NCBI GenBank assembly: GCA_965223265.1 | Contig: OZ244999.1 | Location: forward strand, 1,248,001 to 1,312,000 | Source: Planctomycetota bacterium | GTDB taxonomy: Bacteria; Planctomycetota; UBA8108; SXIK01 | Direction: 5' to 3' | DNA: 64,000 nucleotides | In this document: in pieces, positions 1 to 64,000 of the stretch | Layout: the number at the start of each line of letters is the position of its first letter | Position numbering within the stretch: the first letter of the stretch is position 1 | Program-made: the position numbers and the translations under genes | Notes under the pieces: model-generated | The model's database searches: none | Seen by the model: only the letters and a program-made list of their open reading frames with translations | Told to the model about the DNA's origin: nothing

Positions 1-2298
1 CCACTCAATCGCCTCGGTGAGTGTCGACGCCGTGAGCACAATGTCTTGCGAGCGTGGACTTTTTTCCGATTGATCTGCGCCCCGGCGTGAGGAATCGCTG
101 ACGCGCGTCCATGCCTTGCCGTCGAGCGAGACCTCGATGCGGTACTGCTGAGGCGACCGATCTTCGTACTTACCTTCGCGGTCGCGACCCCAAACGACGC
201 GGTTGATCTCCGTCGGAACTGCAAGCTCGATCTGAGCCCAACCACCGCCGACCTCGTTGCTGATCCAGCTGTGCGAGTTACCGTATAGGCCGTCGTTGAG
301 ATGCGCGATCTGATGGAGGTCGCAACTCGGCAACAGCAGTGACGAGGCGTCTGCCTTCGCTCCGAACGCCGCGAGCGCTATGTTCGTGTCGCTTCCCGGT
401 GCGTACACCTCCAGTTCGTCAAGGCAGGGCTCGTCGTCCGACTGCCCGACGGTGAAGCGCACAAATTGGGCCTTCACTGCGGGAAAGAAGTCGTCATTGC
501 GGCGCGAATTGACCGGCGGCAAGCGGACGAAACCGGGAAAGTAGATGGCGTCGAGAGCGCTACTGCCGGCGAGCAAGCGCGGATGATTGATCATGGTCAG
601 CATTTGCGCGACGCCGTGGGTGAAGTCGGTGGCGTCCTCCTCGTTGGTGCTGAACCTTCGCCGAAACTCCAGGTAGGGATCGGCCACCGCGGCGGACATT
701 CCCACCGTGACATGTTCCACACTGGTTCGCAGGTCGAGATTCGGATCGCCGTATGCCAGCCTCAACGAGTCGTAGAGCATGTCCGCTGTCATGACGCGGA
801 GCGGCATCCGGCCAAACCCCGCCGTCAAAGCGTCTCGCGCCTGCTCATCTGTCCCCGGCTCCATCCAGCTCGTTCGCTGATACGCCTCTGAATTGCACAC
901 GCTTCGGAAGAGATGTTTGACGTCATAGCCGGAGGCGATGAACTCGCCGGTCAACAATTGAAGCAGTCCCGGATGCGATGGCGGGTTCAGCTCGCGAAGG
1001 TCGTCAATTGGATTGACGATTCCTCGAGAGAAGAGGTAGAACCAAACGCGGTTGGCGAACGAGCGCGCGAAATATGGGTTCTCCTTGGCCGTGAGCCAAT
1101 CGACGAACGACCCCCGGAGGTCGTCTTGGTCACTGACGTCAAACCTTTCCCCTCGTGGGAAGGCGGCAGGTACCGTAGTCCCGGCGTTCTTGAAAGCGGA
1201 ATCGGGAATGTTGATTTCTCCGGGCTTCTTGCTGGGTCCCTTGCCGGTTTCGATCTTGCTGAAATCGCCTGCCGCACGGCCGAAGAAGGCGGCCAGCGCC
1301 CAATGGTCTCGCTGCGACCAGTCGCGGTAGGGATCGTCGTGGCACCGTGCACATTGCAGCTGCACGCCCATGAACAGCGAGGCTGCGGCTCGTGCTGATC
1401 CATCCGCAGTCGTTTTGGAGTCTTGGCCGACGAGCCCAAAGAAAATCAACTGAGGCTTGTTCTTGGTCTCACCGTGCGCGGTGAGAATGTCCCGCGTGAT
1501 TCTGCCCCACGGCTGGTCGGCAGTGATCTTCGCGCCGATCCATTTGCCGAAGTCTCTGGCCTGCTGATGCGGCTGTTCTCCAGCGTTTCCCGTCGACGGC
1601 AACTCCGGCGGGCAGATCCAATCGCGCCAGGTTCGGCCAAACTGATCACCGAACGCAGGCATGGCGAGGAGCGAATCGATCAGCTGCGCGCGCTTGTCCG
1701 CGTCGCTCTTGTCGAGAAACTCTGCGGCTTGTCTCGCCGTTGGGACACGTCCTGTCAAATCGAGATAGACGCGGCGCAGAAATTCAGCGTCGCCGCTGCG
1801 CGGTGTCGGCTTCTGGTTTGCCGCAGCCAAGAAGCGGTCGACGTGCTGATCGATCGCCGCTGCGACTTCCTGCGGCATGTGCTTTTCGCCAACCGGCAGC
1901 AAAGGGTCGACGTTTTGATGCTTCTCAGAAACGGTTGGAAGTCCGGCATCGATCCAGGCTTTGATGGTCGCCTTGGCTTCAGTCGAGAGCTTCTCGCGGT
2001 CATCCCCCCAGGGCATCTCGTCGTTGGCAATACGCTTCCAAAGCTCGCTCCTCTCTGCATTGCCAGGCTGGAGGGCGGAGCCAGATTCACCACCAGCGAG
2101 CATGGCTGGGAGGGTGCGCAAATCGAGTCCGGCCTCTTGGTGCAGTCCACCATGACAGCCCATGCAATGCTTCGTGAGGATTGGCAGCACGTCGCGCTCG
2201 AGAAGCGGTTCCTTGGTGAACGCGGCCCGGGGAGCCACGAGCGCACAGAGAACCGTCATCACTTTGGCGGCGATGCCCGCGAGACGGAAGGCGTACAT
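1..2298 (-). CDS. Planctomycete cytochrome c (PSCyt1) + DUF1549 + F5/8-type C-like domain protein, runs off the left edge (DUF1553 probably beyond window)
   Basis: Absent from the ORF track because there is no stop in the window. Manual translation from ATG 2298: MYAFRLAGIAAKVMTVLCALVAPRAAFTKEPLLERDVLPILTKHCMGCH (CxxCH); later LDLTGRVP and GCSCNVH-like DUF1549 region, and HLNDGLYGNSHSWIS...VVWGRDREG (discoidin-like). Confidence 0.8.
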   Translation of the reverse strand, partial: MYAFRLAGIAAKVMTVLCALVAPRAAFTKEPLLERDVLPILTKHCMGCHGGLHQEAGLDLRTLPAMLAGGESGSALQPGNAERSELWKRIANDEMPWGDDREKLSTEAKATIKAWIDAGLPTVSEKHQNVDPLLPVGEKHMPQEVAAAIDQHVDRFLAAANQKPTPRSGDAEFLRRVYLDLTGRVPTARQAAEFLDKSDADKRAQLIDSLLAMPAFGDQFGRTWRDWICPPELPSTGNAGEQPHQQARDFGKWIGAKITADQPWGRITRDILTAHGETKNKPQLIFFGLVGQDSKTTADGSARAAASLFMGVQLQCARCHDDPYRDWSQRDHWALAAFFGRAAGDFSKIETGKGPSKKPGEINIPDSAFKNAGTTVPAAFPRGERFDVSDQDDLRGSFVDWLTAKENPYFARSFANRVWFYLFSRGIVNPIDDLRELNPPSHPGLLQLLTGEFIASGYDVKHLFRSVCNSEAYQRTSWMEPGTDEQARDALTAGFGRMPLRVMTADMLYDSLRLAYGDPNLDLRTSVEHVTVGMSAAVADPYLEFRRRFSTNEEDATDFTHGVAQMLTMINHPRLLAGSSALDAIYFPGFVRLPPVNSRRNDDFFPAVKAQFVRFTVGQSDDEPCLDELEVYAPGSDTNIALAAFGAKADASSLLLPSCDLHQIAHLNDGLYGNSHSWISNEVGGGWAQIELAVPTEINRVVWGRDREGKYEDRSPQQYRIEVSLDGKAWTRVSDSSRRGADQSEKSPRSQDIVLTASTLTEAIEW

Positions 2299-2592
2299 TG
2301 GCAGATGTCGCACGCTCCGGAAGACAACAGATCGCACCAGCTGGCACCAGGTGACGAGCAGAGGAACTCACGCCACGAACAACAGTACCATGATGACCGA
2401 TTTCTGCTGGCACAGCAATGTTGTTGCGTGCGTGGTAGTTGCGACCCCCCAATCGTTCGACTCCGTACTTTTTAGGCCAAGGAGCGTGGGGGGCGCGATG
2501 ACAGAACTCCGTGAACTGAAGTGATGGAGACTGAACGAAGCTGCGCGACTACGATTACGCGCCTGGATTCGCGATCGGTCGTTGCGAGCCTT

Positions 2593-4152
2593 CTACTCTG
2601 GCAGGTACTCGAAGCGTCGACCCAATCGAATCATCGTCTGCACGAGGTCGGACTTGGCGTTCTCGCGGGCCCGATCGAACCCGTGAATCTCCGGGTGTTC
2701 GTCGGCTTTGAGAACGACGACGCCGGTCTGGCCATCGGCGAGCCTCGTCGACATGGTGATCGCGCGTATTCCCCCCTGACCCACATAGGGCTCCCCGGCA
2801 GGAACGACTTCGTAGTCTCCCTCTTCCAACGCTTGCTCCATGAGTAACTCGACGAGGAGGTTTTTGTGGGTCTCCGTCGCCTTGTAGTTGGCTTGAAAGA
2901 TGCCCCATGCGCGCACGAGTTCCGCTTCGAGCTCGATCGAAGTCTCGTCCGTGAAGAGGGTCTCGTGCGCTAGTTCGAGGAAAGCGTCGAGTTTCATCTC
3001 CCCGAGCATGTCCGCATCGTACTGTGCGAGCTTGGCGAGCTCAGGCGGAACCGGCGCGTCTGCTGGCTCCTCGGCCGCGGTCGGGTCGTCCGGTGACTCA
3101 ACCGGAGCCGGCTGTGCCCGCAGCTGCCGCAAGGTGTCTTCAAGTGCTCGATTTCGAGAGACCATCTCGTCGCGCTCTCTTCCGAGCCCAGCGTTCTCTT
3201 CGTTCAGCTCTTCGATGACGGCGCGGAGTTGTGTGGAAAGCTCGTCGAGCTTGTGTCGTTCGATGAGATCGTACTCTTGCATGGCACGATCTTCGTCCAT
3301 CGTGGGCGTCGTGAGCTTGACAACCGAGCCTGTCCCCACGATCAACAGAGCAGCCGCACTCGCTGTGACAAGAGCTTTTTTCGCCATGATCGTCCCTCCT
3401 ATGGACGCGGCTGTAGAGGCCACGGAAACGGAAGCTGTCTGCGACGCAGCGGTGATGGCTGGTGACGCTACTGCGCTCGAGGAGCCTTCAGCGGCCAGCA
3501 TTGACTTGGACGCTGGCATGGCGAGCGTCGTGAGAACCAGAGCGAGTGTGCGGCCACGCGTCTTCCATTCGCGCGTCGACGGGACGAGCTCCCTGATCTG
3601 CTCCTCGAACTCACGCCACAGTCGTTCGCGCAGGAGGTCCCGTGCACGCTTTAGGCGCGCCTTCACGGCAGGTACGGACAGCGCGAGGGTCCTTGCGACC
3701 TGCCTGACGGATTCTCCCTCAAAGTAGTACAAGAGAACGGTCTCGCGCAGCGACTGCGGTAGCCGTTGAATCTGGTCGGCCACGTGCGCCGTCAGCTCCT
3801 TGAGCGTTTCAGATTCCGTACTAGGCGCATAGAGCGTGTTCAGGTCGTCTGTCGGGTGGAGGTTGTTCTCTTTGGCGGCGCGGTACTGTTTGCGACAGAC
3901 GTTTCTGACGATTTGGAGAAACCACGACTCGAACGCCGCCGGCGCTCTCAGCTTGGGCAGGCTGCCGAGAGCCTTCAGAAACGCTTCTTGCACAACGTCA
4001 TCCACTGAGTCCGCGGCAATGCCGAACGCCCAAGCGATGGCGTAAGCCTTGCGCTGGTAGCGAAGCACGAGCGTTTCGAACGCGCCTGGCTTATCCGCGA
4101 TCGCGCCGCGGACAAGCAAGCTGTCTGGGAGACAGGATCTTGGGGATGTCAT
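2593..4152 (-). CDS. ECF RNA polymerase sigma factor with C-terminal TM + coiled-coil extension
   Basis: Sigma2 (DDVVQEAFLKAL, FESWFLQIVRNVCR) and sigma4 (LYYFEGESVRQVARTL...VKARLKRARDLLR) motifs; hydrophobic segment then coiled coil. Start moved to ATG 4152. Confidence 0.9.
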   Translation of the reverse strand: MTSPRSCLPDSLLVRGAIADKPGAFETLVLRYQRKAYAIAWAFGIAADSVDDVVQEAFLKALGSLPKLRAPAAFESWFLQIVRNVCRKQYRAAKENNLHPTDDLNTLYAPSTESETLKELTAHVADQIQRLPQSLRETVLLYYFEGESVRQVARTLALSVPAVKARLKRARDLLRERLWREFEEQIRELVPSTREWKTRGRTLALVLTTLAMPASKSMLAAEGSSSAVASPAITAASQTASVSVASTAASIGGTIMAKKALVTASAAALLIVGTGSVVKLTTPTMDEDRAMQEYDLIERHKLDELSTQLRAVIEELNEENAGLGRERDEMVSRNRALEDTLRQLRAQPAPVESPDDPTAAEEPADAPVPPELAKLAQYDADMLGEMKLDAFLELAHETLFTDETSIELEAELVRAWGIFQANYKATETHKNLLVELLMEQALEEGDYEVVPAGEPYVGQGGIRAITMSTRLADGQTGVVVLKADEHPEIHGFDRARENAKSDLVQTMIRLGRRFEYLPE

Positions 4153-4159
4153 TGCATCT

Positions 4160-4200
4160 TTCCAAGATCTTGTTTGGGCGGTTTGGTTACGAGAAAAATT
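4160..4200 (-). promoter_or_regulatory. Possible ECF-type (autoregulatory) promoter
   Basis: Minus strand reads ttttctcGTAACCaaaccgcccaaacaagatct directly upstream of the ECF start; the AAC-containing -35 is typical of ECF promoters. Confidence 0.35.
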
Positions 4201-4371
4201 CGAAATCTTTGAGATCGCCGACCAGAGTCTAACCTGCGCGAGTTGTGGCGAGTATGAGCCGAGGCGCACACGAGTGACGATGGATCGGCGATCTCAAGGA
4301 CTGAGGATGATGGAAACTTAGGGCATGACAGACTCGAACGCGCCCGACGAGTCGCTTAAGATGCCAAGCCT

Positions 4372-6087
4372 ATGAGCACCCCGACCTCGACGAAAAAGTC
4401 AGCCCGATTTTGCGGCAGACTGACGCTCCTTGTTTTTCTTGCTTTCGGCGCAGCCGTCTCCGCTGTTGAGTTTGTGGGCACTGTGGTTGACGCTAGCACA
4501 AACCGGGTGATTCCAGCCCGCGTCTATGTCAAAGGAGCAGGCGACCGTTGGCTCTTTGTCGAGTCGGTTGCCGCCGACGGCTCCGCCTTGACCTACCGTG
4601 AAGAGTGGGCGCCGATGGAAGACTCGGTCGAAAAGCACACGACCGTGTCTGCTCACCCCTTTCGCATCGACCTTGAACCCGGCGAGTACGAGATCACGAT
4701 CGAGCGTGGCAAGGAGTATTTGCCTTTGAGCGAAAAGGTCGTCGTGGAAGATCGAGCGATTCGAAGGACCTTTCGACTCGTCAGGTGGATCAATATGGCC
4801 GCGCGCGGCTGGTATTCCGGCGAGACGCACGTACACCGCCGCATTGAGGAGCTACCGAACGTCATGCTCGCCGAGGATCTGAACGTTGCGTTCCCGGTGA
4901 CGTTTTGGACGATTAACGCCTACGAGGCCCCTGGGCTCGAGCCGTCGCCGCTCCGGCGTCAGGGACCGTCGCCGTTCGGGGCTCGGAAGGACCTTGGAGC
5001 GCAGATGATTGCGGTCGACCGCACGCACGTCATCTTTCCGCGCAACACCGAGTACGAGGTTTTTAGCGTCGACGGCAAGTCACATACCCTGGGCGCGCTC
5101 TTCATCCTCAATCACAAGACAGTCTTTCAGCGTGGGATGCCGCCGGTCGCGGAGATCGCCCGACAGGCGCACCACGAGGGAGCGTTGCTCGACCTCGACA
5201 AACACAATTGGCCGTGGTCGATGATGCTCGTGCCGATCGCCAAAGTTGACCTCTACGAACTGGCAAACAACCACGTCTGGCGCACCAGGTTTGGCTTCAG
5301 GCGTTCGTCGACAAAACCGCCGGAGTACATGAAGCTGGAGAGCGATGAGGATGGCTTGACCGAGTGGGGCTGGCTCGAATTCGGATTCCAGAATTACTAT
5401 GCGCTGCTCAATTGTGGATTCCGCCTGCAGCCAACGGCCGGCACCGCGTCCGGCGTCCACCCCGTGCCTCTCGGCTTCGGCCGCGTCTACGTCCAGCTCG
5501 ACGGTTCATTCGACGGCGAGCGTTGGATCGACGGGTTGAGGCGTGGCCGGAGCTTTGTTACGACCGGGCCGATGCTCTTCGCCACGCTTGACGGTCAACA
5601 TCCTGGGCACACGTTCAGCGAGGCCAAGCCACGCGAGGAGCCGTACCTCCTCCGCATAGAATCGGTCAGCCGGCGTCCGCTCGACAGGATCGAGGTGATC
5701 GTCGATGGCCAAGTCGATCAGACGCTGCGACCTGATGCCGGTGAGACTGCACGGCGGACGTCGTCGGGCGCCTATGAGGTGGTGCGCGAGGTCACCCTTA
5801 CGATCAAAGAATCATCCTGGGTCGCGGTGCGCAGTTTCCATGACGAAGGCCCGGAACACCTTCGCTTCGCACACACTGCGCCGTGGCACATAGAGATCGG
5901 GGACCAGCCGGTACGGCCACGAAAGCCTGAGGTCGACTTCCTCATTCGACGCTTGCGTGACGAGATCGAGCGCAACAAAGATGTCCTACCCGAAGCCGCC
6001 ATGGCTGAGTTTGAGTCAGCTTTGAGAATCTATGAGCAGCTTCGCAGTCGCATCGACGATGAGCCGCATCCTCCCGGTCGCGGATGA
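4372..6087 (+). CDS. CehA/McbA-family metallohydrolase, exported
   Basis: Signal peptide; GWYSGETHVH, YYALLNCGFRLQPTAGTASGVHPVPLGFGRVYV and GRSFVTTGPML motifs. Confidence 0.8.
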   Translation: MSTPTSTKKSARFCGRLTLLVFLAFGAAVSAVEFVGTVVDASTNRVIPARVYVKGAGDRWLFVESVAADGSALTYREEWAPMEDSVEKHTTVSAHPFRIDLEPGEYEITIERGKEYLPLSEKVVVEDRAIRRTFRLVRWINMAARGWYSGETHVHRRIEELPNVMLAEDLNVAFPVTFWTINAYEAPGLEPSPLRRQGPSPFGARKDLGAQMIAVDRTHVIFPRNTEYEVFSVDGKSHTLGALFILNHKTVFQRGMPPVAEIARQAHHEGALLDLDKHNWPWSMMLVPIAKVDLYELANNHVWRTRFGFRRSSTKPPEYMKLESDEDGLTEWGWLEFGFQNYYALLNCGFRLQPTAGTASGVHPVPLGFGRVYVQLDGSFDGERWIDGLRRGRSFVTTGPMLFATLDGQHPGHTFSEAKPREEPYLLRIESVSRRPLDRIEVIVDGQVDQTLRPDAGETARRTSSGAYEVVREVTLTIKESSWVAVRSFHDEGPEHLRFAHTAPWHIEIGDQPVRPRKPEVDFLIRRLRDEIERNKDVLPEAAMAEFESALRIYEQLRSRIDDEPHPPGRG

Positions 6088-6441
6088 TCAAGAGGATTTG
6101 GGAACGATCCAACGTACTCAGCTACGACTTCGGGATCCGACACGCAAACCGCGGGCCGCGACGGTAGGGACATATCGCTACTCCTTCGAAACCCGTCGTG
6201 TCCAAGAGACGAAGCGATCAAGTCCCCGCGTTGTTTTCGCTCGTCCGGCGCGGAGGTCATCGACTACCATCGAACTATCAGACCGGACTCGACATCGTGC
6301 GCGTCGCAGAGGGCTGGGCAAGGAAGCTTTCTTGCTTTGACCGCCATGAAATACCACTGACGTTAACGTTAAGCGAGAAACCGCTGTTCTTGATACAGCG
6401 GCGGGTGACGAATCCATCAAGAGGCGGAGATCATCGCGGTT

Positions 6442-7602
6442 ATGAAGAAACTCATCCTTATCGCATTGATTTTGAACGTCGTGATTCTGGCGGGTCATTT
6501 TTGGCGGCAGTCGTCGGTTGCGGAGCAGACTCAGTTCGCGGTCGAAAACGGCGATGTGAATGGGGATCTGGCCATCGACATCAGCGATCCGGTTTACTTG
6601 CTGCTCTATCTCTTCAAAGAGGGCAACCCGCCGGTAGCGATCGCGCAGGAGAATCCCGAGCTGGAATCTCGAGTGGCCGCGCTGGAGGCGGTGCACAGCG
6701 TCCAGGAGCCACCGTCTCCGGATCCTGCGGTGTCCTTAGACCGCAGGATGTTTTTACGCGTCGATCAGATCGACGGTGGAAGCGAAGTTGAGGGGCGCGA
6801 AGGTTGGATCGACGTGGTGGCGCTCGACGAATCTGTCACCCTTGGAGCTGGTGGCGTGCTCCGTCTTCTTGTCGCCGTCGACCAGGCCGCACCGCTCCTT
6901 GTCGGCAGAGCCTACAGCGCTTCGCCGATCTCTGACGTGTCCCTCACGATGGAGCGCCTCATCCCGGGCGGAGCATCGACCGAGGTGTTCTACTCCATCA
7001 AGCTTGACTCGGCGACGGTCCAGAGTTACCGCGTTCTCGCAAGTGGTCTTCATGCCGAAGTGGCCTTCTGCTACGACCGCGCTGAGCATGAGTGGCTCGC
7101 CGGTGGACAGGTCCTCGCCCGTATTGGTGCGTGCTCAAGTGGGGTCGATTCGCTTGGAACCTCTTCCACCCCGCTCGCACGCGATCCAGAAGTTCCTGCA
7201 GACCGCAGAATCTTTCTTAACCTCGACGGAATTAGCGGTGGTAGCGAGGCTCCTCGGCGGAGCGGTTGGATTGACGTCCTAGCGGTCGACGAGAGAGTCA
7301 CCGAAAGCGCCGCTGGTGAGCTGCGTCTCCTGGTTGCTTTTGACCAATCGGCCCCGGTTCTCATCGATAACGCGTTCGACGGTTCAATTCTTGAACGTGT
7401 TCGCGTTGAGATGGAGCGTCTGAATCCCGATGAAGGATCGAGGGAAACCTACTATTCGATCGAGCTCGCCGCCGCGACTGTGAAACGCTACCGCATTCTA
7501 CGCAGCGGCCTTCACGCCGAAGTCGTTTTTTGCTATGGCAGCATCGATCACACTTGGCATTCCGGTGGCCAGATCCGAACGGCCGTCGGTGCGTGCGAAT
7601 AG
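6442..7602 (+). CDS. Exported protein: dockerin repeat + two tandem Hcp (T6SS tube)-like domains
   Basis: N-terminal signal/TM; NGDVNGDLAIDISDPVYLLLYLF (dockerin EF-hand); two repeats MFLRVDQIDGGSEVEGREGWIDVV..VDQAAPLL..FYSIKLDSATVQSY..EVAFCY and IFLNLDGISGGSE..GWIDVL..FDQSAPVL..YYSIELAAATVKRY..EVVFCY matching the Hcp pattern. Confidence 0.75.
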   Translation: MKKLILIALILNVVILAGHFWRQSSVAEQTQFAVENGDVNGDLAIDISDPVYLLLYLFKEGNPPVAIAQENPELESRVAALEAVHSVQEPPSPDPAVSLDRRMFLRVDQIDGGSEVEGREGWIDVVALDESVTLGAGGVLRLLVAVDQAAPLLVGRAYSASPISDVSLTMERLIPGGASTEVFYSIKLDSATVQSYRVLASGLHAEVAFCYDRAEHEWLAGGQVLARIGACSSGVDSLGTSSTPLARDPEVPADRRIFLNLDGISGGSEAPRRSGWIDVLAVDERVTESAAGELRLLVAFDQSAPVLIDNAFDGSILERVRVEMERLNPDEGSRETYYSIELAAATVKRYRILRSGLHAEVVFCYGSIDHTWHSGGQIRTAVGACE

Positions 7603-7633
7603 CCTCACACACGCCCATATCTGAAGGATCTCC

Positions 7634-9985
7634 ATGAAGCGTTTCTTTTCGTGCCGAGGGGTCTTAATTACCCTCTGCGTCGTCTCTGTCGGCGAGATCG
7701 CTGCTGACGAGGCCGAGCGGTTGACGGAGGTTGCCGCCCAGAACGTCCCGTCGTACGTCGTTCATCGAGTCAAGTCGAGAATCGTCATTGACGGAAGAAT
7801 CGACGAGGAAGACTGGCGACACGCCAAGAGCGTCGGCAACTTTGTGTTCGGGTACTTGAAGAAGGAAACGGGCGATGAGGAACAGACTGTCTTCAAAATA
7901 CTTTGGGACGATACCCAGCTCTATTTCGCAGTGATTTGCGAAGACCGTTCCCTCTTGAGTCGACACACCGATCGTGACGGCCGCATTCCAGAAGATGACA
8001 GTGTGGAAGTCTACATCACACCGAATCCAGAGAAAGCGCATCGTCACTACGCTTTCTATGCGAACGTTCTCGCAGCTCTATACGACGAGAAATTCGCGGC
8101 AGACGGAACCCGAATTCAGAAGGAGGTGTCCGGCAAGATTGAGGGTAGAAAATCATCCTGGGACTCGAAGGGCGTACTCGTCGCGACGAGGTTCGTCGGT
8201 ACGCTGAACAATCACGAGGACACGGATCGTTTCTGGTCCATGGAAATGGCGATTCCGTTCGAGAACTTCGCTGATTCTTTGGCGCGTTTGCCACCGCGGC
8301 CGAACGACGTCTGGAGACTCAACCCGAATCGCCACGCCTACATGCCGGACAAAAGCTGTCTCTACAGTCAGTGGGCGCCCACCATCGCGACCACTGGCTC
8401 GTTTTGGGGTCCCGAGTTGTTCGGCAAGGTGGTCTTCACAGACAGATCAGTTTCCGAGGCGAAGAGGTCGCTGTTGTTTGTTGACTGGCACCACGTCGAA
8501 ACTGGCCGTCTGAAGCCGACCTACGACCCCGAACGCTTGTCGGCGGCAGGCAGAGAGCAACTCGAGAACACGAAGAAGGTTTGGAACATCATTCCAGACT
8601 ACTCCGGTCACGGAATGAAGCGCGTCAAGCTGGCGTACGGAGTGCGCATCCGATGCGAAAAGGCGAGCAAGAGTGAGCCGTGGCTCGAGGCCGATCAACC
8701 CTGGGAGCAGCGCATCGGTGGCTATGTGACCGTGATTCAGGAGGACGGCAAGTACCGCTGCTGGTACGCCGCGACGCTGACAAAAGTGGCGAGAGAACAG
8801 CTGACCGGCCCTGATCTCGACCAAGACCCGCCAGAGACGTTTTTGGCGTACGCCGAAAGTGTCGATAGCGTTCGGTGGGTGAAGCCGGCCATGGGAATCT
8901 ACCATGTCCAAGGCAAACCGACCAATCTACTCACGTTCCATGCGCGTGAGACAGCCATTTTCCGGGATGACTCTGCACCACCCGAGGAGCGTTACAAGTG
9001 CTTCAAGTTTGGTCGACTGCCGGACACCGAGGGCGAGCATCCACGTTACGCACATGGTCTCTACGGTTCCGTGTCGCCGGATGGGTACCACTGGACACCC
9101 CTTCCTGATCCGCTTCTCACCTACTTTCACGACACACAGAACGTCGGCGCTTGGGATCCAGTCCTCAGAAAGTACGTTGGCTACTTCCGTGGCCATCACA
9201 ATGGCCGCGCCATTGGACGCAGCGAAACCGACGACTTTCGCAAGTGGCCGCCGGCGCGTGTCTTTTTCGCTCCGGGGCCGGAGGATTCTCCCTTCGATGA
9301 TTACTACACCAATGGATTCACTTTCTATCCCGGCGATCCCACGGTGCGTCTTCTCTTTCCCGCGATCTACCATCATGACACCGACCAGCTCGATATCCGT
9401 TTGGCGGTCAGTCGAGACAACTACGCCTGGAACTGGGTCTCCCATGAACCGATCATCGACATCGGGAACCCCGGCGAGTGGGACTGCGGCAGTCTTTACG
9501 CCGGCCCCAACCTTGTGCGACTGCCGGACGGCCGACTGGCGCTGCCGATTTCCGGAGCCCAGCAGACGCACAACGAGAGCTTCGATGTCTACGAAGACAT
9601 GCAGGGCAGAGAGTTTCAAACTGCTTGGGCGATGTGGGAAGACGGTCGTCTGGCGGGAATCGAAGCATCCGAGCGCGGAGAGTTCTGGGTACCTTTAGAG
9701 GTCTTCGATGGGGACCGACTGACCATCAACGCGCGCACGAGTCGAGTTGGAAAAGTTGAGGTTGCCCTCCACGCGCCGTACGGTCGACGCACGACTCAAC
9801 CGATTCCAGGGTACACGTTCGCGGAGTGCGTCGCTTTCAACGGCGACGCAACGGCGGCTCCACTCGAGTGGAAAGGCGGCAATCTGGCGGAGCTGCGCGG
9901 CAAGAAACTCTTTTTACACTTTCGTCTGAGCAGCGCGAAGGTGTTTGGAGTGCGTGTCGACTCCACGGAGGTTCTCGATCGTTGA
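7634..9985 (+). CDS. Exported CBM9-like domain fused to a GH32/GH43-like five-bladed beta-propeller
   Basis: IVIDGRIDEEDW, LWDDTQLYFA, DDSVEVYI, WSMEMAIPF (CBM9-like); YAESVDSVRWVKP, SPDGYHW, HDTQNVGAWDP (propeller hydrolase). Confidence 0.7.
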   Translation: MKRFFSCRGVLITLCVVSVGEIAADEAERLTEVAAQNVPSYVVHRVKSRIVIDGRIDEEDWRHAKSVGNFVFGYLKKETGDEEQTVFKILWDDTQLYFAVICEDRSLLSRHTDRDGRIPEDDSVEVYITPNPEKAHRHYAFYANVLAALYDEKFAADGTRIQKEVSGKIEGRKSSWDSKGVLVATRFVGTLNNHEDTDRFWSMEMAIPFENFADSLARLPPRPNDVWRLNPNRHAYMPDKSCLYSQWAPTIATTGSFWGPELFGKVVFTDRSVSEAKRSLLFVDWHHVETGRLKPTYDPERLSAAGREQLENTKKVWNIIPDYSGHGMKRVKLAYGVRIRCEKASKSEPWLEADQPWEQRIGGYVTVIQEDGKYRCWYAATLTKVAREQLTGPDLDQDPPETFLAYAESVDSVRWVKPAMGIYHVQGKPTNLLTFHARETAIFRDDSAPPEERYKCFKFGRLPDTEGEHPRYAHGLYGSVSPDGYHWTPLPDPLLTYFHDTQNVGAWDPVLRKYVGYFRGHHNGRAIGRSETDDFRKWPPARVFFAPGPEDSPFDDYYTNGFTFYPGDPTVRLLFPAIYHHDTDQLDIRLAVSRDNYAWNWVSHEPIIDIGNPGEWDCGSLYAGPNLVRLPDGRLALPISGAQQTHNESFDVYEDMQGREFQTAWAMWEDGRLAGIEASERGEFWVPLEVFDGDRLTINARTSRVGKVEVALHAPYGRRTTQPIPGYTFAECVAFNGDATAAPLEWKGGNLAELRGKKLFLHFRLSSAKVFGVRVDSTEVLDR

Positions 9986-10082
9986 AGTTTCGATCGACTT
10001 TGCTCGTACGGATGCGTCAGCCGGTAACTGCGGTCTGCGCGGAAGCGGGCATCGCTTTCTGCAGAATACATAGGTCACGGTC

Positions 10083-11030
10083 TTATCCGACCGCCTCCAG
10101 CGCTCCCTCGAGGTAGCTGCGAAACGCGGCGGGGGTGTGAATCAACCCTTGGATTTCCATCGACGGCAGGCGGTATGGGTTGGACGCGCGGGTGATGTAA
10201 CGTGCGCCGTGCGGCGGACCGCCGTCGGCCTCGTCAGGCCCGTCGACCCCAGCGAGCTCGGCGTAGCGCATCGACACGCCGTCGACTTGATACATGTTTC
10301 CAATGATCCATAGTCGGCCGAAGCGGTAGCGTTCCATGACAGCCTTCTCCGCCGTACTGCTCCAGCTCGTCCCCGTGAAGGCGAAGTCTCGCGGTTTGAC
10401 TCCGAGGCGCCGCTCGATGGTGGCATCGCACTCTGCGAGCTCAGCACGCACTTTCTCTCCGCTCGGATCCTCCTGGCTAAGGCTGGAGAGGTTCGGATGA
10501 TTCACCGTGTGAGCGCCGATATGCCATCCGGCAGCTACCAATTCGCCGACCTCGTCCCAGGTCATGAACTCCCTTTCGGCACGATCTGGGATGGGCCCAT
10601 CGTGCATCGCCTCGATTCCGGCGGTGTTGATGAACAAGTTGCCGTGATAGCCGTAGCGGTTGAGCGCGTCGAACACCTCGTAGCGCATCGACGTGACGGG
10701 GTGATCGAAGTCGAACATGATCGGGCGCGGAGGCAATTCGCTCGTTCCATGCCACCATCCGGCGAGATCGTCGTAGTCGATGGATGCGAAACCCAGCTCA
10801 CTTGCGATGGCGACCAAAAGATCGAGATAATCCGCTGTCAAAGGTTTGTCTCCCTGCGAACGGATGCCGTGGCACATGGTGATGGGTATGCGCATCGATC
10901 CGGCGCGCGCGTGAGGTTCGCGTTGCGCGGTTGTTCCGCAGGCGGCAATCATCCCCGACGCGGCGACTGCGCCCGCTGAACGGACCAGAAAGTCTCTGCG
11001 GCTGACCTCGTCTCTTCTGTTTGCTTCCAC
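10083..11030 (-). CDS. Tat-exported polysaccharide deacetylase (NodB/CE4-like)
   Basis: SRRDFL twin-arginine motif; FDFDH, FMTWDEVGELVAAGWHIGAHTVNHPNL motifs; GTG 11030 chosen as start. Confidence 0.8.
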   Translation of the reverse strand: MEANRRDEVSRRDFLVRSAGAVAASGMIAACGTTAQREPHARAGSMRIPITMCHGIRSQGDKPLTADYLDLLVAIASELGFASIDYDDLAGWWHGTSELPPRPIMFDFDHPVTSMRYEVFDALNRYGYHGNLFINTAGIEAMHDGPIPDRAEREFMTWDEVGELVAAGWHIGAHTVNHPNLSSLSQEDPSGEKVRAELAECDATIERRLGVKPRDFAFTGTSWSSTAEKAVMERYRFGRLWIIGNMYQVDGVSMRYAELAGVDGPDEADGGPPHGARYITRASNPYRLPSMEIQGLIHTPAAFRSYLEGALEAVG

Positions 11031-11136
11031 CGTTTTCTCACCTTCGTTCAAGGGGCCGATGCAGTTGAACACGACTCTGCTCTGAGATTCGCACGTAGAT
11101 TCTATCGATCGAACGATCTACGATCGAGGTGGCAAT

Positions 11137-12591
11137 ATGACACCCGAGGTCGGGAATCAAAGAGACGGTATGTTCAACTCAAGCAAACCCTCCAGGCTGG
11201 AGATGACGCTCCGGTCGATCGTCGCAGCGGCTTTGTTGTCGTCATGGACCGTTCACGCCGCGGAACGGGAAGCGGGCGATGCTGCGGATCGCCCCAACGT
11301 TCTGATGATCGCGGTGGATGACCTCAACGACTTCCCAACCTTCGCCCGGCGCTATCCCGACGCCAAGACTCCAAACATGGACCGCCTCGCAGCCCGCGGC
11401 CTGGCGTTCACTAAGGCGCATTGCCAGTTTCCGCTCTGTGGGCCGTCCCGCGCGAGCATTTTCTCTGGTCTGCTCCCGTCAACTCTGGGTTACGACCATC
11501 ACATGGAAGATGATGATCTACAACAGCGTGCGCGTGAAAAGGGGACGGAGCTGCTTCATACTTATTTCAGCGCACGCGGTTACAAGACGATGGCCGTCGG
11601 CAAGATCTGTCACCGTCACGTGCCGAGTGGGAGCGTTGAAGCGTCGGGTGGGCGCGGCAGCTTTCACGCCAGTACCGGCAAACTGGGGCGGAACTGGTCC
11701 GAGAGGGGAACCAGTACTGACTGGGCCAAGGAGCCGGAAAGGGATGAGTTGTTGCCGGATCACGCCGCCGCACAGTGGGCCGCCGAGCAGCTCCAGGCCG
11801 ACCATGACCAACCGTTCTTTCTCATGGTTGGCTTCCTACGCCCGCACGTCCCGTGGTACGTACCGAAGAAATGGTTTGATCTCTACGACAAGGAGAAGCT
11901 GACGCTGCCGCCGTACAAGGCGGACGACTTAGATGACGTACCCGACATGGCAAAGAGGATCAGCATCCTCCAAAAGATGCCCCGCACCGACTGGGCCATC
12001 GAGAACAACCAGTGGCGAAATATCGTCCACGCCTACCTCGCCTGCATTAGCTTCACCGATCACCAGATCGGCAAGGTGCTTGGTGCGCTTGATGAGAGCC
12101 GCTACAAGGACAACACCGTCATCGTGCTGTGGTCCGATCATGGCTACCACATGGGAGAGAAAAACACGTTTCAGAAGCAATCGCTTTGGGAACGCTCGTC
12201 TCACGTGCCCTTACTGATTGCGGTTCCTGGGCAGAAAGGCGGACGCCGGTGCGACCGAATCGTCAGTCTGCTGGACATGTATCCCACCCTTTTGGAGCTG
12301 TGCGACCTGCCGGCCAACCCGACGAACGAAGGGCGCAGTCTGGTGCCACTACTCGGGGACCCGCAGCAGGAGTGGCCCTATCCAGCGATCGTCGGCTGGA
12401 AAGAGAACAGCTTCGCCGTCCAAGACGAACGCTACCGCTACATTCGCTACGGCGATGGCAGCGAAGAGCTGTACGACCATCACGACGACCCGAACGAATG
12501 GACGAACCTTGCGAGACGACCGGACCTGCGCGGGATCAAACGGAAGATGGCGGCGTTCGTCAAGGGCGCGCGAGTCGGGCTACCACGATGA
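11137..12591 (+). CDS. Sulfatase (iduronate-2-sulfatase/choline-sulfatase-like)
   Basis: PNVLMIAVDDL, CGPSRAS formylglycine motif, GKICH, PHVP, WSDHGYH. True start may be a downstream ATG. Confidence 0.92.
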   Translation: MTPEVGNQRDGMFNSSKPSRLEMTLRSIVAAALLSSWTVHAAEREAGDAADRPNVLMIAVDDLNDFPTFARRYPDAKTPNMDRLAARGLAFTKAHCQFPLCGPSRASIFSGLLPSTLGYDHHMEDDDLQQRAREKGTELLHTYFSARGYKTMAVGKICHRHVPSGSVEASGGRGSFHASTGKLGRNWSERGTSTDWAKEPERDELLPDHAAAQWAAEQLQADHDQPFFLMVGFLRPHVPWYVPKKWFDLYDKEKLTLPPYKADDLDDVPDMAKRISILQKMPRTDWAIENNQWRNIVHAYLACISFTDHQIGKVLGALDESRYKDNTVIVLWSDHGYHMGEKNTFQKQSLWERSSHVPLLIAVPGQKGGRRCDRIVSLLDMYPTLLELCDLPANPTNEGRSLVPLLGDPQQEWPYPAIVGWKENSFAVQDERYRYIRYGDGSEELYDHHDDPNEWTNLARRPDLRGIKRKMAAFVKGARVGLPR

Positions 12592-12806
12592 GGACCAGCG
12601 AGCGTCTGCGCATCGACTGGTTGAGCAACCGGCGGGCCGACTTCGAGGGCGCCGTGTCGTGGCGACCTACTGCTGGAGCCGTCGGTGTCGATCATTGGAA
12701 TTAAGCATATAAGATAGTTTACAACCGATAGGTAGTGAACACAAGCCGACGTGAATGAGGCTCTTGCCCAAGTTCCGATCTTCCGTTCCGCATCGCGCAG
12801 ATCTTG

Positions 12807-13090
12807 CAGGGTGCTCTCAAGCTCATCCTGGAGCCGATTTTCGAGGCTGACTTTCAACCAGGATCGTTTGGATACCGACCAAAGCGGACACTCACCAAGC
12901 GGTGCGCCGGGTTGCCATCGGACTCGCTCACGGCAAGACGCAGATTATCGATTTGGACCTCCGCGCCTACTTTGACAGCGTGAGGCATCACGTTCTGCTG
13001 GAGAAGGTCGCGAAGCGAATCCAGGACGACGAAGTTCTGCGGCTCCTCAGGTTGATTCTGAAAGGAAGCGGCAAGAAGGGCGTTCCACAG
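12807..13090 (+). pseudogene. ltrA: Group II intron reverse transcriptase/maturase fragment (frameshifted, truncated)
   Basis: QGALKLILEPIFEADFQPGSFGYRPKRT / frameshift near 12890 / HQAVRRVA..IIDLDLRAYFDSVRHHVLL..GKKGVPQ; similarity stops before the YADD motif. Confidence 0.85.
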
Positions 13091-13551
13091 AAACAACTCT
13101 TTACCAAATGCGCGAACTGTAAAGAGTCCGAACGTCGGTGAGGAGCCCTCGCCCGCAGAGCCCCTCGGACGTTCTGATTCTACGCGAGAACGCTCGGTCT
13201 GACCGCGAGATTCTCGTTGGTTGATGCGGTCACAGGTGGCGACCCATGAGCGCTTCCCCAGTTCTGGGCCTGAGAGTCGTCCTCGGGCACCCGCGATCGG
13301 CGGGGTCGACGCTCTCCATGCCTCGGTCTAACCTAACGCTAAGTCGTCGTCAGAAAACAGCCGACCTGCTTCGCATCCCCGCTTCATGCCATCCTCACGC
13401 CATCTTCGCGAGTGCCTCAGTCGCGAATTCTTCGAAGTAGAAGGACTACGTCTACGGATTCGCTCCATCGTTGCTACCGAGACCGACGCAAAGCTGAGCG
13501 CGATCAGGCCAGTCATCTACTGACGCCTCCTAGGGAAAGCCTCGGTCGTAC

Positions 13552-14841
13552 TCAGCCATGACCACCAACCGGCGCATGCCGGAGTTTCGCGAGGTCTTTT
13601 GTGCGCACCTTGAGCACCTCCACTGTCTGCTTCGCCCCCGAAAAGGCGATGAGCAGAAAATCCTCGTGCTCGAGGGCGTGGGGATAGTCGATGCGGCGGC
13701 CGCCGACGAGGTAGCCCATGGTGTGGAAGACCATGCCGTCGTCGCTGAGCGCAATCGTCATCGGATCGCGTTTGCTCGGTCGGGGGTTCGAGATCAGGAC
13801 GTAGCGGCCATCGCGCAGGCGCAAACCGAAGAACTTCGACGTGGCGTCCGGAAAGTTCGTGCGCACTGGACGACTCCAAGAGCGACCGTCGTCGATCGAG
13901 AAAGAGCGGTAGATGGACCCACTCTTGCGATTGTCACGAAAGAACGCTGCCAGCTCACCGCCAGGAAGCGTCCACCAAAACGGCTCTTCAGCGGCGAGCT
14001 CGCTGCCGGAGCCGAGAACAGCGAAGGAATTCCATGCGTCGATGGAGCGGGTGCCACCGACCAGGAAGTGGACGCCGACGGATTCGTAGTCGTGCGTGCG
14101 GCGCGACATCAGCCACTCTCCAGTCGCGAGCTTTTGCGGTGGGTAGTTGTTGATGGTGTCGTCGAAGACGACGCCGACGTCCTGCCAGTGACCGCCCGCT
14201 TGAAGGTGGAAGGCGCGAAGTTCGAGACTGGGACCGAAGAAGCCCGCTGCCTCGTCGAGTGAGGCGAGCGCGAGAAGGTCGCGATCGCGCTGCCAGAACC
14301 CTCGCGCAATGTAGCGCAGGCCTTGATCGCTCCGCGTGCCATGGTGAGGATTCTCCGGCCCCGACCTCGGAGGCGGTGGTGTCAGAAACTGGGGCGCGCC
14401 CCAGTTCAAGCCGTCGGAGCTGGTGGCGAATCTCACGCGTTGGCCAACCCGGTCCTCGACGCCCGGACCATCGCTCCACATGATCCAGAACTTGCCTTGG
14501 TGGTGGACAAGATAGTTGTGCTGGTTGACGCCGCCGCTCTGTTTGTCGACTTGCGAGAGCTTCGCTTCACTCGGCGGCCGACTACGGTCGCCGCGCACAT
14601 CGCTCACGAGGGCGTACTGAGATGGAACACGCGGCAGCCCATCGAAGTCGATAGTGTGCGAGTCGTCTGGGACCCAGGGACCACGCAGCATGAGCGCGGA
14701 CTCGGGGTTGTGTGCGGGGTCGGGCCGGCTGAGGTCGAAACCTCCTCCGCCGAGGTGAGGTCGGTCGCAAGACGCGACGACCAGTGTCAAAAGAGTTGCG
14801 GACAACGCGGACACTTTCGCCATAAGGGATCTCGCGATCAA
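13552..14841 (-). CDS. BNR-repeat / sialidase-like lipoprotein
   Basis: Lipobox-like VVASC; Asp-boxes SSDGLNW, SIDDGRSW, LSDDGMVF; YPHA near C-terminus. Confidence 0.75.
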   Translation of the reverse strand: MIARSLMAKVSALSATLLTLVVASCDRPHLGGGGFDLSRPDPAHNPESALMLRGPWVPDDSHTIDFDGLPRVPSQYALVSDVRGDRSRPPSEAKLSQVDKQSGGVNQHNYLVHHQGKFWIMWSDGPGVEDRVGQRVRFATSSDGLNWGAPQFLTPPPPRSGPENPHHGTRSDQGLRYIARGFWQRDRDLLALASLDEAAGFFGPSLELRAFHLQAGGHWQDVGVVFDDTINNYPPQKLATGEWLMSRRTHDYESVGVHFLVGGTRSIDAWNSFAVLGSGSELAAEEPFWWTLPGGELAAFFRDNRKSGSIYRSFSIDDGRSWSRPVRTNFPDATSKFFGLRLRDGRYVLISNPRPSKRDPMTIALSDDGMVFHTMGYLVGGRRIDYPHALEHEDFLLIAFSGAKQTVEVLKVRTKDLAKLRHAPVGGHG

Positions 14842-15215
14842 CGTGAGAAGTCGGAGTGGACGTGGAGCAGCTTTCGCATTGGACAGCCATGACGATCTGA
14901 TCGTTCAGTGCGACAGGACAGGACGAAACGTTACCGGGATCGAGTGCGTGAGTCGACCGTTGTGACCGCTTTTTCGACGGGAGCGCTTCTTCGGTGGCGT
15001 TCGCACAGTGTTGCTTCGGTGTTCTCAACGCTACGCCCAGAGTGGGCGCCTCCATTGCGACTCGAACACTTCTCAGACGGCGTTCGACCGAACTGCGCCA
15101 TTTCGTCGACGCTGAACGCGTTTTCCGATGAGCATACTTCGGCTACAATCAGAATCGAAGGTTTTTGACGTGTTTCGTTGAACGGCGGCTCGATGAAGTT
15201 CGACTTTGTTTGACA

Positions 15216-16106
15216 ATGAACGACCGCCCTGAAGGAGACGACGTGTCCTCGGAACCGCCCGCTCATGCAGATGACTTCAGCGCCAAGCTCGGTTTTCCGG
15301 CGCCCGAACCGTTGGTTCGCTTATTGCGGTTCGTTCAGCTTGAAGCCGCCAACTCCGAGGATGATTGGGAGTCTTGGTTCGAGAGCGTCACCGGTCTCCT
15401 TGCCGTTGGCCAAGAGGATCGATACGGGCGAACACCACCTGAGCTCTTTCCGTTCGGGAACACCGGTTGCGACGGCATCCACCTCGGCTACGTGATTCAC
15501 GACGAGCGCATCGCCGACGATTTCCCTGTCGGGCAAATGTGCCCCATGGACCACGAAGGCGTCACATCGATCGGAAGCGACACCCGCGACGCATTCCTGA
15601 ACATCTTTTCGAACCAATTGATCGAGATCACGGATGATGAACCCAGCGAGCGCGAGATCATTCGTGATCGCATCAGACGAGCTTCCCGCGTGCTAGACAT
15701 CGAGCCCGATCCGTCGAAGGCTTGGCCCATAGATTTTGGATTCGAGCTGTATGATAAGACGAGCTTTCCGAGCGTCGATCAATCGACACCGGAGGGCTGG
15801 GTGTGCCTGCCGACACTCGACAGATTGGGAGTGCTGGCGCCCGAGTGGACCGCGCACCCAGCACACTGCGGTCAGGCGGGTCGCGTTGAAGCGTACCACG
15901 AGCGGGTCGTGCTAGACGAGTGCCTCAAGGACTCGGACAAGTGGCTTGCGGCCGGTTATCCGGCATCGGCCCTGGTGGCTCTGCGCAACGCGTTGATGTT
16001 CGATCCCGATCCTTCGCTCTTCGATCGTCTCGCTAAAGTTTACGAACAGCTCGATCGGCCACGCCACGTCCAGGTCGTCGAATTCATGTCCCGCCGGTTT
16101 GGCTGA
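15216..16106 (+). CDS. Hypothetical protein, HPF1(DUF2228)/SUKH-like
   Basis: RTPPELFPFGNTGCDGIHLGY, CLPTLDRLGVLAP, GYPASAL..LAKVYEQLDRP motifs; acidic. Family call from recalled motifs only. Confidence 0.5.
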   Translation: MNDRPEGDDVSSEPPAHADDFSAKLGFPAPEPLVRLLRFVQLEAANSEDDWESWFESVTGLLAVGQEDRYGRTPPELFPFGNTGCDGIHLGYVIHDERIADDFPVGQMCPMDHEGVTSIGSDTRDAFLNIFSNQLIEITDDEPSEREIIRDRIRRASRVLDIEPDPSKAWPIDFGFELYDKTSFPSVDQSTPEGWVCLPTLDRLGVLAPEWTAHPAHCGQAGRVEAYHERVVLDECLKDSDKWLAAGYPASALVALRNALMFDPDPSLFDRLAKVYEQLDRPRHVQVVEFMSRRFG

Positions 16107-16233
16107 AAGGGCCAGTTCGACGAGGATAGTGGCCGTCAAAGTCGATGAAGAGTCGGGAGCCAAGATTCATGTGATCTATACGCCAGTCGCGCGGGGTGAG
16201 CGCAAGTCGTGTCTTTCAACGGGAGAGCGGATC

Positions 16234-18597
16234 GTGAGGAAACTAGCTGCAGCGATCATTGTGCTGTTGACTGCACCTTCGGTGTGCATGGCGTCGACCA
16301 TCGTGATCGTTCGTGACGGACAGGCGGGCGCTGTGATCGTGACCGCGTCCGAGCCGACACCTTCGGCCGAGCGGGCGTCCCGGGAGCTACAGCACTTTGT
16401 GGAGCGGATGTCGGGAGCACAGCTGCCGATCTACGCCGGCGTCGACGCCATACCGCCCGAGACGCGGGTGGCACCGAGGCTTCTGGTCGGACGCTCCGCC
16501 GCGGTTGAACAGCTCGATGTGGAAGTTCCCGCGCTCGACGACCTGGACCACAGCCGTGAGGGATTCGTTCTCAAGACCGTGGCGAGCTCATTGGTGATCG
16601 CCGGCAACGAGACGGGTCCTTACCGCGGCACGGAGTATGCCGTCTACGAGCTCTTGGAGCGTCTGGGCTGCGGCTGGTTTTTCCCCGGCCCGTTTGGCGA
16701 GGTCGTGCCCGAGAAAAAGACCATCGCGATCCCCGCACTCGACGAGACGCAGCGCCCCTCGTTCATCATGCGCAACATTTGGTCCGACGGCCTGACTGCG
16801 CAGCCCGTGGGTTTCAGTGAATGGCTCACTCGCAACAAGGGTACGGTGCGGCGCTTCTTCGGTTTTCCCAGCGACGGGTCGATCCATAGGCTGGTGCCTC
16901 CCGAGAAGTACGCCAAGGTCTCTCCCGAGATCTACGCCATGGGCGACGACGGCCAGCGCAGGTTGGGGGGCGTTTCGCACAAGGTGATGATCTGTCCGAG
17001 TAGTGCCAAGCTCGTCGAGATCGCGGCGGAAGGCATCTGCCAATACTTCCGTGACAACCCGGAAGCGAACAGCTTCGGATTTAACATCCCCGACAACGAC
17101 CGTGGCTGCCGGTGCGAGGAGTGCCGAGCGCGGAATCACGGTTTCGTGATCGACACGACGCACGTGGAGTCGATCTCGGACCCGTACTATAACTTCGTGA
17201 ACAATCTCGCCCACGCAGTGAACAAGGTCTTCCCTGATCGATACATCGTCATCCTGGCGTACTCACGCGCGCTGCTTCCCCCCGAAGGGCTCGACAGACC
17301 CTGGAACAAAAACATCATCGCGATGCTTGCTCGCCTACGTATGTCCAGCACCAAACCGATGGATGACCCAAGCGACATCCTGTCTCGGCGCCATCTGCGG
17401 ACGCTGAAGGCCTGGGCGCGGATCTGCCCTAAATTGATGGTCTACGACTACGATTCGCTGGCCGATCTCACTTCGATGCCTTTTTGGACCGTGAGCGCGA
17501 TTCGGGAGAACATGCGGATCTACAAGGCGCACAACGTCATCGGATTTGCCACTGAAGGAATGCTGATCTCCCTGCGCACCGGGCTCAACCACTACATCAG
17601 AGCCAGACTGATGTGGGATGCCGAAGCCGACGTGGACGCCTTGCTGGAAGACTTCTACCGCAAGTTCTTCGGTCCCGCCGCCGCCCCGATGCGGGCTTTC
17701 TTCGAGGGCATTCAGGGGATGATGGCCACCTCGAAGGACCATGTCACGTTCAGCCATACCTACTACGACTGGACCCTGATCTATCCGCCGGCGAAAGTTC
17801 AGGCGCTGGGGGTGTACCTCGGCAGTGCGGAGCAGCTCGTCGACAGTGAGACGCTGAAAAAGCGAGTGCGAGCGTTTCGGGCTCTCCACGACTTCATGGT
17901 GACCTATCTGAGCGTTCAGGACCTACGCGCCGGAGGAAGGTACGCGGAGGCGCTGGCGGCGGTCGATGCGTTGGCAGAGCCCGTGCGCGTGGCGGACGAG
18001 ATTCAGCCCGGGTTGCTACCGACTCTTGTTGAGCCATACCGTCAGAGCAAAGGTGTCTCCCGCCTGCGGCAGGACCTCATCGCATTGACTGGCCGCTCTG
18101 GGGGAGAGATGGGGCGACGCCTCGCACTTGCACCTCCCGAAGCACAGTTTCGCATCGATCCCCACGACGAAGGTTACTACGAACAGTGGCAGCGCGAGGA
18201 GGTAGCCGACACCTTGAAGTGGAACACGATCTCGCTGCGCCACGACTGGACGCAGCAGGGATACATGGACGAGCAGGGACGTGGCTACATGGGACTCGCA
18301 TGGTATCGGTACGCTGTCCCGATTCCGGCGCTCGAGGACGGCGAGCGTGCTTACTTGTATGCGCCGACGGGTACGCGCGGGCAACCAGCAATCAACTCGG
18401 AGGAGCTGTGGTGCTGGGTCAACGGCCAACTCGTCTGGTCGCCAACCGACGACTCAGAAGGCGTCGATATCGACATCACGCCGTGGGTAAGACCAGGCGA
18501 GAAGAACCGTTTCATCTGGCGCATGCGAGGCTCCTACAACCGCACGCAGCACAGCGGTATCATGGCCCGTCCTCTGGTCTGGGCCGCCAAGAAGTAG
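16234..18597 (+). CDS. DUF4838 domain exported protein (glycoside-hydrolase-like)
   Basis: GTG start MRKLAAAIIVLL signal; GTEYAVYELLERLGCGWFFPG, CRCEEC, LAYS, ARLMWD..DFYRKFFGPAA; C-terminal sugar-binding GLAWYR. Confidence 0.8.
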   Translation: MRKLAAAIIVLLTAPSVCMASTIVIVRDGQAGAVIVTASEPTPSAERASRELQHFVERMSGAQLPIYAGVDAIPPETRVAPRLLVGRSAAVEQLDVEVPALDDLDHSREGFVLKTVASSLVIAGNETGPYRGTEYAVYELLERLGCGWFFPGPFGEVVPEKKTIAIPALDETQRPSFIMRNIWSDGLTAQPVGFSEWLTRNKGTVRRFFGFPSDGSIHRLVPPEKYAKVSPEIYAMGDDGQRRLGGVSHKVMICPSSAKLVEIAAEGICQYFRDNPEANSFGFNIPDNDRGCRCEECRARNHGFVIDTTHVESISDPYYNFVNNLAHAVNKVFPDRYIVILAYSRALLPPEGLDRPWNKNIIAMLARLRMSSTKPMDDPSDILSRRHLRTLKAWARICPKLMVYDYDSLADLTSMPFWTVSAIRENMRIYKAHNVIGFATEGMLISLRTGLNHYIRARLMWDAEADVDALLEDFYRKFFGPAAAPMRAFFEGIQGMMATSKDHVTFSHTYYDWTLIYPPAKVQALGVYLGSAEQLVDSETLKKRVRAFRALHDFMVTYLSVQDLRAGGRYAEALAAVDALAEPVRVADEIQPGLLPTLVEPYRQSKGVSRLRQDLIALTGRSGGEMGRRLALAPPEAQFRIDPHDEGYYEQWQREEVADTLKWNTISLRHDWTQQGYMDEQGRGYMGLAWYRYAVPIPALEDGERAYLYAPTGTRGQPAINSEELWCWVNGQLVWSPTDDSEGVDIDITPWVRPGEKNRFIWRMRGSYNRTQHSGIMARPLVWAAKK

Positions 18598-18711
18598 GCG
18601 GCGACTGGCGTACGCAGATCCAAACCTACACGAATGTGAATCGCGGCGAGCAAGAAGCGCGACGAGTGATTCAGTCGCGGCGTCTCGCGACGCCGCAGGA
18701 GAGGAAATACC

Positions 18712-19941
18712 ATGCCACGTTGGCTGATCTCTTCGATTCTCTTTGTTCTACTCGCGTTGATCGTCGACGAACTCAAAGCCGACGAGTCGAGCGCGACGCC
18801 GGCGTCGTGGCGCGACGACGCAACCAACCTGAAGATCACGGAGCAAATCAACCGCGCCCTGGAGCGCATTCCCTTCAGTGTGGAGTATGACGGCGTCAGC
18901 GACCACTGCCCGTTGGCCATCGACTGGGAGATCGGGCCCGATCTGCCGATGGCATGGAAAGGAGGAGTCTCCGGGGTGTTCGAGGGCGAGATTGTGCTCG
19001 CTGCGGGAGCCTGGCTGGACAATGAACGACGTGCGTTCGCCTTTGATGTCAACGCCCGCACTTACCGTAAGATCCCTCCGCCGCCTGTCGCTACGAGTTT
19101 CACGCAGGGGGCATTCGATGGCCGCGACCTTTACATCGTCGCCGGTAAGACTGGCGAGCGGCTTGCGGTCACGCTGACGCGTGAGCCAAACGGTGAATGG
19201 CACTGGACGGATCTTCCACCGCCGCCGGAAGCAAATCGCTGGACGGGGGCGGTGAGTGTCGCGGGGGGCTGGCTCTTCCTCTACACTGGCAGCTATCTCG
19301 GTAGAGAAGGTCCGCAGGACCTTCGTGACTGGCGCCTGCGTCTCGATGACCTGGAGGCGGGTTGGAAGCCCATGGCTCCCTACCCTGGCGGTCAACGCGC
19401 GGTCGTGATCTCGGCCGTGGCGCGCGGCCAGATTTACGTCTTTGGCGGTTGGCGCGCCGATCCCGTACTGCGCGAGCTTCGCAGCAAAGTCGGCGAGCTC
19501 GCACCGCATCGGCTGCCGATCGTCCCTGGTGTGATCGCCTTTCGTGACGCGTACCGCTACGATCCAGGCGCGGACCGCTGGACTTCACTGCGCAGCTTGC
19601 CGTTTGCGATGTACGGCGGTGCAGGCATCGTGATCGACGATCGATATATCTTGCTCATGGGCACCTCGTCACTGCGTCAGACCTTACGCGTCGGTCATTC
19701 GCATCCGGCGCACAAGCCATACCTCGACCAGTACTGGAAGGGTTACGACGACGTCATCCTGTGCTATGACCTGCAGTCGAACACGTATTCTCGCGTCGGA
19801 GTGATGCCCTACGGCGTCTCCAACTGGGCTTGGCAGCGCGTTGGCATGAAGCTCTACTGCTTCGGTGGCGAACCGAGCCACGGACTCAACAGTAACCGTG
19901 AGACGGTGCTGCAGATTGGCACAATCCGCAGGCGGGGGTGA
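18712..19941 (+). CDS. Exported Kelch-repeat beta-propeller (NanM-like)
   Basis: Signal peptide; repeats IYVFGGW, YRYDPGADRW..LP, LYCFGGE. Confidence 0.75.
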   Translation: MPRWLISSILFVLLALIVDELKADESSATPASWRDDATNLKITEQINRALERIPFSVEYDGVSDHCPLAIDWEIGPDLPMAWKGGVSGVFEGEIVLAAGAWLDNERRAFAFDVNARTYRKIPPPPVATSFTQGAFDGRDLYIVAGKTGERLAVTLTREPNGEWHWTDLPPPPEANRWTGAVSVAGGWLFLYTGSYLGREGPQDLRDWRLRLDDLEAGWKPMAPYPGGQRAVVISAVARGQIYVFGGWRADPVLRELRSKVGELAPHRLPIVPGVIAFRDAYRYDPGADRWTSLRSLPFAMYGGAGIVIDDRYILLMGTSSLRQTLRVGHSHPAHKPYLDQYWKGYDDVILCYDLQSNTYSRVGVMPYGVSNWAWQRVGMKLYCFGGEPSHGLNSNRETVLQIGTIRRRG

Positions 19942-20072
19942 GTCGAGGTGTCGTTTTGACGCATCGTCGGTGGAGTGACAGGGCCGGACCTCGTCGAATT
20001 TCTTAACTTGTGCCGAGCTGCCGCGGCGAAACATTCCAGGACGTTCGACGCCAATCGAGCCAGGAGTCTCAA

Positions 20073-20822
20073 ATGACGATCCCCATGGATCAGATCGCGA
20101 ACATGCCGGCGTTCAGTCCGTACTATCCAATGCCTCCGGCGCGGTATCGGAGCGTGAGGTTTCAGTTTGTTCACTTTCGTGCTGACGTGTCGGCGGTCGA
20201 TCGTGTGCTGCCAGCGTGCTTTAAGCCGTCGGAAGACGGTCTTTGCGTGGCGATCGGGCTGAGTGTTCCATGGTCTGCCAACTACGGCGCGTTCGAAGAA
20301 AGCGTCTTGAGCGTCAAGTGCCGCTTTCAGGGACAAGAGGGTTTCTTTTCGCCAGTCGTGTTTCTCAACTCGCGTGGCAGCATACCGGCCGGGCGTGAGA
20401 TCTATGGAACGCCTAAGGTCTACGCAGAGATGGAAGTTGGGATGGATGAACGCGTGATGTACACGAACACGCTCCTCGGCGGCGCGACAGTCTTGAGCGT
20501 GCGATCCACGATGGAGCGGCCGGCGACACCTGACGACATGCCAAAGCTAAGCCCGTCCTGGCGGCTGAAGGTGATCCCGCGAGCCGATGGCGAAGGCGTC
20601 GACGTCATGCAACTCGTCGATGGGGCGTGTGCCGTGTCCGACGTCACGATCCATGAGTGTCGCGCAGGTGATGGCGTGGTTGAGTTTCGCCCCTCGCCGG
20701 TCTTCGACTTGTCCGACTTGACGCCGCGGGAGTACCTCGGCGCCTACTATATCGAGATGGACTACACGGAGAGCTACGGGGAGATCGTCCACGACTTTCT
20801 CAAGTCGTCGCGGCCTGATTGA
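20073..20822 (+). CDS. Acetoacetate decarboxylase family protein
   Basis: GREIYGTPK motif with the Schiff-base Lys; LKVIPRADG; SD aggag before ATG 20073. Confidence 0.85.
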   Translation: MTIPMDQIANMPAFSPYYPMPPARYRSVRFQFVHFRADVSAVDRVLPACFKPSEDGLCVAIGLSVPWSANYGAFEESVLSVKCRFQGQEGFFSPVVFLNSRGSIPAGREIYGTPKVYAEMEVGMDERVMYTNTLLGGATVLSVRSTMERPATPDDMPKLSPSWRLKVIPRADGEGVDVMQLVDGACAVSDVTIHECRAGDGVVEFRPSPVFDLSDLTPREYLGAYYIEMDYTESYGEIVHDFLKSSRPD

Positions 20823-21134
20823 GATCGCCTGTTTCGGATATATGTCTTGGCGTCGCCGGCGATTCCCCCGCTGCTGCGATGATCACGTCTGCAGAGTGAC
20901 GATGCTGGTCGTTCGCTTACGCCGGGTTCAACGTGTAGCAGGCGGTTCGAAAAATCGATTGGATTTTCTGTCCTCGGAGAAACGAGCGCTGCGGTTAGTT
21001 CCTCAGCGGAACGAGTCCGACCGCGAAGTGCGGGTCACAGCCGAATCGGTGCACAGCACCTCGGGGCTCGCGGGCGCGGATCCGCTTTGGAGGATCTTTA
21101 CCCACACGTCTACCGAGGCATAGGAGTTCTTTTG

Positions 21135-22274
21135 ATGGCACGACGCACACGTTTTCTGTCCGCATGGTCTGTGACGTTGGTCTTGACGCTGTTCGTCGCG
21201 ATTCTCTGCTCGCCGCTGGATCTGGCGCGGGGGGAAGTTTCCGCGACGAGCGAATCGGCGTGTGAAGCTGACCCGACGCTGCACGGTATCGATGGCAACG
21301 GCGACGGCTCGGTTGATCTCAGTGATGCTGTCTACCTGCTGAATTGGCTGTTCGCGAGTGGTCCCATCCCTCAGACATGCCTGGGCGAGGAGTTGGCGGC
21401 CTGCGAGAGCGCTCTCGAAACGGCCACCCCAAGGTTTCCCAACGGCCGCTTTGTAGTCCATGGAAACGGCCTGGTGACAGACACGTCGACCGGTCTTATG
21501 TGGCAGCAAAGCACCTTCAACTTTCCCGGCGACGGCGACGAGCGCGTCAGTTGGGACACGGCAGTCACATTTCCTGAGACACTGAGCCTCGGAGGTTTTG
21601 ACGATTGGCGACTGCCGACGATCGAGGAACTCTCGACGATCATTGAGTTCGAGAACGCATTCCCGGCGGCACGTGAATCGGTTTTCGGGATCGGGACGCT
21701 GACAACGAAGTATTGGTCGTCCACCACGTCTCTCGTCGATGGTCGCACCGCGTTTGCCGTCGAGTTCGGCCAACTTGGGACGATCACTCGCGAGAGTAAA
21801 CCCAGCGAGTTTTACGCCCGCTTCGTTCGTACGGTAGAGAGTACTCCCGCCCGCTTCCCGGTGTGCATCGGCAACGACGATCGATTCGTCGAGGATGGAA
21901 ACGGTCTCGTCACGGACACCTGTACCGGTCTGATGTGGCAGCAGAACACAGTGAACTTCCCAGGCGACGGGGACGAGTTGGTGAAGTGGGAAACTGCGTT
22001 CAACTTCGCCGCCGACTTGAGCCTCGGCGGGCACGACGACTGGCGACTGCCGACCGTCGAGGAGCTTCTCACCATCGTGGATTACACGAGGACGCACCCG
22101 GCGAGCGAACCGATCTTCGGCGTCGGGGTATTGCACAACCTGTACTGGAGCGCGACGACGGATCCAGTGCACCTCGAAGTAGCGTACGTCGTTGACTTTG
22201 GTCAGAACGGCTTGATGGACCTCAGCAACAAAGGGAACGAGTATTACGCGCGGGTGGTGCGCACGGCCCGTTAG
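21135..22274 (+). CDS. Exported protein: dockerin repeat + two DUF1566 (Lcl C-terminal) domains
   Basis: Signal peptide; DGNGDGSVDLSDAVYLLNWLF; two copies of GNGLVTDTxTGLMWQQ..GGxDDWRLPTxEEL..YWS..ARxVR. Confidence 0.85.
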   Translation: MARRTRFLSAWSVTLVLTLFVAILCSPLDLARGEVSATSESACEADPTLHGIDGNGDGSVDLSDAVYLLNWLFASGPIPQTCLGEELAACESALETATPRFPNGRFVVHGNGLVTDTSTGLMWQQSTFNFPGDGDERVSWDTAVTFPETLSLGGFDDWRLPTIEELSTIIEFENAFPAARESVFGIGTLTTKYWSSTTSLVDGRTAFAVEFGQLGTITRESKPSEFYARFVRTVESTPARFPVCIGNDDRFVEDGNGLVTDTCTGLMWQQNTVNFPGDGDELVKWETAFNFAADLSLGGHDDWRLPTVEELLTIVDYTRTHPASEPIFGVGVLHNLYWSATTDPVHLEVAYVVDFGQNGLMDLSNKGNEYYARVVRTAR

Positions 22275-22356
22275 AGGACGCGGGAGCGCGCCGTAGAGCA
22301 GCGAAGCCGCACGCGGTCCGCTGCCTCTCCCAAGAACCTGGATCACTGGTAGTGTA

Positions 22357-22393
22357 GACCCGCTTGCTTCCATCGGAGCGAGCGGGTCCTTTT
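22357..22393 (+). terminator. Intrinsic terminator-like hairpin
   Basis: gacccgcttgct-loop-agcgagcgggtc followed by ctttt, downstream of the DUF1566 gene. Confidence 0.6.
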
Positions 22394-22653
22394 CGTCGAG
22401 CGACGCCTTGGGCGACCTCTACTGTCTTGGTGCATACCGGCGTGCAAGGTGAACCCCGCTCGGTTCGTGGGCCATCCAGGGAAGATGCTCATTCAGAAGA
22501 GATGTATCGTGATCGTGCCTGGCGACGCGACTGGCAAGATTCCGCACCGACCCCTATGGTAAGTTACGAACCCAGTTGTTTCGCATCTTTCGCAGCCTCG
22601 CGTGTGCGCTGGGACAAGGAACAGGGGAGTGGACCCAAACGAAAGGAGGGAGT

Positions 22654-24135
22654 ATGGCGTCATCGGCTCTTTCCACCACGGCTTGGTTCGTCGGGGGATT
22701 AGCCTTGGTTAGCGGCTTGGCTCAAGGTGATCTCCAGGCTCCAGATGGTGCGATACGCATCCGGTTGGCAGATGAGATCGAACCGCCCGAGGATTTTCGC
22801 GTACACCTCCGTTTAGGATCGCTCGGCACGCGCGTCGACAAGAGCGCGTGGCTTACTGGCGATGGCGAAGTCGTCTTTGACGCCCTACCTGAGGGCCGCT
22901 ATCGCGTCGATGTCACGAATCGCCGGCCACCGAATCTTGCGCCGCAGATCGTCGACCTCAGCTCCGGTGAAACAACGGACGTCGCTCTTCGAGGTGGGAG
23001 CGTGACAGTGCACGGGCAGCTCCTCGGCGTAAAGCGACCAACGGTAGGGCTACTGGTATGGTGCCGCTTCGCGGGGCGTGTGCGCGGAGATCGGTCGCCC
23101 TATCAGGCGATTGGTGTCGTCTATGATGACGGAAGCTACCGAATCGACGGTCTTGGGCCGGGAGACTACGAGCTACGCGTGGGTGACAACGGTGAGCGAG
23201 ACAGCGTCGGCGTTTTCGAGAATATTCATCATCGTCTCCGTCTGACTGACGGATCCAGCCGCCATGATATCGAAGTGCCTGCGGGGCGTATCGAGGCGCG
23301 GATGGCCGGCGTAGGGCGCATGTCCGAGGGTCCTCTGGGAAGCGTTCGAGTTTTTCCTCGGGGTTGGGGGCCGAGTTCAGGCAACCGAGGGCTATTCGTA
23401 GAGCCCGACAAGGACGGAAAATTCAGCGTCCGTCATTTGCCGCCCGGTGACTACAACGTTTGGGTCGACCAGGCGGATAGAGGTGTGATCTGGCGCCGGG
23501 CAACAGTAACCGACGCCGAGCCGGTTCAAGTCGTCGAACTGACGCCACCGACTGGGTTGCTGGGCGGAATCAAGGGGGTGGTTGCGAATGTGGTTCAATC
23601 GACTGGAGGTGGTGGACGTCGGTCGCGGCGAGAAGTGACTTCGGTAGGTGTCTTCCCACGAGACGAGAAGGGGTATGATTTCGGCTTAGGTCTCGGATAT
23701 GGGATCGTTGATTCAGAGATCGGAGAGTTTCGCATCGACAACCTAGTCGAGGGCACCTACGGTGTGTTCGTTCATAGCGATCAGCAGCTGTCGACAGCCG
23801 TTTGGCAGCCAGATGTCGTCGTCAGCGCCGGCAGAGTGACTCAACTCGCGCTTACGGTTCCTGCGGGACGAGAGGTTCAGATCCAACTTGACGAGGGGGA
23901 CGAATCGACTCGACAGTCGATCTGGTCACTTCGTATGCCGAGCGGGGACTGGCTGCCCTTCTTCATGTTCGTCGGGAGCAGACCGGAGGGTCGTCGAGCC
24001 GGGAATCGAGGCTTCCAGTTACCGCTTGGACAATACACCGTGAGCGCAGACTTCGGCGATCCGGTCCCGGTACTCCACGAGTTCGTCGTGTCATCTGCCC
24101 GCGGCGATACTATGAAAGTTAAAGTCGTACGTTGA
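22654..24135 (+). CDS. Exported carboxypeptidase-regulatory-like (beta-sandwich repeat) protein
   Basis: SD aaggaggg before ATG 22654; repeats DGSYRIDGLGPGDYEL, DGKFSVRHLPPGDYNV, GEFRIDNLVEGTY. Confidence 0.75.
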   Translation: MASSALSTTAWFVGGLALVSGLAQGDLQAPDGAIRIRLADEIEPPEDFRVHLRLGSLGTRVDKSAWLTGDGEVVFDALPEGRYRVDVTNRRPPNLAPQIVDLSSGETTDVALRGGSVTVHGQLLGVKRPTVGLLVWCRFAGRVRGDRSPYQAIGVVYDDGSYRIDGLGPGDYELRVGDNGERDSVGVFENIHHRLRLTDGSSRHDIEVPAGRIEARMAGVGRMSEGPLGSVRVFPRGWGPSSGNRGLFVEPDKDGKFSVRHLPPGDYNVWVDQADRGVIWRRATVTDAEPVQVVELTPPTGLLGGIKGVVANVVQSTGGGGRRSRREVTSVGVFPRDEKGYDFGLGLGYGIVDSEIGEFRIDNLVEGTYGVFVHSDQQLSTAVWQPDVVVSAGRVTQLALTVPAGREVQIQLDEGDESTRQSIWSLRMPSGDWLPFFMFVGSRPEGRRAGNRGFQLPLGQYTVSADFGDPVPVLHEFVVSSARGDTMKVKVVR

Positions 24136-24176
24136 GCATTTCGGTGACTGTGGTTCGGACATAAGGAGAGGTTACG

Positions 24177-24638
24177 ATGCGGTTCTTCCTTCTTGTCGGG
24201 GTTCTTGTCGCTGCGTCGCCAACAAAGAGAATCCCGAAACCCTCTGATGTAGTCTCGTCCTTTCAGGAACTCGCGAAAAAGAACGATGTCAAAGGTTGTC
24301 TCAAATTGTTCGTCCAAAGGAAGAACGATTCGCGTGCGCAACAAGACCTCATGAGAAGAGTGCAGAAGTACGTGAAGAACTTCAAGCGCGCGTCGATCGC
24401 TGTCGTGGAGGAACGAATCGATCGCGGTTGTGCCGTGGTCGTGATTCGAGACGGCGTCAAGAAGAAGTCGATAGACTACGACCCGTTTTATCTCATTCGT
24501 CAGGGAAAGAAATGGAAGTTGTTTCCTCGATTGACTCGGTATGATTCGAAAGACATCGCCCTCTCAAAAGCCGATTTGGCACGGTTTGAAAAGCTTGAGA
24601 AATGGTTTAAAGCACGGAAAGCGGAATTGAGTCGTTAG
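24177..24638 (+). CDS. Small exported basic hypothetical protein (possibly NTF2-like)
   Basis: SD aggag; signal-like N-terminus; YLIRQGKKWKL ending; Lys-rich and more AT-rich than neighbours. Confidence 0.65.
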   Translation: MRFFLLVGVLVAASPTKRIPKPSDVVSSFQELAKKNDVKGCLKLFVQRKNDSRAQQDLMRRVQKYVKNFKRASIAVVEERIDRGCAVVVIRDGVKKKSIDYDPFYLIRQGKKWKLFPRLTRYDSKDIALSKADLARFEKLEKWFKARKAELSR

Positions 24639-24678
24639 AGCTCTGCGTCGACGAAGGCCTCAGATCGCGTGGGTGAGG

Positions 24679-24712
24679 GCGCCGCGGAGCTTCCTCGGCG
24701 CAGCGGTTTTTT
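24679..24712 (+). terminator. Possible terminator between convergent genes
   Basis: gcgccgcgg/cctcggcgc imperfect stem with a T6 run shortly after. Confidence 0.35.
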
Positions 24713-24856
24713 CTCGGAGAGGTCAGCGAGTGCTTAGTGCTTCTGCATCGGCGACTTCTGATCAGATGCCGTATGCGATTTGGCGCACCTGTACCTCGAC
24801 CATCGGTTTGGGAGAGACGGCCGCACGTTCAGCCCTCAGCAGGCCATGACGCTGTT

Positions 24857-26395
24857 TCACTTCTGTGCAATCCGAACCGTACCCTCGTTCGCTTGCGGTT
24901 TCCCCGGCGTACTGCGGCCCCGGTCGACGTAGCGCTGCAGGAGAGCGGTCAGTTCGTGGACGATCTCGGGATGCTTCGCGTGCAGGTTGGTGGTTTCGCC
25001 GATGTCAGTGGCAAGGTCAAAGAGCTGTACGTTCGGCAGCTCGGCGTCACGAGCTTCGTTCGGTCTTGGGTGGCTCCAGCCGCCAGATCCGGGACAAAGG
25101 ACAAGCTTCCATCGCCCTCTTCGCAGCGCGAACGATCCGTTGATGGAGTGATGCACGGTAGCCTCCCTCACTTCGTTGGCCGAGCGCGTCATGAGCGGCA
25201 AGATGCTGACGGAGTCCTCCGCGGCATTGTCGGGTAGGTCGAATCCTGTGATCTCTGCCACAGTCGCCGTCAAGTCGGTATGACAGATCGTCGCCGCCGA
25301 GGTTGAGCCGGCCGGAATCATTCCCGGCCATCGAGCGATGAAGGGCACCCGGTGGCCACCCTCAAAGATATCGGCTTTGTACCCACGCCAGCGCCCGCTG
25401 GGATTGTGCCCCTTGCTGATCAAGGTCGGAAAGTCAGCACCCGGAGTGGCGCCGTTGTCGCTGGTGACGATGAAGAGCGTGTTCTTCGCAAGACCTTTCC
25501 GCTTTAGGGCGTCCATCACCTGGCCGACGGTCCAATCGACCTGCATGACGAAATCGCCCCATTCATTGAGTCCGCTCTGCGTTTGAAACCTCTTCTCGGG
25601 AAGAATGGGTTTGTGAGGAGCTGGGAGCGGGAAGTAGAGAAAGAACGGTCTCTGCTCATCCTGCTTCTCGATGAAGCTGACCGCTTTTTTTGTGAGCACG
25701 TCGAGGACTTCGATGTGCTTGAAATCATCACCGATCGGGCCTTCACGCCAGAACTTCTTGCCCTCGGAAGCTGGCACGAGCGTTTCAGGCGTCCGGGTGG
25801 CGCGATCGTTCTTGATGTAAACATACGGGTGCATGTCGAGCGACGCGGAGATGCCGAAGAACTCATCGAAGCCGAGTTGATTGGGGCCTGAGCGAATCGG
25901 TTGGCTGAAGTCGATATTCTCCCAGGTCTCGTCGCGGTCGTCGCCCGGAGACTTCGCTGCATCCTTCAACGCCCACTCGAGCCCCAGGTGCCATTTGCCG
26001 ATGCATGCCGTGTTGTACCCTTGACGCTCGAGCAGCGACGCTACGGTCAAGCGATCCGCGGCGATGAGTGGCGGCGAGTAGCCCCAGCAAACTCCCGATT
26101 TGAGACGAGTGCGCCAGGCGTAGCGCCCGGTGAGTAGTCCGTAGCGCGTCGGAGTGCAGACCGCGGACGGCGAATGGGCATCCACGAACCGCATGCCTTG
26201 ACCGGCGAGTCTATCGATATTCGGCGTGGCGATCTGGCCCTTTGGGTTGAAAGCACGAACGTCTCCGTAGCCGAGGTCGTCCGCGAGAATGTAGATGACG
26301 TTTGGGCGGGTCCGATCGGCGCTAGCGTTAGCAGCAGCTACCATCGAACTTTGCCAGACTACGCAAATGGTGGCTAACAACGTGAATCTATGCAT
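24857..26395 (-). CDS. Arylsulfatase (AslA-like)
   Basis: PNVIYILADDLGYGD, CTPTRYGLLTGRY, GKWHLG, TSDNG, EGGHRVP. Confidence 0.95.
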   Translation of the reverse strand: MHRFTLLATICVVWQSSMVAAANASADRTRPNVIYILADDLGYGDVRAFNPKGQIATPNIDRLAGQGMRFVDAHSPSAVCTPTRYGLLTGRYAWRTRLKSGVCWGYSPPLIAADRLTVASLLERQGYNTACIGKWHLGLEWALKDAAKSPGDDRDETWENIDFSQPIRSGPNQLGFDEFFGISASLDMHPYVYIKNDRATRTPETLVPASEGKKFWREGPIGDDFKHIEVLDVLTKKAVSFIEKQDEQRPFFLYFPLPAPHKPILPEKRFQTQSGLNEWGDFVMQVDWTVGQVMDALKRKGLAKNTLFIVTSDNGATPGADFPTLISKGHNPSGRWRGYKADIFEGGHRVPFIARWPGMIPAGSTSAATICHTDLTATVAEITGFDLPDNAAEDSVSILPLMTRSANEVREATVHHSINGSFALRRGRWKLVLCPGSGGWSHPRPNEARDAELPNVQLFDLATDIGETTNLHAKHPEIVHELTALLQRYVDRGRSTPGKPQANEGTVRIAQK

Positions 26396-26614
26396 ACCTG
26401 GCCTCTGAACGGGATGTCTCGGGGAAGTGAGCGAACAGTCCGCTGGAAGATTTCGTTCGCAGCACCGGCCGTTTCGCGTCCAGCCTGACTGCGACCGCAG
26501 TCGGCGTTGGTCTTGGCTCGACGAATTCGTCCAGCGGACTGCTCATCCTATGAGGCGCGACCGTCCAGCGCAATCGGTCGGGGGCGCAGGACGGCATCGA
26601 TCACGGGTTGTGTG

Positions 26615-27322
26615 TCACCCCCGTGACTTATGCTCGTTGATTACCACCGCGACTTTTGCAAAGCGCTGGTCGTCGGGATACTGCGCCAACCATTGCAGCA
26701 GATTTTCGCCGTCGTGGGTGAATCTCACGTCGGCCTCCGCTCCGTGTTTCAACGCGAGCTGGACGACTGCAGCATGCCCGTGCCCGCCGGCGCAGTAGAG
26801 CACCGTGTGACCGCGTGCATTCGTCGCGTTCACGTCGGCCCCTGCGGCGATCAGTTGCCTGACGATGTCGAGATCGCCGTTGCGAGCGGCATGGTGGAGC
26901 GGCATGTCGCCCCGGCCATCGGCCGTGGTCGCCAGGTGCGGGTGAGCCCGGAGGAGTGATCCGACGCGCTCGTTGTCCGCCAGAAAAACGGCCGCCAGAA
27001 ACTGTCGCGAGAGATCATCGACAGGTCGGACATGAGCGTCGAGCGCCCCGTACTGCACCAGCAGTCTCACGATCGATTTGTTGTTCGGCACTTCGCTGGC
27101 GTAATGCAAGGCATCTCCATCGTGGGCCGACACATCTGCGCCCGCCGCGATCAAGAATCGAACGACCTCCTCCTGGCTGTTGAGCCCAGCGTGGAAGATG
27201 GGGCGCCATTTGTGTTCGTCGTCGGCGTCGACGAGTTTGGGATTTTCCGCGACCAGTTTGCGAACACGCTCGATGTCGCCACGGCGACAAGCGTCATGAA
27301 TGGAAGGAGCGGAAGGGGACAT
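26615..27322 (-). CDS. Ankyrin-repeat protein
   Basis: GDMPLHHAARNGDLDIVRQLIAAGADVN and related repeats; SD gagga before ATG 27322. Confidence 0.9.
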   Translation of the reverse strand: MSPSAPSIHDACRRGDIERVRKLVAENPKLVDADDEHKWRPIFHAGLNSQEEVVRFLIAAGADVSAHDGDALHYASEVPNNKSIVRLLVQYGALDAHVRPVDDLSRQFLAAVFLADNERVGSLLRAHPHLATTADGRGDMPLHHAARNGDLDIVRQLIAAGADVNATNARGHTVLYCAGGHGHAAVVQLALKHGAEADVRFTHDGENLLQWLAQYPDDQRFAKVAVVINEHKSRG

Positions 27323-27485
27323 GTTGATTCCTCTCGATCGGTTGAGCTTGTGCCGACGCAGAAATCTTGTCCCCAATTGTGCCCGCCTGACTTCGCTCCG
27401 AAAAGCCTTTGAGATCCGTTCCGATCACTTGCGCCCGGCGAATGCCTGGCGCCACCGACATTTGACGCGGTGAACAGATGGCCTT

Positions 27486-27890
27486 CTACTGGACGCCGAC
27501 CCACTGCTCGTTCGCCGCATCCCACTGGAACTTCGCCTGTACCGTGTCGAACGCGGCGACGACGGCGGCGCGGATCTCGTCTTGGCTGAACTCGTTTTTC
27601 TTGGCCTGTTCGCCGATCGTCGCTCTGGCGGCATCCTTGGCGATGCGACCCACCATTCCGCTTCCGAGAGTGCTCGAGATCGTGCTCGCCGCTGTTCGGC
27701 GCAGGCTGTTCCAGACGTTTTTCTTCACGGAGCGTTCGATGGTTGCTTTCACCTCCTTCGAGCGCCGCACTGCGGCGGTTGCCTCCGCTTCGACGCCGTT
27801 TTCCGGACACCGAAAAGTGACGGCGATGCGGCTGCCGTTTTGTTCCTGTTTGGCGATCAGAGGCTCGATCGTGGTGTATTCGGTCGACAT
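27486..27890 (-). CDS. Hypothetical protein
   Basis: SD aaggag, ATG, coding-like composition; no family recognised. Confidence 0.7.
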   Translation of the reverse strand: MSTEYTTIEPLIAKQEQNGSRIAVTFRCPENGVEAEATAAVRRSKEVKATIERSVKKNVWNSLRRTAASTISSTLGSGMVGRIAKDAARATIGEQAKKNEFSQDEIRAAVVAAFDTVQAKFQWDAANEQWVGVQ

Positions 27891-28185
27891 AACTGGACTC
27901 CTTTGTGCAAGAGCGAGATCGGCGTTCGCCGCCTCGCGGGGTTTTCAGGTCGTTGGTGCCCCGTGACTGACAGGTAGAACACGGGACCAACTCACAAGAG
28001 GCTCGGGGGGAGAATGAAGCCACGGGGTTCAAAAAACTCCGAGCGCGCCGAAGAGAGCTGTTTTTCCCGCCGAATCACCGCCGGTCATTGGATTAACGGC
28101 CGACCGAGGAAAACCGGATTCGCCGCGACACCGTGGAGCGCGGTGGCCTGTGAGGCCGCGCGGATCGCAGACGAGCAGCCCGCCG

Positions 28186-29034
28186 TCAAGGCGAGGCGGG
28201 GATCGCCGCGGCAGGTAGGGTGGTATACGGAGATTCTCCTCGGAGCCGCCGGGCGACGTCCGCGTGGATGCGTGCATCGACGACGCCGGCAGCGTGCGCC
28301 GGCTGAAGGAGGCGGTCGCTCACCCACAGCGGCGGAGAGCCTGGCGGCGCTGCGTTCTCGGCCCCGACGATGAGGTCGCCCAGACGGACATACGGATAGA
28401 TCGCGTACTCAGTGCCGCGCGCTTCCTCGTTGAGGCGGACGAGGAGATCGGAACCGATGCGCATGTCGCGATGGAGTTTGAGGAAGCACGGGAGTGACGC
28501 CCAGCGAGCGCCGCGATGCGGCGAGCTTAACGTGAACAGTCGCCGTATCCGAAGTCGTCGTGACGTCGCGGCGCTGTTTTCTGGCGGCGCGGCTGCGTCG
28601 CGTGCCACCAGCCCTCCCATCGAGATGCCGACGACGTCGACCTCAGTTGTCCACGTGGGATCGTCGCTCGGATACGCAGCGTCGACGGCCGCGATGAGCT
28701 TCGTCCGGCACTGGTCGAACGTCGAGCAGAAAAAGAAGCTGACGTCCACGAATCGTTCGTCGCCGGTGTACTGTCGAAAGACCCGCGACACCCACCACGG
28801 ACCGAGGTGCGGATCGAGGTAGCCGCCGGCGACGACCACCGGGCGCGCCAGCTCAACGGGCGCGTTCTTCATCGCGTCGAGCTCGCACTTGGCGTCGGAC
28901 ACAGAGAGCGGAAACGACGGATTCACGATTCCCGTTGCACATCCGGCCACGGCGATGAGGCTCAAGGTCAACAGGCTCACGGAGACGAAGGCGCGGCTGC
29001 GCCGCCGGGTACGATCGAAGACGACTCGTCTCAT
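28186..29034 (-). CDS. Alpha/beta-hydrolase (lipase/esterase) lipoprotein
   Basis: Lipobox VAGC; nucleophile elbow VVGISMGG; TLSSPHRG. Confidence 0.85.
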   Translation of the reverse strand: MRRVVFDRTRRRSRAFVSVSLLTLSLIAVAGCATGIVNPSFPLSVSDAKCELDAMKNAPVELARPVVVAGGYLDPHLGPWWVSRVFRQYTGDERFVDVSFFFCSTFDQCRTKLIAAVDAAYPSDDPTWTTEVDVVGISMGGLVARDAAAPPENSAATSRRLRIRRLFTLSSPHRGARWASLPCFLKLHRDMRIGSDLLVRLNEEARGTEYAIYPYVRLGDLIVGAENAAPPGSPPLWVSDRLLQPAHAAGVVDARIHADVARRLRGESPYTTLPAAAIPASP

Positions 29035-29505
29035 GCTCCTATTGTGCTGTGCGCCGGGTGATTCGCCAAAGGGGAATGCTGTGATTGCGCCTCGGGGGAG
29101 ATCACGCAGCCGAATCTGCTACACCTCGTGGGAATCACTTCTTCGGTCCACGAGCAAATCGTTTTGTCCGTGACCAGAGGTGTCTCATTCTATGGCGTGA
29201 CTCTCGTCGACTTTCAGGAGCGCCATGAGGTCTTCGCGCTCGGAGCTGGAAAGCTCTAGCTTGGCGACGATCGTTTTCCCGAACGCGCCTTCGAAGGACT
29301 GCAGGTAGCCTGACCCCGACCGCATGGCCTTGACCGATAGATAAACCGGACATTTCATGGCGTTCGGCTGCGGCGACGCGCAGTAGTCTATCGCTATCGC
29401 GGTGTGCGCGTGTTGAAAATGAATGAGCGAGCTTAGGCGCTGACTTTGCGGCTTTCGCAGCCTGGCTAGATCACCACACGACGAGGTAGTGCAGTGCCGC
29501 GATGC

Positions 29506-32500
29506 TCACTGATTTGGCAACGCCAACTTCACCGTCGCCGTTCCTGACTGGGGAACCGTGACCTCAACAGTCTCGTCGATGATCGGTGTTGGATTCGATA
29601 CGTCACGCGCTAAAGAGATCTCGAGCCGAATGCGGTGATCGCCAGGGCGCGTCTTGATGCGCGCTCGCGAAGTTCCGGGCTGCGTCCTGCCGAGGTGCAT
29701 GGGACGGCCGTCCGAAGCAGACTCAAACTTCCAGCCGGGACCCGAGGTCGAGAGGCATGTGGCTACGACCCGATAGAGCGAATCGCTGACTTCTCCCTCC
29801 AGCTCGACAACGATCCACGAGGCCGGCGCTAGAGTGACGGACCGCTCGATGGCCTCGTCATCTACCACAATTGCATGCGTCTGCGGCAGGTACTCGGCAG
29901 CGTCCACCTGCAGGCGATAGCGACCCGGAGGAATATCACTCAGGATCGCTTGCCCATCGCTGCCCGATAGGGCACCGATCCGCATCGGAAAGTCGGCCTC
30001 GAGTTCCAGCAGTACGTGAGCCTTTCCCACCGCCTGCCCATCGCCGTCTGTGACGTGAGTCGCCAGTGCGCCGCCGCCGACTTGGATCGTCAGCGCAACG
30101 TCCTGTGTTTCGCTTATGGCGAACGGAGAGGTCCAACCGATGGGCTGACCTCGGTCAGTGCGCTTGACTGTTGCCAGATAGGTCCCGGGTGACAACTCAT
30201 CGAAGCGAAACGTTCCATCGGGTCCAGTCTCGAAGCGCTCCTGCCCGTGGATCTCCTGCCACTGGAGCTCCGGCATACGGAATGGAAGGTTCGCGATCTT
30301 GAGGAGCTCAAGAGATTTTTTTTTCAGCCCAACCAATACGCCGCTGACAGGAGTCCCGGAACGGCGATCGACGACATGGCCGCGCACGCCGTTCGTGCCC
30401 AACGCGATGTCGACGATGGTGTCGCCTGTCGTGACTTCGATCGTTTCGCCTTCGCCCGTGGACGATTGGCTGCGAACTCTGACGCGGTATTCCCCCGGTG
30501 GTAGCCCGTCCACACGATAGTTCCCGTCCTCATCGGTCATCACGTGGGCGTGCCCGTGGGCACCACTGACGTAGACGTCTTCGCGGGCGCGTGGGACGTT
30601 GCCCAGCGTGACTTGGCCGGAGATCGACGCCGATCCCAACTGAAAGTTGACAGTTGTGCTTTCTCCGGCAACGACCAGAACCTCCCTTGCTAGGTTGAGC
30701 TTACCGGACAAGAACACTCGGATTTTGACCTTTTCGCCCGGCAGGTCGTCGATTCGAAAATGGCCCTCCGCGTTCGTGCGAGCATCGGAGAAGCCGCCGA
30801 CGAAGAGCCTGACTCCGGACACCGGCTCGCCGCGAGCGGTCTCGACACGACCTTCGATGGAGCCACCGACGGCGATGCGGAAAGTCTGCAAGTCGACGCT
30901 CGACACGACGTCTGAGTACGTAGTTCTCGCGTAACCCGGTTTCTCCAGGTAGACGGACCCTGGTTTCCCGGTTACGCCCGGGAGGCTGACTTCACCCGCT
31001 GCGTCGGTCACTCCCGTTCGTCCGGCGCCCTTGCGCCGCTCTTGCGAGCGTGGACGGCCTCCTCGTCGCTCGACGAACGTGACGCGCACTCCCGGAACAG
31101 CGTTTCGGGACACGGCGTCGACCACGCGAAGGTGAAGCTCTTCTCCCTGCTCAAGCTCGACCCGCAGATGAGCATCCTCGGAGCAAGATGCTCGCGCTTC
31201 CACCTCAGGTATCACCTTTTCAACGTACCCCTTTGCCGCGATCGCGACTCGATAGAAGACGGACGTCTGCACGTCGTCGACGATGAACTCTCCGGTCTCC
31301 GCGTGGAAACTTAGACCGACGTCTCCAAGGGCTGACTCCAGACCCAAAGAGTATTCCGCTTTACGGGACGCATCCGGGGCCAGTGTGATCTTGACGGTGA
31401 AGCCTTCGATGGGTGAACCGCTCTCTGCGTCCAGGACAGTGCCACAGAGAATTCCTGGCTCCTGCACAACGACAACGACATCCTCGCGATCTATGACGAA
31501 CTCGCTCGTGCTTCCCACGAGACGACCTTTGGATGAGCGAATCCGCTCCGAAGCCGGCGGCAGGTTCTCGATCCGGAACTGACCGTTCGCATCAGTGCGC
31601 GTTTCTCCACCCAACTGAAAGAGAGTGTCGATGGTGACCCACGCATCCTCGATGGGCCTCCCGCGGGCATCGACAACGGTCCCGGCGATAAAGTGCCCAG
31701 GCGCAAGGACGACTTCCACATCTCGCCATTCAGCCTCCGTGGTGTCTAACTGAACGTACGTTGGCGCATATCCCGGTGCCCTGACGATCACGCCAGAAGC
31801 TTGGGGCGAGACGCCGCTGATCCGAAATCGTCCCTCGCTGTCGGTTGAGAAAGAGTTTTCCCGATCCCCAAATGGTGGACTGTCGACGGTGGCGCCACCG
31901 ATTGGGTTTCCCAACAGGTCGACCACGATGCCGGAGAGGGTGCTCCGGAGCTGCAGATCGAGCTGCAAATCGAGCTGAGTTCGCCGCGCGTTCATTGGGA
32001 ATCCGCTGATGGACTCCATGGCGAATTGGCCATCCTGTGATGCGCTCAAGGAGAGATTCTTCGCGTTGAGAGGAACTGCGGCAAGTTGATAGCTGCCGTC
32101 ATCGGAGGTCTTCGCGCGGACGGTCGCTGTGGCGGACACCAAAGTCACAGTCGCGTTCGTAGCCGGCTCGCCGTCGAGCGTGCGAACGATGCCTTCGACT
32201 GTGCCGCCTAACGGCAACTCGATCGTTGCAGAAGGGAAGTGCCCGACATGAGCTTGCAGCTTGAGAAGCTGGTCGGCGTACCCATCAGCGGAGCCGACGA
32301 TGTCAACGCGGCCAGCGGGAATTCCGGGCAGTGTGAAATGACCTTCAGTATTGCAGCGCGCGAACTGAAACCCTTTCCAACGTACGAGAGCGCCGGCGAT
32401 CGGTAGTTTCGTCCCGTCGTCGATCACGGTACCAGAAACGATCACGCCGGGCTTCAAGCGGCGGTCGAATTGCCCGGTGGGATTCGCGGGACCGACGGTG

Positions 32501-33660
32501 ATCAGTTCGTCCCATCCTGTCTCTAGTTTCGTCCGCAGTTCGGCCTTCCAAGCCCAGAGACGGTACTCGCCATGCGCCAAGCCGCTCATGACGTAGCGTC
32601 CATTGAGGTCCGTCGTCACCACCAGCGTGTGTTGATGTTCGCCAATGCCGATTGCCGCGACACTCGCGCCGGCAACCGGCGCTGCGGTCGCGTCGAGTAG
32701 GATGGTTCCCTCGATGTCATTCTCGACCATCTGTGCTGCGCCCGGCGCTTGTGAGGCGTCGGCCTGGATCTCCGAACCCGGGTCTGTCAGCTCAACGTTC
32801 ATCAGTGCCGTGCCGTTCAGACGTACTGGTTCAACATTGTCGTTGTCCGCTGTTCGAACGAGCGCAAAGACGACAACGGAGAGCGTAGCTACGGCCGCGA
32901 GACTGAAGCCGACAGCTGGAGTGTTGAGGACCGAGGAGCTTTTCGCAGGATGCGGTGTCGCAAGTACTCCCGCGGCTCCGTCGACATCGCCTCGTGCCGG
33001 CGAGGTCTCCAGTGCCAACGATCCCTTGGCGCTGATCCGAGACACAAATCCTTTTGGGATGTCAGGGGAAGGTAATCGCTCGAGGAGCGTACCAACAGCA
33101 ACACCCGCCGGCACGATGCAGCCAGTGGTGCCCAAACTGCGCCGCATTGACTCCAACCCCCGTTTGATTCGATCCGCCGCCAACGTGTGACTGCCGCCGA
33201 TGCAGGCAGCGACGTCGCGGAGACTCAGGCCTTCGACTTCGTGAAGCCACACGGAAGCCCGCGTTTCATGTGGTAGTTCAGCGAACGCACCAGCGACGCC
33301 TTCGAGAAGCTCGTTCTGGACCGCCTTGGCGCTTGGATCTGTCTGGTTGTTGCCCTGGTCCATGGTCGCATAGCCCTTTTCGTGTCGACGGCGCGTCTCC
33401 TGAGCGCGAATGTAATTGATAGCGGTTCTTGTGACGATGCGTGTCAGCCAAAGCTTCGCAGATTTAGGATCACGCAGGGGCGCATGCGCCTGCAGGATCT
33501 TCACGAAGGTGTCTTGAACGACGTCTTCGGCGGCTTCAGGGGTGCCGGTGACACGGCGCGCGATGACGTACAGCGCGGGAGCCTGAGCGTCGACGAGGCG
33601 CTGGAAAGCAAGACGGTCTCCAGCTTGACTAGAGCGAATCAGATGCGCGAGTTTGTCCAT
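29506..33660 (-). CDS. Giant ECF sigma factor with TM helix and many carboxypeptidase-regulatory-like repeats
   Basis: AEDVVQDTFVKI / WLTRIVTRTAIN (sigma2), LHEVEGLSLRDVA (sigma4); TM at about aa 250-270; repeated G-V-D..G-PI-GA-V and TDxxGxF/Y motifs. Confidence 0.9.
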   Translation of the reverse strand: MDKLAHLIRSSQAGDRLAFQRLVDAQAPALYVIARRVTGTPEAAEDVVQDTFVKILQAHAPLRDPKSAKLWLTRIVTRTAINYIRAQETRRRHEKGYATMDQGNNQTDPSAKAVQNELLEGVAGAFAELPHETRASVWLHEVEGLSLRDVAACIGGSHTLAADRIKRGLESMRRSLGTTGCIVPAGVAVGTLLERLPSPDIPKGFVSRISAKGSLALETSPARGDVDGAAGVLATPHPAKSSSVLNTPAVGFSLAAVATLSVVVFALVRTADNDNVEPVRLNGTALMNVELTDPGSEIQADASQAPGAAQMVENDIEGTILLDATAAPVAGASVAAIGIGEHQHTLVVTTDLNGRYVMSGLAHGEYRLWAWKAELRTKLETGWDELITVGPANPTGQFDRRLKPGVIVSGTVIDDGTKLPIAGALVRWKGFQFARCNTEGHFTLPGIPAGRVDIVGSADGYADQLLKLQAHVGHFPSATIELPLGGTVEGIVRTLDGEPATNATVTLVSATATVRAKTSDDGSYQLAAVPLNAKNLSLSASQDGQFAMESISGFPMNARRTQLDLQLDLQLRSTLSGIVVDLLGNPIGGATVDSPPFGDRENSFSTDSEGRFRISGVSPQASGVIVRAPGYAPTYVQLDTTEAEWRDVEVVLAPGHFIAGTVVDARGRPIEDAWVTIDTLFQLGGETRTDANGQFRIENLPPASERIRSSKGRLVGSTSEFVIDREDVVVVVQEPGILCGTVLDAESGSPIEGFTVKITLAPDASRKAEYSLGLESALGDVGLSFHAETGEFIVDDVQTSVFYRVAIAAKGYVEKVIPEVEARASCSEDAHLRVELEQGEELHLRVVDAVSRNAVPGVRVTFVERRGGRPRSQERRKGAGRTGVTDAAGEVSLPGVTGKPGSVYLEKPGYARTTYSDVVSSVDLQTFRIAVGGSIEGRVETARGEPVSGVRLFVGGFSDARTNAEGHFRIDDLPGEKVKIRVFLSGKLNLAREVLVVAGESTTVNFQLGSASISGQVTLGNVPRAREDVYVSGAHGHAHVMTDEDGNYRVDGLPPGEYRVRVRSQSSTGEGETIEVTTGDTIVDIALGTNGVRGHVVDRRSGTPVSGVLVGLKKKSLELLKIANLPFRMPELQWQEIHGQERFETGPDGTFRFDELSPGTYLATVKRTDRGQPIGWTSPFAISETQDVALTIQVGGGALATHVTDGDGQAVGKAHVLLELEADFPMRIGALSGSDGQAILSDIPPGRYRLQVDAAEYLPQTHAIVVDDEAIERSVTLAPASWIVVELEGEVSDSLYRVVATCLSTSGPGWKFESASDGRPMHLGRTQPGTSRARIKTRPGDHRIRLEISLARDVSNPTPIIDETVEVTVPQSGTATVKLALPNQ

Positions 33661-33690
33661 CGGGAACTCCTCTCGTTTTCGTACCCTGAG

Positions 33691-33730
33691 GACACGGCGG
33701 ATCGCGGTTTGTCAGGAGAAAAAAAGGAAA
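33691..33730 (-). promoter_or_regulatory. Possible ECF-type promoter upstream of the giant ECF
   Basis: Minus strand tttttttctccTGACAAAccgcgatccgccGTGTCc; T-tract then -35-like element, as seen upstream of the first ECF gene. Confidence 0.3.
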
Positions 33731-33909
33731 ACTCAGAAGATCGGTCGTCAAAGTACCTTGGGCGCGTCGTTCGCGGGTCCAGCGTCTTTCAACGCAGATC
33801 CGCGCGGACGGAATTCCGCGCTCAAGAAGCGCGTCCGTCGTCAGATTCCTGCTACGATCTACGGAGTCAGCACTTGTTTCATAGAGCAGATGACGGGAGG
33901 CGACGAGAC

Positions 33910-34449
33910 GTGCCCGCGCAAAATCTACCGAAGTATGCACGCTGGGAGCATGAGCGGAAGTTCTTCGTGCCGCCCGCCGCAACCCATCCCTGGATGCGCA
34001 CCGCGCCGTGGGAAGTTCGAGACCGATACTTGGACGTGGGTCGGATGCGCTTGCGTGCCGTGACAGACACTGGATCTGGCGAGCAGACCTTCAAGCTCTG
34101 TAAAAAGTTCTCGCCAGAGTCCGCCTACTCCCAGGCCATCGTCAACATCTACTTGTCACGGGACGAATACGAGTCTTTGCTCCAATTGCCTGGTCGCGAG
34201 CTCAACAAGAGGCGTTTTCACGATCGCTTTGATGGACATACTTTCGGTGTTGATGTCTTTGAGGCCGAGCTCGATGGCCTCGTCCTCTGCGAAGTCGAGG
34301 CATCCTCCGAGAGCGAGCTCATGGGGGTCGAGTTCCCGCCTTATGCGCGAGTCGAAGTTACCGAGGATCTTTTCTTCACGGGCGGAAGCCTTTGTAGAGC
34401 CTCGGCTAGCGAGTTGGCGCATCGGCTACAGACGTTATCCCGGAACTAG
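33910..34449 (+). CDS. CYTH-like domain protein
   Basis: SD ggagg + GTG 33910; EHERKF, DRYL, LNKRRF, VDVFE..GLVLCEVE, EVTEDLFFTGG. Confidence 0.8.
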   Translation: MPAQNLPKYARWEHERKFFVPPAATHPWMRTAPWEVRDRYLDVGRMRLRAVTDTGSGEQTFKLCKKFSPESAYSQAIVNIYLSRDEYESLLQLPGRELNKRRFHDRFDGHTFGVDVFEAELDGLVLCEVEASSESELMGVEFPPYARVEVTEDLFFTGGSLCRASASELAHRLQTLSRN

Positions 34450-34575
34450 CTCGACGTTATGAGAGCATGTTACCACTTAGGCACGCGAACAGGACGGGTC
34501 AATGCGTTGAGGGTGTGCTCAGATGGCGAGTGCGATGGGTTGAAGAATCACTCTGACAAGGTGGGAGCCGGCAAC

Positions 34576-35415
34576 ATGATCCGAGGTGTCCACAAAGTCG
34601 TTGCGATCTCTCTTCTACTGATCGGTTGTGGGGCGAACAAGCAGGCGAATTCTCCTGGCGAGGTTCAGTACTTCGAAGACACGCATGGGTTCACCGTCGA
34701 AGGAGGTGCGATTCGGTTGAAGGCTGTTCGAGACAACGTCGAGGCAATGAAGCTACACGTGGCGAGTCAGCGACTGGGCCCCCTGCGCGCCTATTGGCGT
34801 GACGACTCGCATCCCGAACTTCTGAGAATGCACTCGGTGCTGCACCAATCGGCCGCGGGAATCTTGGACACCGGGGAGGTCTTCGACTGGACGCAAAAGA
34901 ACCGACCGCGGCGCGCCGGCAAGATCCAGGAGCCGAATTTCTTGCTCTACTTTCTTGCCGTCAAAGGGAAGTTTCACGTTTTCGGTGCGAAAGACGTGAC
35001 GAAGGACCAGGTGATTCTGAAGTCCCTTTTGAAATCTTCCACGAGTGGAACCGTAAGGTCCAACGCTTTCAACGTGCTTGTGGAGATGGGAGTGCGAATT
35101 CATGAGGACGAACTACCTAGCGTCGGCAGCGAAGAGGCGCGGGCTTCAATGCGTCAGCGTGTACGTGAGTTGCTCTCAGTGGACGGAGACGTCTACCGTT
35201 TGGCGCTGCAGCATATCGCGACAGGGAATCACGATGACTTCGACTGGGCGCTTGGGTTCCTACGATGGTTAGGTCGAGCGAAGGAAATTCCCTTCATCGC
35301 TAGCGAGCTTGACGCCATGCGGTCTCGCGCTCAGGGTGATGATGAACACATGCATCTTCGGATCGACCAATTGCGAGACTTGCTGGCGGGTTTGAGGCGC
35401 GACTACGACGTCTGA
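34576..35415 (+). CDS. Hypothetical lipoprotein
   Basis: ATG 34576, lipobox LLIGC; helical C-terminal half. Confidence 0.65.
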   Translation: MIRGVHKVVAISLLLIGCGANKQANSPGEVQYFEDTHGFTVEGGAIRLKAVRDNVEAMKLHVASQRLGPLRAYWRDDSHPELLRMHSVLHQSAAGILDTGEVFDWTQKNRPRRAGKIQEPNFLLYFLAVKGKFHVFGAKDVTKDQVILKSLLKSSTSGTVRSNAFNVLVEMGVRIHEDELPSVGSEEARASMRQRVRELLSVDGDVYRLALQHIATGNHDDFDWALGFLRWLGRAKEIPFIASELDAMRSRAQGDDEHMHLRIDQLRDLLAGLRRDYDV

Positions 35416-35591
35416 GGAAGCGAGATCCAGCGTGAGGACGCACCGAAACGGCAGCGGCGTTCGGCTGACGGAGGTTAGCACGAGAAAGGCCGCGTCACAT
35501 GACACGTCATTCGGTGACGCCGCCATGTCTGGTGTTGTCGCGCCTGGTGGATTCTCGGGCGGTGAAGTCACCGTCCGAACCGGCGCGCTGC

Positions 35592-35879
35592 TCACTGCCC
35601 GCCGGACGAGCAGCTCTCGTACGTCTCGCAGCCGAGCTCGCCGACCAGTTCAAGCCCGCCGCATTCGAGGAAGGGTGCCGGCGGTGGCGGTCCGCCGCTG
35701 AATCGGGAGACGACGATGTAGATGCCGTCGGCGATGTCGATGCCCGAGTCGTCGTTTGCGTCTGCGGCACTTCGACAGCGTGCCCGAGGGCCATCGACGA
35801 AGAGTTCGTTGAGGATCCAAACCGCGTCAGCGATATCGACGATTCCATCGTCGTTCGGATCGCCGCGCTCTGAGCGAAA
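35592..35879 (-). pseudogene. Orphan C-terminal dockerin module lacking a start codon
   Basis: Manual translation FRSERGDPNDDGIVDIADAVWILNELFVDGPRARCRSAADANDDSGIDIADGIYIV..PPPAPFLECG..LGCETYESC; two in-frame TGA just upstream and no start codon. Confidence 0.8.
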
Positions 35880-35955
35880 CCTCCCCCTAAGATTGTCGTC
35901 TTGTGTGCGTCATCATGGATGTCTCTCTTGCATTCAATCTCCTCGGCGACCTGAG

Positions 35956-36216
35956 CTAGCCTCGAGCTTGGCCATTTCGCGCCGGCCTGGCCGGACGAGT
36001 TTCGCGGGAATTCAAAGGCCTTTCGACTTTTTTGTACCCTGAGAACCCTTGTGCATGTTCAAAAACTCCTGTCCGGCCCTTCGGGGAACGCCAGGAGCGC
36101 CGATGCCTGCGTCGCTCCTCCGCCACGATCGCAGCGGGATCGCGTTGTCGTCGCTCCTTGGCCTCGACGCTCCTGGCGTTCCCAGGCTCGACGCGAAATG
36201 GCCAAACTCGAGCTAG
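35956..36216. mobile_element. MITE/REP-like element A, CTAG-bounded, with terminal inverted repeats and an internal hairpin
   Basis: ctag-c-ctcgagcttggccatttcgcg ... cgcgaaatggccaaactcgag-ctag; internal perfect stem ggaacgccaggagcg/cgctcctggcgttcc. Confidence 0.7.
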
Positions 36217-36220
36217 CCTC

Positions 36221-36403
36221 GCAGCCCGTTGAAAAAGTCATTCGGCTGAAAAACCGGCCTCTTCACGCCCAGATCAGCCACGGCGAGCCTCGCCGTATAT
36301 ATCTTATAGAAGAGGGCTCGGAGATTACCTGCGTTCGCCGCAGCTGATCTGGACGCGAAGCGACCAGTTTTCAGCTCGAAGCACTTTTTCAACAGGCTGC
36401 TAG
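36221..36403. mobile_element. MITE-like palindromic element B with IS-type ends
   Basis: gcagcccgttgaaaaagt ... actttttcaacaggctgc (1 mismatch in 18), ending in ctag; the arms continue as an imperfect palindrome (cagatcagc/gctgatctg). Confidence 0.75.
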
Positions 36404-36505
36404 GACGATTTCGCGCCGAGTCGAAGTGCAGGTTGGAAGAAATCGAGCTTTTCGCTCTTTCTAGGAGCACGAGCGTTAGCGTTAGGTTAGACAAAGGAGT
36501 CCGTT

Positions 36506-36880
36506 ATGAGTCGGCCATCCGCCATCATCTTTTGCATAGCCGTGATCCTCTGTTTTTCCGGATGCAAGACACGTCCGAACGCTTTTCCTTCGAACTGGCG
36601 CCGGACGGTTCAGAAGGGTGAGGTCCTTTCCACTTTCTTCGAGACGGGGGAGGGTGAAGTGTTCCTTGTCCCCGATGATCAACTCGACGCCATGCCTCCA
36701 TGCGACGCGACAGTCTTGAGAAAGTTGCCCTGCGCAGCACTCCTCAGGACTGGAGATGGAGCGATGCTCAGCATAGGCGGGCCAGGCGCGACAGCGGCAG
36801 TGAGCAGTTTCGTGGAAACCCTTGAGAACGGCCGGATGTACACTTTTCCCCATGCTTTCGTGGAGTATCAGGAGCGCTAA
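36506..36880 (+). CDS. Small hypothetical lipoprotein
   Basis: SD aaggag, ATG, lipobox FSGC. Confidence 0.7.
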   Translation: MSRPSAIIFCIAVILCFSGCKTRPNAFPSNWRRTVQKGEVLSTFFETGEGEVFLVPDDQLDAMPPCDATVLRKLPCAALLRTGDGAMLSIGGPGATAAVSSFVETLENGRMYTFPHAFVEYQER

Positions 36881-36998
36881 CGGGAGTGTGAACAGGTCGG
36901 GCGCTATGACGAATCGTCGAGCGTATTCGCTGAGAAGGCTCCGGTGAACGGGTCGCGCGGAAGGGGAGGGGTCGACGCGATGACTGGAGGGCGTTCCG

Positions 36999-37577
36999 TT
37001 GCCAAGTAAGCTCCGTGCCGTCGTCATTCTCGAGACAGAACGGTTGGTTCTTCGCACATGGACCGTAGACGATGCGGCGGCCGCTTTTAAAATATGGGGA
37101 GATGCGTCAGTTATGCGATACGTTGGCGAGCCGTTCGCCGACGTGGACCGTGTCCGGCGTTCGCTTCGCGCGGCTCAACGCGTGCAAGAGGAGCATGGAC
37201 ATTGCCTCTGGGCGGTCGTCGAACGACGCTCCGGCGCGCTGATCGGCGCCTGCGGCTTCCATTGTTTCGATGACGGCCTGGAGCTCGCTTTCCACTTTGC
37301 AGCGGCTTCTTGGGGATGCGGCTACGCGATCGAAGCAGCGAGTGCGTGCGTAGACTACGGCTTTCGTGCTCTTGACGCTTCGAGAATCATCGCCCGGCAT
37401 CACAGCGACAACGACAGATCTCGGCGGGTTTTGGAGAAGCTCGAGATGGACTGCATGGGCTCCGAAACGTCCGAGATGCCCGTAGCCTTGAGGCGCCGTA
37501 GGGCGACGAGGATCACTCCATCGAGCTGGGCGTGGCAGAACTCTCGGGTGGGCGGCTCTTGCTCGTCTTGTCGTTGA
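36999..37577 (+). CDS. GNAT N-acetyltransferase (RimJ/RimL family)
   Basis: ILETERLVLR, LIGACG, WGCGYAIEAA, NDRSRRVLEKL. Confidence 0.9.
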   Translation: MPSKLRAVVILETERLVLRTWTVDDAAAAFKIWGDASVMRYVGEPFADVDRVRRSLRAAQRVQEEHGHCLWAVVERRSGALIGACGFHCFDDGLELAFHFAAASWGCGYAIEAASACVDYGFRALDASRIIARHHSDNDRSRRVLEKLEMDCMGSETSEMPVALRRRRATRITPSSWAWQNSRVGGSCSSCR

Positions 37578-37722
37578 CAGTCGGGTGTCGCGTCAGGGAA
37601 GAATGCCGTAGAATGAGGCGCGCTGTGAAACGGCTCCAGCGTGTCAGCGATCACTCGACAGCAGGGGCGAGGACCCCATCGCTTGAGCGCCATCAATTCC
37701 TATATTTCGATCGAACCAGCGC

Positions 37723-38709
37723 ATGAGAATCTTACTCACCGGGGGGGCCGGGTATGTTGGCAGCGCCGCGCTACGATGGCTACTCGACAAGGGGCATGAC
37801 GCGCTCGCGTTCGATGATCTGTCCGCTGGACATGCTGCTGCTGTCCCAGAAGGTCGACTCGTCAATGGAAGCATTCTCGACGTCGACGCGCTGGTGACTG
37901 CCATGGAAACTCAGCGCACCGAAGCGGTGATGCACTTCGCGGCGCTGGCATCGGTGCCGGATTCGATTCGCGCTCCGGATGAGTATTGGGCGACCAATGT
38001 GCTGGGGACGAAGAACGTGCTCGACGCAGCTCGATCGGGGGGCGTCGATCGATTCATCTTTTCGAGTACCGCAGCGACGTACAGCTTTGATGAGCCCATG
38101 CCACTCGTCGAAGAATCGGCACAGATTCCACAAGTTCCCTACGGCACCACCAAATTAGCAGCGGAGAAACTGATCCACGACTACGCGTGCGCCTACGACA
38201 TGGGCTATGCGATCCTGAGGTACTTCAACGCGTCCGGTGCAGATCCGTCGGGTGAGTTCGGTGAGGCTCGGCAGCGAGAGACTCACCTTATCCCGCTCGT
38301 CTTGCTGACCGCGCTTGGCAAACGCGAGAAGCTACAGATCTTCGGCCAAAACCTCGACACTCGCGATGGCACTTGCGTTCGCGACTACGTGCACACGGAT
38401 GACTTGGCGCAGGCCCATCAATTGGCGGTCGAATCGTTACAACCCGGCATGCGGCGCGTTTACAACGTCGGGTCTGGCACGGGGACGACCGTATTGGAAG
38501 TGCTTCGGTCTTGTGAGGAGGTCGTCGGGCGGCCGATCCCGCACGAATACCAGGAGCCGCGACCTGGGGACCCGAGCACGCTCATAGCGTCTCCTAACAG
38601 GATTCGGCAGCAGCTAGGTTGGTCGCCTCGATTCACGACGATTCGTCAAATTGTCGAGACGGCTTGGGAGTGGCACTGTCGCTATCCCAACGGCTACGCC
38701 GGTCGTTAG
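37723..38709 (+). CDS. galE: UDP-glucose 4-epimerase
   Basis: TGGAGYVGS, HFAA, FSSTAATY, YGTTK, LRYFNASGA, DGTCVRDYVH. Confidence 0.93.
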   Translation: MRILLTGGAGYVGSAALRWLLDKGHDALAFDDLSAGHAAAVPEGRLVNGSILDVDALVTAMETQRTEAVMHFAALASVPDSIRAPDEYWATNVLGTKNVLDAARSGGVDRFIFSSTAATYSFDEPMPLVEESAQIPQVPYGTTKLAAEKLIHDYACAYDMGYAILRYFNASGADPSGEFGEARQRETHLIPLVLLTALGKREKLQIFGQNLDTRDGTCVRDYVHTDDLAQAHQLAVESLQPGMRRVYNVGSGTGTTVLEVLRSCEEVVGRPIPHEYQEPRPGDPSTLIASPNRIRQQLGWSPRFTTIRQIVETAWEWHCRYPNGYAGR

Positions 38710-38944
38710 CACGTCGTAGCTCAGCGGCGACAACGCAACGGCGCCGCCAGCTAGGACGTCTCCGATCCGCTGTCGCACCCGAGCGAGTCCGTGTGAAGGT
38801 GCGCCGTGGCCAGCGGAATGGTCTTCGCGCTGGAGAGGGGGGCGGTGGTGCCGTCAGGCAGGTGTGTTGCGCTCGTCGCTCGCTGCATTTACCGCTCTCA
38901 GGGCTTGGTGGGCTTCGCGTGGCCTTTTGCGTCGAGCCGGCCGC

Positions 38945-38960
38945 CGTGACCACTGTCACA
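38945..38960. promoter_or_regulatory. Crp/Fnr-family (HcpR-like) box, distal
   Basis: cGTGA-ccactg-TCACA. Confidence 0.6.
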
Positions 38961-39021
38961 GTATGCCGTCGCTCCGCAACATCCTTCTCAGGTCGTAGAC
39001 CAACAGACCGTTCCCGATCGG

Positions 39022-39037
39022 TGTGACCAAAATCACA
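39022..39037. promoter_or_regulatory. Crp/Fnr-family (HcpR-like) box, proximal
   Basis: Perfect TGTGA-ccaaaa-TCACA about 80 bp upstream of hcp. Confidence 0.75.
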
Positions 39038-39117
39038 GCACCGACATCGGCGAGGGCGTAGTCTCCCTATATCTGAACTCGAAGCGTGTGCTGCAGACCA
39101 TGATCCAGGAGGACGAC

Positions 39118-40407
39118 GTGTTTTGTAATCAGTGTGAGCAGACGACCAACGGAACTGGCTGTGTGGACATTGGCGTCTGTGGTAAAGACCCAGACGTCCA
39201 GTCGCTGCAAGAGACGCTGCTCTACGGCGTCAAAGGAACGGCGGCCTACGCTAACCACGCACGTCGTCTCGGCAAAACTGACGAGGGAGTGAACAGCTTC
39301 ATCGAAGAGGCGCTTTTTGCGACCATGACGAATGTCAACTTCGACCTCTCGAGTTTGCTCGAGTTGGTTCTCGAATGTGGACGCGTCAATCTGAAGGTCA
39401 TGGAGATGCTCGACGCCGGCCACACGGAGAGGTTCGGTCGACCGGAACCCACGACCGTCTCCGAGGGCACGAAGGCCGGCCCCGGGATCCTGGTCACCGG
39501 GCACGATCTCGTCGACCTTGCAGATCTTCTCGACCAAGCGAAAGGGAGTGGCGTCAACGTCTACACCCACGGCGAAATGCTTCCCGCCCATGGTTACCCC
39601 AAGATGCGAGCTCACCCTCACCTGGCCGGACATTTCGGCGGCGCTTGGCAGAACCAGAGAGCGGAATTCACTGAGTTTTCTGGACCGGTACTTGCCACGA
39701 CGAACTGCGTGTTGATTCCGTGGGAGACCTACAAGGATCGTCTCTTCACCACGCGCATTACCGCCGTCCCTGGCGGTCAGCGATTGGCGAACGGCGACTT
39801 CTCCGCTGTGATCGCGAAGGCCAAGGCATGCCCTCCACTCGAGGCCAAGCCGGTGCGCGAAACGACCGTCGGCTTTCACCACAGCGTGATCCTGGGACTT
39901 GCCGACAAAATCGTCGATGCGGTCAAGTCGGGTGACGTGGGGCACTTCTTCGTGATCGGTGGTTGCGACGGCGACGAGCTTGGCCGCAACTACTTCAGCG
40001 ACTATGCCAGCGAGACGCCGGCAGACTCGATCATCCTGACATTGGGCTGCGGCAAGTTTCGGATCCGGAACCACGACTATGGAACCGTCGCCGGTCTGCC
40101 GAGGCTTCTAGACATGGGGCAGTGTAACGATGCTTACGGCGCGATTCAGGTCGCGGTAGGTTTAGCGGAAGCTTTTGACTGCGGTGTCAACGATCTGCCA
40201 CTCACGATCGTTCTTTCGTGGTTCGAGCAGAAGGCAGTTGCCGTGCTTTTGACTTTGCTCGCGCTGGGTGTGAAGGGCATCCGGATCGGACCGGCAGCGC
40301 CGGGATTCTTGACTCCGAATGTCGCCCAGATCTTGGCCGATCAGTTCGACCTGCGCTTGATCGGAGCAGACCCGGTCGCCGACGTTCGTGCGGCTATCAC
40401 CGTATAG
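39118..40407 (+). CDS. hcp: Hybrid cluster protein (hydroxylamine reductase), short class III-like form
   Basis: SD aggagg + GTG; FCNQCEQT..GC..GVCGK, GHDL, YTHGEMLPAHGYP, TTNC, GGCDG, GCGK, DMGQCNDAY, SWFEQKA; 429 aa. Confidence 0.95.
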   Translation: MFCNQCEQTTNGTGCVDIGVCGKDPDVQSLQETLLYGVKGTAAYANHARRLGKTDEGVNSFIEEALFATMTNVNFDLSSLLELVLECGRVNLKVMEMLDAGHTERFGRPEPTTVSEGTKAGPGILVTGHDLVDLADLLDQAKGSGVNVYTHGEMLPAHGYPKMRAHPHLAGHFGGAWQNQRAEFTEFSGPVLATTNCVLIPWETYKDRLFTTRITAVPGGQRLANGDFSAVIAKAKACPPLEAKPVRETTVGFHHSVILGLADKIVDAVKSGDVGHFFVIGGCDGDELGRNYFSDYASETPADSIILTLGCGKFRIRNHDYGTVAGLPRLLDMGQCNDAYGAIQVAVGLAEAFDCGVNDLPLTIVLSWFEQKAVAVLLTLLALGVKGIRIGPAAPGFLTPNVAQILADQFDLRLIGADPVADVRAAITV

Positions 40408-40526
40408 CATCCAACCTCTCTCCGAGGAATCCACGGCTCGCAAAGTTCGACACTGGACTTGCTGTGGATTCCTCGACATTACGTACACACTCAATAAACG
40501 ACTTCTTTGGCGAGCTGACAGACAGG

Positions 40527-41144
40527 ATGAAAAACGTAGACGAACAGCGCCTCGAGTCCGACCTGCACTACCGCTACGAGTACGTCTCGGGCTTCGTCGG
40601 CTTTGGATCGGACGACGTGAGCGCAATCCATTCGATCGCGGCCAAAATGCTACCTCTCGTCTCGAGCATGGTAGAGGCGACTTACGACAAGCTCCTTGCG
40701 TGCGACGCGACGCGGCGCCACTTTGTTCCTCGTCACTCCGGATATGAAGGGCCACTGCCGGCGAACCCTGCGTCCCTCACGCAGAGCACCGAGCAGATTC
40801 AGTTCCGGAAGGAACACTTGGCTCGATACCTGACGAACATCTTTGGTAACTCGTACGACGCTCGGATGGTCAACTACCTCGACGTCGTCGGCAAGATGCA
40901 CACCCCGAAAGCAGGCAACAAGCGCATCGACGTGCCTCTCGTACAGATGAACGCGTTGATGGGATTCGTCTCGGACAGCGTTCTTGGCGCCATTCTGGGG
41001 CTGGGATTGGACCGCGAGCAGGAGGCGCGCACGATCCGCGCGGTCAACAAGCTTTTGTGGATTCAGAATGACTTGATCACGCGTCACTACGAGAATCCAC
41101 GACCGGCGGCTGATCAGCCGGAGCTTGTTTCAAGCGCCGGTTAG
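40527..41144 (+). CDS. Protoglobin-family single-domain globin
   Basis: YEYVSGFVGFGSDD, YDKLL..DATRRHF, YLDVVGKMHT, VNKLLWIQNDLITRHY; ATG 40527. Confidence 0.8.
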   Translation: MKNVDEQRLESDLHYRYEYVSGFVGFGSDDVSAIHSIAAKMLPLVSSMVEATYDKLLACDATRRHFVPRHSGYEGPLPANPASLTQSTEQIQFRKEHLARYLTNIFGNSYDARMVNYLDVVGKMHTPKAGNKRIDVPLVQMNALMGFVSDSVLGAILGLGLDREQEARTIRAVNKLLWIQNDLITRHYENPRPAADQPELVSSAG

Positions 41145-41457
41145 CCTGCATCTCTCACAAGATTTCGTAGCGAGGTGCCGTAGGTCGTGTCGTGGCAAGG
41201 AAGGCGTTGCGATTCGACCGTTGATTCCGACCGAGTTGGGAGGACGAAAGTGTTTCTAACACATTGAGGCGGGGCCGTCATCAGGGTGCCGACCACACTC
41301 GCGCAAAGTATGCGCTCAGCTCTGGTCAGAGCCGCCGTCGTGGCGGCTGCCAAAGGAAACGTCTTGTCGAGTTTTTCTGATCGGATATCGCCTACGATAT
41401 CTCAGCGTCTTCGTGGACGATGTGCGCCGAAGAAAACGACTGTTTACGAGACACTCC

Positions 41458-41870
41458 TCAACTGTGGGGCAACAGAAACACTCTCCGGGCGAGTTCAGAG
41501 CGAAGCCGTTCGTTGGAGTAGTAGCGCTCGAGTACGCCGTTTTCAAACAGGTCTGGATTTGCAGCCGAGAACGCGCCCCACGAATCGCTCGGCCCCGTAT
41601 GTGGGCGTTCGTTGATCAAGGCAGGAACGCCCAAGTCATGGTCTCGTGGTAGAGATTGTTCGCGCCCCTCGACTCTGCGTATCGACGAAGCTTCTCGGGA
41701 AAGTCGACTAAAACTTGCATCAGAGGAGTGTCCCGAAGGTAGAGATACCCAAGCTGAACGTGCTCTTCGTGAGTAAGTTTCGGGTGGGAGCAGTCCTCGA
41801 AGTTTTCGAGCAAATCGAGGTCTTCCGTTGTGGCCGTGGCCTCAGGCGTTCTGTTCGCTTTTCTATCCAT
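41458..41870 (-). pseudogene. Frameshifted conserved hypothetical gene
   Basis: Frame 1 THEEHVQLGYLYL..LYHETMTWAFL stops at 41616; the shifted frame continues ALINER..NPDLFENGVLERYYSNERLRSELARRVFLLPHS to stop at 41458. Confidence 0.7.
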
Positions 41871-42216
41871 TTGGGTTCGTCTTCGGTGTTGCGCGATCGT
41901 GGACGGCACTCCCTGGCCGATCGTTGCCGCGGGAGACGTCGTACCAGGCGTTTGAGATCGATCGACAGTTTCGGATAAGGTCGCGAAATCGCCAAGGCCA
42001 CTCGTCATGGCAGAACCGACGGCGAAGACGCGATATCATGAGCCGACAGGACGCGCGAGAGAATCGATGTGGTTGCCAGCCTCGACCATCTACTTTTTGC
42101 ACGCCCGTTTTTTTCGCACCGAGCGGCGCCGCCCACTTCAGGGGTGGTCAGAGTCAGGCGGATCGCGCTCGCTTCGTTCACGTACTAGTGCCAACACATA
42201 TCGCTGACTTCGTAAC

Positions 42217-45200
42217 ATGAACTATCTCTCCTTGAGTCTCGTTGTTGCCATCAGCTGGCTTGCGCCTGCGGTCGTCGCTGCTCCTCTCCGCGTCGAGCAC
42301 GACGCGTCGGTCGGCGCGATCTACGTTTTTCGCGCCGCGGACGCGATGCCGATCGTCACCCAACATGCGCGTGCCGATTTCCGTCCGTACATTCACCCAC
42401 TCGTCGCGCCGGACGGGAACGGTCTTCTCACCGAGTTTAGCTCCAGCGATCATTCGCGCGGGATAGGGCTGTCTTGCGGATTTGTTGACCTCAACGGTCG
42501 GGACTATTCTCGTCATCCAGGGGGGACGCACTGGCGTCGCGTCTCGGCACAGGTTCTCTCAGGCGCGGGCACCGGATCAGATGAGGCAGCGCGGTGGCGA
42601 ACGGTGTATGAGTTGCTCGGCAAGAACGGTGATCCTTTGCTGATCGAGACGCAGACATGGCAGCTGCGCGAACTCGACGGCGAGTACGTTCTCGATTTCG
42701 AGTGGGTTGGTGAGGCCAAGGTCGATGTGACCATCGGCAGGTCTGATTTCGGGGGTCTCTTCCTGCGAACACCGAGTCGCGACGGAATCGCTGGCGTCGT
42801 GAGCAACGGCGCTCGTCAGCAAGGAGCGCACGTCGACGGGAGTCGAGCGCCTTGGGTGAACGTCGGGATTCAGGTCGACGGTCGACAGGACCTGGCCTAC
42901 ATCGCGATGCTTGACCATCCGCAGAACGAAGGGTTCCCACAGCCGTGGCGCGTCGACGACGCGATGGGAATTGGAGCGGTCGGCGCTCGACTCGGCGACT
43001 GGAAGATCCCGAAGGAAAAACGCGCCGTCATGAGGTACCGGCTGCACGTCTACACCGCCGCGCTGAGCGCAGGGGAACTCCATCGAAGGTGGAGTGACTT
43101 TAGCGGTCGAAAGAGCACATCCTTTCTCTGGAAGATCGCGCAGAAGGAAGCGAAGGCAGCGGAGTTATTAGAGCCCGAAGAAGCTGTCGCTGCGATGACC
43201 GTGAGCGACGAGTTTAGGGTCAACGCGTTCGCGTCCGAACCGATGATCACACAGCCGATGGCCTTCTGTTGGGATGACCGCGGCAGGATTTGGGTCGCGG
43301 AGAACCGAGACTACGAGAGCCGTGGACGTGGTTTCTCGAATTCAGGCGACAGTCGCATCCTGATTCTCGAAGATACCGACCGCGACGGCGTCGCCGACAA
43401 CCGCACAGTCTTCGCAGAAGGGATCCCGTTTCCCGCTGCAATCGCTGTGGGATTCGAAGGCCTTTGGCTCGGGGCGCCACCGAATCTTTTGTATGTTCCC
43501 GATCGCAACCACGACGACGTGGCGGAGATGAACGCAATCGAGGTGCGTCTGACGGGTTGGGGCATTCGTGACCGGCACGAAACGCTCAATAGTTTTCACT
43601 GGGGCCCGGATGGATGGCTCTATGGATGCCAGGGATTCGCCACCCCTTCGAGGGTCGGCAAACCGGCAGGAGAGGGGCGCCTTTTCAAGCACAACGAGCC
43701 ATTCCCGCGGGATATACCTCTCGCTGGCCGTGGTGTCGAGATCAACGGCGGAGTCTGGCGCTATCATCCTACAAAGGACCGCTTCGAGGTCGTGGCCCAC
43801 GGCTTGAGCAACCCGTGGGGAATCGACTATGACGCTAAGGGGCAGCTCTTCGTCACCGCGTGTGTGATTCCGCACCTTTGGCACGTAATCCCGGGAGGCA
43901 TCTATCACCGCCAGGGCGGGCAACACTTTAGCCCGTACGTTTACAGTGACATCCGCACGATCGCCGATCACCGCCACAGATCAGCGCACGGCGGCGCCCG
44001 AATCTACCTCTCCGACGCGTTTCCGGATCGCTATCGCGGTCGGGTTTTCATGGCGAACATCCACGAGCACGCCGTGCTCACCGACATCCTGGAGCCAAGG
44101 GGCTCAGGATTCGTCGCCCGCCACGGCGATAACTTTCTCCTGGCGAACAACGCGCAATGGATCGGCTTTAGCATGGAGATCGGACCAGAGGGTGGGGTGT
44201 ACGTTCTCGACTGGCACGACGCCGACATCTGCGGCAAGGATGTGCACAACAAGAACACCGGGCGCATCTATCGAGTCGTGCCGACCGTGTCGACCGCGAA
44301 GAACTGGAGCGGTCGTTATGGCGATCTTAGAAAGTTGTCGGATCGGCAACTCGTCGAACTTCAAGTCAGCCGGAGTGCATGGCACGCCCGGCGAGCGCGT
44401 GTGATTCTGCAAAGTCGTGCGCTGAGCGGCCGCATCGACGAAGCAGCGCGCGCTGCGCTGCGAGCCATTGCTAGGGACGGCGTGGAGACGGATTGGCGCC
44501 TGCGCGCGATTTGGGCGCTGCATGTCACTGGGGGACTCACTGAGCGCGAAAGCGTAGCAGCCCTCGGCGATGAAGATGAGCATGTGCGTGCCTGGGCGAT
44601 TCAGCTGTCATGTGAGGATCTCGCTCCTTCCACGACAATGCTCGAAGCTTTCAGGGCGATGGCCCGGACTGATGGTTCCGCCGTCGTCCGTCTCTACTTG
44701 GCGGCCGCCCTACAGCGTTTGGAACATGAAAAACGCTGGCCGATCGCGGCTGAGCTTGTCGAGCGCTTCGAAGATGCGAACGACCACAACATTGCGAAGA
44801 TGATCTGGTTCGGAATCGAGCCATTGATCGCCCAGCACCCACAGCGAGCGCTCAGACTCGCGTTGAAGTCGAGAATCCCTCTCATTGCAAGACACATCGC
44901 ACGACGGCTGGCCGATGCGAACGAGTTCGAGGTCGTCGTAGCTGGAATCGGGATGGACTCGGGGCTGCGGCGGGAGCTCCTCCGAGGGTTACGCGATGCG
45001 TTGGAAGGACGTTTCGACGTGGCCGCCCCAACGAACTGGGTCGAGGTGTACCCAAAACTGAAGGACTCGAGCGATGAAAGCGTCGCCGAGATGGCACTGC
45101 AGCTCGCCCAGCAGTTCGGAGACAACGCAGCCGCCGAGGCGCTTCTTGCGACACTCACAGACGAAGACGCTGGCCTCGAAGCTCGCAAGCAAGCGCTTCT

Positions 45201-46038
45201 CACACTTACTAGGAACAAATATGACCAGCTGCGACCGGTGCTTCTCTCGCTTCTCAGCAGCGAGCTACTGCGGCGACCAGCAATCCGCGCCATGGCTGCG
45301 TTCGACGACGAGCAGTTCTCTGCGGCGCTCCTTGAGCGTTACGGTCGGTTCAGCTTCGAGGAGAAGTTGGAGGCGATTCACGCTCTTGCGGCCCGATCGC
45401 GCTCCGGATGGAAACTCACGCAAGCGATCGGGCGGGGGGATGTCCCGCGGCGCGACGTGCCGGCGTACGTTGCCCGGCAGCTTCGCCGGGTCGTTGGCAG
45501 CGGGTTTGTGGAGATCTGGGGTCCTCTCGATGCGCTTCCGGCCGAGACCGAGGCCGCACTGACAAAGTACCGTGCGCTCCTCACAGAAGAGGCCATCACG
45601 CGAGCAGATCCGCGGCGTGGTCGTGCGGTCTTCAAACGGGCGTGTCTTTCGTGCCACAAGTTGTACGGCGAAGGGGGGCGCATCGGTCCGGACATCACCG
45701 GGGCGAACCGGACAGATCTCAACTACCTCCTTGGCAACATTGTCACTCCGAGCGAAGTCATTCAAGACGACTACAGAATGCTGAGCCTCCTGACGAACGA
45801 AGGCCGCCTCTATTCTGGAATCCTCGCTGGCGAGAACGAACGTCAGATCAGTCTCAGGGTCGTGGGCGAAGACGAGCCGCTGCAGATTCCGAAGTCGTCG
45901 ATCGCCTCGCGCGAGGTGGCGAACGTCTCCATGATGCCGCAGGGACTGTTGCTCAATCTGACGGATCGAGAGGTCCTCGATCTGGTCGCATACCTCCAGA
46001 CACCGGCACAAGTACCGCTGCCGGAGGAGACGCGTTAG
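42217..46038 (+). CDS. PVC-type heme-binding CxxCH membrane-bound dehydrogenase with N-terminal PmoA-like (DUF6807) domain
   Basis: RPYIHPL..GGLFLR..LDHPQN N-domain; FASEPMITQPMAFCWDDRGRIWVAE, WGPDGWLYG, NPWG propeller; HEAT repeats; CLSCH and VSMMPQGLL. Confidence 0.9.
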   Translation: MNYLSLSLVVAISWLAPAVVAAPLRVEHDASVGAIYVFRAADAMPIVTQHARADFRPYIHPLVAPDGNGLLTEFSSSDHSRGIGLSCGFVDLNGRDYSRHPGGTHWRRVSAQVLSGAGTGSDEAARWRTVYELLGKNGDPLLIETQTWQLRELDGEYVLDFEWVGEAKVDVTIGRSDFGGLFLRTPSRDGIAGVVSNGARQQGAHVDGSRAPWVNVGIQVDGRQDLAYIAMLDHPQNEGFPQPWRVDDAMGIGAVGARLGDWKIPKEKRAVMRYRLHVYTAALSAGELHRRWSDFSGRKSTSFLWKIAQKEAKAAELLEPEEAVAAMTVSDEFRVNAFASEPMITQPMAFCWDDRGRIWVAENRDYESRGRGFSNSGDSRILILEDTDRDGVADNRTVFAEGIPFPAAIAVGFEGLWLGAPPNLLYVPDRNHDDVAEMNAIEVRLTGWGIRDRHETLNSFHWGPDGWLYGCQGFATPSRVGKPAGEGRLFKHNEPFPRDIPLAGRGVEINGGVWRYHPTKDRFEVVAHGLSNPWGIDYDAKGQLFVTACVIPHLWHVIPGGIYHRQGGQHFSPYVYSDIRTIADHRHRSAHGGARIYLSDAFPDRYRGRVFMANIHEHAVLTDILEPRGSGFVARHGDNFLLANNAQWIGFSMEIGPEGGVYVLDWHDADICGKDVHNKNTGRIYRVVPTVSTAKNWSGRYGDLRKLSDRQLVELQVSRSAWHARRARVILQSRALSGRIDEAARAALRAIARDGVETDWRLRAIWALHVTGGLTERESVAALGDEDEHVRAWAIQLSCEDLAPSTTMLEAFRAMARTDGSAVVRLYLAAALQRLEHEKRWPIAAELVERFEDANDHNIAKMIWFGIEPLIAQHPQRALRLALKSRIPLIARHIARRLADANEFEVVVAGIGMDSGLRRELLRGLRDALEGRFDVAAPTNWVEVYPKLKDSSDESVAEMALQLAQQFGDNAAAEALLATLTDEDAGLEARKQALLTLTRNKYDQLRPVLLSLLSSELLRRPAIRAMAAFDDEQFSAALLERYGRFSFEEKLEAIHALAARSRSGWKLTQAIGRGDVPRRDVPAYVARQLRRVVGSGFVEIWGPLDALPAETEAALTKYRALLTEEAITRADPRRGRAVFKRACLSCHKLYGEGGRIGPDITGANRTDLNYLLGNIVTPSEVIQDDYRMLSLLTNEGRLYSGILAGENERQISLRVVGEDEPLQIPKSSIASREVANVSMMPQGLLLNLTDREVLDLVAYLQTPAQVPLPEETR

Positions 46039-46312
46039 ATCGTTCATCGAAGACCGAGACTTGTTCGTTTTTCGATGTGGCGGCGCTGAGCGCGCGGTCC
46101 AGAGAGCGACCGCCAAGGCGGCTCGTTCCTTTTACCTCCCAACTATGGAAGGTGGGGCCACGCTGCGGCGATGCAGAGATTCCTCCAAATTGACTCATGA
46201 GTTGAGACGAGCGCTGTTAAGCAGCTGCGTGCATCGCCTGTGGTGCCTTGCGTGGCGCCTGGCGGGCGTCCATACTGAGAGCTTTGTGCGGCAGAACCTT
46301 AGGAGGTAGTTC

Positions 46313-46570
46313 ATGGCTCAGGATGGGGAAAAGAGTTCCCTCAAAGAGAAAATCGGTGTGCTCGTGTTCGCGCTTGTCTTCATCGGACTCGGAGTGTTCG
46401 CCATCATCGATCCGTCGGCAATGGAAGGAGCCGAGGCCGGCGGTCGCCGCGCCTGGCTGAAGCAGCTGGTCGTGAGCGTGTGGGGGCGGCCGTTTGGCAT
46501 CGTCGCTACGGTGCTGGGGCTTCTGCTGATCGTCGGTGCATTTCGCGGCAAAAGTGACGAGAATGAGTGA
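46313..46570 (+). CDS. Small two-TM membrane protein
   Basis: SD aggagg, ATG, two hydrophobic segments. Confidence 0.7.
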   Translation: MAQDGEKSSLKEKIGVLVFALVFIGLGVFAIIDPSAMEGAEAGGRRAWLKQLVVSVWGRPFGIVATVLGLLLIVGAFRGKSDENE

Positions 46571-46607
46571 CCCGATCGCCAGGCCTTCGCGTTCGTCGTG
46601 CTCGTGA

Positions 46608-48032
46608 TTACGCTCCGCTGGGGCGTGTGTAGTTCTCTGTGTAGAGACTGCCGGCGATGTAGGAGTGCAGAGGCGGACGAATGACGAGATCTTTCTTATA
46701 ACCCCAGCGGTCGTCCGGTTTGAGCTCACCCACTCGCATGACGTTGTAGAGCGTGAAGATCGTCCCATCGTCCAGCTCGACTGAGCTCGGATATCCGACG
46801 AGTCCGGGCAGCGTGTCGTCGCAGATCACGATTTCGCGATCGACGTCCCACGTCTCTCCATCGTCACGGCTGAGAACCCCTCGGTAGCCAGACGGATAGC
46901 CGGCGTGGCGATAGACGCAGAGAATGTTGCCGCTCCGAAGGCGGAGCAAATTCGCTGGGCTTCCCCCGATGGGCGTTGGTTTCGCTGCAGCCCAAGTGCG
47001 GCCGTTGTCGTCGGAGTGGCTTTGATAGAGGTGGGGTTTGCCACCGCCGCGGATCAGCGCCAAGATGCGACCGCTCGGTAGGACGAGTAGATCGGTCTCG
47101 TTGTAGTAGATCTTTTCGGTTTCGTCGTGAGCTAGCGTGCTCAGCTCCCACGTCCTGCCCTGATCCGTTGAGCGAATCGCGTAGGCGCTATCGTGACCCG
47201 ATCGACCGAAACGGGGGTTTCGCCGGATCGTGCCGTAGAGAACTCCCAGGACCGTACCGTCTGCCAGCACAACGCCACGTCGAAACCAACCGGAGTAGCG
47301 GGAGAAGGTCGGGAAGCCATCGATTGGCCGCTCCTCCCACGTGCGCCCTCCGTCACGGGAGATGGTGACGCCTGGTTGCCGATCGTGCGTCGCCACCACG
47401 CCTTCCGGAAGCCACGGACCTTTGTGGTCGAAAACGTAGATCCCTTCCTCCTTCAATCGGTCGGCGTGCGATGCAGGCCAGAGATCCCAGCCAAACGTGC
47501 TGTCTGCATGCCAAAGGTGTCCGAGTCCAAGCTCTTCGAGTCGCTTTCGCTGCTCGTCTCGCGTCGGCACCATCTCGACGACGTTGATCAGGGTCCCGTC
47601 AGAAAGCTCGACCGGCCACCCATTGGTACAGTGCGCGCTACGCTCCGACCAGCGCGGATCGAGAGGAAGCTCGTCGAGCTTGACACGCTCCCACGACTTG
47701 CCGGAATTCTTCGAGGAAAGGAAGATCCATTCAGCATGCGCCGAATAAAAGTCGTCGGTCATCGCGTCTTCACGCTGCGCCTGGAAGCCGACGACGAGCT
47801 CGCCGCTCTTACGTTTGAGCACCGGAAGCCCGAAACTCGTCGAGCTCCAGCCGGGACGGTCGTAGATGGTGACGTCGAGTTTCCACGACGACGGTGATCG
47901 CACCGCGCCAGTTGGACGCGAAGAGGAAGCCGCCGGGCTCGCCGCAGCGACTCCGGCGGCCGTCATGGTTGCCAAGAATTCTCGTCGGCCTAGACCGCTC
48001 TTCGATCGTGTGGCCGGCTTGTCTGTCGACAT
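46608..48032 (-). CDS. Tat-exported sialidase-family (BNR) protein
   Basis: GRREFL; Asp-boxes SRDGGRTW, STDQGRTW, SDDNGRTW, SRDDGETW; GYPSSVEL. Confidence 0.85.
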   Translation of the reverse strand: MSTDKPATRSKSGLGRREFLATMTAAGVAAASPAASSSRPTGAVRSPSSWKLDVTIYDRPGWSSTSFGLPVLKRKSGELVVGFQAQREDAMTDDFYSAHAEWIFLSSKNSGKSWERVKLDELPLDPRWSERSAHCTNGWPVELSDGTLINVVEMVPTRDEQRKRLEELGLGHLWHADSTFGWDLWPASHADRLKEEGIYVFDHKGPWLPEGVVATHDRQPGVTISRDGGRTWEERPIDGFPTFSRYSGWFRRGVVLADGTVLGVLYGTIRRNPRFGRSGHDSAYAIRSTDQGRTWELSTLAHDETEKIYYNETDLLVLPSGRILALIRGGGKPHLYQSHSDDNGRTWAAAKPTPIGGSPANLLRLRSGNILCVYRHAGYPSGYRGVLSRDDGETWDVDREIVICDDTLPGLVGYPSSVELDDGTIFTLYNVMRVGELKPDDRWGYKKDLVIRPPLHSYIAGSLYTENYTRPSGA

Positions 48033-48092
48033 AAGAGAGGCCCTAAAAGATCGGGCGTGGATCGGATAGGAGGCTCACGAGGCGCAGCAGAA

Positions 48093-48599
48093 TCAACGCC
48101 CCGGCGGCGGAGCGACCAGGACGGCGGCTTGGCCATCATCGAACTTCCCTTCCAGTGCGTTTTCGAAGACACTGCTGCCCTTTTTCTTGCGCAAGTAGAG
48201 AACGTACACCGATCCTTTTGTCAGGTGCAATCTCGATGGACCGTTCGCTACAGCTTTGACGCGTTTGGTGTCCAAAGCAGAATAGTGAAACTCGATTTGC
48301 TTGAGTTCTTCGCCCTTGATCGCGTGCTTGACGGAGAGCGTTGCCTCGTAGGTCACCACGGGGAGTGGCGCATTTCCTGGCAGTTGAATCTGTCCTCTGC
48401 GCTTGGTCCTTCGGACCGACGTCGGTGATGCGAGAACGACCACATCCGACCGTTCACACAGCTCGGCCGGCGTCCACCAACGCACCGGGCGAGCCTCTGC
48501 AACGCAAAGAAGAGATAGGAACGCGACACCAAGTAAAAGCGACACGATCAACGCTCGTGAAAGCACTCTTGAAAACAGACGTGAGAACAGTGCGGACAT
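48093..48599 (-). CDS. Exported hypothetical protein
   Basis: SD gaggt, signal peptide ending AEA; basic beta-rich domain. Confidence 0.65.
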   Translation of the reverse strand: MSALFSRLFSRVLSRALIVSLLLGVAFLSLLCVAEARPVRWWTPAELCERSDVVVLASPTSVRRTKRRGQIQLPGNAPLPVVTYEATLSVKHAIKGEELKQIEFHYSALDTKRVKAVANGPSRLHLTKGSVYVLYLRKKKGSSVFENALEGKFDDGQAAVLVAPPPGR

Positions 48600-48780
48600 C
48601 CTTCACCTCTTTCTGAGTCGGTAGCCTTCAGGTCAGACCACTTGACGACGCTTCGAAGGTAGCCGCTGGAGTTATCTAGTGATACCGAATTATTCTGCCG
48701 TAGGTGCCACCACGGGAAGCGCTTTGCTGCATGCCGGCCTTCTGCAGAAAACAGAGGGAGTCGGATGTGGAGTCACGAGG

Positions 48781-48960
48781 CTACTCCGTCTTCAACAATT
48801 CTTTTAACGACGGTGCAGCACGCGGACCTCCTAGAGTTCCAAGCTCGCGTGCGACGACCTTTCCATCCGGGCCGACGAGGATCGACGTTGACAGAGAGGA
48901 GATTCATATTTTGTGGGCGAGTTCGCTACGTTCTCCGAGTGCGGCCACGACGAGCGCTGC
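48781..48960 (-). pseudogene. Possible decayed TlpA/redoxin C-terminal fragment
   Basis: ISSLSTSILVGPDGKVVARELG..LKELLKTE preceded by an in-frame TGA; no CxxC recovered. Confidence 0.35.
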
Positions 48961-49168
48961 GTGGGCGGCTTCTTGCAGCTCTGGGGTGAACTTTCTGCAT
49001 AAGTGGGCTCCGGCGCCAACGAATAGAGGGCGCCGTTTCGCGGCTACGGGCACACCAATTTCACCGCTGCCGCAGCCTGTCACCTGTTGAAATGGGGCTG
49101 GCCATCAAGACGAGCAGGGAGCGACCACGAGCGGGGGCCGCCGCTGCCAACGTCCGCCCCAGACCGTG

Positions 49169-50626
49169 CTATGTGAAAAGCTCGGTCACCGCCCGCGCGT
49201 CCTCGACTCCCGTCAGTCGTTGGTCAAGGCCTTGGAACGGGTACGTGAACCGCTTGTGGTCGATGCCGAGCGAGTGGAGGATCGTCGCGTTGAGGTCGTT
49301 TACGTGTACAGGGTCTTCGACGACGTTATATCCGTAGTCATCTGTGGCGCCGTATTCGGATCCGCCGCGGATGCCCCCGCCTGCGAGCCACACGCTGAAA
49401 CATCGCCCGTGGTGATCTCGGCCGTAGCTGTCATCCCTCAGCGCCCCCTGGCAGTACACGGTGCGACCGAACTCTCCACCCCAAACGACCAGAGTCTCGT
49501 CGAGGAGCCCGCGCGCCTTGAGATCTTGGAGGAGCGCGGCCGACGGTTGGTCGACGTCCTGGCACTGACGCCGGATGCCTCGCGGTAAACCTCCGTGTTG
49601 GTCCCAGCCGCGGTGGAAGAGCTGGATGCACCGAACACCGCGCTCGGCCATACGTCGCGCGATGAGGCAGTTCGCGGCGAACGTACCTGGTTGGCGTGCG
49701 TCCGGTCCGTACATTTCAAACGTGCGCTCGCTCTCTTGTGAAAGATCGAGAAGCTCGGGTACCGAAACCTGCATGCGAAACGCTAATTCGTATTGCGCGA
49801 TACGAGTGTGAATCTCTGGATCTCCAGACTCCGCGGCTTTGATGCGGTTCAGCGCTTGCTGCCCGTCGAGCAGGCGGCGCCGCGCCTGCCGCTCAATGCC
49901 GGGAGGATTCGAAAGGTAGAGAACGGGATCCTTGCCGCTGCGGAAGCGAACGCCTTGGTGGCGCGTCGGCAGAAACCCGCTTCCCCACAGGCGAGCGAAA
50001 ACCGGTTGATTGATTCCCGCGCGGCCGCGCGAAATCAACACTACGTATGCGGGCAGATCTTCGTTGTCCGTGCCGAGACCGTAGCTGAGCCACGCTCCCA
50101 AACTCGGTTTGCCGAGCTGCTGCGAGCCGGTGTTCATGAAGGTCAGGGCAGGATCGTGGTTGATCGCCTCGGTGTGGACCGAGTTCACGATCGCTAACTC
50201 GTCTGCGACTCTTCCCAAATGCGGCAAGAGTTCGCTCAGCCACAGCCCTGACGCACCGCAGCGCTTGAACTGAAACGCGGGCGCGACACAGGGGAAACTC
50301 TTCTGGCTTGCCGTCATCAAAGTGAGTCGCTGGCCGCGGCGGACGGAGTCGGGCAACTCGGACTTGTGTCGCTGACGCAGCTGTGGTTTGTAGTCGAGCA
50401 ACTCCAAGTGGGAGGGGCCGCCCGATTGAAACAAGTAGATCACCCGTTTTGCCCGCGGCGCGAAGTGTGGCAGACTCTGCGAGGCACCGCCTTTGGTCTC
50501 CCGCGGCGCAGCGACCGCGTCTCGCCTTAGGAGCGAAGCCAAAGCCGCAGCACCTAACCCACCGGCGGTGCGCCCGAGAAGATGGCGGCGCGTGAGAAAC
50601 ATCGTCTGCTGCTCGAGCGGATGCAC
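49169..50626 (-). CDS. DUF1501 domain protein
   Basis: TRRHLL; [34 protein letters not shown]; GTG start abuts the upstream stop. Confidence 0.92.
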
Positions 50627-50628
50627 AC

Positions 50629-53574
50629 TCACTCCTTGGTGATGGTTTCGTCGAGGTTCAGAAGCATGTTCGCGACCGTCGTCCATGCAGCGTACTCGGC
50701 CGACTCGAGCTCCACTGAGCTCTTCCACTCGCCGACCGCGAGGAGGTCGCGTGCGGCTTGGACATCCTGCGCATAGAGGCGGCGCTGCTGCTGGTACACG
50801 TCAACGAGCACGGCGAGCTCGTGTGGGCGGGCGGGGCGCGAGGTCGCCAGGGCGAATCCAAGCGCCGCTCGCGCCTCGGGAGTTTCACCGCCTCGTGTAA
50901 TCATGCGCACCGCGAGTGCACGAGACGCTTCGATGTACGTCGGGTCGTTCATGAGCACGAGCGCCATGAGCGGCGTGTTGGTTCGCTGGCGCCGCACGGT
51001 GCAGGTCTCGCGATTCGGTGCATCGAAGATGACCATGTTCGGAGGCGGAACGGATCGCTTCCAGTACGTGTAGAGGCTGCGGCGGTACAGGTTGTCGCCG
51101 CGATCTTGCCGGTAGGCGCGTGTCGCCGACTCGAACCAGAGATCTGCCGGCTGGTAGGGGCGGACACTCGGCCCGCCCAAACGCTCGACCAGGAGGCCGC
51201 TGATCGCCAGAGCCTGATCTCGAATTGTCTCCGCCGGTAAGCGGAAACGCGGTCCGCGGGCGAGCTGGCGGTTGTCCGGATCGGCGTTCCAACCCTGGCT
51301 GGTGGTGCGCGAGGATTGGCGATAAGTCGATGACATGACGATGGTCTTGACGAGTCGCTTAACGTCCCATCCGTTATCGATGAATTCAGACGCCAACCAA
51401 TCGAGGAGAAGCGGATGCGACGGCCTCTCGCCTTGGATACCGAAGTCATCCGGAGTCGCGACGATGCCGACGCCAAAAAACATCTGCCAGTAACGGTTGA
51501 CGATGACCCGGCTCGTCAGAGGGTGATCCGGGTGCACGAGCCACTGCGCCAGCCCCAAACGATTCGCTGCCGCACCGGTCGGCAACGGCGGTAGCACGGA
51601 AGGTGGGCGGCGCTCGACTTCTTCGAGTGGTTGGTCATACTGGCCGCGGTCGAGAACGAACGTCTGGCGTGGAGTCTCCATCTCCTTCATGACCATGACA
51701 GTACGCATCGTTCGCCTGCGAAACGTACTCGTTCGCTCGCGCACTTCGTCGAGGGTCTTCACGAGATCGCGGTAAGCGGCGTCATGGTGGCTGAGGTAAT
51801 AACTCCGCAGCGCTTCGTACTCACGCTTCGTGCGTTCGTTGACATTCGTTGCGAGCAAGTCCACCAGCGGCTGCGCGAGCGCCTTCACCTCGTGCGGCGA
51901 CAAACGTCGCGAGTAGAGTCGCACGTCATCGAGCTTGCCGGTGAATCCACCACCGCGCTCTTGGCCGCCGACGAGGAGCGGTCGGGTAGCAGCGGTCGCG
52001 ACAGACCGCGTCAGTTGATCGTGTGACGCACTCGTCTCTTGGAGCGTCGCGTCAATGTAGACCTTGATGCCTTCTGCTTTCTGTGCCCCGTCGTAAGTGA
52101 CGGTCACGTGATGCCACCCGCCACCGTCGATCTTTGCAGTCGTCGTCAGTCTGATCGCGTTCTCCGGCCACCTGTGGACGAGTCGAACGACAACCTTGCC
52201 ACCCGAAAGCGCCACGTCCCAGCCGCGGCGCAAGGTGGACGGATCCATCCGTGAGATCAGCGGTCCGCCGCTGTCCGAGTTGTACCATGCGGCGAACGAG
52301 AACGGCGCGGTGCCGTCGAGCAGGATCGCGTCGCCGAGGTCGACGGAGCTCTGACCGTCAAGCTCGAGTGCACCGCTTAGCTTGCCGGTGGTCCACTCGG
52401 GTTTGGTCTCGGCGTCTGGAGTACGGACGAGACCTTCTTGGGATTCGTCGTTGCGAGCGCGGTCATTTCGATCGCCACCGCCTTGTTGTTCGCCGCCGCG
52501 GAGAATTGAGACTGCGTGTCCGCTGGTCCCATCGAGCGGAAGATAAAGCGCAAGACCAGACTTCGGCGCCGCCGGGCATGGATCGGAGAGAGGGCGCGAG
52601 CGGAGATCGACTTCCCAGCGCTCAAACGCGTCTTCGGTTTCCGCCGCGCGTCGCTTCAAGCGACTCTCGAGCTCGATGATCTCGTCGGAATACGCCGCGA
52701 GTTGCTGTTGGTCTTCCGGGGCGACGAACGATATGAGTGGTTCGAGATTCCCCGAAAGACTCCCCATGATTGCGGGATCGTCGACGTTGTTGAAGAAGGC
52801 GTAGAATTCGTAGAACTCTCGCTGCGAGATCGGATCATATTTGTGATCGTGACACTGCGCGCAGCCGATCGTCAGACCGAGCCAGACGGTCGCCGTCGTG
52901 TTGACGCGATCGAGATCGTACTCGACGCGGTACTCCGCCGGAATTCCCGAGCTCGTGACTCCGTGAAGACGGTTGAAGCCCGTGGCAACGCGCTGTTGCG
53001 TAGTGGCGCCGGGGAGTAGATCGCCCGCGAGCTGTTCGATCGTGAATTGATCAAACGGCATGCCCGCATTGATGGCGTCGATGACCCATTCCCGCCACGG
53101 CCACATGTCGCGGTGGTAGTCCTCGTGGTATCCGAACGTGTCGGCGTACCGCGCGGCGTCGAGCCAATCGAGAGCCATGCGCTCGCCAAACCGCGGCGAG
53201 GCGATCAATCGATCGACTACCTTTTCGTAGGCGTCAGCGCTACCGTCGGCCAAAAAAAAGTCGATCTCCTCGGGCGTCGGCGGCAAGCCTGTGAGATCCA
53301 ACGAAACGCGACGCAGGAGTGTGCGCCGGTCGGCGGGCGGCGAGGGTGTTTGTCCCGCCGCTTCCAAGCGCGCCAGGACGAAATGATCAAGAGATCCGCG
53401 TGGCCACGCTTGATCGTGCACTACCGGCGGTGCGTGTGGTCGAGGCGCGACGAACGCCCAATGGTCCGCGAAAACGACTGACGCGAGCGTCACCAGCAAA
53501 CAGGTTGAGACAAAACCGCTGCGGGCGAGGTGGCGGAGCGGTGGTCGCTGAAGAAAAAAAAAGAAACGGTGCAT
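50629..53574 (-). CDS. DUF1549 + LamG-like + DUF1553 (PSD1) protein
   Basis: [36 protein letters not shown], LamG ([19 protein letters not shown]), [26 protein letters not shown]; ATG 53574. Confidence 0.9.
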
Positions 53575-53817
53575 ATCGATTGGGTTGATGGCTCGGGATC
53601 TTCGCGTTGGTCTTTCTCCTATCGTCGCGTTTTGTGTCTGCCAACACCAGAGGATTGTCCGGCGCAGGACTATACTAGATGTGCCGGTGGCCGTGATCAT
53701 TCGGCTGTGTGGACGCGCGCTTCGGCTGCCATACGCCGTGCTTCGGTGAAGTTCGGGAGTCGGTACTCTACGACCACCCAGGATTCGTGAAGACATGATC
53801 CTCAGTGGAGATCCTCT

Positions 53818-55077
53818 ATGAGAACGAGACAGACCAGGTGCTTTGTTCAGAGTCCCGCTTTCGGGTTGGCGATCTGTCTGTTGGTCGCTAACTCCTCTGC
53901 GTATGCCGACGGTAAGTACTTCGTCCGTCCCGAGGATCCGAGACCCGGCGAGCCATATCAGCGGGCGTTGATCTTGCACGACAGCGGCAAGGAGTTTCTT
54001 CTTGTCCAGCCACTGGTTGAGGGACCAGCGGACGACTTCGCCTGGGTTGTGCCTGTTCCCAACGTGCAGGCTGTGGGACATCTCGATGCTGATGACGCTG
54101 ACGAGATTTTCTACTACTTGGCTATGTTTTCGCTTCCTGATGCCTTGCGCGTGGGCCGGGTCGTTGCGTTCGTGGTGGTTGGCTTGGGCGCGGTCGTCGC
54201 GTTTTGCCTCAAGCGCAAAGCGATCGCGTGGGGCCTTAGTGTCCTGTTTTTGGTGCTCGGGTGGGAGGCTATGCCATCGCTGAGCCGTCCAGCGGCTAGA
54301 GGTGTCGAAATTGTGGCGGAGGCGCGTGTCGGTGTCTACGACACCAAGATTCTCAAGGCATCCGACCCTTCCGCTCTCAAGTCGTGGTTCGACGAGCATG
54401 GCTTCACGTTCGCCTCGGAGGACGAGAGCGTCTTCCGCGCCTACATCGAGCGCGGTTGGAGTTTTGTCGCCGCGCGCATCGTCGTCGATCAGCCTAAGAA
54501 TCGCGAGGATCTCTCGGAGAGAGGTTGGCTCCAGCCTCTCGCGATTCTGTTCGACACGGACGTGCCGGTTTATCCCTACGCTCTCACGGCGACGCTGGAT
54601 CATGCGGTCAACGTGCAGCTGTACGTTGGATCCTCCCAGCGAGTGACGTCGGCGCCACTGGAGACACAGTTCGCCGGCCGCTTGCCGCGGCTCCCGCCAC
54701 CGTGGCATGACGAAGAGCACGAAGAGCACGAAGAGCACGAAGAGCACGAAGAGCACGAAGAGCACGAAGAGCACGAAGAGCACGAAGAGCACGAAGAGCA
54801 CGAAGAGCACGAAGAGCACGAAGAGCACGAAGAGCACGAAGAGCACGAAGAGCACGAAGAGCACGAAGAAGTGGCCAGGTCAAATTTCGCGGTCACACCC
54901 GGCCTCTACGTCCAGTGGGCGATCGGCGCCGACACGGACCCAGGTGTGATTCGTTTCGAGAACGCGCAGTGGCTCACCACTCTGCAGGCGAAGATTGAAC
55001 CCGGAACAGCGAGCGACGACTTCTTGCTGACGCCAGTCCCTAACGCATCCTTCCAGCGCACGTTGTGGCGCTGGTGA
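53818..55077 (+). CDS. DUF2330-like membrane protein with an (EEH)17 insertion
   Basis: QRALILH, DFAWVVPVP, VGVYDTKIL, YIERGWSFVAAR, LQPLAILF motifs; internal TM segments. Confidence 0.75.
   Translation: MRTRQTRCFVQSPAFGLAICLLVANSSAYADGKYFVRPEDPRPGEPYQRALILHDSGKEFLLVQPLVEGPADDFAWVVPVPNVQAVGHLDADDADEIFYYLAMFSLPDALRVGRVVAFVVVGLGAVVAFCLKRKAIAWGLSVLFLVLGWEAMPSLSRPAARGVEIVAEARVGVYDTKILKASDPSALKSWFDEHGFTFASEDESVFRAYIERGWSFVAARIVVDQPKNREDLSERGWLQPLAILFDTDVPVYPYALTATLDHAVNVQLYVGSSQRVTSAPLETQFAGRLPRLPPPWHDEEHEEHEEHEEHEEHEEHEEHEEHEEHEEHEEHEEHEEHEEHEEHEEHEEHEEVARSNFAVTPGLYVQWAIGADTDPGVIRFENAQWLTTLQAKIEPGTASDDFLLTPVPNASFQRTLWRW
54712..54864 (+). repeat. Perfect tandem repeat (GAAGAGCAC)x17, in frame
   Basis: 153 bp with no mismatches, followed by partial gaagaa. 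Confidence 0.97.
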
Positions 55078-55093
55078 TCTTTAGGTCGGCGTG

Positions 55094-55122
55094 AGCTCGA
55101 GTTTGGCCATTTCGCGTCGAGC
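55094..55122. repeat. Solo copy of the element A terminal repeat
   Basis: agctcgagtttggccatttcgcgtcgagc is the exact reverse complement of 36186-36214; lies between convergent genes. Confidence 0.85.
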
Positions 55123-55168
55123 AATTCTCCGCCGCGGCAGTCGAGAGATTCTCCGGGTCCACAAAAGG

Positions 55169-56434
55169 CTATCTCTCCCATGGACTCTGATCGACCTCGA
55201 CGTCCATCTGTTGCAGCACCTGCAATGCGGCGCGACGGGATTCCGACGGGTTCGCGTCGATCGTCTCGCCTTTGACCGGGTCGTACGTCGAGAATTCTCT
55301 CTCGATCTGATATCGGTGATGTCGAGCTAACGTCGGTGCTTCCTTGAGTTGGCGAATCGTCTCGACGTAGCGACTCAGTTCGTCGTCGCTCAGCTCGCCC
55401 AGGGTGATCCTTTCGCGATCGATGAGCTTCTGGACGAAGAGGTCTCGGACCCAAGTGGCAGTCGTATTCGATTGCTGGATCGATTCGATCACCTTCCACG
55501 CTCGAGGCTGTGTTTGGCCATAGCCAAAACGCGGTGGTGGATCCCAGTGTGGAGGGAACTCGGCGCGTTCCCTGGACGACATGAAAGCCACTGCTTCAGC
55601 GACATGTCCGGACTCCAGCAGTCGTTCCGCTTTCGATCGGTTTTGCTGTTCCGGCTGTGTGATCGGCAGGAGGGCGGCACCGAGCAGTACAAGCCCAGCA
55701 GCAGTCAGCCACAGGGCGCCAGAGACTCGTCGCTGCGGCACACGAGATTGCGAGTCGACTTCAACCGGGACGGTTTGACGTTTCGCGATCGCAGACCGAA
55801 TAGTCCCGCAGAGCCAAATCGGCAAGGAGGCGACACCTATGAGTCCCGTGATGAGCGACGTTCCTTGAATGGCTGCTTCGCTTTCGCTAAGCCGTATGCC
55901 TCCCATGATGCTGAAGACCGGCAGAGGTGTTAAGTAGAGAATGATCAGCACTAGGACATCGGAGAAGAGCATCACGGGAAAGAGACTCTTCAAGAACGAG
56001 ACGCGGAATAAGACGCCCGACACTCGGGTGATGAGCAGCACTCTCCAAAGCGCCACAAGAGCAAGAAGCATCAGATTGAAGCGCACCGCGCCCACTGGCG
56101 ATAGGAAGCGCTCGATGGGGATGGCGTAGAGCCATGCCAGCGGCGCGGTCATCCAGAAACAAGCGAGGAAGGTTCTGTAGTCAGGAGACGTCCCCTCGCG
56201 GCGCAGAACGAGTCGGAGCACGGCGAACAGAAGCAGCGATGAAACGATCGATGCACCGAGCGGGATCAAAAGATGCCACGGTTCAGCCAGTAGGTCCTCG
56301 CCGTCGTACTCGCGGGCCAGCCCGGCTGAGATGACGAAAGCGAGCCCCAACCAGAGGGCGCTCCGACAACTGGCAACCTGCTCGATGGCATGCGGGCGTC
56401 CGGCGAGGAACTCTCTGAGTGACTGTAGATTCAC
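55169..56434 (-). CDS. Polytopic membrane protein
   Basis: GTG start just after the radical SAM stop; multiple TM helices; AREYDGEDL and FWMTAPLAWLYAIP motifs. Confidence 0.75.
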   Translation of the reverse strand: MNLQSLREFLAGRPHAIEQVASCRSALWLGLAFVISAGLAREYDGEDLLAEPWHLLIPLGASIVSSLLLFAVLRLVLRREGTSPDYRTFLACFWMTAPLAWLYAIPIERFLSPVGAVRFNLMLLALVALWRVLLITRVSGVLFRVSFLKSLFPVMLFSDVLVLIILYLTPLPVFSIMGGIRLSESEAAIQGTSLITGLIGVASLPIWLCGTIRSAIAKRQTVPVEVDSQSRVPQRRVSGALWLTAAGLVLLGAALLPITQPEQQNRSKAERLLESGHVAEAVAFMSSRERAEFPPHWDPPPRFGYGQTQPRAWKVIESIQQSNTTATWVRDLFVQKLIDRERITLGELSDDELSRYVETIRQLKEAPTLARHHRYQIEREFSTYDPVKGETIDANPSESRRAALQVLQQMDVEVDQSPWER

Positions 56435-56447
56435 AGCGTGATCCCCT

Positions 56448-57761
56448 TCAAGACTTAGATAGCCGAGGATTGCGTTTCCAGACCTCTCGCCGAATGCGAT
56501 TTCGGCGCTCTGTGGCCGCCGGGCCGTGAACAACTGCCAGAACTCGACGGAATCCGGATTCCAGCTGCTCAACGCTCATGTTGTCCGGAGTGTACGTCAC
56601 ATCAAGGAGCGTATAGTGCGACCAACCGCGGTAGGGGAGCAAGCGACCGCGCTTCTTCAAACGATGATATAAGGCGGTTCCAGGAAACGGTGTCTGTACG
56701 GTCACCTGAACCTCCGCGAACGGGCTGCCCAGAATGAATTCGGTGAGCGCGTGCAAGGACGCGTCCGTTTCTCCTTCCGCGCCGGCGATGAAGCAGCCAT
56801 TGACTGCGACGCCGGCCTCCTGAATGGCTCGAACGGCGTCGAGCACGCGCTCCATCTCCGCCTGCTTGGCGCCCATACCAGGATAGCGGAAGACGAGCGA
56901 TTCGATGCCGACGAGCAGTTGCACACAGCCAGAGGCGGCCAAGCTTCTGAGCAATTCCGGGCGCTCGCCGATCCGCCAGTCGGCTTCAGTGAAGTAGCGC
57001 GTCTCTGCCGCCCCGAGCACTTCCAAAAGCGGTTCGGGGTCCCTGGGCCCGACGAACGTGCTGTCATCCGCCAGTTCGATCCATGGTTTCGGAGACATCT
57101 CGCAGAGGGCATCGACTTCGGCCTGAATTCGCTCCAGGGGTTTCTCCCGCAGCGGCCCGAGCAGGCGACTCGCGCCGCAAAAGTCGCACGCCATGGTGCA
57201 GCCGCGCTCGGTTTGGAGTGTCCAGCGCGCCGGCTTTCGGACTCCCAAGAGATCGAACCGAGGCATGGGCGCGCGGGACAGATCGAACGCGGCGTCGGCT
57301 CGATAGAGCGTTTTGAGTTCGCCAGCGGCGGCGTCTGACAAGACCTCCTGCCAAACCGATTCGCCGTCGCCGACGGCGACCGCGTCGACCGAGAGCTGAG
57401 CTTCGGCGGAGCAGGTCGTCGCGTGCAGACCACCGATGACTGTGCGAACTCCACGCTCGCGCACCTGACGGCAGAAGGCGTAAGCATCGTTGACGGAGGC
57501 GGTGAGGGCCGAGACCGCGAGGAGGTCGGGCTGCTGGGAAAGGACTGTGTCGAGAAGCTTTTCGGTGTCCTGCGAGCCATCGTGATAGCTGCACTGCCAT
57601 GGCTCGGGAGTCATACCCGCCAATGTCAGCAGACCGAGGGCAGGAAGTTCTTCCAATGCAGCCACTCGCGGCTTGAGTCCGGGCAGCGTCAAGCCGAGTT
57701 CGCGCAGCTCGTCAGAGCAGATGCGCAGACCGGTGAACGGTACGAAGGCGACGTGGGGCAT
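56448..57761 (-). CDS. B12-binding domain radical SAM protein
   Basis: LGLLTLAGMTP, VIGGLHAT, GDGE, TERGCTMACDFC (CxxxCxxC), GIES, TPFPGTALY; ATG 57761. Confidence 0.92.
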   Translation of the reverse strand: MPHVAFVPFTGLRICSDELRELGLTLPGLKPRVAALEELPALGLLTLAGMTPEPWQCSYHDGSQDTEKLLDTVLSQQPDLLAVSALTASVNDAYAFCRQVRERGVRTVIGGLHATTCSAEAQLSVDAVAVGDGESVWQEVLSDAAAGELKTLYRADAAFDLSRAPMPRFDLLGVRKPARWTLQTERGCTMACDFCGASRLLGPLREKPLERIQAEVDALCEMSPKPWIELADDSTFVGPRDPEPLLEVLGAAETRYFTEADWRIGERPELLRSLAASGCVQLLVGIESLVFRYPGMGAKQAEMERVLDAVRAIQEAGVAVNGCFIAGAEGETDASLHALTEFILGSPFAEVQVTVQTPFPGTALYHRLKKRGRLLPYRGWSHYTLLDVTYTPDNMSVEQLESGFRRVLAVVHGPAATERRNRIRREVWKRNPRLSKS

Positions 57762-57810
57762 GGAGGTGTTGTAACGACGCAGGGCGCTTTTGCAAACGCA
57801 GCGTTGGACG

Positions 57811-57962
57811 GAGGCGGAGGCAGAGGCGGAGGCAGAGACAGAGGCAGAGGCGGAGGCAGAGACAGAGGCAGAGGCGGAGGCAGAGACAGAGGCAGAGGCG
57901 GAGGCAGAGACAGAGGCAGAGGCAGAGGCAGAAGAGACGGGCCGCCCACGCCCACGCTCACG
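57811..57962. repeat. Left composite repeat: 20 purine-rich hexamers (GAGGCA/GAGGCG/GAGACA, 24-bp period) + core GAAGAGACGGGCCGCC + CACGCC run
   Basis: Read directly from the sequence. Confidence 0.92.
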
Positions 57963-58026
57963 ATCGAGTCGGAGCCGGAGAAGATGTGTTGCTTGAGTGG
58001 CGTGCGGCGGCGGCTGTGTCGATCTT

Positions 58027-58152
58027 AACCGCAGCAGAGCCGGCCTCAAGGGTGCCCTCGCTGCGCTCGGCGCTTCGCGCCCTTGACCCCGTCTCTGCTG
58101 CGGTTGGTGGCAGTGAAACGCCGCCGCGTCGTGCGTCGGCGACAGTTCACTG
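58027..58152 (+). other. Structured leader: long imperfect stem-loop plus a second hairpin upstream of the four-helix-bundle gene
   Basis: aaccgcagcagagccggcctcaaggg / cccttgaccccgtctctgctgcggtt (58027-58105); cagtgaa..cgccg/cggcg..ttcactg (58111-58152). Confidence 0.7.
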
Positions 58153-58172
58153 GCCGTTGACCGGAGTCACAC

Positions 58173-58496
58173 ATGAGCTTTCTTGCTCTGGATCACTCTT
58201 TTTGCATCGTCCGTCAGCTGCGTCCTCTTGTCTCGAGCGTTCGTCGTCACGACTCGAAGCTCGCGGCTCAGCTGCGCGACGCTGGTTCGTCCGTGGCACT
58301 CAACCTTGGCGAGGGCAATCGGCGTCAGGGTCGTGACCGCGGACATCTTTGGCGCATCGCTTCGGGCAGCGCTGAAGAGGTGCGCACGGCGCTTCGTGTT
58401 GCCGAAGCTTGGGGCTACATCGATGCATCGCACACCTCTGCGGTGCTCGCGGACATCGATGCGCTGCAGGCGATGCTCTGGAAGCTGACGCACTGA
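58173..58496 (+). CDS. Four-helix-bundle protein (23S rRNA IVP / bAvd-like family)
   Basis: LAAQLRDAGSSVALNLGEG, IASGSAEEVRTALRVAEAWGYI, MLWKL; SD ggag. Confidence 0.9.
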   Translation: MSFLALDHSFCIVRQLRPLVSSVRRHDSKLAAQLRDAGSSVALNLGEGNRRQGRDRGHLWRIASGSAEEVRTALRVAEAWGYIDASHTSAVLADIDALQAMLWKLTH

Positions 58497-58542
58497 GGCG
58501 AGGGCCTCGGGCCCGCTGTGCGTTGTTTAGTGCGGCGGGTTT

Positions 58543-58610
58543 GAGGCGGAGGCAGATGCAGAAGAGACGGGCCGCCGACGCCCACGCAAACGCCCACGCA
58601 AACGCCCACC
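58543..58610. repeat. Right composite repeat: 3 hexamers + the same core + CACGCA/AACGCC run
   Basis: gaggcggaggcagatgca-gaagagacgggccgcc-gacgcccacgcaaacgcccacgcaaacgcccacc; 42/45 identical to 57913-57957. Confidence 0.88.
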
Positions 58611-58952
58611 GAGGCGAAACTACACAGCCTTTCCTTGGCGCCGTTCGCTTTCCTTGGGCCGCACACTTGGAAGGAGAACTTGTCGACGCGTATCTATGGC
58701 CTGTTCTCCTTACCACGCTGGATGTCGGCGCGACTCGTTCGAGGCACGAAGAACCGCCGGATTCGCTGGTTTCACTTCAGGGGGCGTGCGGGTAGAACGG
58801 ATGGGGCTGACGTCAACGAACTCAAGGCGCTACCTGTCGAGCGCTTTACGATCGGAGAATTGCGGACGCACCGACGGGTCGCCTTCGTTCCCTGACTTCG
58901 GACGCGTTTGCAGGGATGAGAGAGACCGCTAAGGCGGTGATTCGAGGACTTT

Positions 58953-60893
58953 GTGCTGAAACCATTCTTTGCATCCTTTCTTCTCGGGGTCATCTTCCTA
59001 TTCACCGTCAACGATCGGCTTCGAGCACAGAACTTGAGCGTCGTTTCGGTGACACCAGCGCGTCACAGCCTCAGTGCGCCCGTCAACTCGACGATCACCA
59101 TCGAGTTCGACCGGCCACTTTCTCGGGCGACGGTTGTACCAGAAAGCTTTTGGGCGTTCGGTCGCTGGAGTGGGACCGTCTCCGGTACCTACACGTTTTC
59201 TAACGACGATCAGATGGTCGCGCTGGTGCCGGATCGGCCGTTTTCAGCTGGTGAGACCGTCATGGTCATTCTCTCGCATGACCTGCAGGCCACCGACGGA
59301 TCGTTCTTGCGCCAGGCCGGCTACTCGTATCAGTTCTGGACTCGAGCTGCTGCCGCCGCGATGGAATTTCATCGCACCGACGTCCTTTCGACGCGCACGA
59401 CGACGCAGACTAGGACGTACGGAGGTTTTGCATCTGACTTGAACCGCGACGGCTGGCTCGACCTCTCCATGGTCCACGAGGACTCGGCGGATGTGCGCGT
59501 CTTTTTGAACACTGCTGACGGCTCGGGGAGCTTCGAGCCGTTTCTCGAGCCGACGACTCCGGTGGGCGCGGGCGCCAGTCCCAACGAGCCAGCCGACTTC
59601 AACCATGATGGCCACGTAGATGCCTGCGTCGCCAACAGCGCTCACGACACTGTGTCGATTTTGCTCGGTAACGGTGATGGGACTTTTCAGCCGCAGCAAG
59701 TGGTGGACGTGGGTGGAACTCCAAGAGGAGTCGCAGTTCTTGACGCCGACGGAGACGGGGACATCGACATCGTTTCGACGAGCGACACGGAAAGCCACTT
59801 GGCGTATCTGGAGAACGACGGAGCTGGCGTCTTCGCCGATCCCGTTTTCTTCGAAGCTGGCGGTACCCGTCGCGAGTGGGCTCTCGCAGCTAGCGACATG
59901 AATGACGACGGAATCCTCGACTTGGTCGTTGGGAACCGCTCCGGTGGCGGCACATCCGGGGAGATCGTGATCAACCTTGGCAACGGCGACGGCACTTTCA
60001 CCGCGCTTCCTGACGTGCACCTGACGATCGGCCGAGTCTGGATGCTCGTCTGCGGAGATTTGAACGGTGATACCCACGAAGACGTCGCGCTGTGCAACAT
60101 TAACAACAGCAACGCTGCCGTCGGCGGCGCAGCCATCTTGCTAGGTAACGGCGACGGTACTCTGCAGACCGCCGTGGACTACCCGATTTCGAGATTCGAT
60201 CCGACGTCAACAGACCTAGGTGATCTCGATGGTGACGGAGACCTGGACTGGATGGTGGGCGCATCAACTGCACCTGGCCGGTGGTCGATCTTTACGAACG
60301 ACGGGAATGGAGTGTTTACGTTGTTCGAGGAAATCCCTGCGGCGCGTTCAGCTTCGTGCACTCTCATGCTCGACTTCGACAACGACGGCGACCTCGACCT
60401 GGGGCTGGTCGATGAGTTTAGCGACACGGTCACGTTGATGGAAAGCCGTGAGCCTCTGGACTGCAATACAAACGAGATCAGTGATCGCACGGACATCCGG
60501 GACGGGACGAGCCAGGACTGCAACTTGAACGAAATTCCAGACGAGTGTGACATCGAGAGTGACGTATCTGCGGATCTCAACGAAAACGGTGTGCCCGATG
60601 AGTGTGAATTGAACTTCCTTCGCGGCGAGTGCAACGACGACGGCGAAGTCGACGTGTCGGACGCCGTGTGCATTCTCGATTGGCGCTTCGGGAACCTTCC
60701 GGAGCCGAGTTGTGTCGCCGCGACCGACACGAACGGCGACGCCGACGTTGATATTTCCGACGCAATCTGGCTCCTCAATTTTCTGTTTCTGGAAGACACT
60801 CCTCCACCGACCGAGCCGTTCCCCGATTGCGGGCCGAGTTCCTTAGTGGCCGACGATGAGCTGGGATGTGTGGCGTCGATGGACTGTCCGTAG
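58953..60893 (+). CDS. Exported Ig-like (Big_5) + FG-GAP/VCBS repeat protein with C-terminal dockerin
   Basis: Signal peptide; ITIEFDRPL Ig-like domain; repeats DLNRDGWLDL, DFNHDGHVD, DADGDGDID; DCNxNxIPDEC repeats; FLRGECNDDGEVDVSDAV..AATDTNGDADVDISDAIWLL. Confidence 0.9.
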   Translation: MLKPFFASFLLGVIFLFTVNDRLRAQNLSVVSVTPARHSLSAPVNSTITIEFDRPLSRATVVPESFWAFGRWSGTVSGTYTFSNDDQMVALVPDRPFSAGETVMVILSHDLQATDGSFLRQAGYSYQFWTRAAAAAMEFHRTDVLSTRTTTQTRTYGGFASDLNRDGWLDLSMVHEDSADVRVFLNTADGSGSFEPFLEPTTPVGAGASPNEPADFNHDGHVDACVANSAHDTVSILLGNGDGTFQPQQVVDVGGTPRGVAVLDADGDGDIDIVSTSDTESHLAYLENDGAGVFADPVFFEAGGTRREWALAASDMNDDGILDLVVGNRSGGGTSGEIVINLGNGDGTFTALPDVHLTIGRVWMLVCGDLNGDTHEDVALCNINNSNAAVGGAAILLGNGDGTLQTAVDYPISRFDPTSTDLGDLDGDGDLDWMVGASTAPGRWSIFTNDGNGVFTLFEEIPAARSASCTLMLDFDNDGDLDLGLVDEFSDTVTLMESREPLDCNTNEISDRTDIRDGTSQDCNLNEIPDECDIESDVSADLNENGVPDECELNFLRGECNDDGEVDVSDAVCILDWRFGNLPEPSCVAATDTNGDADVDISDAIWLLNFLFLEDTPPPTEPFPDCGPSSLVADDELGCVASMDCP

Positions 60894-61116
60894 CTCGGGC
60901 GGTCGAGGGCGCGCGTGAGGGCCAGTGAGAGAGTCCGAAAGATCGTTGTGTCACGGCGCAACCTTCGTGATGCACGTCCCGGGAGGATCCGAGCGAGTCT
61001 AGGCTACTGCATCGCGGACGATTGCTTACTGCACGGCGGCAACTCGTGTAGACTGAAGGCGCTATCAACACCCTCGGTCAACACCACACAGTCAGCACCA
61101 CTCAAGGCACGGAAGC

Positions 61117-62055
61117 ATGTCCGAGTCTTTCACCCGTCGACAGTTATTCCTTTCTGCCGCCGCCGGCATGGCTGGCTCTGCGGCGCATGGGCTGACCACG
61201 ACGACCGACGCGTTGGCCGAACCGTCCCGTTCGCCGAGCGACTCGGTCGATCGGATCGCCGCGATCGATGTCCACGGGCACTACGGCAATTACAACCGCA
61301 CCGAGGCGACCGGACTGATCAAGGAATTCATGTCGGCGAGCGCCGCTGCGGTGGTGGAACGGGGGCTCCAGGCGGGTGTTCACTGGACGATCGCTTCGCC
61401 CTTGCAGGCACTTCTGCCGCGCCGCGGGGCAGACCCCGTCGGCGGGAACGACGACGCGTTTCGCACCGTGCCGAAGACTGACGGTATGCTGCAGTGGGTC
61501 GTCGTTGACCCTCTGAAGCCGAAGACGTACGAGCAGGCCAAGCTCATGCTGCGTTCGCCGCACTGCGTTGGCATCAAGATGCACCCGGAGGAGCACGACT
61601 ACCCGATCACCAAGTACGGCGCGGAACTCTTCAAGTTCGCCGCCGACCACGCCAAGGTGCTCTTGTTTCACAGTGGCTGCCAAAACAGCGAGCCGGGCGA
61701 CTACGTCAAGCTCGCCGACGATCACCCTGACATGACGGTGATCCTCGCGCATCTCGGCAACGGTCATGACGATGACCCGGCGCACCAAGTGCGCGCCATT
61801 CAAGACAGCAAACGCGGCAACCTTTACGTCGACACTTCGAGCGCGAAGAGCATCCTCCCGGGGCTCATCGAGTGGGCCGTCAAGGAGATCGGCGCCGGCC
61901 AGATTCTCTTCGGCACGGATACGCCGCTCTACTTCGCGCCGATGCAGCGTGCGCGCATCGATCACGCCGCGATCAGCTACGCCGACAAGCGGAAGATCCT
62001 TTGGGGGAACGCGGCGCGGATCTTTGGCCTGGAGGAGCGAAGGGCGAAGAAGTAA
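61117..62055 (+). CDS. Tat-exported amidohydrolase family protein
   Basis: TRRQLFL; IDVHGH, GIKMHP, ILAHLG, ILFGTDTP, NAARIF. Confidence 0.9.
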   Translation: MSESFTRRQLFLSAAAGMAGSAAHGLTTTTDALAEPSRSPSDSVDRIAAIDVHGHYGNYNRTEATGLIKEFMSASAAAVVERGLQAGVHWTIASPLQALLPRRGADPVGGNDDAFRTVPKTDGMLQWVVVDPLKPKTYEQAKLMLRSPHCVGIKMHPEEHDYPITKYGAELFKFAADHAKVLLFHSGCQNSEPGDYVKLADDHPDMTVILAHLGNGHDDDPAHQVRAIQDSKRGNLYVDTSSAKSILPGLIEWAVKEIGAGQILFGTDTPLYFAPMQRARIDHAAISYADKRKILWGNAARIFGLEERRAKK

Positions 62056-62114
62056 TCGGATACCTGACACGAAGGCGACCGCGCGGAACCGTGGCGGCGT
62101 TAGCCGAACGCCGC

Positions 62115-63998
62115 TCACCGCGCACGTTCAGCACCGACTGGAACGTTGTTTTCCACGAGTCCGCGCTCGCCTTTGATGTTATCTTCCACTCGGGCGACGT
62201 TTCCTGCGACGATGTAGTCTGTCAGCGTGCCGAAGGGGTTGAGTGCGTTCTCTTCATCGCTGTGGCGAACTTCAAGCCTGATACCCGCTTGGCGGCAGCG
62301 CAGCGCGGCGACATTTCGGATGCGAAGTCCGGAGAATGTCTTTGCGACAGTGACGCGATAGAGGACGGCATTGGCTAACGTCGCGCTCTGGCCTTTCAGC
62401 GTGAAGCCGTCGACGAGCGTCTGATCGCAGTCCTCGATGAGGAGTGCAGCGCCGCTATGTGAAGAGTTCTGGACGGTGACGTCGCGCACCGAGACGCCGT
62501 CACAATCCCGAAACGAGATCGGTGCGCGAGGTCTCTCCTGCCTGGCCTGGTGGTCAACGATGCGCACGTTCGAGAGGTAGACCCCCGCAGTGTTCGAAAT
62601 CCGGATCGGTTCGACGCAGCGCTCGGCAGTAATGTTTCGCATGGATAACCCCTTGTGCCCTTGTGGTCTGTTGGCAGTTCTGATCGCATGCCGGCAATCG
62701 CGGGCATAGACGTCTTCAATCACGACGTTGCGGTTGGTCTGTGCTGGTTTCCCATGATCCTGGACGTCGATAGCGTAGACGCTTGATTCAGCGAAGACTT
62801 TTCGGACGGTGATGTTGTCGGTGCCGTCGCTGACCTCGACCACACCGCGGCTGCGGCTGTTGTAGCCACGCACGTTTTCAACCAAAACGTTCTTCACCTG
62901 AGCCCCGAACTCGCCTCCGGAAATAGACACCACGTCACGTATGACGCCATCGCCGACAACGTCCCGGACAACGCCGCCGACGATGTCGCCACTGCCTTCG
63001 AGTGGAACGATCTCGACGCCATCTTTGGCGCTGTTGACGAAACGGCCGCGCTCCACTCTAAATTCGCCGGCGGCGATCGAGAGGAGAGGAGCGCGCTCGC
63101 TTTGCGGGACCGTATCGGCATTGCCTCGGAGTGTGAAATCCGTCATCGCGACACCAGCGACGCGGACAACAACCAGCGGTGTCTTGCCCAAACCGTCCGG
63201 AAGGCGCGCGTTCAGACCTTGCACCGTCAGCGGCTTGTCGATGACCAAAGGCGTTGAGAGCGTGACTGTTTGCGATCGATCGAGCTGCAAGACCGAGTAG
63301 GGGGCGGCTTGATCGATCGTCTTCTGGAGATGCAGCATGGCAGCACTCTGTTCCGGTGAGCCGTCAGGGCGGCCGAAGTCTCTCGCACTTCGGTCGACGT
63401 CGGCTTCCCAGTGCGCCCAAGCCTCCAGAAGCTTCCGCTTCAATTCAGGTTGCTCTTCGGATAGATCGTTTTGCTCTCTGAGGTCGGACTCAAGGTTGAA
63501 TAGCTCAGTCTGTTTCTTCGTTGCGTGCAGTTTCCACGGGCCACTGCGCACGGCCCGACCTGAGCCGGCGCGCCAGAACAGCGTGCGCTCCGGAATCGGC
63601 GTGCCGTCCTTCAGTAGGCGTGACAGATCGATGCCGTCGAGTGGCAAGCCGTCCGTCGAGGCGTCGGCGAGCGACGCGAACGTTGGTAACAAGTCGATCG
63701 AGTTGGCGACAGCATCAGTGATAGCTGGAGTGATGGTGCCTGGCCAGTAGGCGACCGCTGGGACGCGGTGGCCGCCTTCGTAGAGCGATCCTTTTTGGCC
63801 TCGCAGGACTCCGTTGCTGGAGATGTTTTTGAATCGCGAACCGTACGTCAGGTAGCCGCCATTGTCTGAGGTGAAGATGACGAGAGTCCTTCTCTCGAGT
63901 TGGAACCGCTCGAGCGCCGCGACGATCTCTCCGACGCTCTTGTCGACTGACTCCACCATCGCTTTTACGTGCGGTGTGACGTTTGCCGGATCAGGGAC
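62115..63998 (-). CDS. Sulfatase fused to a right-handed beta-helix domain; N-terminus lies beyond the window
   Basis: FTSDNGG, GQKGSLYEGGHRVP, LFNLESDLREQNDL (sulfatase C-half), then parallel beta-helix repeats (NVLVENV, NITVRKV, NVVIEDV); frame open to the right edge. Confidence 0.85.
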   Translation of the reverse strand, partial: VPDPANVTPHVKAMVESVDKSVGEIVAALERFQLERRTLVIFTSDNGGYLTYGSRFKNISSNGVLRGQKGSLYEGGHRVPAVAYWPGTITPAITDAVANSIDLLPTFASLADASTDGLPLDGIDLSRLLKDGTPIPERTLFWRAGSGRAVRSGPWKLHATKKQTELFNLESDLREQNDLSEEQPELKRKLLEAWAHWEADVDRSARDFGRPDGSPEQSAAMLHLQKTIDQAAPYSVLQLDRSQTVTLSTPLVIDKPLTVQGLNARLPDGLGKTPLVVVRVAGVAMTDFTLRGNADTVPQSERAPLLSIAAGEFRVERGRFVNSAKDGVEIVPLEGSGDIVGGVVRDVVGDGVIRDVVSISGGEFGAQVKNVLVENVRGYNSRSRGVVEVSDGTDNITVRKVFAESSVYAIDVQDHGKPAQTNRNVVIEDVYARDCRHAIRTANRPQGHKGLSMRNITAERCVEPIRISNTAGVYLSNVRIVDHQARQERPRAPISFRDCDGVSVRDVTVQNSSHSGAALLIEDCDQTLVDGFTLKGQSATLANAVLYRVTVAKTFSGLRIRNVAALRCRQAGIRLEVRHSDEENALNPFGTLTDYIVAGNVARVEDNIKGERGLVENNVPVGAERAR

Positions 63999-64000
63999 GA

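Follow-up and report, generated by a model that had tools for sequence, protein, structure and literature searches.

What is a protein with the Hcp fold and an N-terminal leader doing in a planctomycete genome in which T6SS genes were not found? Hcp is regarded as a T6SS marker and as a tube that is assembled in the cytoplasm. Canonical T6SS Hcp/TssD is leaderless, consists of a single domain and comprises about 160–170 aa. The gene analyzed here encodes P0001 and lies in a window of 64,000 nucleotides (the whole stretch of DNA that was analyzed, contig positions 1248001-1312000). On balance, P0001 is probably a Sec-exported, T6SS-independent Hcp derivative, three chains of which would close a six-domain ring; its export, trimer, ring, disulfides and ligand are what we infer from sequence and structure comparisons.

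The Hcp tandem and its locus

The gene and its surroundings were divided into the following features (window coordinates).

6421-6429, + strand: RBS-like GAGGCGGAG, 12 nt upstream of the ATG (putative, from reading the sequence)
6442..7602, + strand: whole ORF (P0001), 386 aa plus stop, ATG start, frame intact
6442..6522, + strand: leader, residues 1-27, with MKK n-region, hydrophobic h-region and possible site SVA/EQ (hydropathy, model, 32 homologues)
6544..6618, + strand: single dockerin-type Ca-binding loop plus helix (ENGDVNGDLAIDISDPVYLLLYLFK), residues 35-59 (phmmer, leader alignment)
6655..6702, + strand: short helix PELESRVAALEAVHSV, possible coiled-coil stalk, residues 72-87 (model pLDDT ~52-67)
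6733..7137, + strand: Hcp domain 1, residues 98-232, with Cys210 and Cys231 (Pfam, repeat alignment, AF2 model)
7138..7194, + strand: Ser/Thr/Pro-rich inter-domain linker, residues 233-251 (sequence; pLDDT <50 at 231-250)
7195..7599, + strand: Hcp domain 2, residues 252-386, with Cys364 and Cys385 (Pfam, repeat alignment, AF2, VIA-align)
7634..9985, + strand: downstream neighbour, 783-aa CBM9-domain protein, starting 32 bp past the stop of the Hcp-tandem gene

The initial annotation had read two repeats with the Hcp pattern from the sequence, and both the profile search and the structure search, for PF05638 and with Foldseek, respectively, were positive. P0001 matched Pfam T6SS_HCP (PF05638) in two stretches with an E value of 2e-21 and 77.1 bits (cut-off 23.5). 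In a six-frame search of the host genome, a single contig of 9,179,496 bases with an estimated completeness of 91.65%, these stretches were located at window positions 6751-7095 (38.2 bits) and 7213-7557 (41.2 bits), and the two domains of the Hcp-tandem gene were the sole PF05638 matches in the genome. With NCBIfam TIGR03344 (TssD), P0001 scored 46.4 bits, i.e., under the cut-off of 58.9.

The AF2 model of P0001, made from a 25-row alignment, had a mean pLDDT of 81.1 and a pTM of 0.45; both beta domains were mostly above 90, and the linkers at 85-98 and 231-250 were below 50. Foldseek against the PDB returned 58 matches at E<=1e-3, the named top rows of which were all Hcp, and the Hcp beta-barrel fold was recovered with an E value of 2.4e-9 and a TMt of 0.80. 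Using VIA-align, the model was superimposed on EAEC Hcp1 (4hkh_A) with a Z of 19.3 and an rmsd of 1.6 Å over 128 residues. Other proteobacterial-type Hcps reached Z values of 15–19, whereas Z was about 12 for Bacteroidota Hcps and did not exceed 10.8 for eCIS and phage tubes. These VIA-align rows refer to domain 2, and domain 1 was present in only a few weaker rows. The 30 BFVD matches at E<=1e-3 (TM at most 0.56) were mostly tail or tube proteins and added nothing to the PDB result. As judged from model and alignment, the hexamer-interface helix and the core strands of Hcp are kept in the P0001 domains (interface according to PMC3925092).

Repeat 1 and repeat 2 could be aligned without gaps and shared 73 of 132 residues (55%; E 3e-52). 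At the nucleotide level, their identity was 61.6%, with a pS of 0.69, a pN of 0.28 and a dN/dS of 0.19. Thus, the tandem lies far above chance expectation. The comparison of the repeats indicates that the duplication is old and that both copies are under purifying selection.

The gene is preceded by that of a CehA/McbA-family metallohydrolase (4372-6087). Other neighbours encode proteins with the planctomycete-specific domains PSCyt1, PSCyt2 and PSD1, which identify the host as a planctomycete, and further an ECF-type sigma factor, a polysaccharide deacetylase, a sulfatase, a BNR protein and a DUF4838 protein. Thus, the local theme is glycan breakdown, and beyond it the neighbours hint at no ligand or function. 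The Hcp-tandem gene and its CBM9 neighbour are possibly co-transcribed, as their arrangement suggests; no convincing terminator was found between them by the promoter/terminator scan, which was uninformative with 0 promoters and 6 terminator-like sites versus 3.8 ± 2.4 expected. Sequencing runs containing this DNA comprised four DNA data sets of a single study, with no RNA data set listed. A horizontal island is not indicated by the GC content, which at 6001-8000 (57.5%) is inside the window range of 56.8-63%.

An N-terminal module in front of various cargo

The hydrophobic character that had been ascribed to the N-terminus was confirmed. The MKK sequence is followed by a Kyte-Doolittle mean of 3.0 across residues 4-18 (15-residue window), residues 2-24 were modelled as a helix by AF2, and the leader is conserved in 32 homologues. 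Read by eye, SVA/EQ (residues 25-29) is a putative cleavage site that would obey the -3/-1 rule, and P.NA/Q-like sites are seen in homologues. From its sequence, the leader may equally well be cleaved off as a signal peptide or stay on as an N-terminal anchor.

A dockerin is defined by a pair of Ca-binding loop-helix (EF-hand) segments. P0001 has one such segment and not a tandem of two. The dockerin EF-hand repeat of the initial annotation held with regard to homology, since residues 31-72 aligned in phmmer to the Pfam Dockerin_1 proteins P0003, P0005, P0008 and P0010 (1e-31 to 1e-51), but not with regard to a complete dockerin, since P0001 itself gave no match to Pfam Dockerin_1 (PF00404) at E<=1. 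The proposal that the protein is displayed through a dockerin is weakened by the single EF-hand repeat and the missing Pfam call. The LESRVAALE coil, likewise proposed before, was recovered inside the modelled helix 72-87, albeit with low confidence. This helix site has the consensus L..RVA.LE among the 32 leaders, and the homologues have longer coils there. The shortness of this modelled stalk helix (16 residues) and its low confidence count against the ring reading.

The consensus of the 32 aligned leaders was MKKL....L.LNA.LL.GR.WQEL...A....A.ENGDVNGDG..D.SDAVYLL.WLF.GGP.PVA.A...P.L..RVA.LE, and NGD.NGD...D..YLL..LF was present in at least 80% of them. Matches to P0001 were obtained in all 41 of 41 related genomes; among the 150 matches listed (273 further exist), all were within residues 1-126, apart from the gene itself. 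A scan of 1.84 billion representative proteins yielded 1119 matches at E<=1e-3, and in most of the best 150 it was the N-terminal part of P0001 that was matched. In the host genome, 326 ORFs matched the leader profile, nearly all via dockerin-like repeats, and the whole profile was covered by the Hcp-tandem gene alone. Cohesin had four matches in this genome, three of them over the cut-off; three cohesin-like proteins are encoded by the ORFs at contig positions 9018731-9020668, 1524434-1526491 and 2392477-2393733. In the ESM Atlas, the leader scored only 0.84 and the Hcp part hit Hcp clusters at 0.91-0.92; these scores serve as leads only.

When 45 leader proteins were scanned with Pfam, extracellular-type cargo was found in 30 and no Pfam match in 15. 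The cargo comprised Lcl_C (14 proteins), VgrG (6), MopE (4), UspA1-repeat/beta-roll (3), FGE-sulfatase (2) and phage tail collar (1). The VgrG cargo consisted of Phage_GPD plus Phage_base_V, in two of the six cases together with Gp5_trimer_C. ORFs with the leader in front of VgrG were read in three relatives, i.e., L049 in genome G002 (850-aa frame), L051 in G007 (950 aa) and L050 in G014 (842 aa), the last of which carries GPQGPPGPPG triplets of the collagen type. Genome G002, which comes from the family of the host and is 96% complete, is without VipB and without Hcp; in genome searches, VipB was absent from G007 and present in G014. The FGE-sulfatase and MopE-type cargo behind the leader is not known as trimeric and counts against the ring argument. 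Taken together, these alignments indicate that leader, dockerin-type repeat and stalk are a conserved module that is reused before extracellular-type and trimeric cargo (VgrG, gp5 trimerisation domains, collagen triplets).

Proposed ring closure and competing explanations

A close relative of the Hcp part was not found in the collections searched, and word-index searches returned only the query or a member of the query alignment. Phmmer against the PDB sequences gave no match at E<=1, and a scan of a genome contig collection (genome_contigs) with patterns from both repeats matched 47 stretches, with no relative among them. For the Hcp region, P0002 (29% identity) was the sole protein past 1e-30 among the best 150 of the 1119 matches, 17 of which match this region. 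The Pfam scan covered 16 of these 17, leaving out P0012 (5036 aa). Exactly six T6SS_HCP stretches were found in 11 of the 16 (P0004, P0006, P0007, P0014, P0021, P0032, P0041, P0056, P0062, P0115 and P0121), five in P0002, the end of which is apparently cut, three each in P0060 and P0081, and four each in P0130 and P0148. With a custom Hcp profile, six domains were counted in 10 proteins. In the six-domain proteins, the Hcp stretches are accompanied by Big_13, PKD, Calx-beta, Dockerin_1, RTX or Hint modules. P0156 (2164 aa), a cluster mate of P0014, comes from an uncultured Planctomycetaceae MAG (L062); this genome gave no VipB match, and no T6SS gene was present among the ten ORFs scanned next to the P0156 gene.

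The four-domain pair P0130 and P0148 is the exception in this series, four being no divisor of six. Both proteins have clear N-terminal signal peptides, and their C-termini, in which a PxTG-like motif is combined with a hydrophobic stretch and basic residues, resemble a sortase signal by eye.

A tree of 121 Hcp domains was calculated with IQ-TREE (LG+G4). Domains 1 and 2 of P0001 were sisters (100/100), and the pair grouped with L036, L037 and L042, each a canonical planctomycete Hcp with a single domain (97/95), without a specific relationship to the six-domain proteins. Thus, the tandem goes back to its own duplication of an ordinary Hcp and did not descend from the six-domain lineage. For 8 of the 10 six-domain proteins, the domains of the chain all fell into one clade, and a domain position was never common to different proteins, each position taking 10 of the possible 10 changes. 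Identity between the domains of one protein ranged from 33% to 93%. Clustering of the domains by protein may reflect concerted evolution instead of repeated amplification. As read from these sequences, the count of six was either reached repeatedly or kept via concerted evolution; in both cases, it points to a constraint by which a closed ring consists of six domains.

For P0001, the following mechanism is proposed. The Sec-type N-terminal leader, cleaved or retained as an anchor, would carry the protein out of the cytoplasm, and the single dockerin-type Ca-binding repeat together with the short helical stalk would serve as a lineage-specific N-terminal display module. Its cargo would be two minimal Hcp domains, which go back to a canonical planctomycete Hcp that was duplicated internally. 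Most likely, three chains would form a closed pseudo-hexamer ring from their six Hcp domains, tethered by the N-terminal module either on the cell surface or within the periplasm, and this ring would probably act as a stand-alone scaffold or binding ring. The pseudo-hexamer ring is indirectly supported by the domain counts of the relatives (six in 11 of 16, three in two), by the occurrence of the leader on trimeric cargo, and by the precedent of phage T5 pb6. Counting against the mechanism are the four-domain relatives, the lack of a specific relationship between the P0001 domains and the six-domain proteins, the TIGR03344 score under its cut-off and the estimated genome completeness of 91.65%.

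Alternatively, P0001 may be exported without forming a ring, its Hcp domains being independent beta-sandwich spacers or binding modules, monomeric or dimeric, in the fashion of Ig-like domains. Such an arrangement is unlikely, since six or three domains per chain in the relatives are hard to account for without ring closure, and the hexamer-interface helix and core strands (PMC3925092) were retained. It would fit the low pTM and linker pLDDT, by which a fixed two-domain arrangement is not predicted, the signal peptides of the four-domain relatives, and the trimming of three loops, interface-forming ones included.

The domains of P0001 differ from canonical Hcps in loops and cysteines. According to PMC4650826, Hcp forms hexameric rings in which the extended loop touches neighbouring rings, and loop mutants fail to stack. 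Compared with six canonical planctomycete Hcps, each domain of P0001 was without 16 residues of the beta2-beta3 extended loop, in agreement with the shortened loop that had been noted at first sight, and two later loops were shorter by 6 and 8 residues in each domain. Because the ring-stacking loop is trimmed, a P0001 ring would probably be no injection tube.

The conserved Cys pair per repeat, which had also been noted, was located at 210/231 and 364/385. In both domains, the Asn of the canonical FNY motif is replaced by Cys (FCY), and the second Cys is at the C-terminal end of the domain; the aligned canonical Hcps have no Cys in these columns. The Cys pairs fit an oxidising compartment, in which they may bond within a domain or between rings. 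In EAEC Hcp1, position 158 is C-terminal and lies at the ring-ring interface, and the engineered exchanges G96C/S158C led to disulfide-linked tubes (PMC3925092). This raises the question of whether P0001 rings stack extracellularly into a fibre or tube via inter-ring disulfides, with the C-terminal Cys corresponding approximately to position 158. The Cys pair is identical in both repeats, and VIA-align places residues 254-386 on residues 2-158 of 4hkh_A, so that Cys385 adjoins position 158. Nevertheless, this is a distinctly improbable explanation: the stacking loop is 16 residues shorter, Cys231 is internal and followed by the linker, and the strand that contains the FCY partner Cys is modelled close to the same sheet end, so that an intradomain bond is suggested.

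The initial annotation had seen no T6SS context around the gene, and the same was found for the genome: 0 of 7 families (VipA, VipB, TssF, TssK, TssM (IcmF), Phage_GPD and PAAR) were matched in the six-frame search of the contig (estimated completeness 91.65%), with the E. coli control being positive in every T6SS family search. An eCIS-like cluster was present at 310-332 kb of the contig (sheath, gp19 tube, Pvc16_N, AAA ATPase, gp25, baseplate J and Phage_base_V spike), and a second partial CIS set at about 6.275-6.282 Mb (baseplate J, gp25, CIS_tube and gp19). The two sets lie about 0.93 and 5.0 Mb from the Hcp-tandem gene and each encodes its own tube, for which reasons membership of the gene in the eCIS clusters was rejected. 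That P0001 is a cytoplasmic tube or adaptor of one of these systems or of an undetected T6SS, its N-terminal helix being no export signal, has the two CIS sets in its favour, but it is very improbable, since these sets are distant and have their own tubes, the leader is common to obviously extracellular proteins, and the gene is adjoined by glycan-degrading enzymes. Equally improbable is a functionless relic of a lost T6SS fused to the leader by chance: with 38 and 41 bits, the Pfam scores of the two domains were among the weakest in 98 planctomycete genomes with Hcp and a close relative was found nowhere in the collections searched, but the frame is intact, the repeats are indel-free at 55% identity with a dN/dS of 0.19, and the AF2 model is confident.

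Known systems and implications

P0001 resembles T6SS Hcp/TssD (PF05638; EAEC Hcp1 4hkh, P. aeruginosa Hcp1 1y12) in fold (Z 17-19, rmsd 1.6-2.0 Å) and in core motifs, and descends from a planctomycete Hcp clade. It differs from T6SS Hcp by its length of 386 aa with two ~132-aa domains, by its leader, dockerin-type repeat and stalk, by the loss of 16+6+8 loop residues, by its Cys pairs and by a host genome without T6SS genes.

Phage T5 pb6 arose by duplication and fusion of a tube domain and forms a three-fold, pseudo-hexameric tube, like hub and spike proteins (PMC5717097). P0001, pb6 and the gp27/VgrG hub have in common two tube-type domains per chain; the trimer rings of pb6 and the hub are solved (PMC5717097), whereas the trimer of P0001 is proposed from comparison. 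Moreover, pb6 polymerises into a phage tail and has an Ig-like domain, whereas P0001 goes back to a separate Hcp duplication, starts with a Sec-type leader and has a shortened stacking loop. The metagenomic multi-Hcp proteins (P0006, P0007, P0014/P0156, P0041, P0062 and others) combine tandem Hcp domains with extracellular-type modules, as does P0001, but they have six or three domains, full-length loops, a much larger size and other N-termini.

Cohesin/dockerin surface complexes have been proposed for Planctomycetes, and T6SS are present in some Planctomycetacia (PMC6461901). In these 'planctosome' complexes (PMC6461901), the surface proteins have a dockerin-type module behind a signal peptide, an order that P0001 resembles; in contrast, P0001 has one EF-hand repeat, a conserved leader and stalk, and an Hcp tandem as cargo instead of an enzyme. 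In a survey of Hcp genes, those with PEP-CTERM signals were discarded (PMC8262886); thus, further exported Hcp-domain proteins exist in databases. In the openly accessible literature searched, no description was found of Sec-leader Hcp tandems, of six-domain Hcp chains or of leader-tagged VgrG.

A wider picture is offered tentatively. In Planctomycetes, parts of the T6SS may have been relocated to the cell exterior, with the N-terminal module exporting Hcp rings and, in T6SS-less relatives, VgrG-like spikes. Extracellular rings could then be built from one, two or three chains with six, three or two domains each, and together with the spikes they would constitute a new class of surface structures, Sec-dependent, non-contractile and built from parts of an injection machine; these might possibly be disulfide-stitched fibres.

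That an Hcp fold is kept by purifying selection in a genome without T6SS genes is a warning that an Hcp match alone does not imply a T6SS. In addition, the export leader of P0001 is placed before VgrG spikes in related genomes that lack a T6SS sheath. If both the ring and the export are true, natural Hcp rings of a single or few chains would be usable as scaffolds in protein engineering, the frequent six-domain count of tandem Hcp proteins would be explained, and the exaptation of parts of an injection machine into surface architecture would be documented.

VgrG-like spikes behind the leader module

The same leader–dockerin–stalk module as in P0001, the two-Hcp gene product under study, was observed to precede fused VgrG-like spikes at loci L049, L050 and L051 of the related planctomycete genomes G002, G014 and G007, respectively. 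Among the homologous proteins, such leader–VgrG fusions were seen in P0017, P0043, P0069, P0086, P0114 and P0129. The leader-tagged spikes contained Phage_GPD and Phage_base_V domains, and some additionally possessed Gp5_trimer_C or collagen triplets. The T6SS sheath family VipB had no match in G002 or G007, both of which carry leader–VgrG loci.

Contractile-injection, dockerin and sigma factor genes

Two contractile-injection gene sets and several further ORFs were located in genome G000 (single contig C1):

C1:310001-345000 (L060/L061), eCIS-like cluster
C1:6275700-6282200 (L069), second, partial contractile-injection set
C1:9018731-9020668, cohesin plus dockerin-repeat ORF
C1:1524434-1526491, cohesin plus dockerin-repeat ORF
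C1:2392477-2393733, cohesin plus dockerin-repeat ORF
window 2593-4269 (-), ECF-type sigma factor ORF, 558 aa

The eCIS-like cluster encodes sheath, gp19 tube, Pvc16_N, AAA ATPase, gp25, baseplate J, Phage_base_V spike, Tail_P2_I and DUF6519 proteins. The partial set comprises baseplate J, gp25, CIS_tube and gp19 tube genes and is adjoined by housekeeping genes.

Across the whole genome, 326 ORFs matched the leader profile through dockerin-like repeats. Cohesin gave four matches (three over the cut-off), and the cohesin-matching ORFs bear dockerin repeats too. In the sigma factor ORF, residues 1-215 are taken up by the domains of regions 2 and 4, and the long C-terminal extension had no Pfam match.

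Proteins with several Hcp domains

Exactly six tandem Hcp domains were found in the large metagenomic proteins P0004, P0006, P0007, P0014/P0156 (cluster mates), P0021, P0032, P0041, P0056, P0062, P0115 and P0121, where they are linked to modules of the Ig-like, PKD, Calx-beta, dockerin, RTX or Hint type. Their Hcp domains grouped by protein, not by position, with 33 to 93% identity inside one protein. VipB was absent from the Planctomycetaceae MAG record carrying one such gene:

L062 8001-14492, six-Hcp protein gene

P0130 and P0148 have a signal peptide, four Hcp domains and, at the C-terminus, a PxTG-like motif with a hydrophobic stretch and then basic residues after it. Judged by eye, this ending resembles that of Hcp repeats anchored by sortase in a Gram-positive organism.

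Visual inspection also revealed that the multi-Hcp proteins P0021, P0006, P0007, P0041, P0081 and P0121 open with a basic stretch followed by an LE(P/A/S/R)R.(L/M)LS-like motif. This N-terminus may be a sorting signal common to large planctomycete proteins.

Follow-up and report, generated by a model that had tools for sequence, protein, structure and literature searches.

Intervening sequences (IVSs) of bacterial 23S rRNA carry terminal inverted repeats that enclose an open reading frame (ORF), and their stem is cut by RNase III. What the encoded PF05635 / S23p protein does has puzzled workers ever since it was met in rRNA intervening sequences. To our knowledge, Avd is the one relative that is understood; it is a basic oligomer and acts on nucleic acid in partnership with a reverse transcriptase. 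We know of no catalytic activity in the PF05635 family, and some genomes hold many TIGR02436 paralogs. Dispersed intergenic mosaics of short repeats are also familiar from REP/BIME, with their RAYT gene, and from the STRR heptamer arrays of cyanobacteria. In Coxiella burnetii, one account describes tandem heptamers (GACAGAT) upstream of the S23p ORF, unequal in number among strains, and portrays the ORF of this IVS as decaying (PMC4990558). PF05635 is described as Avd-like in PMC10053308. A search of the literature outside subscription journals and supplements returned no text in which PF05635/TIGR02436 paralogs are tied to tandem arrays at their flanks or to a leader conserved among them.

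Here we analyse a locus where such a gene, a structured leader and hexamer arrays occur together, in a window of 64,000 nucleotides from a Planctomycetota bacterium (contig OZ244999.1, positions 1,248,001 to 1,312,000). We call R→C module a purine-rich (R) hexamer array followed by a short GC-rich junction and a C-rich (C) hexamer array. In window coordinates, the features are:

56448..57761, minus strand: left neighbour, a B12-binding radical SAM gene with its real start at 57761; outside the element, it marks unique flanking DNA
57811..57932, plus strand: purine-rich R array (GAGGCR/GAGACA), 20.3 units (TRF, period 6)
57931..57946, plus strand: R→C junction core, left copy, GAAGAGACGGGCCGCC (genome search for the exact 16-mer)
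57943..57962, plus strand: C array (CGCCCA), 3.3 units (TRF)
57963..58000, plus strand: 5' margin of the cassette, with a degenerate version of the "gcggcgatcgagcc...gcagagaagagctctgctgc" segment
58001..58131, plus strand: structured leader rod (repeat search, folding, alignment of copies)
58132..58172, plus strand: second small hairpin and ribosome-binding region, GGAG at 58163-58166
58173..58496, plus strand: 107-aa four-helix-bundle gene, PF05635 / TIGR02436, subfamily A (profile match)
58504..58547, plus strand: 18-bp 3' hairpin, strand-asymmetric (folding energy)
58543..58560, plus strand: short R array, 3 hexamers
58561..58576, plus strand: R→C junction core, right copy (GAAGAGACGGGCCGCC)
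58573..58609, plus strand: C array (CGCCCA/CGCAAA), 6.2 units (TRF)
58953..60893, plus strand: right neighbour, an FG-GAP / Big_5 protein gene, outside the element

The arrays, 16-base core, direct repeat, leader hairpins, 3' hairpin and 107-aa gene all lie where the preliminary description of this DNA had placed them and, as it had stated, the cassette adjoins no rRNA, reverse transcriptase or transposase gene, its neighbours being the radical SAM and FG-GAP/Big_5 genes. The long R array sets in 50 bp 5' of the divergent radical SAM start codon and can also be read at period 24 (4.8 copies, 98% matches; TRF). The direct repeat (57913-57962 / 58543-58592) measures 50 nt, at 90% identity and a spacing of 630 bp. 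Its core, GAAGAGACGGGCCGCC, is near-palindromic and GC-rich, a junction type also present at other array junctions. The exact 16-mer, previously described as invariant, occurs only twice in the 9.18-Mb genome, both times at this locus; yet the core is not private to it, since the 12-mer GAGACGGGCYGC within it has 22 genome matches, nine of them at R→C array junctions.

The leader rod is built of an outer GC stem (GCGGCGGCGG / CCGCCGCCGC) around a long hairpin with a conserved 41-nt apex, and contains an inverted repeat with 29-nt arms (58027-58055 / 58077-58105, 86% complementary). The predicted fold reaches -97.1 kcal/mol (z -4.5). The 3' hairpin, at -35.1 kcal/mol sense (z -5.0) versus -18.8 antisense, is a probable terminator or RNA stabiliser; the short R array beyond it is perhaps part of the 3' flank of the cassette, given the similar purine-rich run right after the 3' hairpin in other A copies. 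An Rfam scan of 57600-58900 yielded a chance miRNA match only (E 0.65; 21.5 bits, gathering score 168). In 57700-58950, simple searches for sigma-70 promoters and for intrinsic terminators gave zero sites each, an outcome uninformative for this lineage. As read from its sequence, the cassette is a small transcription unit of 0.55-0.65 kb, composed of a structured leader of ~170 nt, the 107-aa ORF and a strong 3' hairpin.

The encoded protein matches both PF05635 (2.4e-14, 53.9 bits, cut-off 33.8) and TIGR02436 (56.1 bits, cut-off 24). Its AF2 model (pLDDT 95.3; helices 2-24, 28-48, 53-80 and 85-106) is an up-down four-helix bundle, with 2gsc (TM 0.85) and 2rld (TM 0.88) as best PDB matches in Foldseek, entries that each list five chains, A-E. 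These are XCC0516 and BT_0352, respectively, solved members of the TIGR02436 "four helix bundle protein" family. The next structural matches are DGR Avd (8ub7_E and 4dwl_D, from PDB 8UB7 and 4DWL), with the fold in common at TM 0.82-0.83 and a sequence identity of 10-12%. Judged by family and fold only, the 107-aa protein is most likely an Avd-like oligomeric nucleic-acid binder. The viral contigs searched held no relative of it.

A profile search of the closed 9.18-Mb genome found 39 PF05635 matches, 36 of them above the cut-off, which fall into two subfamilies: A, to which the window copy belongs (18 copies), and B (21, broken ones included). The window cassette aligns to 17 other genomic sites at 77-86% identity; it is self-contained, as had been proposed, and forms a discrete multicopy unit. 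The paralogs all have the conserved leader and flanking arrays, whose lack would have spoken against the element first envisaged. Wherever the "gcggcgatcgagcc...gcagagaagagctctgctgc" segment follows a C array (8/8 sites), an A-type leader is present, split by an insertion at one site and truncated at another. The leader structure, initially seen in a single copy, is borne out by covariation among 16 A copies and three copies from a related genome (G007). Over 42 pairs, pairing reaches 96.4%, compared with 89.8% in shuffles, with 0/500 shuffles as high, and 12 pairs carry changes on both sides (again 0/500 shuffles); in slid controls pairing is 38-48%. The better energy of the sense strand, together with invariant G-U pairs, indicates a strand-specific leader fold. 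The 41-nt apex consensus is common to the A and B leaders, at an A versus B dS of 1.66.

The cassette ORF is under purifying selection, with a dN/dS of 0.14 in A (17 copies, 136 pairs) and 0.13 in B (19 copies, 171 pairs). A mean dS of ~0.5 among copies implies that most are old residents and not the outcome of a recent burst. In the closest copies (98-99.7% CDS identity), homology is confined to the cassette and nearby arrays: they align from roughly -214..-318 to +404..+492 relative to the ATG, or over a whole A-B pair, and none does so further out, where flanks of ±4 kb were compared. Near-identical copies at distant sites could owe their likeness to gene conversion among fixed cassettes instead of movement. 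The window leader itself is 97% identical to that of an ORF-less mini copy 7.3 Mb away. Decay is also visible in the family, with pseudogenised, truncated and ORF-less copies, and with other mobile elements inserted in some.

How, then, does the cassette compare with the described systems? Like ORF-bearing 23S IVSs, it encodes a PF05635 protein, is compact (~0.4-0.65 kb) and has long stable stems. It departs from them in that no copy lies in rRNA: the sole LSU rRNA match (2007925-2010917) is copy-free, and the window locus sits between protein genes. Moreover, no terminal stem surrounds the ORF: the long stem at 58027-58105 lies entirely 5' of it, and the arrays on either side are direct instead of inverted repeats. 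By the account in PMC4990558, the Coxiella IVS shares with the cassette the short tandem repeats directly upstream of the ORF, and Coxiella-type IVSs its sporadic distribution, with suspected horizontal transfer and the label of selfish elements with an unknown way of moving. In contrast to the Coxiella ORF, decaying by that account, the cassette is present in ~40 copies in one genome, and selection on both of its subfamilies is purifying. Unlike in DGRs, reverse transcriptase genes are absent near the cassettes, four near-identical RVT_1 genes lying at 1.90, 3.42, 3.52 and 5.91 Mb. REP/RAYT systems are similar in having a protein gene embedded among its repeats and hairpins, and in their orientation bias. 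Here, however, the embedded gene is itself multicopy, and its product is a small helical bundle in which we know of no motif of a nuclease or transposase; the repeats, for their part, form long tandem arrays of hexamers, some in-frame within genes. The genome has a REP-like hairpin family of its own, which surrounds a single Y1_Tnp gene at 4.2065 Mb; across relatives, Y1_Tnp is weakly correlated with the arrays. Nor does the cassette qualify as a transposable element with a transposase of its own, as the 107-aa bundle is its only ORF.

The association between genes and arrays is tight. Co-occurrence of paralogs and arrays, suggested as a check on the initial proposal, is found for 37 of the 39 PF05635 matches, which lie within 500 bp of an R→C array segment, although arrays and those margins make up only 2.38% of the genome. 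Nearby array segments share the strand of A genes (48/49) but are antiparallel to B genes (43/43). Array modules flank every inspected cassette copy on both sides, varying between copies in unit type and length. The reverse does not hold: the arrays are tied to the cassette near the genes, as first thought, but not genome-wide, for 144 of the 177 array loci lack a cassette and some arrays lie within coding sequences. The R→C loci are mostly co-oriented with the leading strand (127/175), and in the examples read many solo arrays start a few bases past an upstream stop codon. Of 57 long R arrays, 18 are preceded by at least 100 open codons in the E/D frame, while the other two sense frames give counts of 4 and 6; at least seven of those 18 arrays read as acidic linkers, or as a tail, of large and plausible proteins. 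To regard the arrays simply as the "ends" of the cassette would hence be wrong. The idea that they merely represent small-ORF coding sequence was also rejected as a general rule, on the grounds of these long in-frame R arrays inside large plausible proteins; at the window locus the E/D frame of the R array is a 68-aa ORF only.

A similar coupling appears between genomes. Six of 31 related genomes carry the gene subclade, and (GANNCR)6 arrays occur in all six; one of the 25 genomes without the subclade has arrays, a weak exception. The six carriers span six genera and three families, and have sister genomes with neither gene nor arrays. Relatives in Myxococcota and in metagenomes also have adjacent arrays. 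At loci on genome contigs, short-period arrays lie within ~320 bp of the gene in 12/26, all 12 among the 17 with a GC of at least 0.57; at metagenome loci, an array lies within 400 bp in 16/22 at ≥45% identity and in 10/37 below 45%. The best radical SAM match in four relatives (G001-G003 and G007) is 42% identical, too distant for synteny. Public runs (four, all short-read Logan contigs of one study, with none of RNA listed) break at the arrays, stopping at 57802 and resuming at 58580, and so yield neither circles nor length variants; the extra read-contig depth inside the window cassette stems from paralogs. An exact 30-mer of the window flank had no match in metagenome contigs.

We suggest, with a probability of roughly 0.45, that the locus belongs to a lineage-restricted multicopy IVS-type cassette, and that recombination within arrays copies or transfers this cassette from one array module to another; its mobility and the function of its protein are what we infer. 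The array lengths, reported earlier as reciprocal, are so, and are compatible with recombination within the repeated module. A junction crossover between a short cassette-borne module, R3-core-C3, and a long genomic one, R20-core-C6, would yield R20-core-C3, cassette, R3-core-C6, the arrangement seen in the window. The movement might proceed by Campbell-type integration and excision of the cassette with one module, or else by template switching or ectopic gene conversion, with hexamer homology as primer. The protein would act on the leader, on RNA or single-stranded DNA of the hexamer arrays, or on both, and we propose that selection keeps it for a need of either the element or its host. A paralogous module at 6961xxx resembles an empty site of subfamily B, with both flanks of a B1 site present and the 545-nt cassette absent; in local pairwise alignments against shuffles, its left flank (53 nt at 83%) scores 59 versus a shuffled maximum of 31, and the right flank 102 versus 29. 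This module may, nonetheless, never have been occupied. The bracketing direct repeat of the preliminary description does not generalise, as flanks match above the cross-locus background in only ~4/36 intact copies; for the same reason, and given the varying lengths, we rejected a general target-site duplication. The bracket is instead made of two copies of a recurrent array junction, the junction of two R→C modules.

Could the bracket be a local accident, where unequal crossing-over or gene conversion copied one junction to the neighbouring array, the cassette being fixed and the reciprocal lengths chance slippage? The nearest full copy (8820347) has the same upstream junction as the window copy and a different downstream one, and the second core copy is thus later than the split of the two. 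The scarcity of flank matches above background and the variation in unit type and length among copies point in the same direction. Nevertheless, the same junction stands on both sides of three other cassettes as well (A 7442401, B 6976310 and B 9046080), of both subfamilies, and an accident of this kind leaves unexplained the array modules that flank every inspected copy; we deem it improbable. Equally, one might regard the cassettes as ordinary, non-selfish paralogs, spread and homogenised by host recombination only, with the arrays as cis-acting RNA elements bound by oligomers of the four-helix bundle, in the manner of a domesticated regulator. Ring proteins that bind spaced GAG repeats offer an analogy. 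The purifying selection on 36 intact copies despite a dS of ~0.5 agrees with such a role, as do the solo arrays just past stop codons, the leading-strand co-orientation and the better sense-strand folding of both leader and 3' hairpins, compatible with a function at the RNA level. In another genome (G005) the Shine-Dalgarno sequence lies within the 3' arm of the leader hairpin, suggestive of translational control. Still, the pseudogenised, truncated, ORF-less and element-interrupted copies look like the tolerated decay of a selfish family, and the patchy occurrence over genera and families, with sisters lacking both features, is easier to reconcile with horizontal spread than with a regulon of long standing. 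We consider a regulator unlikely.

A non-autonomous cassette could, in turn, be mobilised in trans, by the product of the single REP-associated HUH (Y1) transposase-like gene, the large serine recombinase or the IS110-type enzymes that demonstrably exploit these hairpins or arrays, with the bundle protein as cargo or accessory. The single Y1_Tnp gene (4206500-4207147; 27.3 bits, cut-off 23) is flanked by REP-like hairpins, which are also interleaved with C-type hexamers in array loci, and the arrays show a replichore orientation bias, as expected from single-strand transposition and as produced by that of IS200/IS605. In six copies, a serine-recombinase element is found at one identical position within the B-leader hairpin, and IS110 copies adjoin R arrays. 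Yet these elements interrupt or adjoin the cassettes and do not bound them, the REP hairpin is missing from the cassette, and comparison of cassette flanks disclosed neither a target duplication of fixed length nor a conserved motif for cleavage at the termini. Y1_Tnp, moreover, occurs in 5/7 array genomes and 4/24 array-free ones, versus 6/7 and 0/24 for the bundle gene. Mobilisation in trans seems quite unlikely to us.

Recombination of the cassette between array modules, the reading that we favour, can be extended to a bolder one, which we hold to be doubtful: the PF05635 protein, the folded leader and the hexamer arrays would form one transposase-free mobile system, in which the oligomer drives template switching or recombination at the arrays. 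An Avd-like oligomer would bind hexamer single strands or the leader hairpin, the cassette would spread, and arrays would be seeded and expanded, also in-frame in host genes as acidic (E/D-x)n linkers. If true, this would explain why arrays are almost confined to gene-carrying genomes (with one weak exception), and also the presence of the gene inside rRNA as "intervening sequences". Overall, ~40 copies, a conserved and covarying leader, the association with arrays in this genome and across relatives, and an empty-site-like paralog make a small gene of obscure function accessible to experiment. Should the coupling be causal, it would represent a new way for bacterial tandem repeats, low-complexity protein linkers included, to arise and move, and would hint at the origin of rRNA intervening sequences.

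In the window, the parts named in the preliminary description (arrays, direct repeat, leader hairpin and four-helix-bundle gene) are all recovered by sequence reading, TRF and a repeat search, and lie as follows (R, purine-rich hexamers; C, C-rich hexamers).

Features of the window cassette
57811-57932: R hexamer array, 20.3 units (TRF)
57943-57962: (CGCCCA) array, 3.3 units (TRF)
57913-57962 and 58543-58592: direct repeat of 50 nt, 90% identical, 630 bp apart (repeat search)
58027-58055 and 58077-58105: inverted repeat with 29-nt arms (repeat search)
58173-58496: ORF of 107 aa, with PF05635 and TIGR02436 profile matches
58573-58609: C-rich array, 6.2 units (TRF)

The left neighbour is a divergent B12-binding radical SAM gene (start 57761, 50 bp off the R array; best matches in relatives 42% identical) and the right one an FG-GAP/Big_5 gene; as previously described, no rRNA, reverse transcriptase or transposase lies beside the cassette. 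The 3' hairpin is strongly strand-asymmetric (-35.1 versus -18.8 kcal/mol on the other strand). The protein scores 53.9 bits against PF05635 (cut-off 33.8) and 56.1 bits against TIGR02436 (cut-off 24). An AlphaFold2 model with 26 relatives as input displays four helices (pLDDT 95.3); its top PDB matches are 2gsc and 2rld (TM 0.85-0.88, each entry listing five chains, A-E), followed by DGR Avd (8ub7_E and 4dwl_D, TM 0.82-0.83), and a passage in the literature equates PF05635 with Avd-like proteins (PMC10053308). Elsewhere in the window, a 9-bp tandem repeat (54707-54870, ORF 53818-55077, + strand) codes (HEE)17 in a DUF2330 protein (PF10092, 7.5e-28); since all six frames are open over it, long spurious ORFs overlap there on both strands.

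The source genome, a single 9.18-Mb contig (G000:C1) of 60.8% GC that contains the window, holds 39 PF05635 matches, 36 of them over the cut-off, which fall on translation into two subfamilies. Subfamily A (start MGFLALDH...) comprises 18 copies, including the window's and one that is frameshifted; subfamily B (start MRFIALDVS...), about 48-50% identical to A, comprises 21, two of them broken, and convergent A-B pairs occur at seven loci or more. BLASTN of 57600-58900 against the genome aligned the full cassette and leader at 17 further sites (77-86% identity). Flanking arrays and a conserved leader are indeed shared by the paralogs, all copies read having one architecture: R array, C array, leader, ORF, GC hairpin, R array, C array. 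Subfamily B follows this plan with its own leader and hairpin and with the arrays on the strand opposite to the gene. Decay is also visible: A 906661 is frameshifted, some B copies are truncated, 8954523 is a remnant with the leader alone, and 8664784 is an ORF-less mini copy, in which a leader 97% identical to the window's is joined to the final ~30 nt of the ORF, then to terminator and arrays. A copy 4913149 carries in its leader a ~190-bp MITE-like insertion with terminal inverted repeats (G000:C1:4913400-4913760), and A copy 5176314 lacks the entire long hairpin.

Hexamer arrays extend well beyond the cassettes. With a segment taken as at least four perfect hexamers under strict regexes, the genome contains 186 R and 176 C segments, versus 1 and 0, respectively, in a 3-Mb Markov simulation. 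They form 177 loci, 33 with a four-helix-bundle gene and 144 without, and R precedes C on the array strand in nearly all loci having both. The co-occurrence of bundle genes with arrays, anticipated from the window, holds genome-wide: 37/39 matches fall within arrays and their 500-bp margins, which span 2.38% of the genome. Adjoining segments lie on the gene strand for A (48/49) and on the opposite strand for B (43/43), and the R/C strand is the leading strand, as judged by GC skew (origin ~7.9 Mb, terminus ~3.5 Mb), at 127 of 175 loci (binomial p 2e-9). Solo modules often start a few bases past a stop codon and, with a REP-like hairpin and further short modules among them, form a BIME-like mosaic. 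Some arrays are coding: of 57 long R arrays, 18 have the GAN-NCR frame (E/D then A/T/S) open over 100 or more upstream codons; each of the two remaining sense frames reaches this length in 4 and 6 arrays, respectively. Arrays lie in frame within large plausible proteins at G000:C1 805067, 3455276, 4488074, 5695895, 6393313, 8254138, 5871725 and 467572; among the array-bearing proteins are a Ser/Thr-kinase-like protein, multi-CxxCH cytochromes, and coiled-coil and other long proteins with (ET)n, (DT)n or (ES)n linkers or tails, and in some the C array is translated as (PT/QT)n.

The 172-nt window leader has a folding energy of -97.1 kcal/mol (z -4.5), against -89.6 for its less stable antisense. 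RNAalifold on 19 aligned leaders (16 from A and three from the related genome G007) gave 42 pairs, with 96.4% of cells paired versus 89.8% in shuffles (0/500 as high) and 38-48% in slid controls; 12 pairs changed on both sides, a number matched by 0/500 shuffles, and 9/16 pairs of the middle helix show compensatory change. Invariant G-U pairs, several in number, and the difference in energy between strands jointly suggest a fold on the sense strand, as RNA or sense-strand ssDNA. Despite synonymous saturation between A and B (dS 1.66), their leaders share a 41-nt apex consensus, TCAAGGGTGCCCTCGCTGCGCTCGGCGCTTCGCGCCCTTGA, whose 21-nt core occurs 39 times in the source genome; among 400 other genomes of a phylum sample, to which G007 does not belong, it appeared only as lone one-mismatch matches in 14 genomes. 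In the window, 58078-58101 (3' arm of the leader hairpin) shows 75-93% complementarity to stretches at 57832-57941 and 58558-58571, which hold R-array units and the two junction cores, the hairpin arms thus resembling two to three R-type hexamers and their complement; this arm could possibly pair with the flanking arrays instead. A 16-nt direct repeat (58062-58077 and 58381-58396, 94% identical) links the leader apical loop with the ORF part coding the conserved EVRTALRV motif.

Other elements share this landscape. A large serine recombinase element (702 aa; Resolvase + Recombinase + Zn_ribbon_recom) occupies the same B-leader hairpin position in six copies (G000:C1:2580500-2584600, locus L078; upstream of B 6782008, 7189350, 8597418, 8835222 and 8979156), so placed that the conserved hairpin apex appears to be its attachment site. 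An IS110-family element with a 375-aa transposase (DEDD_Tnp_IS110 + Transposase_20) forms five tandem copies at ~1.7-kb spacing (G000:C1:486500-497000, locus L081), each followed by a (GAGGCA)n array, the last abutting A cassette 496337; this IS end is also found ahead of arrays at 906 kb and 5.868 Mb, and R arrays therefore seem to be the target it prefers. A single Y1_Tnp (RAYT-like) gene (G000:C1:4206200-4207650) is flanked by REP-like hairpins (core GGCACACGGGAGTGTGCC), upstream in both orientations and downstream in at least nine copies intermixed with C-type hexamers, in what looks like a classical REP/RAYT arrangement within the same mosaic. Y1_Tnp occurs in 5/7 array genomes and 4/24 array-free ones, a poorer match to arrays than that of the four-helix-bundle gene. 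Four near-identical RVT_1 genes (~450-aa frames; G000:C1 1895554, 3424405, 3516453 and 5913461) are possibly group II intron copies; they lie far from all cassette copies, which speaks against a DGR.

Gene and arrays also go together among relatives. In 31 genomes of the same class, source genome included, cassette DNA was found in G000, G007, G014 and G017, the protein subclade (profile A1, E<=1e-8) in these plus G005 and G016, and (GANNCR)6 arrays in these six and G012 (6 matches); neither subclade nor arrays occurred in the remaining 24, including a same-family genome of 7.9 Mb in 4 contigs. As the genomes are related to one another, their counts cannot be treated as independent. The carriers span six genera and three families, each family also having members with neither feature, the exception being G012, with a few arrays and no gene match. 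In G005 a single copy lies directly 3' of a (GACTCG)n array and has a perfect hairpin, with a Shine-Dalgarno in its 3' arm. The next-nearest proteins (45-53% identical) belong to Myxococcota, Sandaracinaceae and Polyangiaceae MAGs. At 12/26 genome-contig loci, arrays whose period is divisible by 6 were present within ~320 bp of the gene; all 12 are among the 17 with GC >=0.57, versus 0/9 of the lower-GC, mostly more distant loci. On metagenome contigs, arrays lay within 400 bp at 16/22 loci of at least 45% identity and 10/37 below; six of the latter, of low GC (L134, L137, L143, L144, L155 and L156), have (GATATCN)n heptamers 29-137 bp downstream, another unit in the same arrangement. Relatives of the protein were not found in viral contigs.

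How did the cassette come to lie within arrays? The preliminary description took its bracketing repeat as the mark of a self-contained element. In a whole-genome search the exact 16-mer junction core is restricted to the window locus; its 12-mer GAGACGGGCYGC has 22 matches (~8 expected by composition), nine at R-to-C junctions: both window copies, the junction upstream of the nearest full copy (8820014), solo module 6961664, and junctions adjoining B1 copies (750117, 2073586, 9045761 and both sides of B 6976310). Flank-to-flank similarity exceeds the cross-locus background in only a few copies (the window's, A 7442401, B 6976310 and B 9046080), which rules out a general target-site duplication; what copies have in common is a flanking module at either end. 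The bracket might be a local accident, although we find this quite improbable. A short R run directly past the 3' hairpin and a gcggcgatcgagcc segment past the upstream C array move with the cassette; upon circularization they would join into one complete short module, and a crossover at the junction between this module and a long genomic one would yield the reciprocal lengths of the window locus, R20/C3 (left) and R3/C6 (right). Module 6961xxx presents both flanks of a B1 site without the cassette (545 nt, terminator to leader; left flank 53 nt at 83%, score 59 versus a shuffled maximum of 31; right flank 102 versus 29), which supports a discrete unit; either excision or a site that never held a cassette could account for it. 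What stands of the earlier reading is a discrete multicopy unit with arrays on both sides and an empty-site-like module, while the bracket is confined to few copies.

Near-identical copies (8303383/9141739, 99.7%; 7451353/8978613 and 5649708/6172976, 99.4%; 749573/6976310, 99.1%) share homology confined to cassette and adjoining arrays, or to an entire A-B pair, and none was found in the ±4 kb flanks. The cassette encodes no transposase; mobilization in trans is conceivable, yet we hold it to be rather doubtful. Nei-Gojobori estimates (A, 17 intact copies, 136 pairs: dN 0.070, dS 0.487, ratio 0.14; B, 19 intact copies, 171 pairs: dN 0.072, dS 0.551, ratio 0.13) indicate a family old on average whose protein is maintained by selection; that it represents a domesticated RNA regulator seems unlikely. 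The closest described system is the ORF-bearing rRNA intervening sequence (IVS), even though no copy lies in the genome's one 23S gene and an rRNA IVS proper is ruled out. The Coxiella IVS is described as a 428-nt selfish element whose 28-bp terminal stem is cleaved by RNase III, with three tandem heptamers (GACAGAT), unequal in number among strains, ahead of the S23p start codon, and an older idea cited there is that the IVS ORF serves mobility (PMC4990558). No general account of PF05635 cassettes that sit in tandem arrays outside rRNA was found in the literature covered, which takes in few subscription journals. Overall, we tentatively favor, with a probability of roughly 0.45, an IVS-type, array-dwelling cassette spread by recombination within arrays and encoding a putative Avd-like binder. 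The data gained here are a direct-array variant, its copy number and selection, the phyletic coupling of gene and arrays, and the presence of arrays inside genes.
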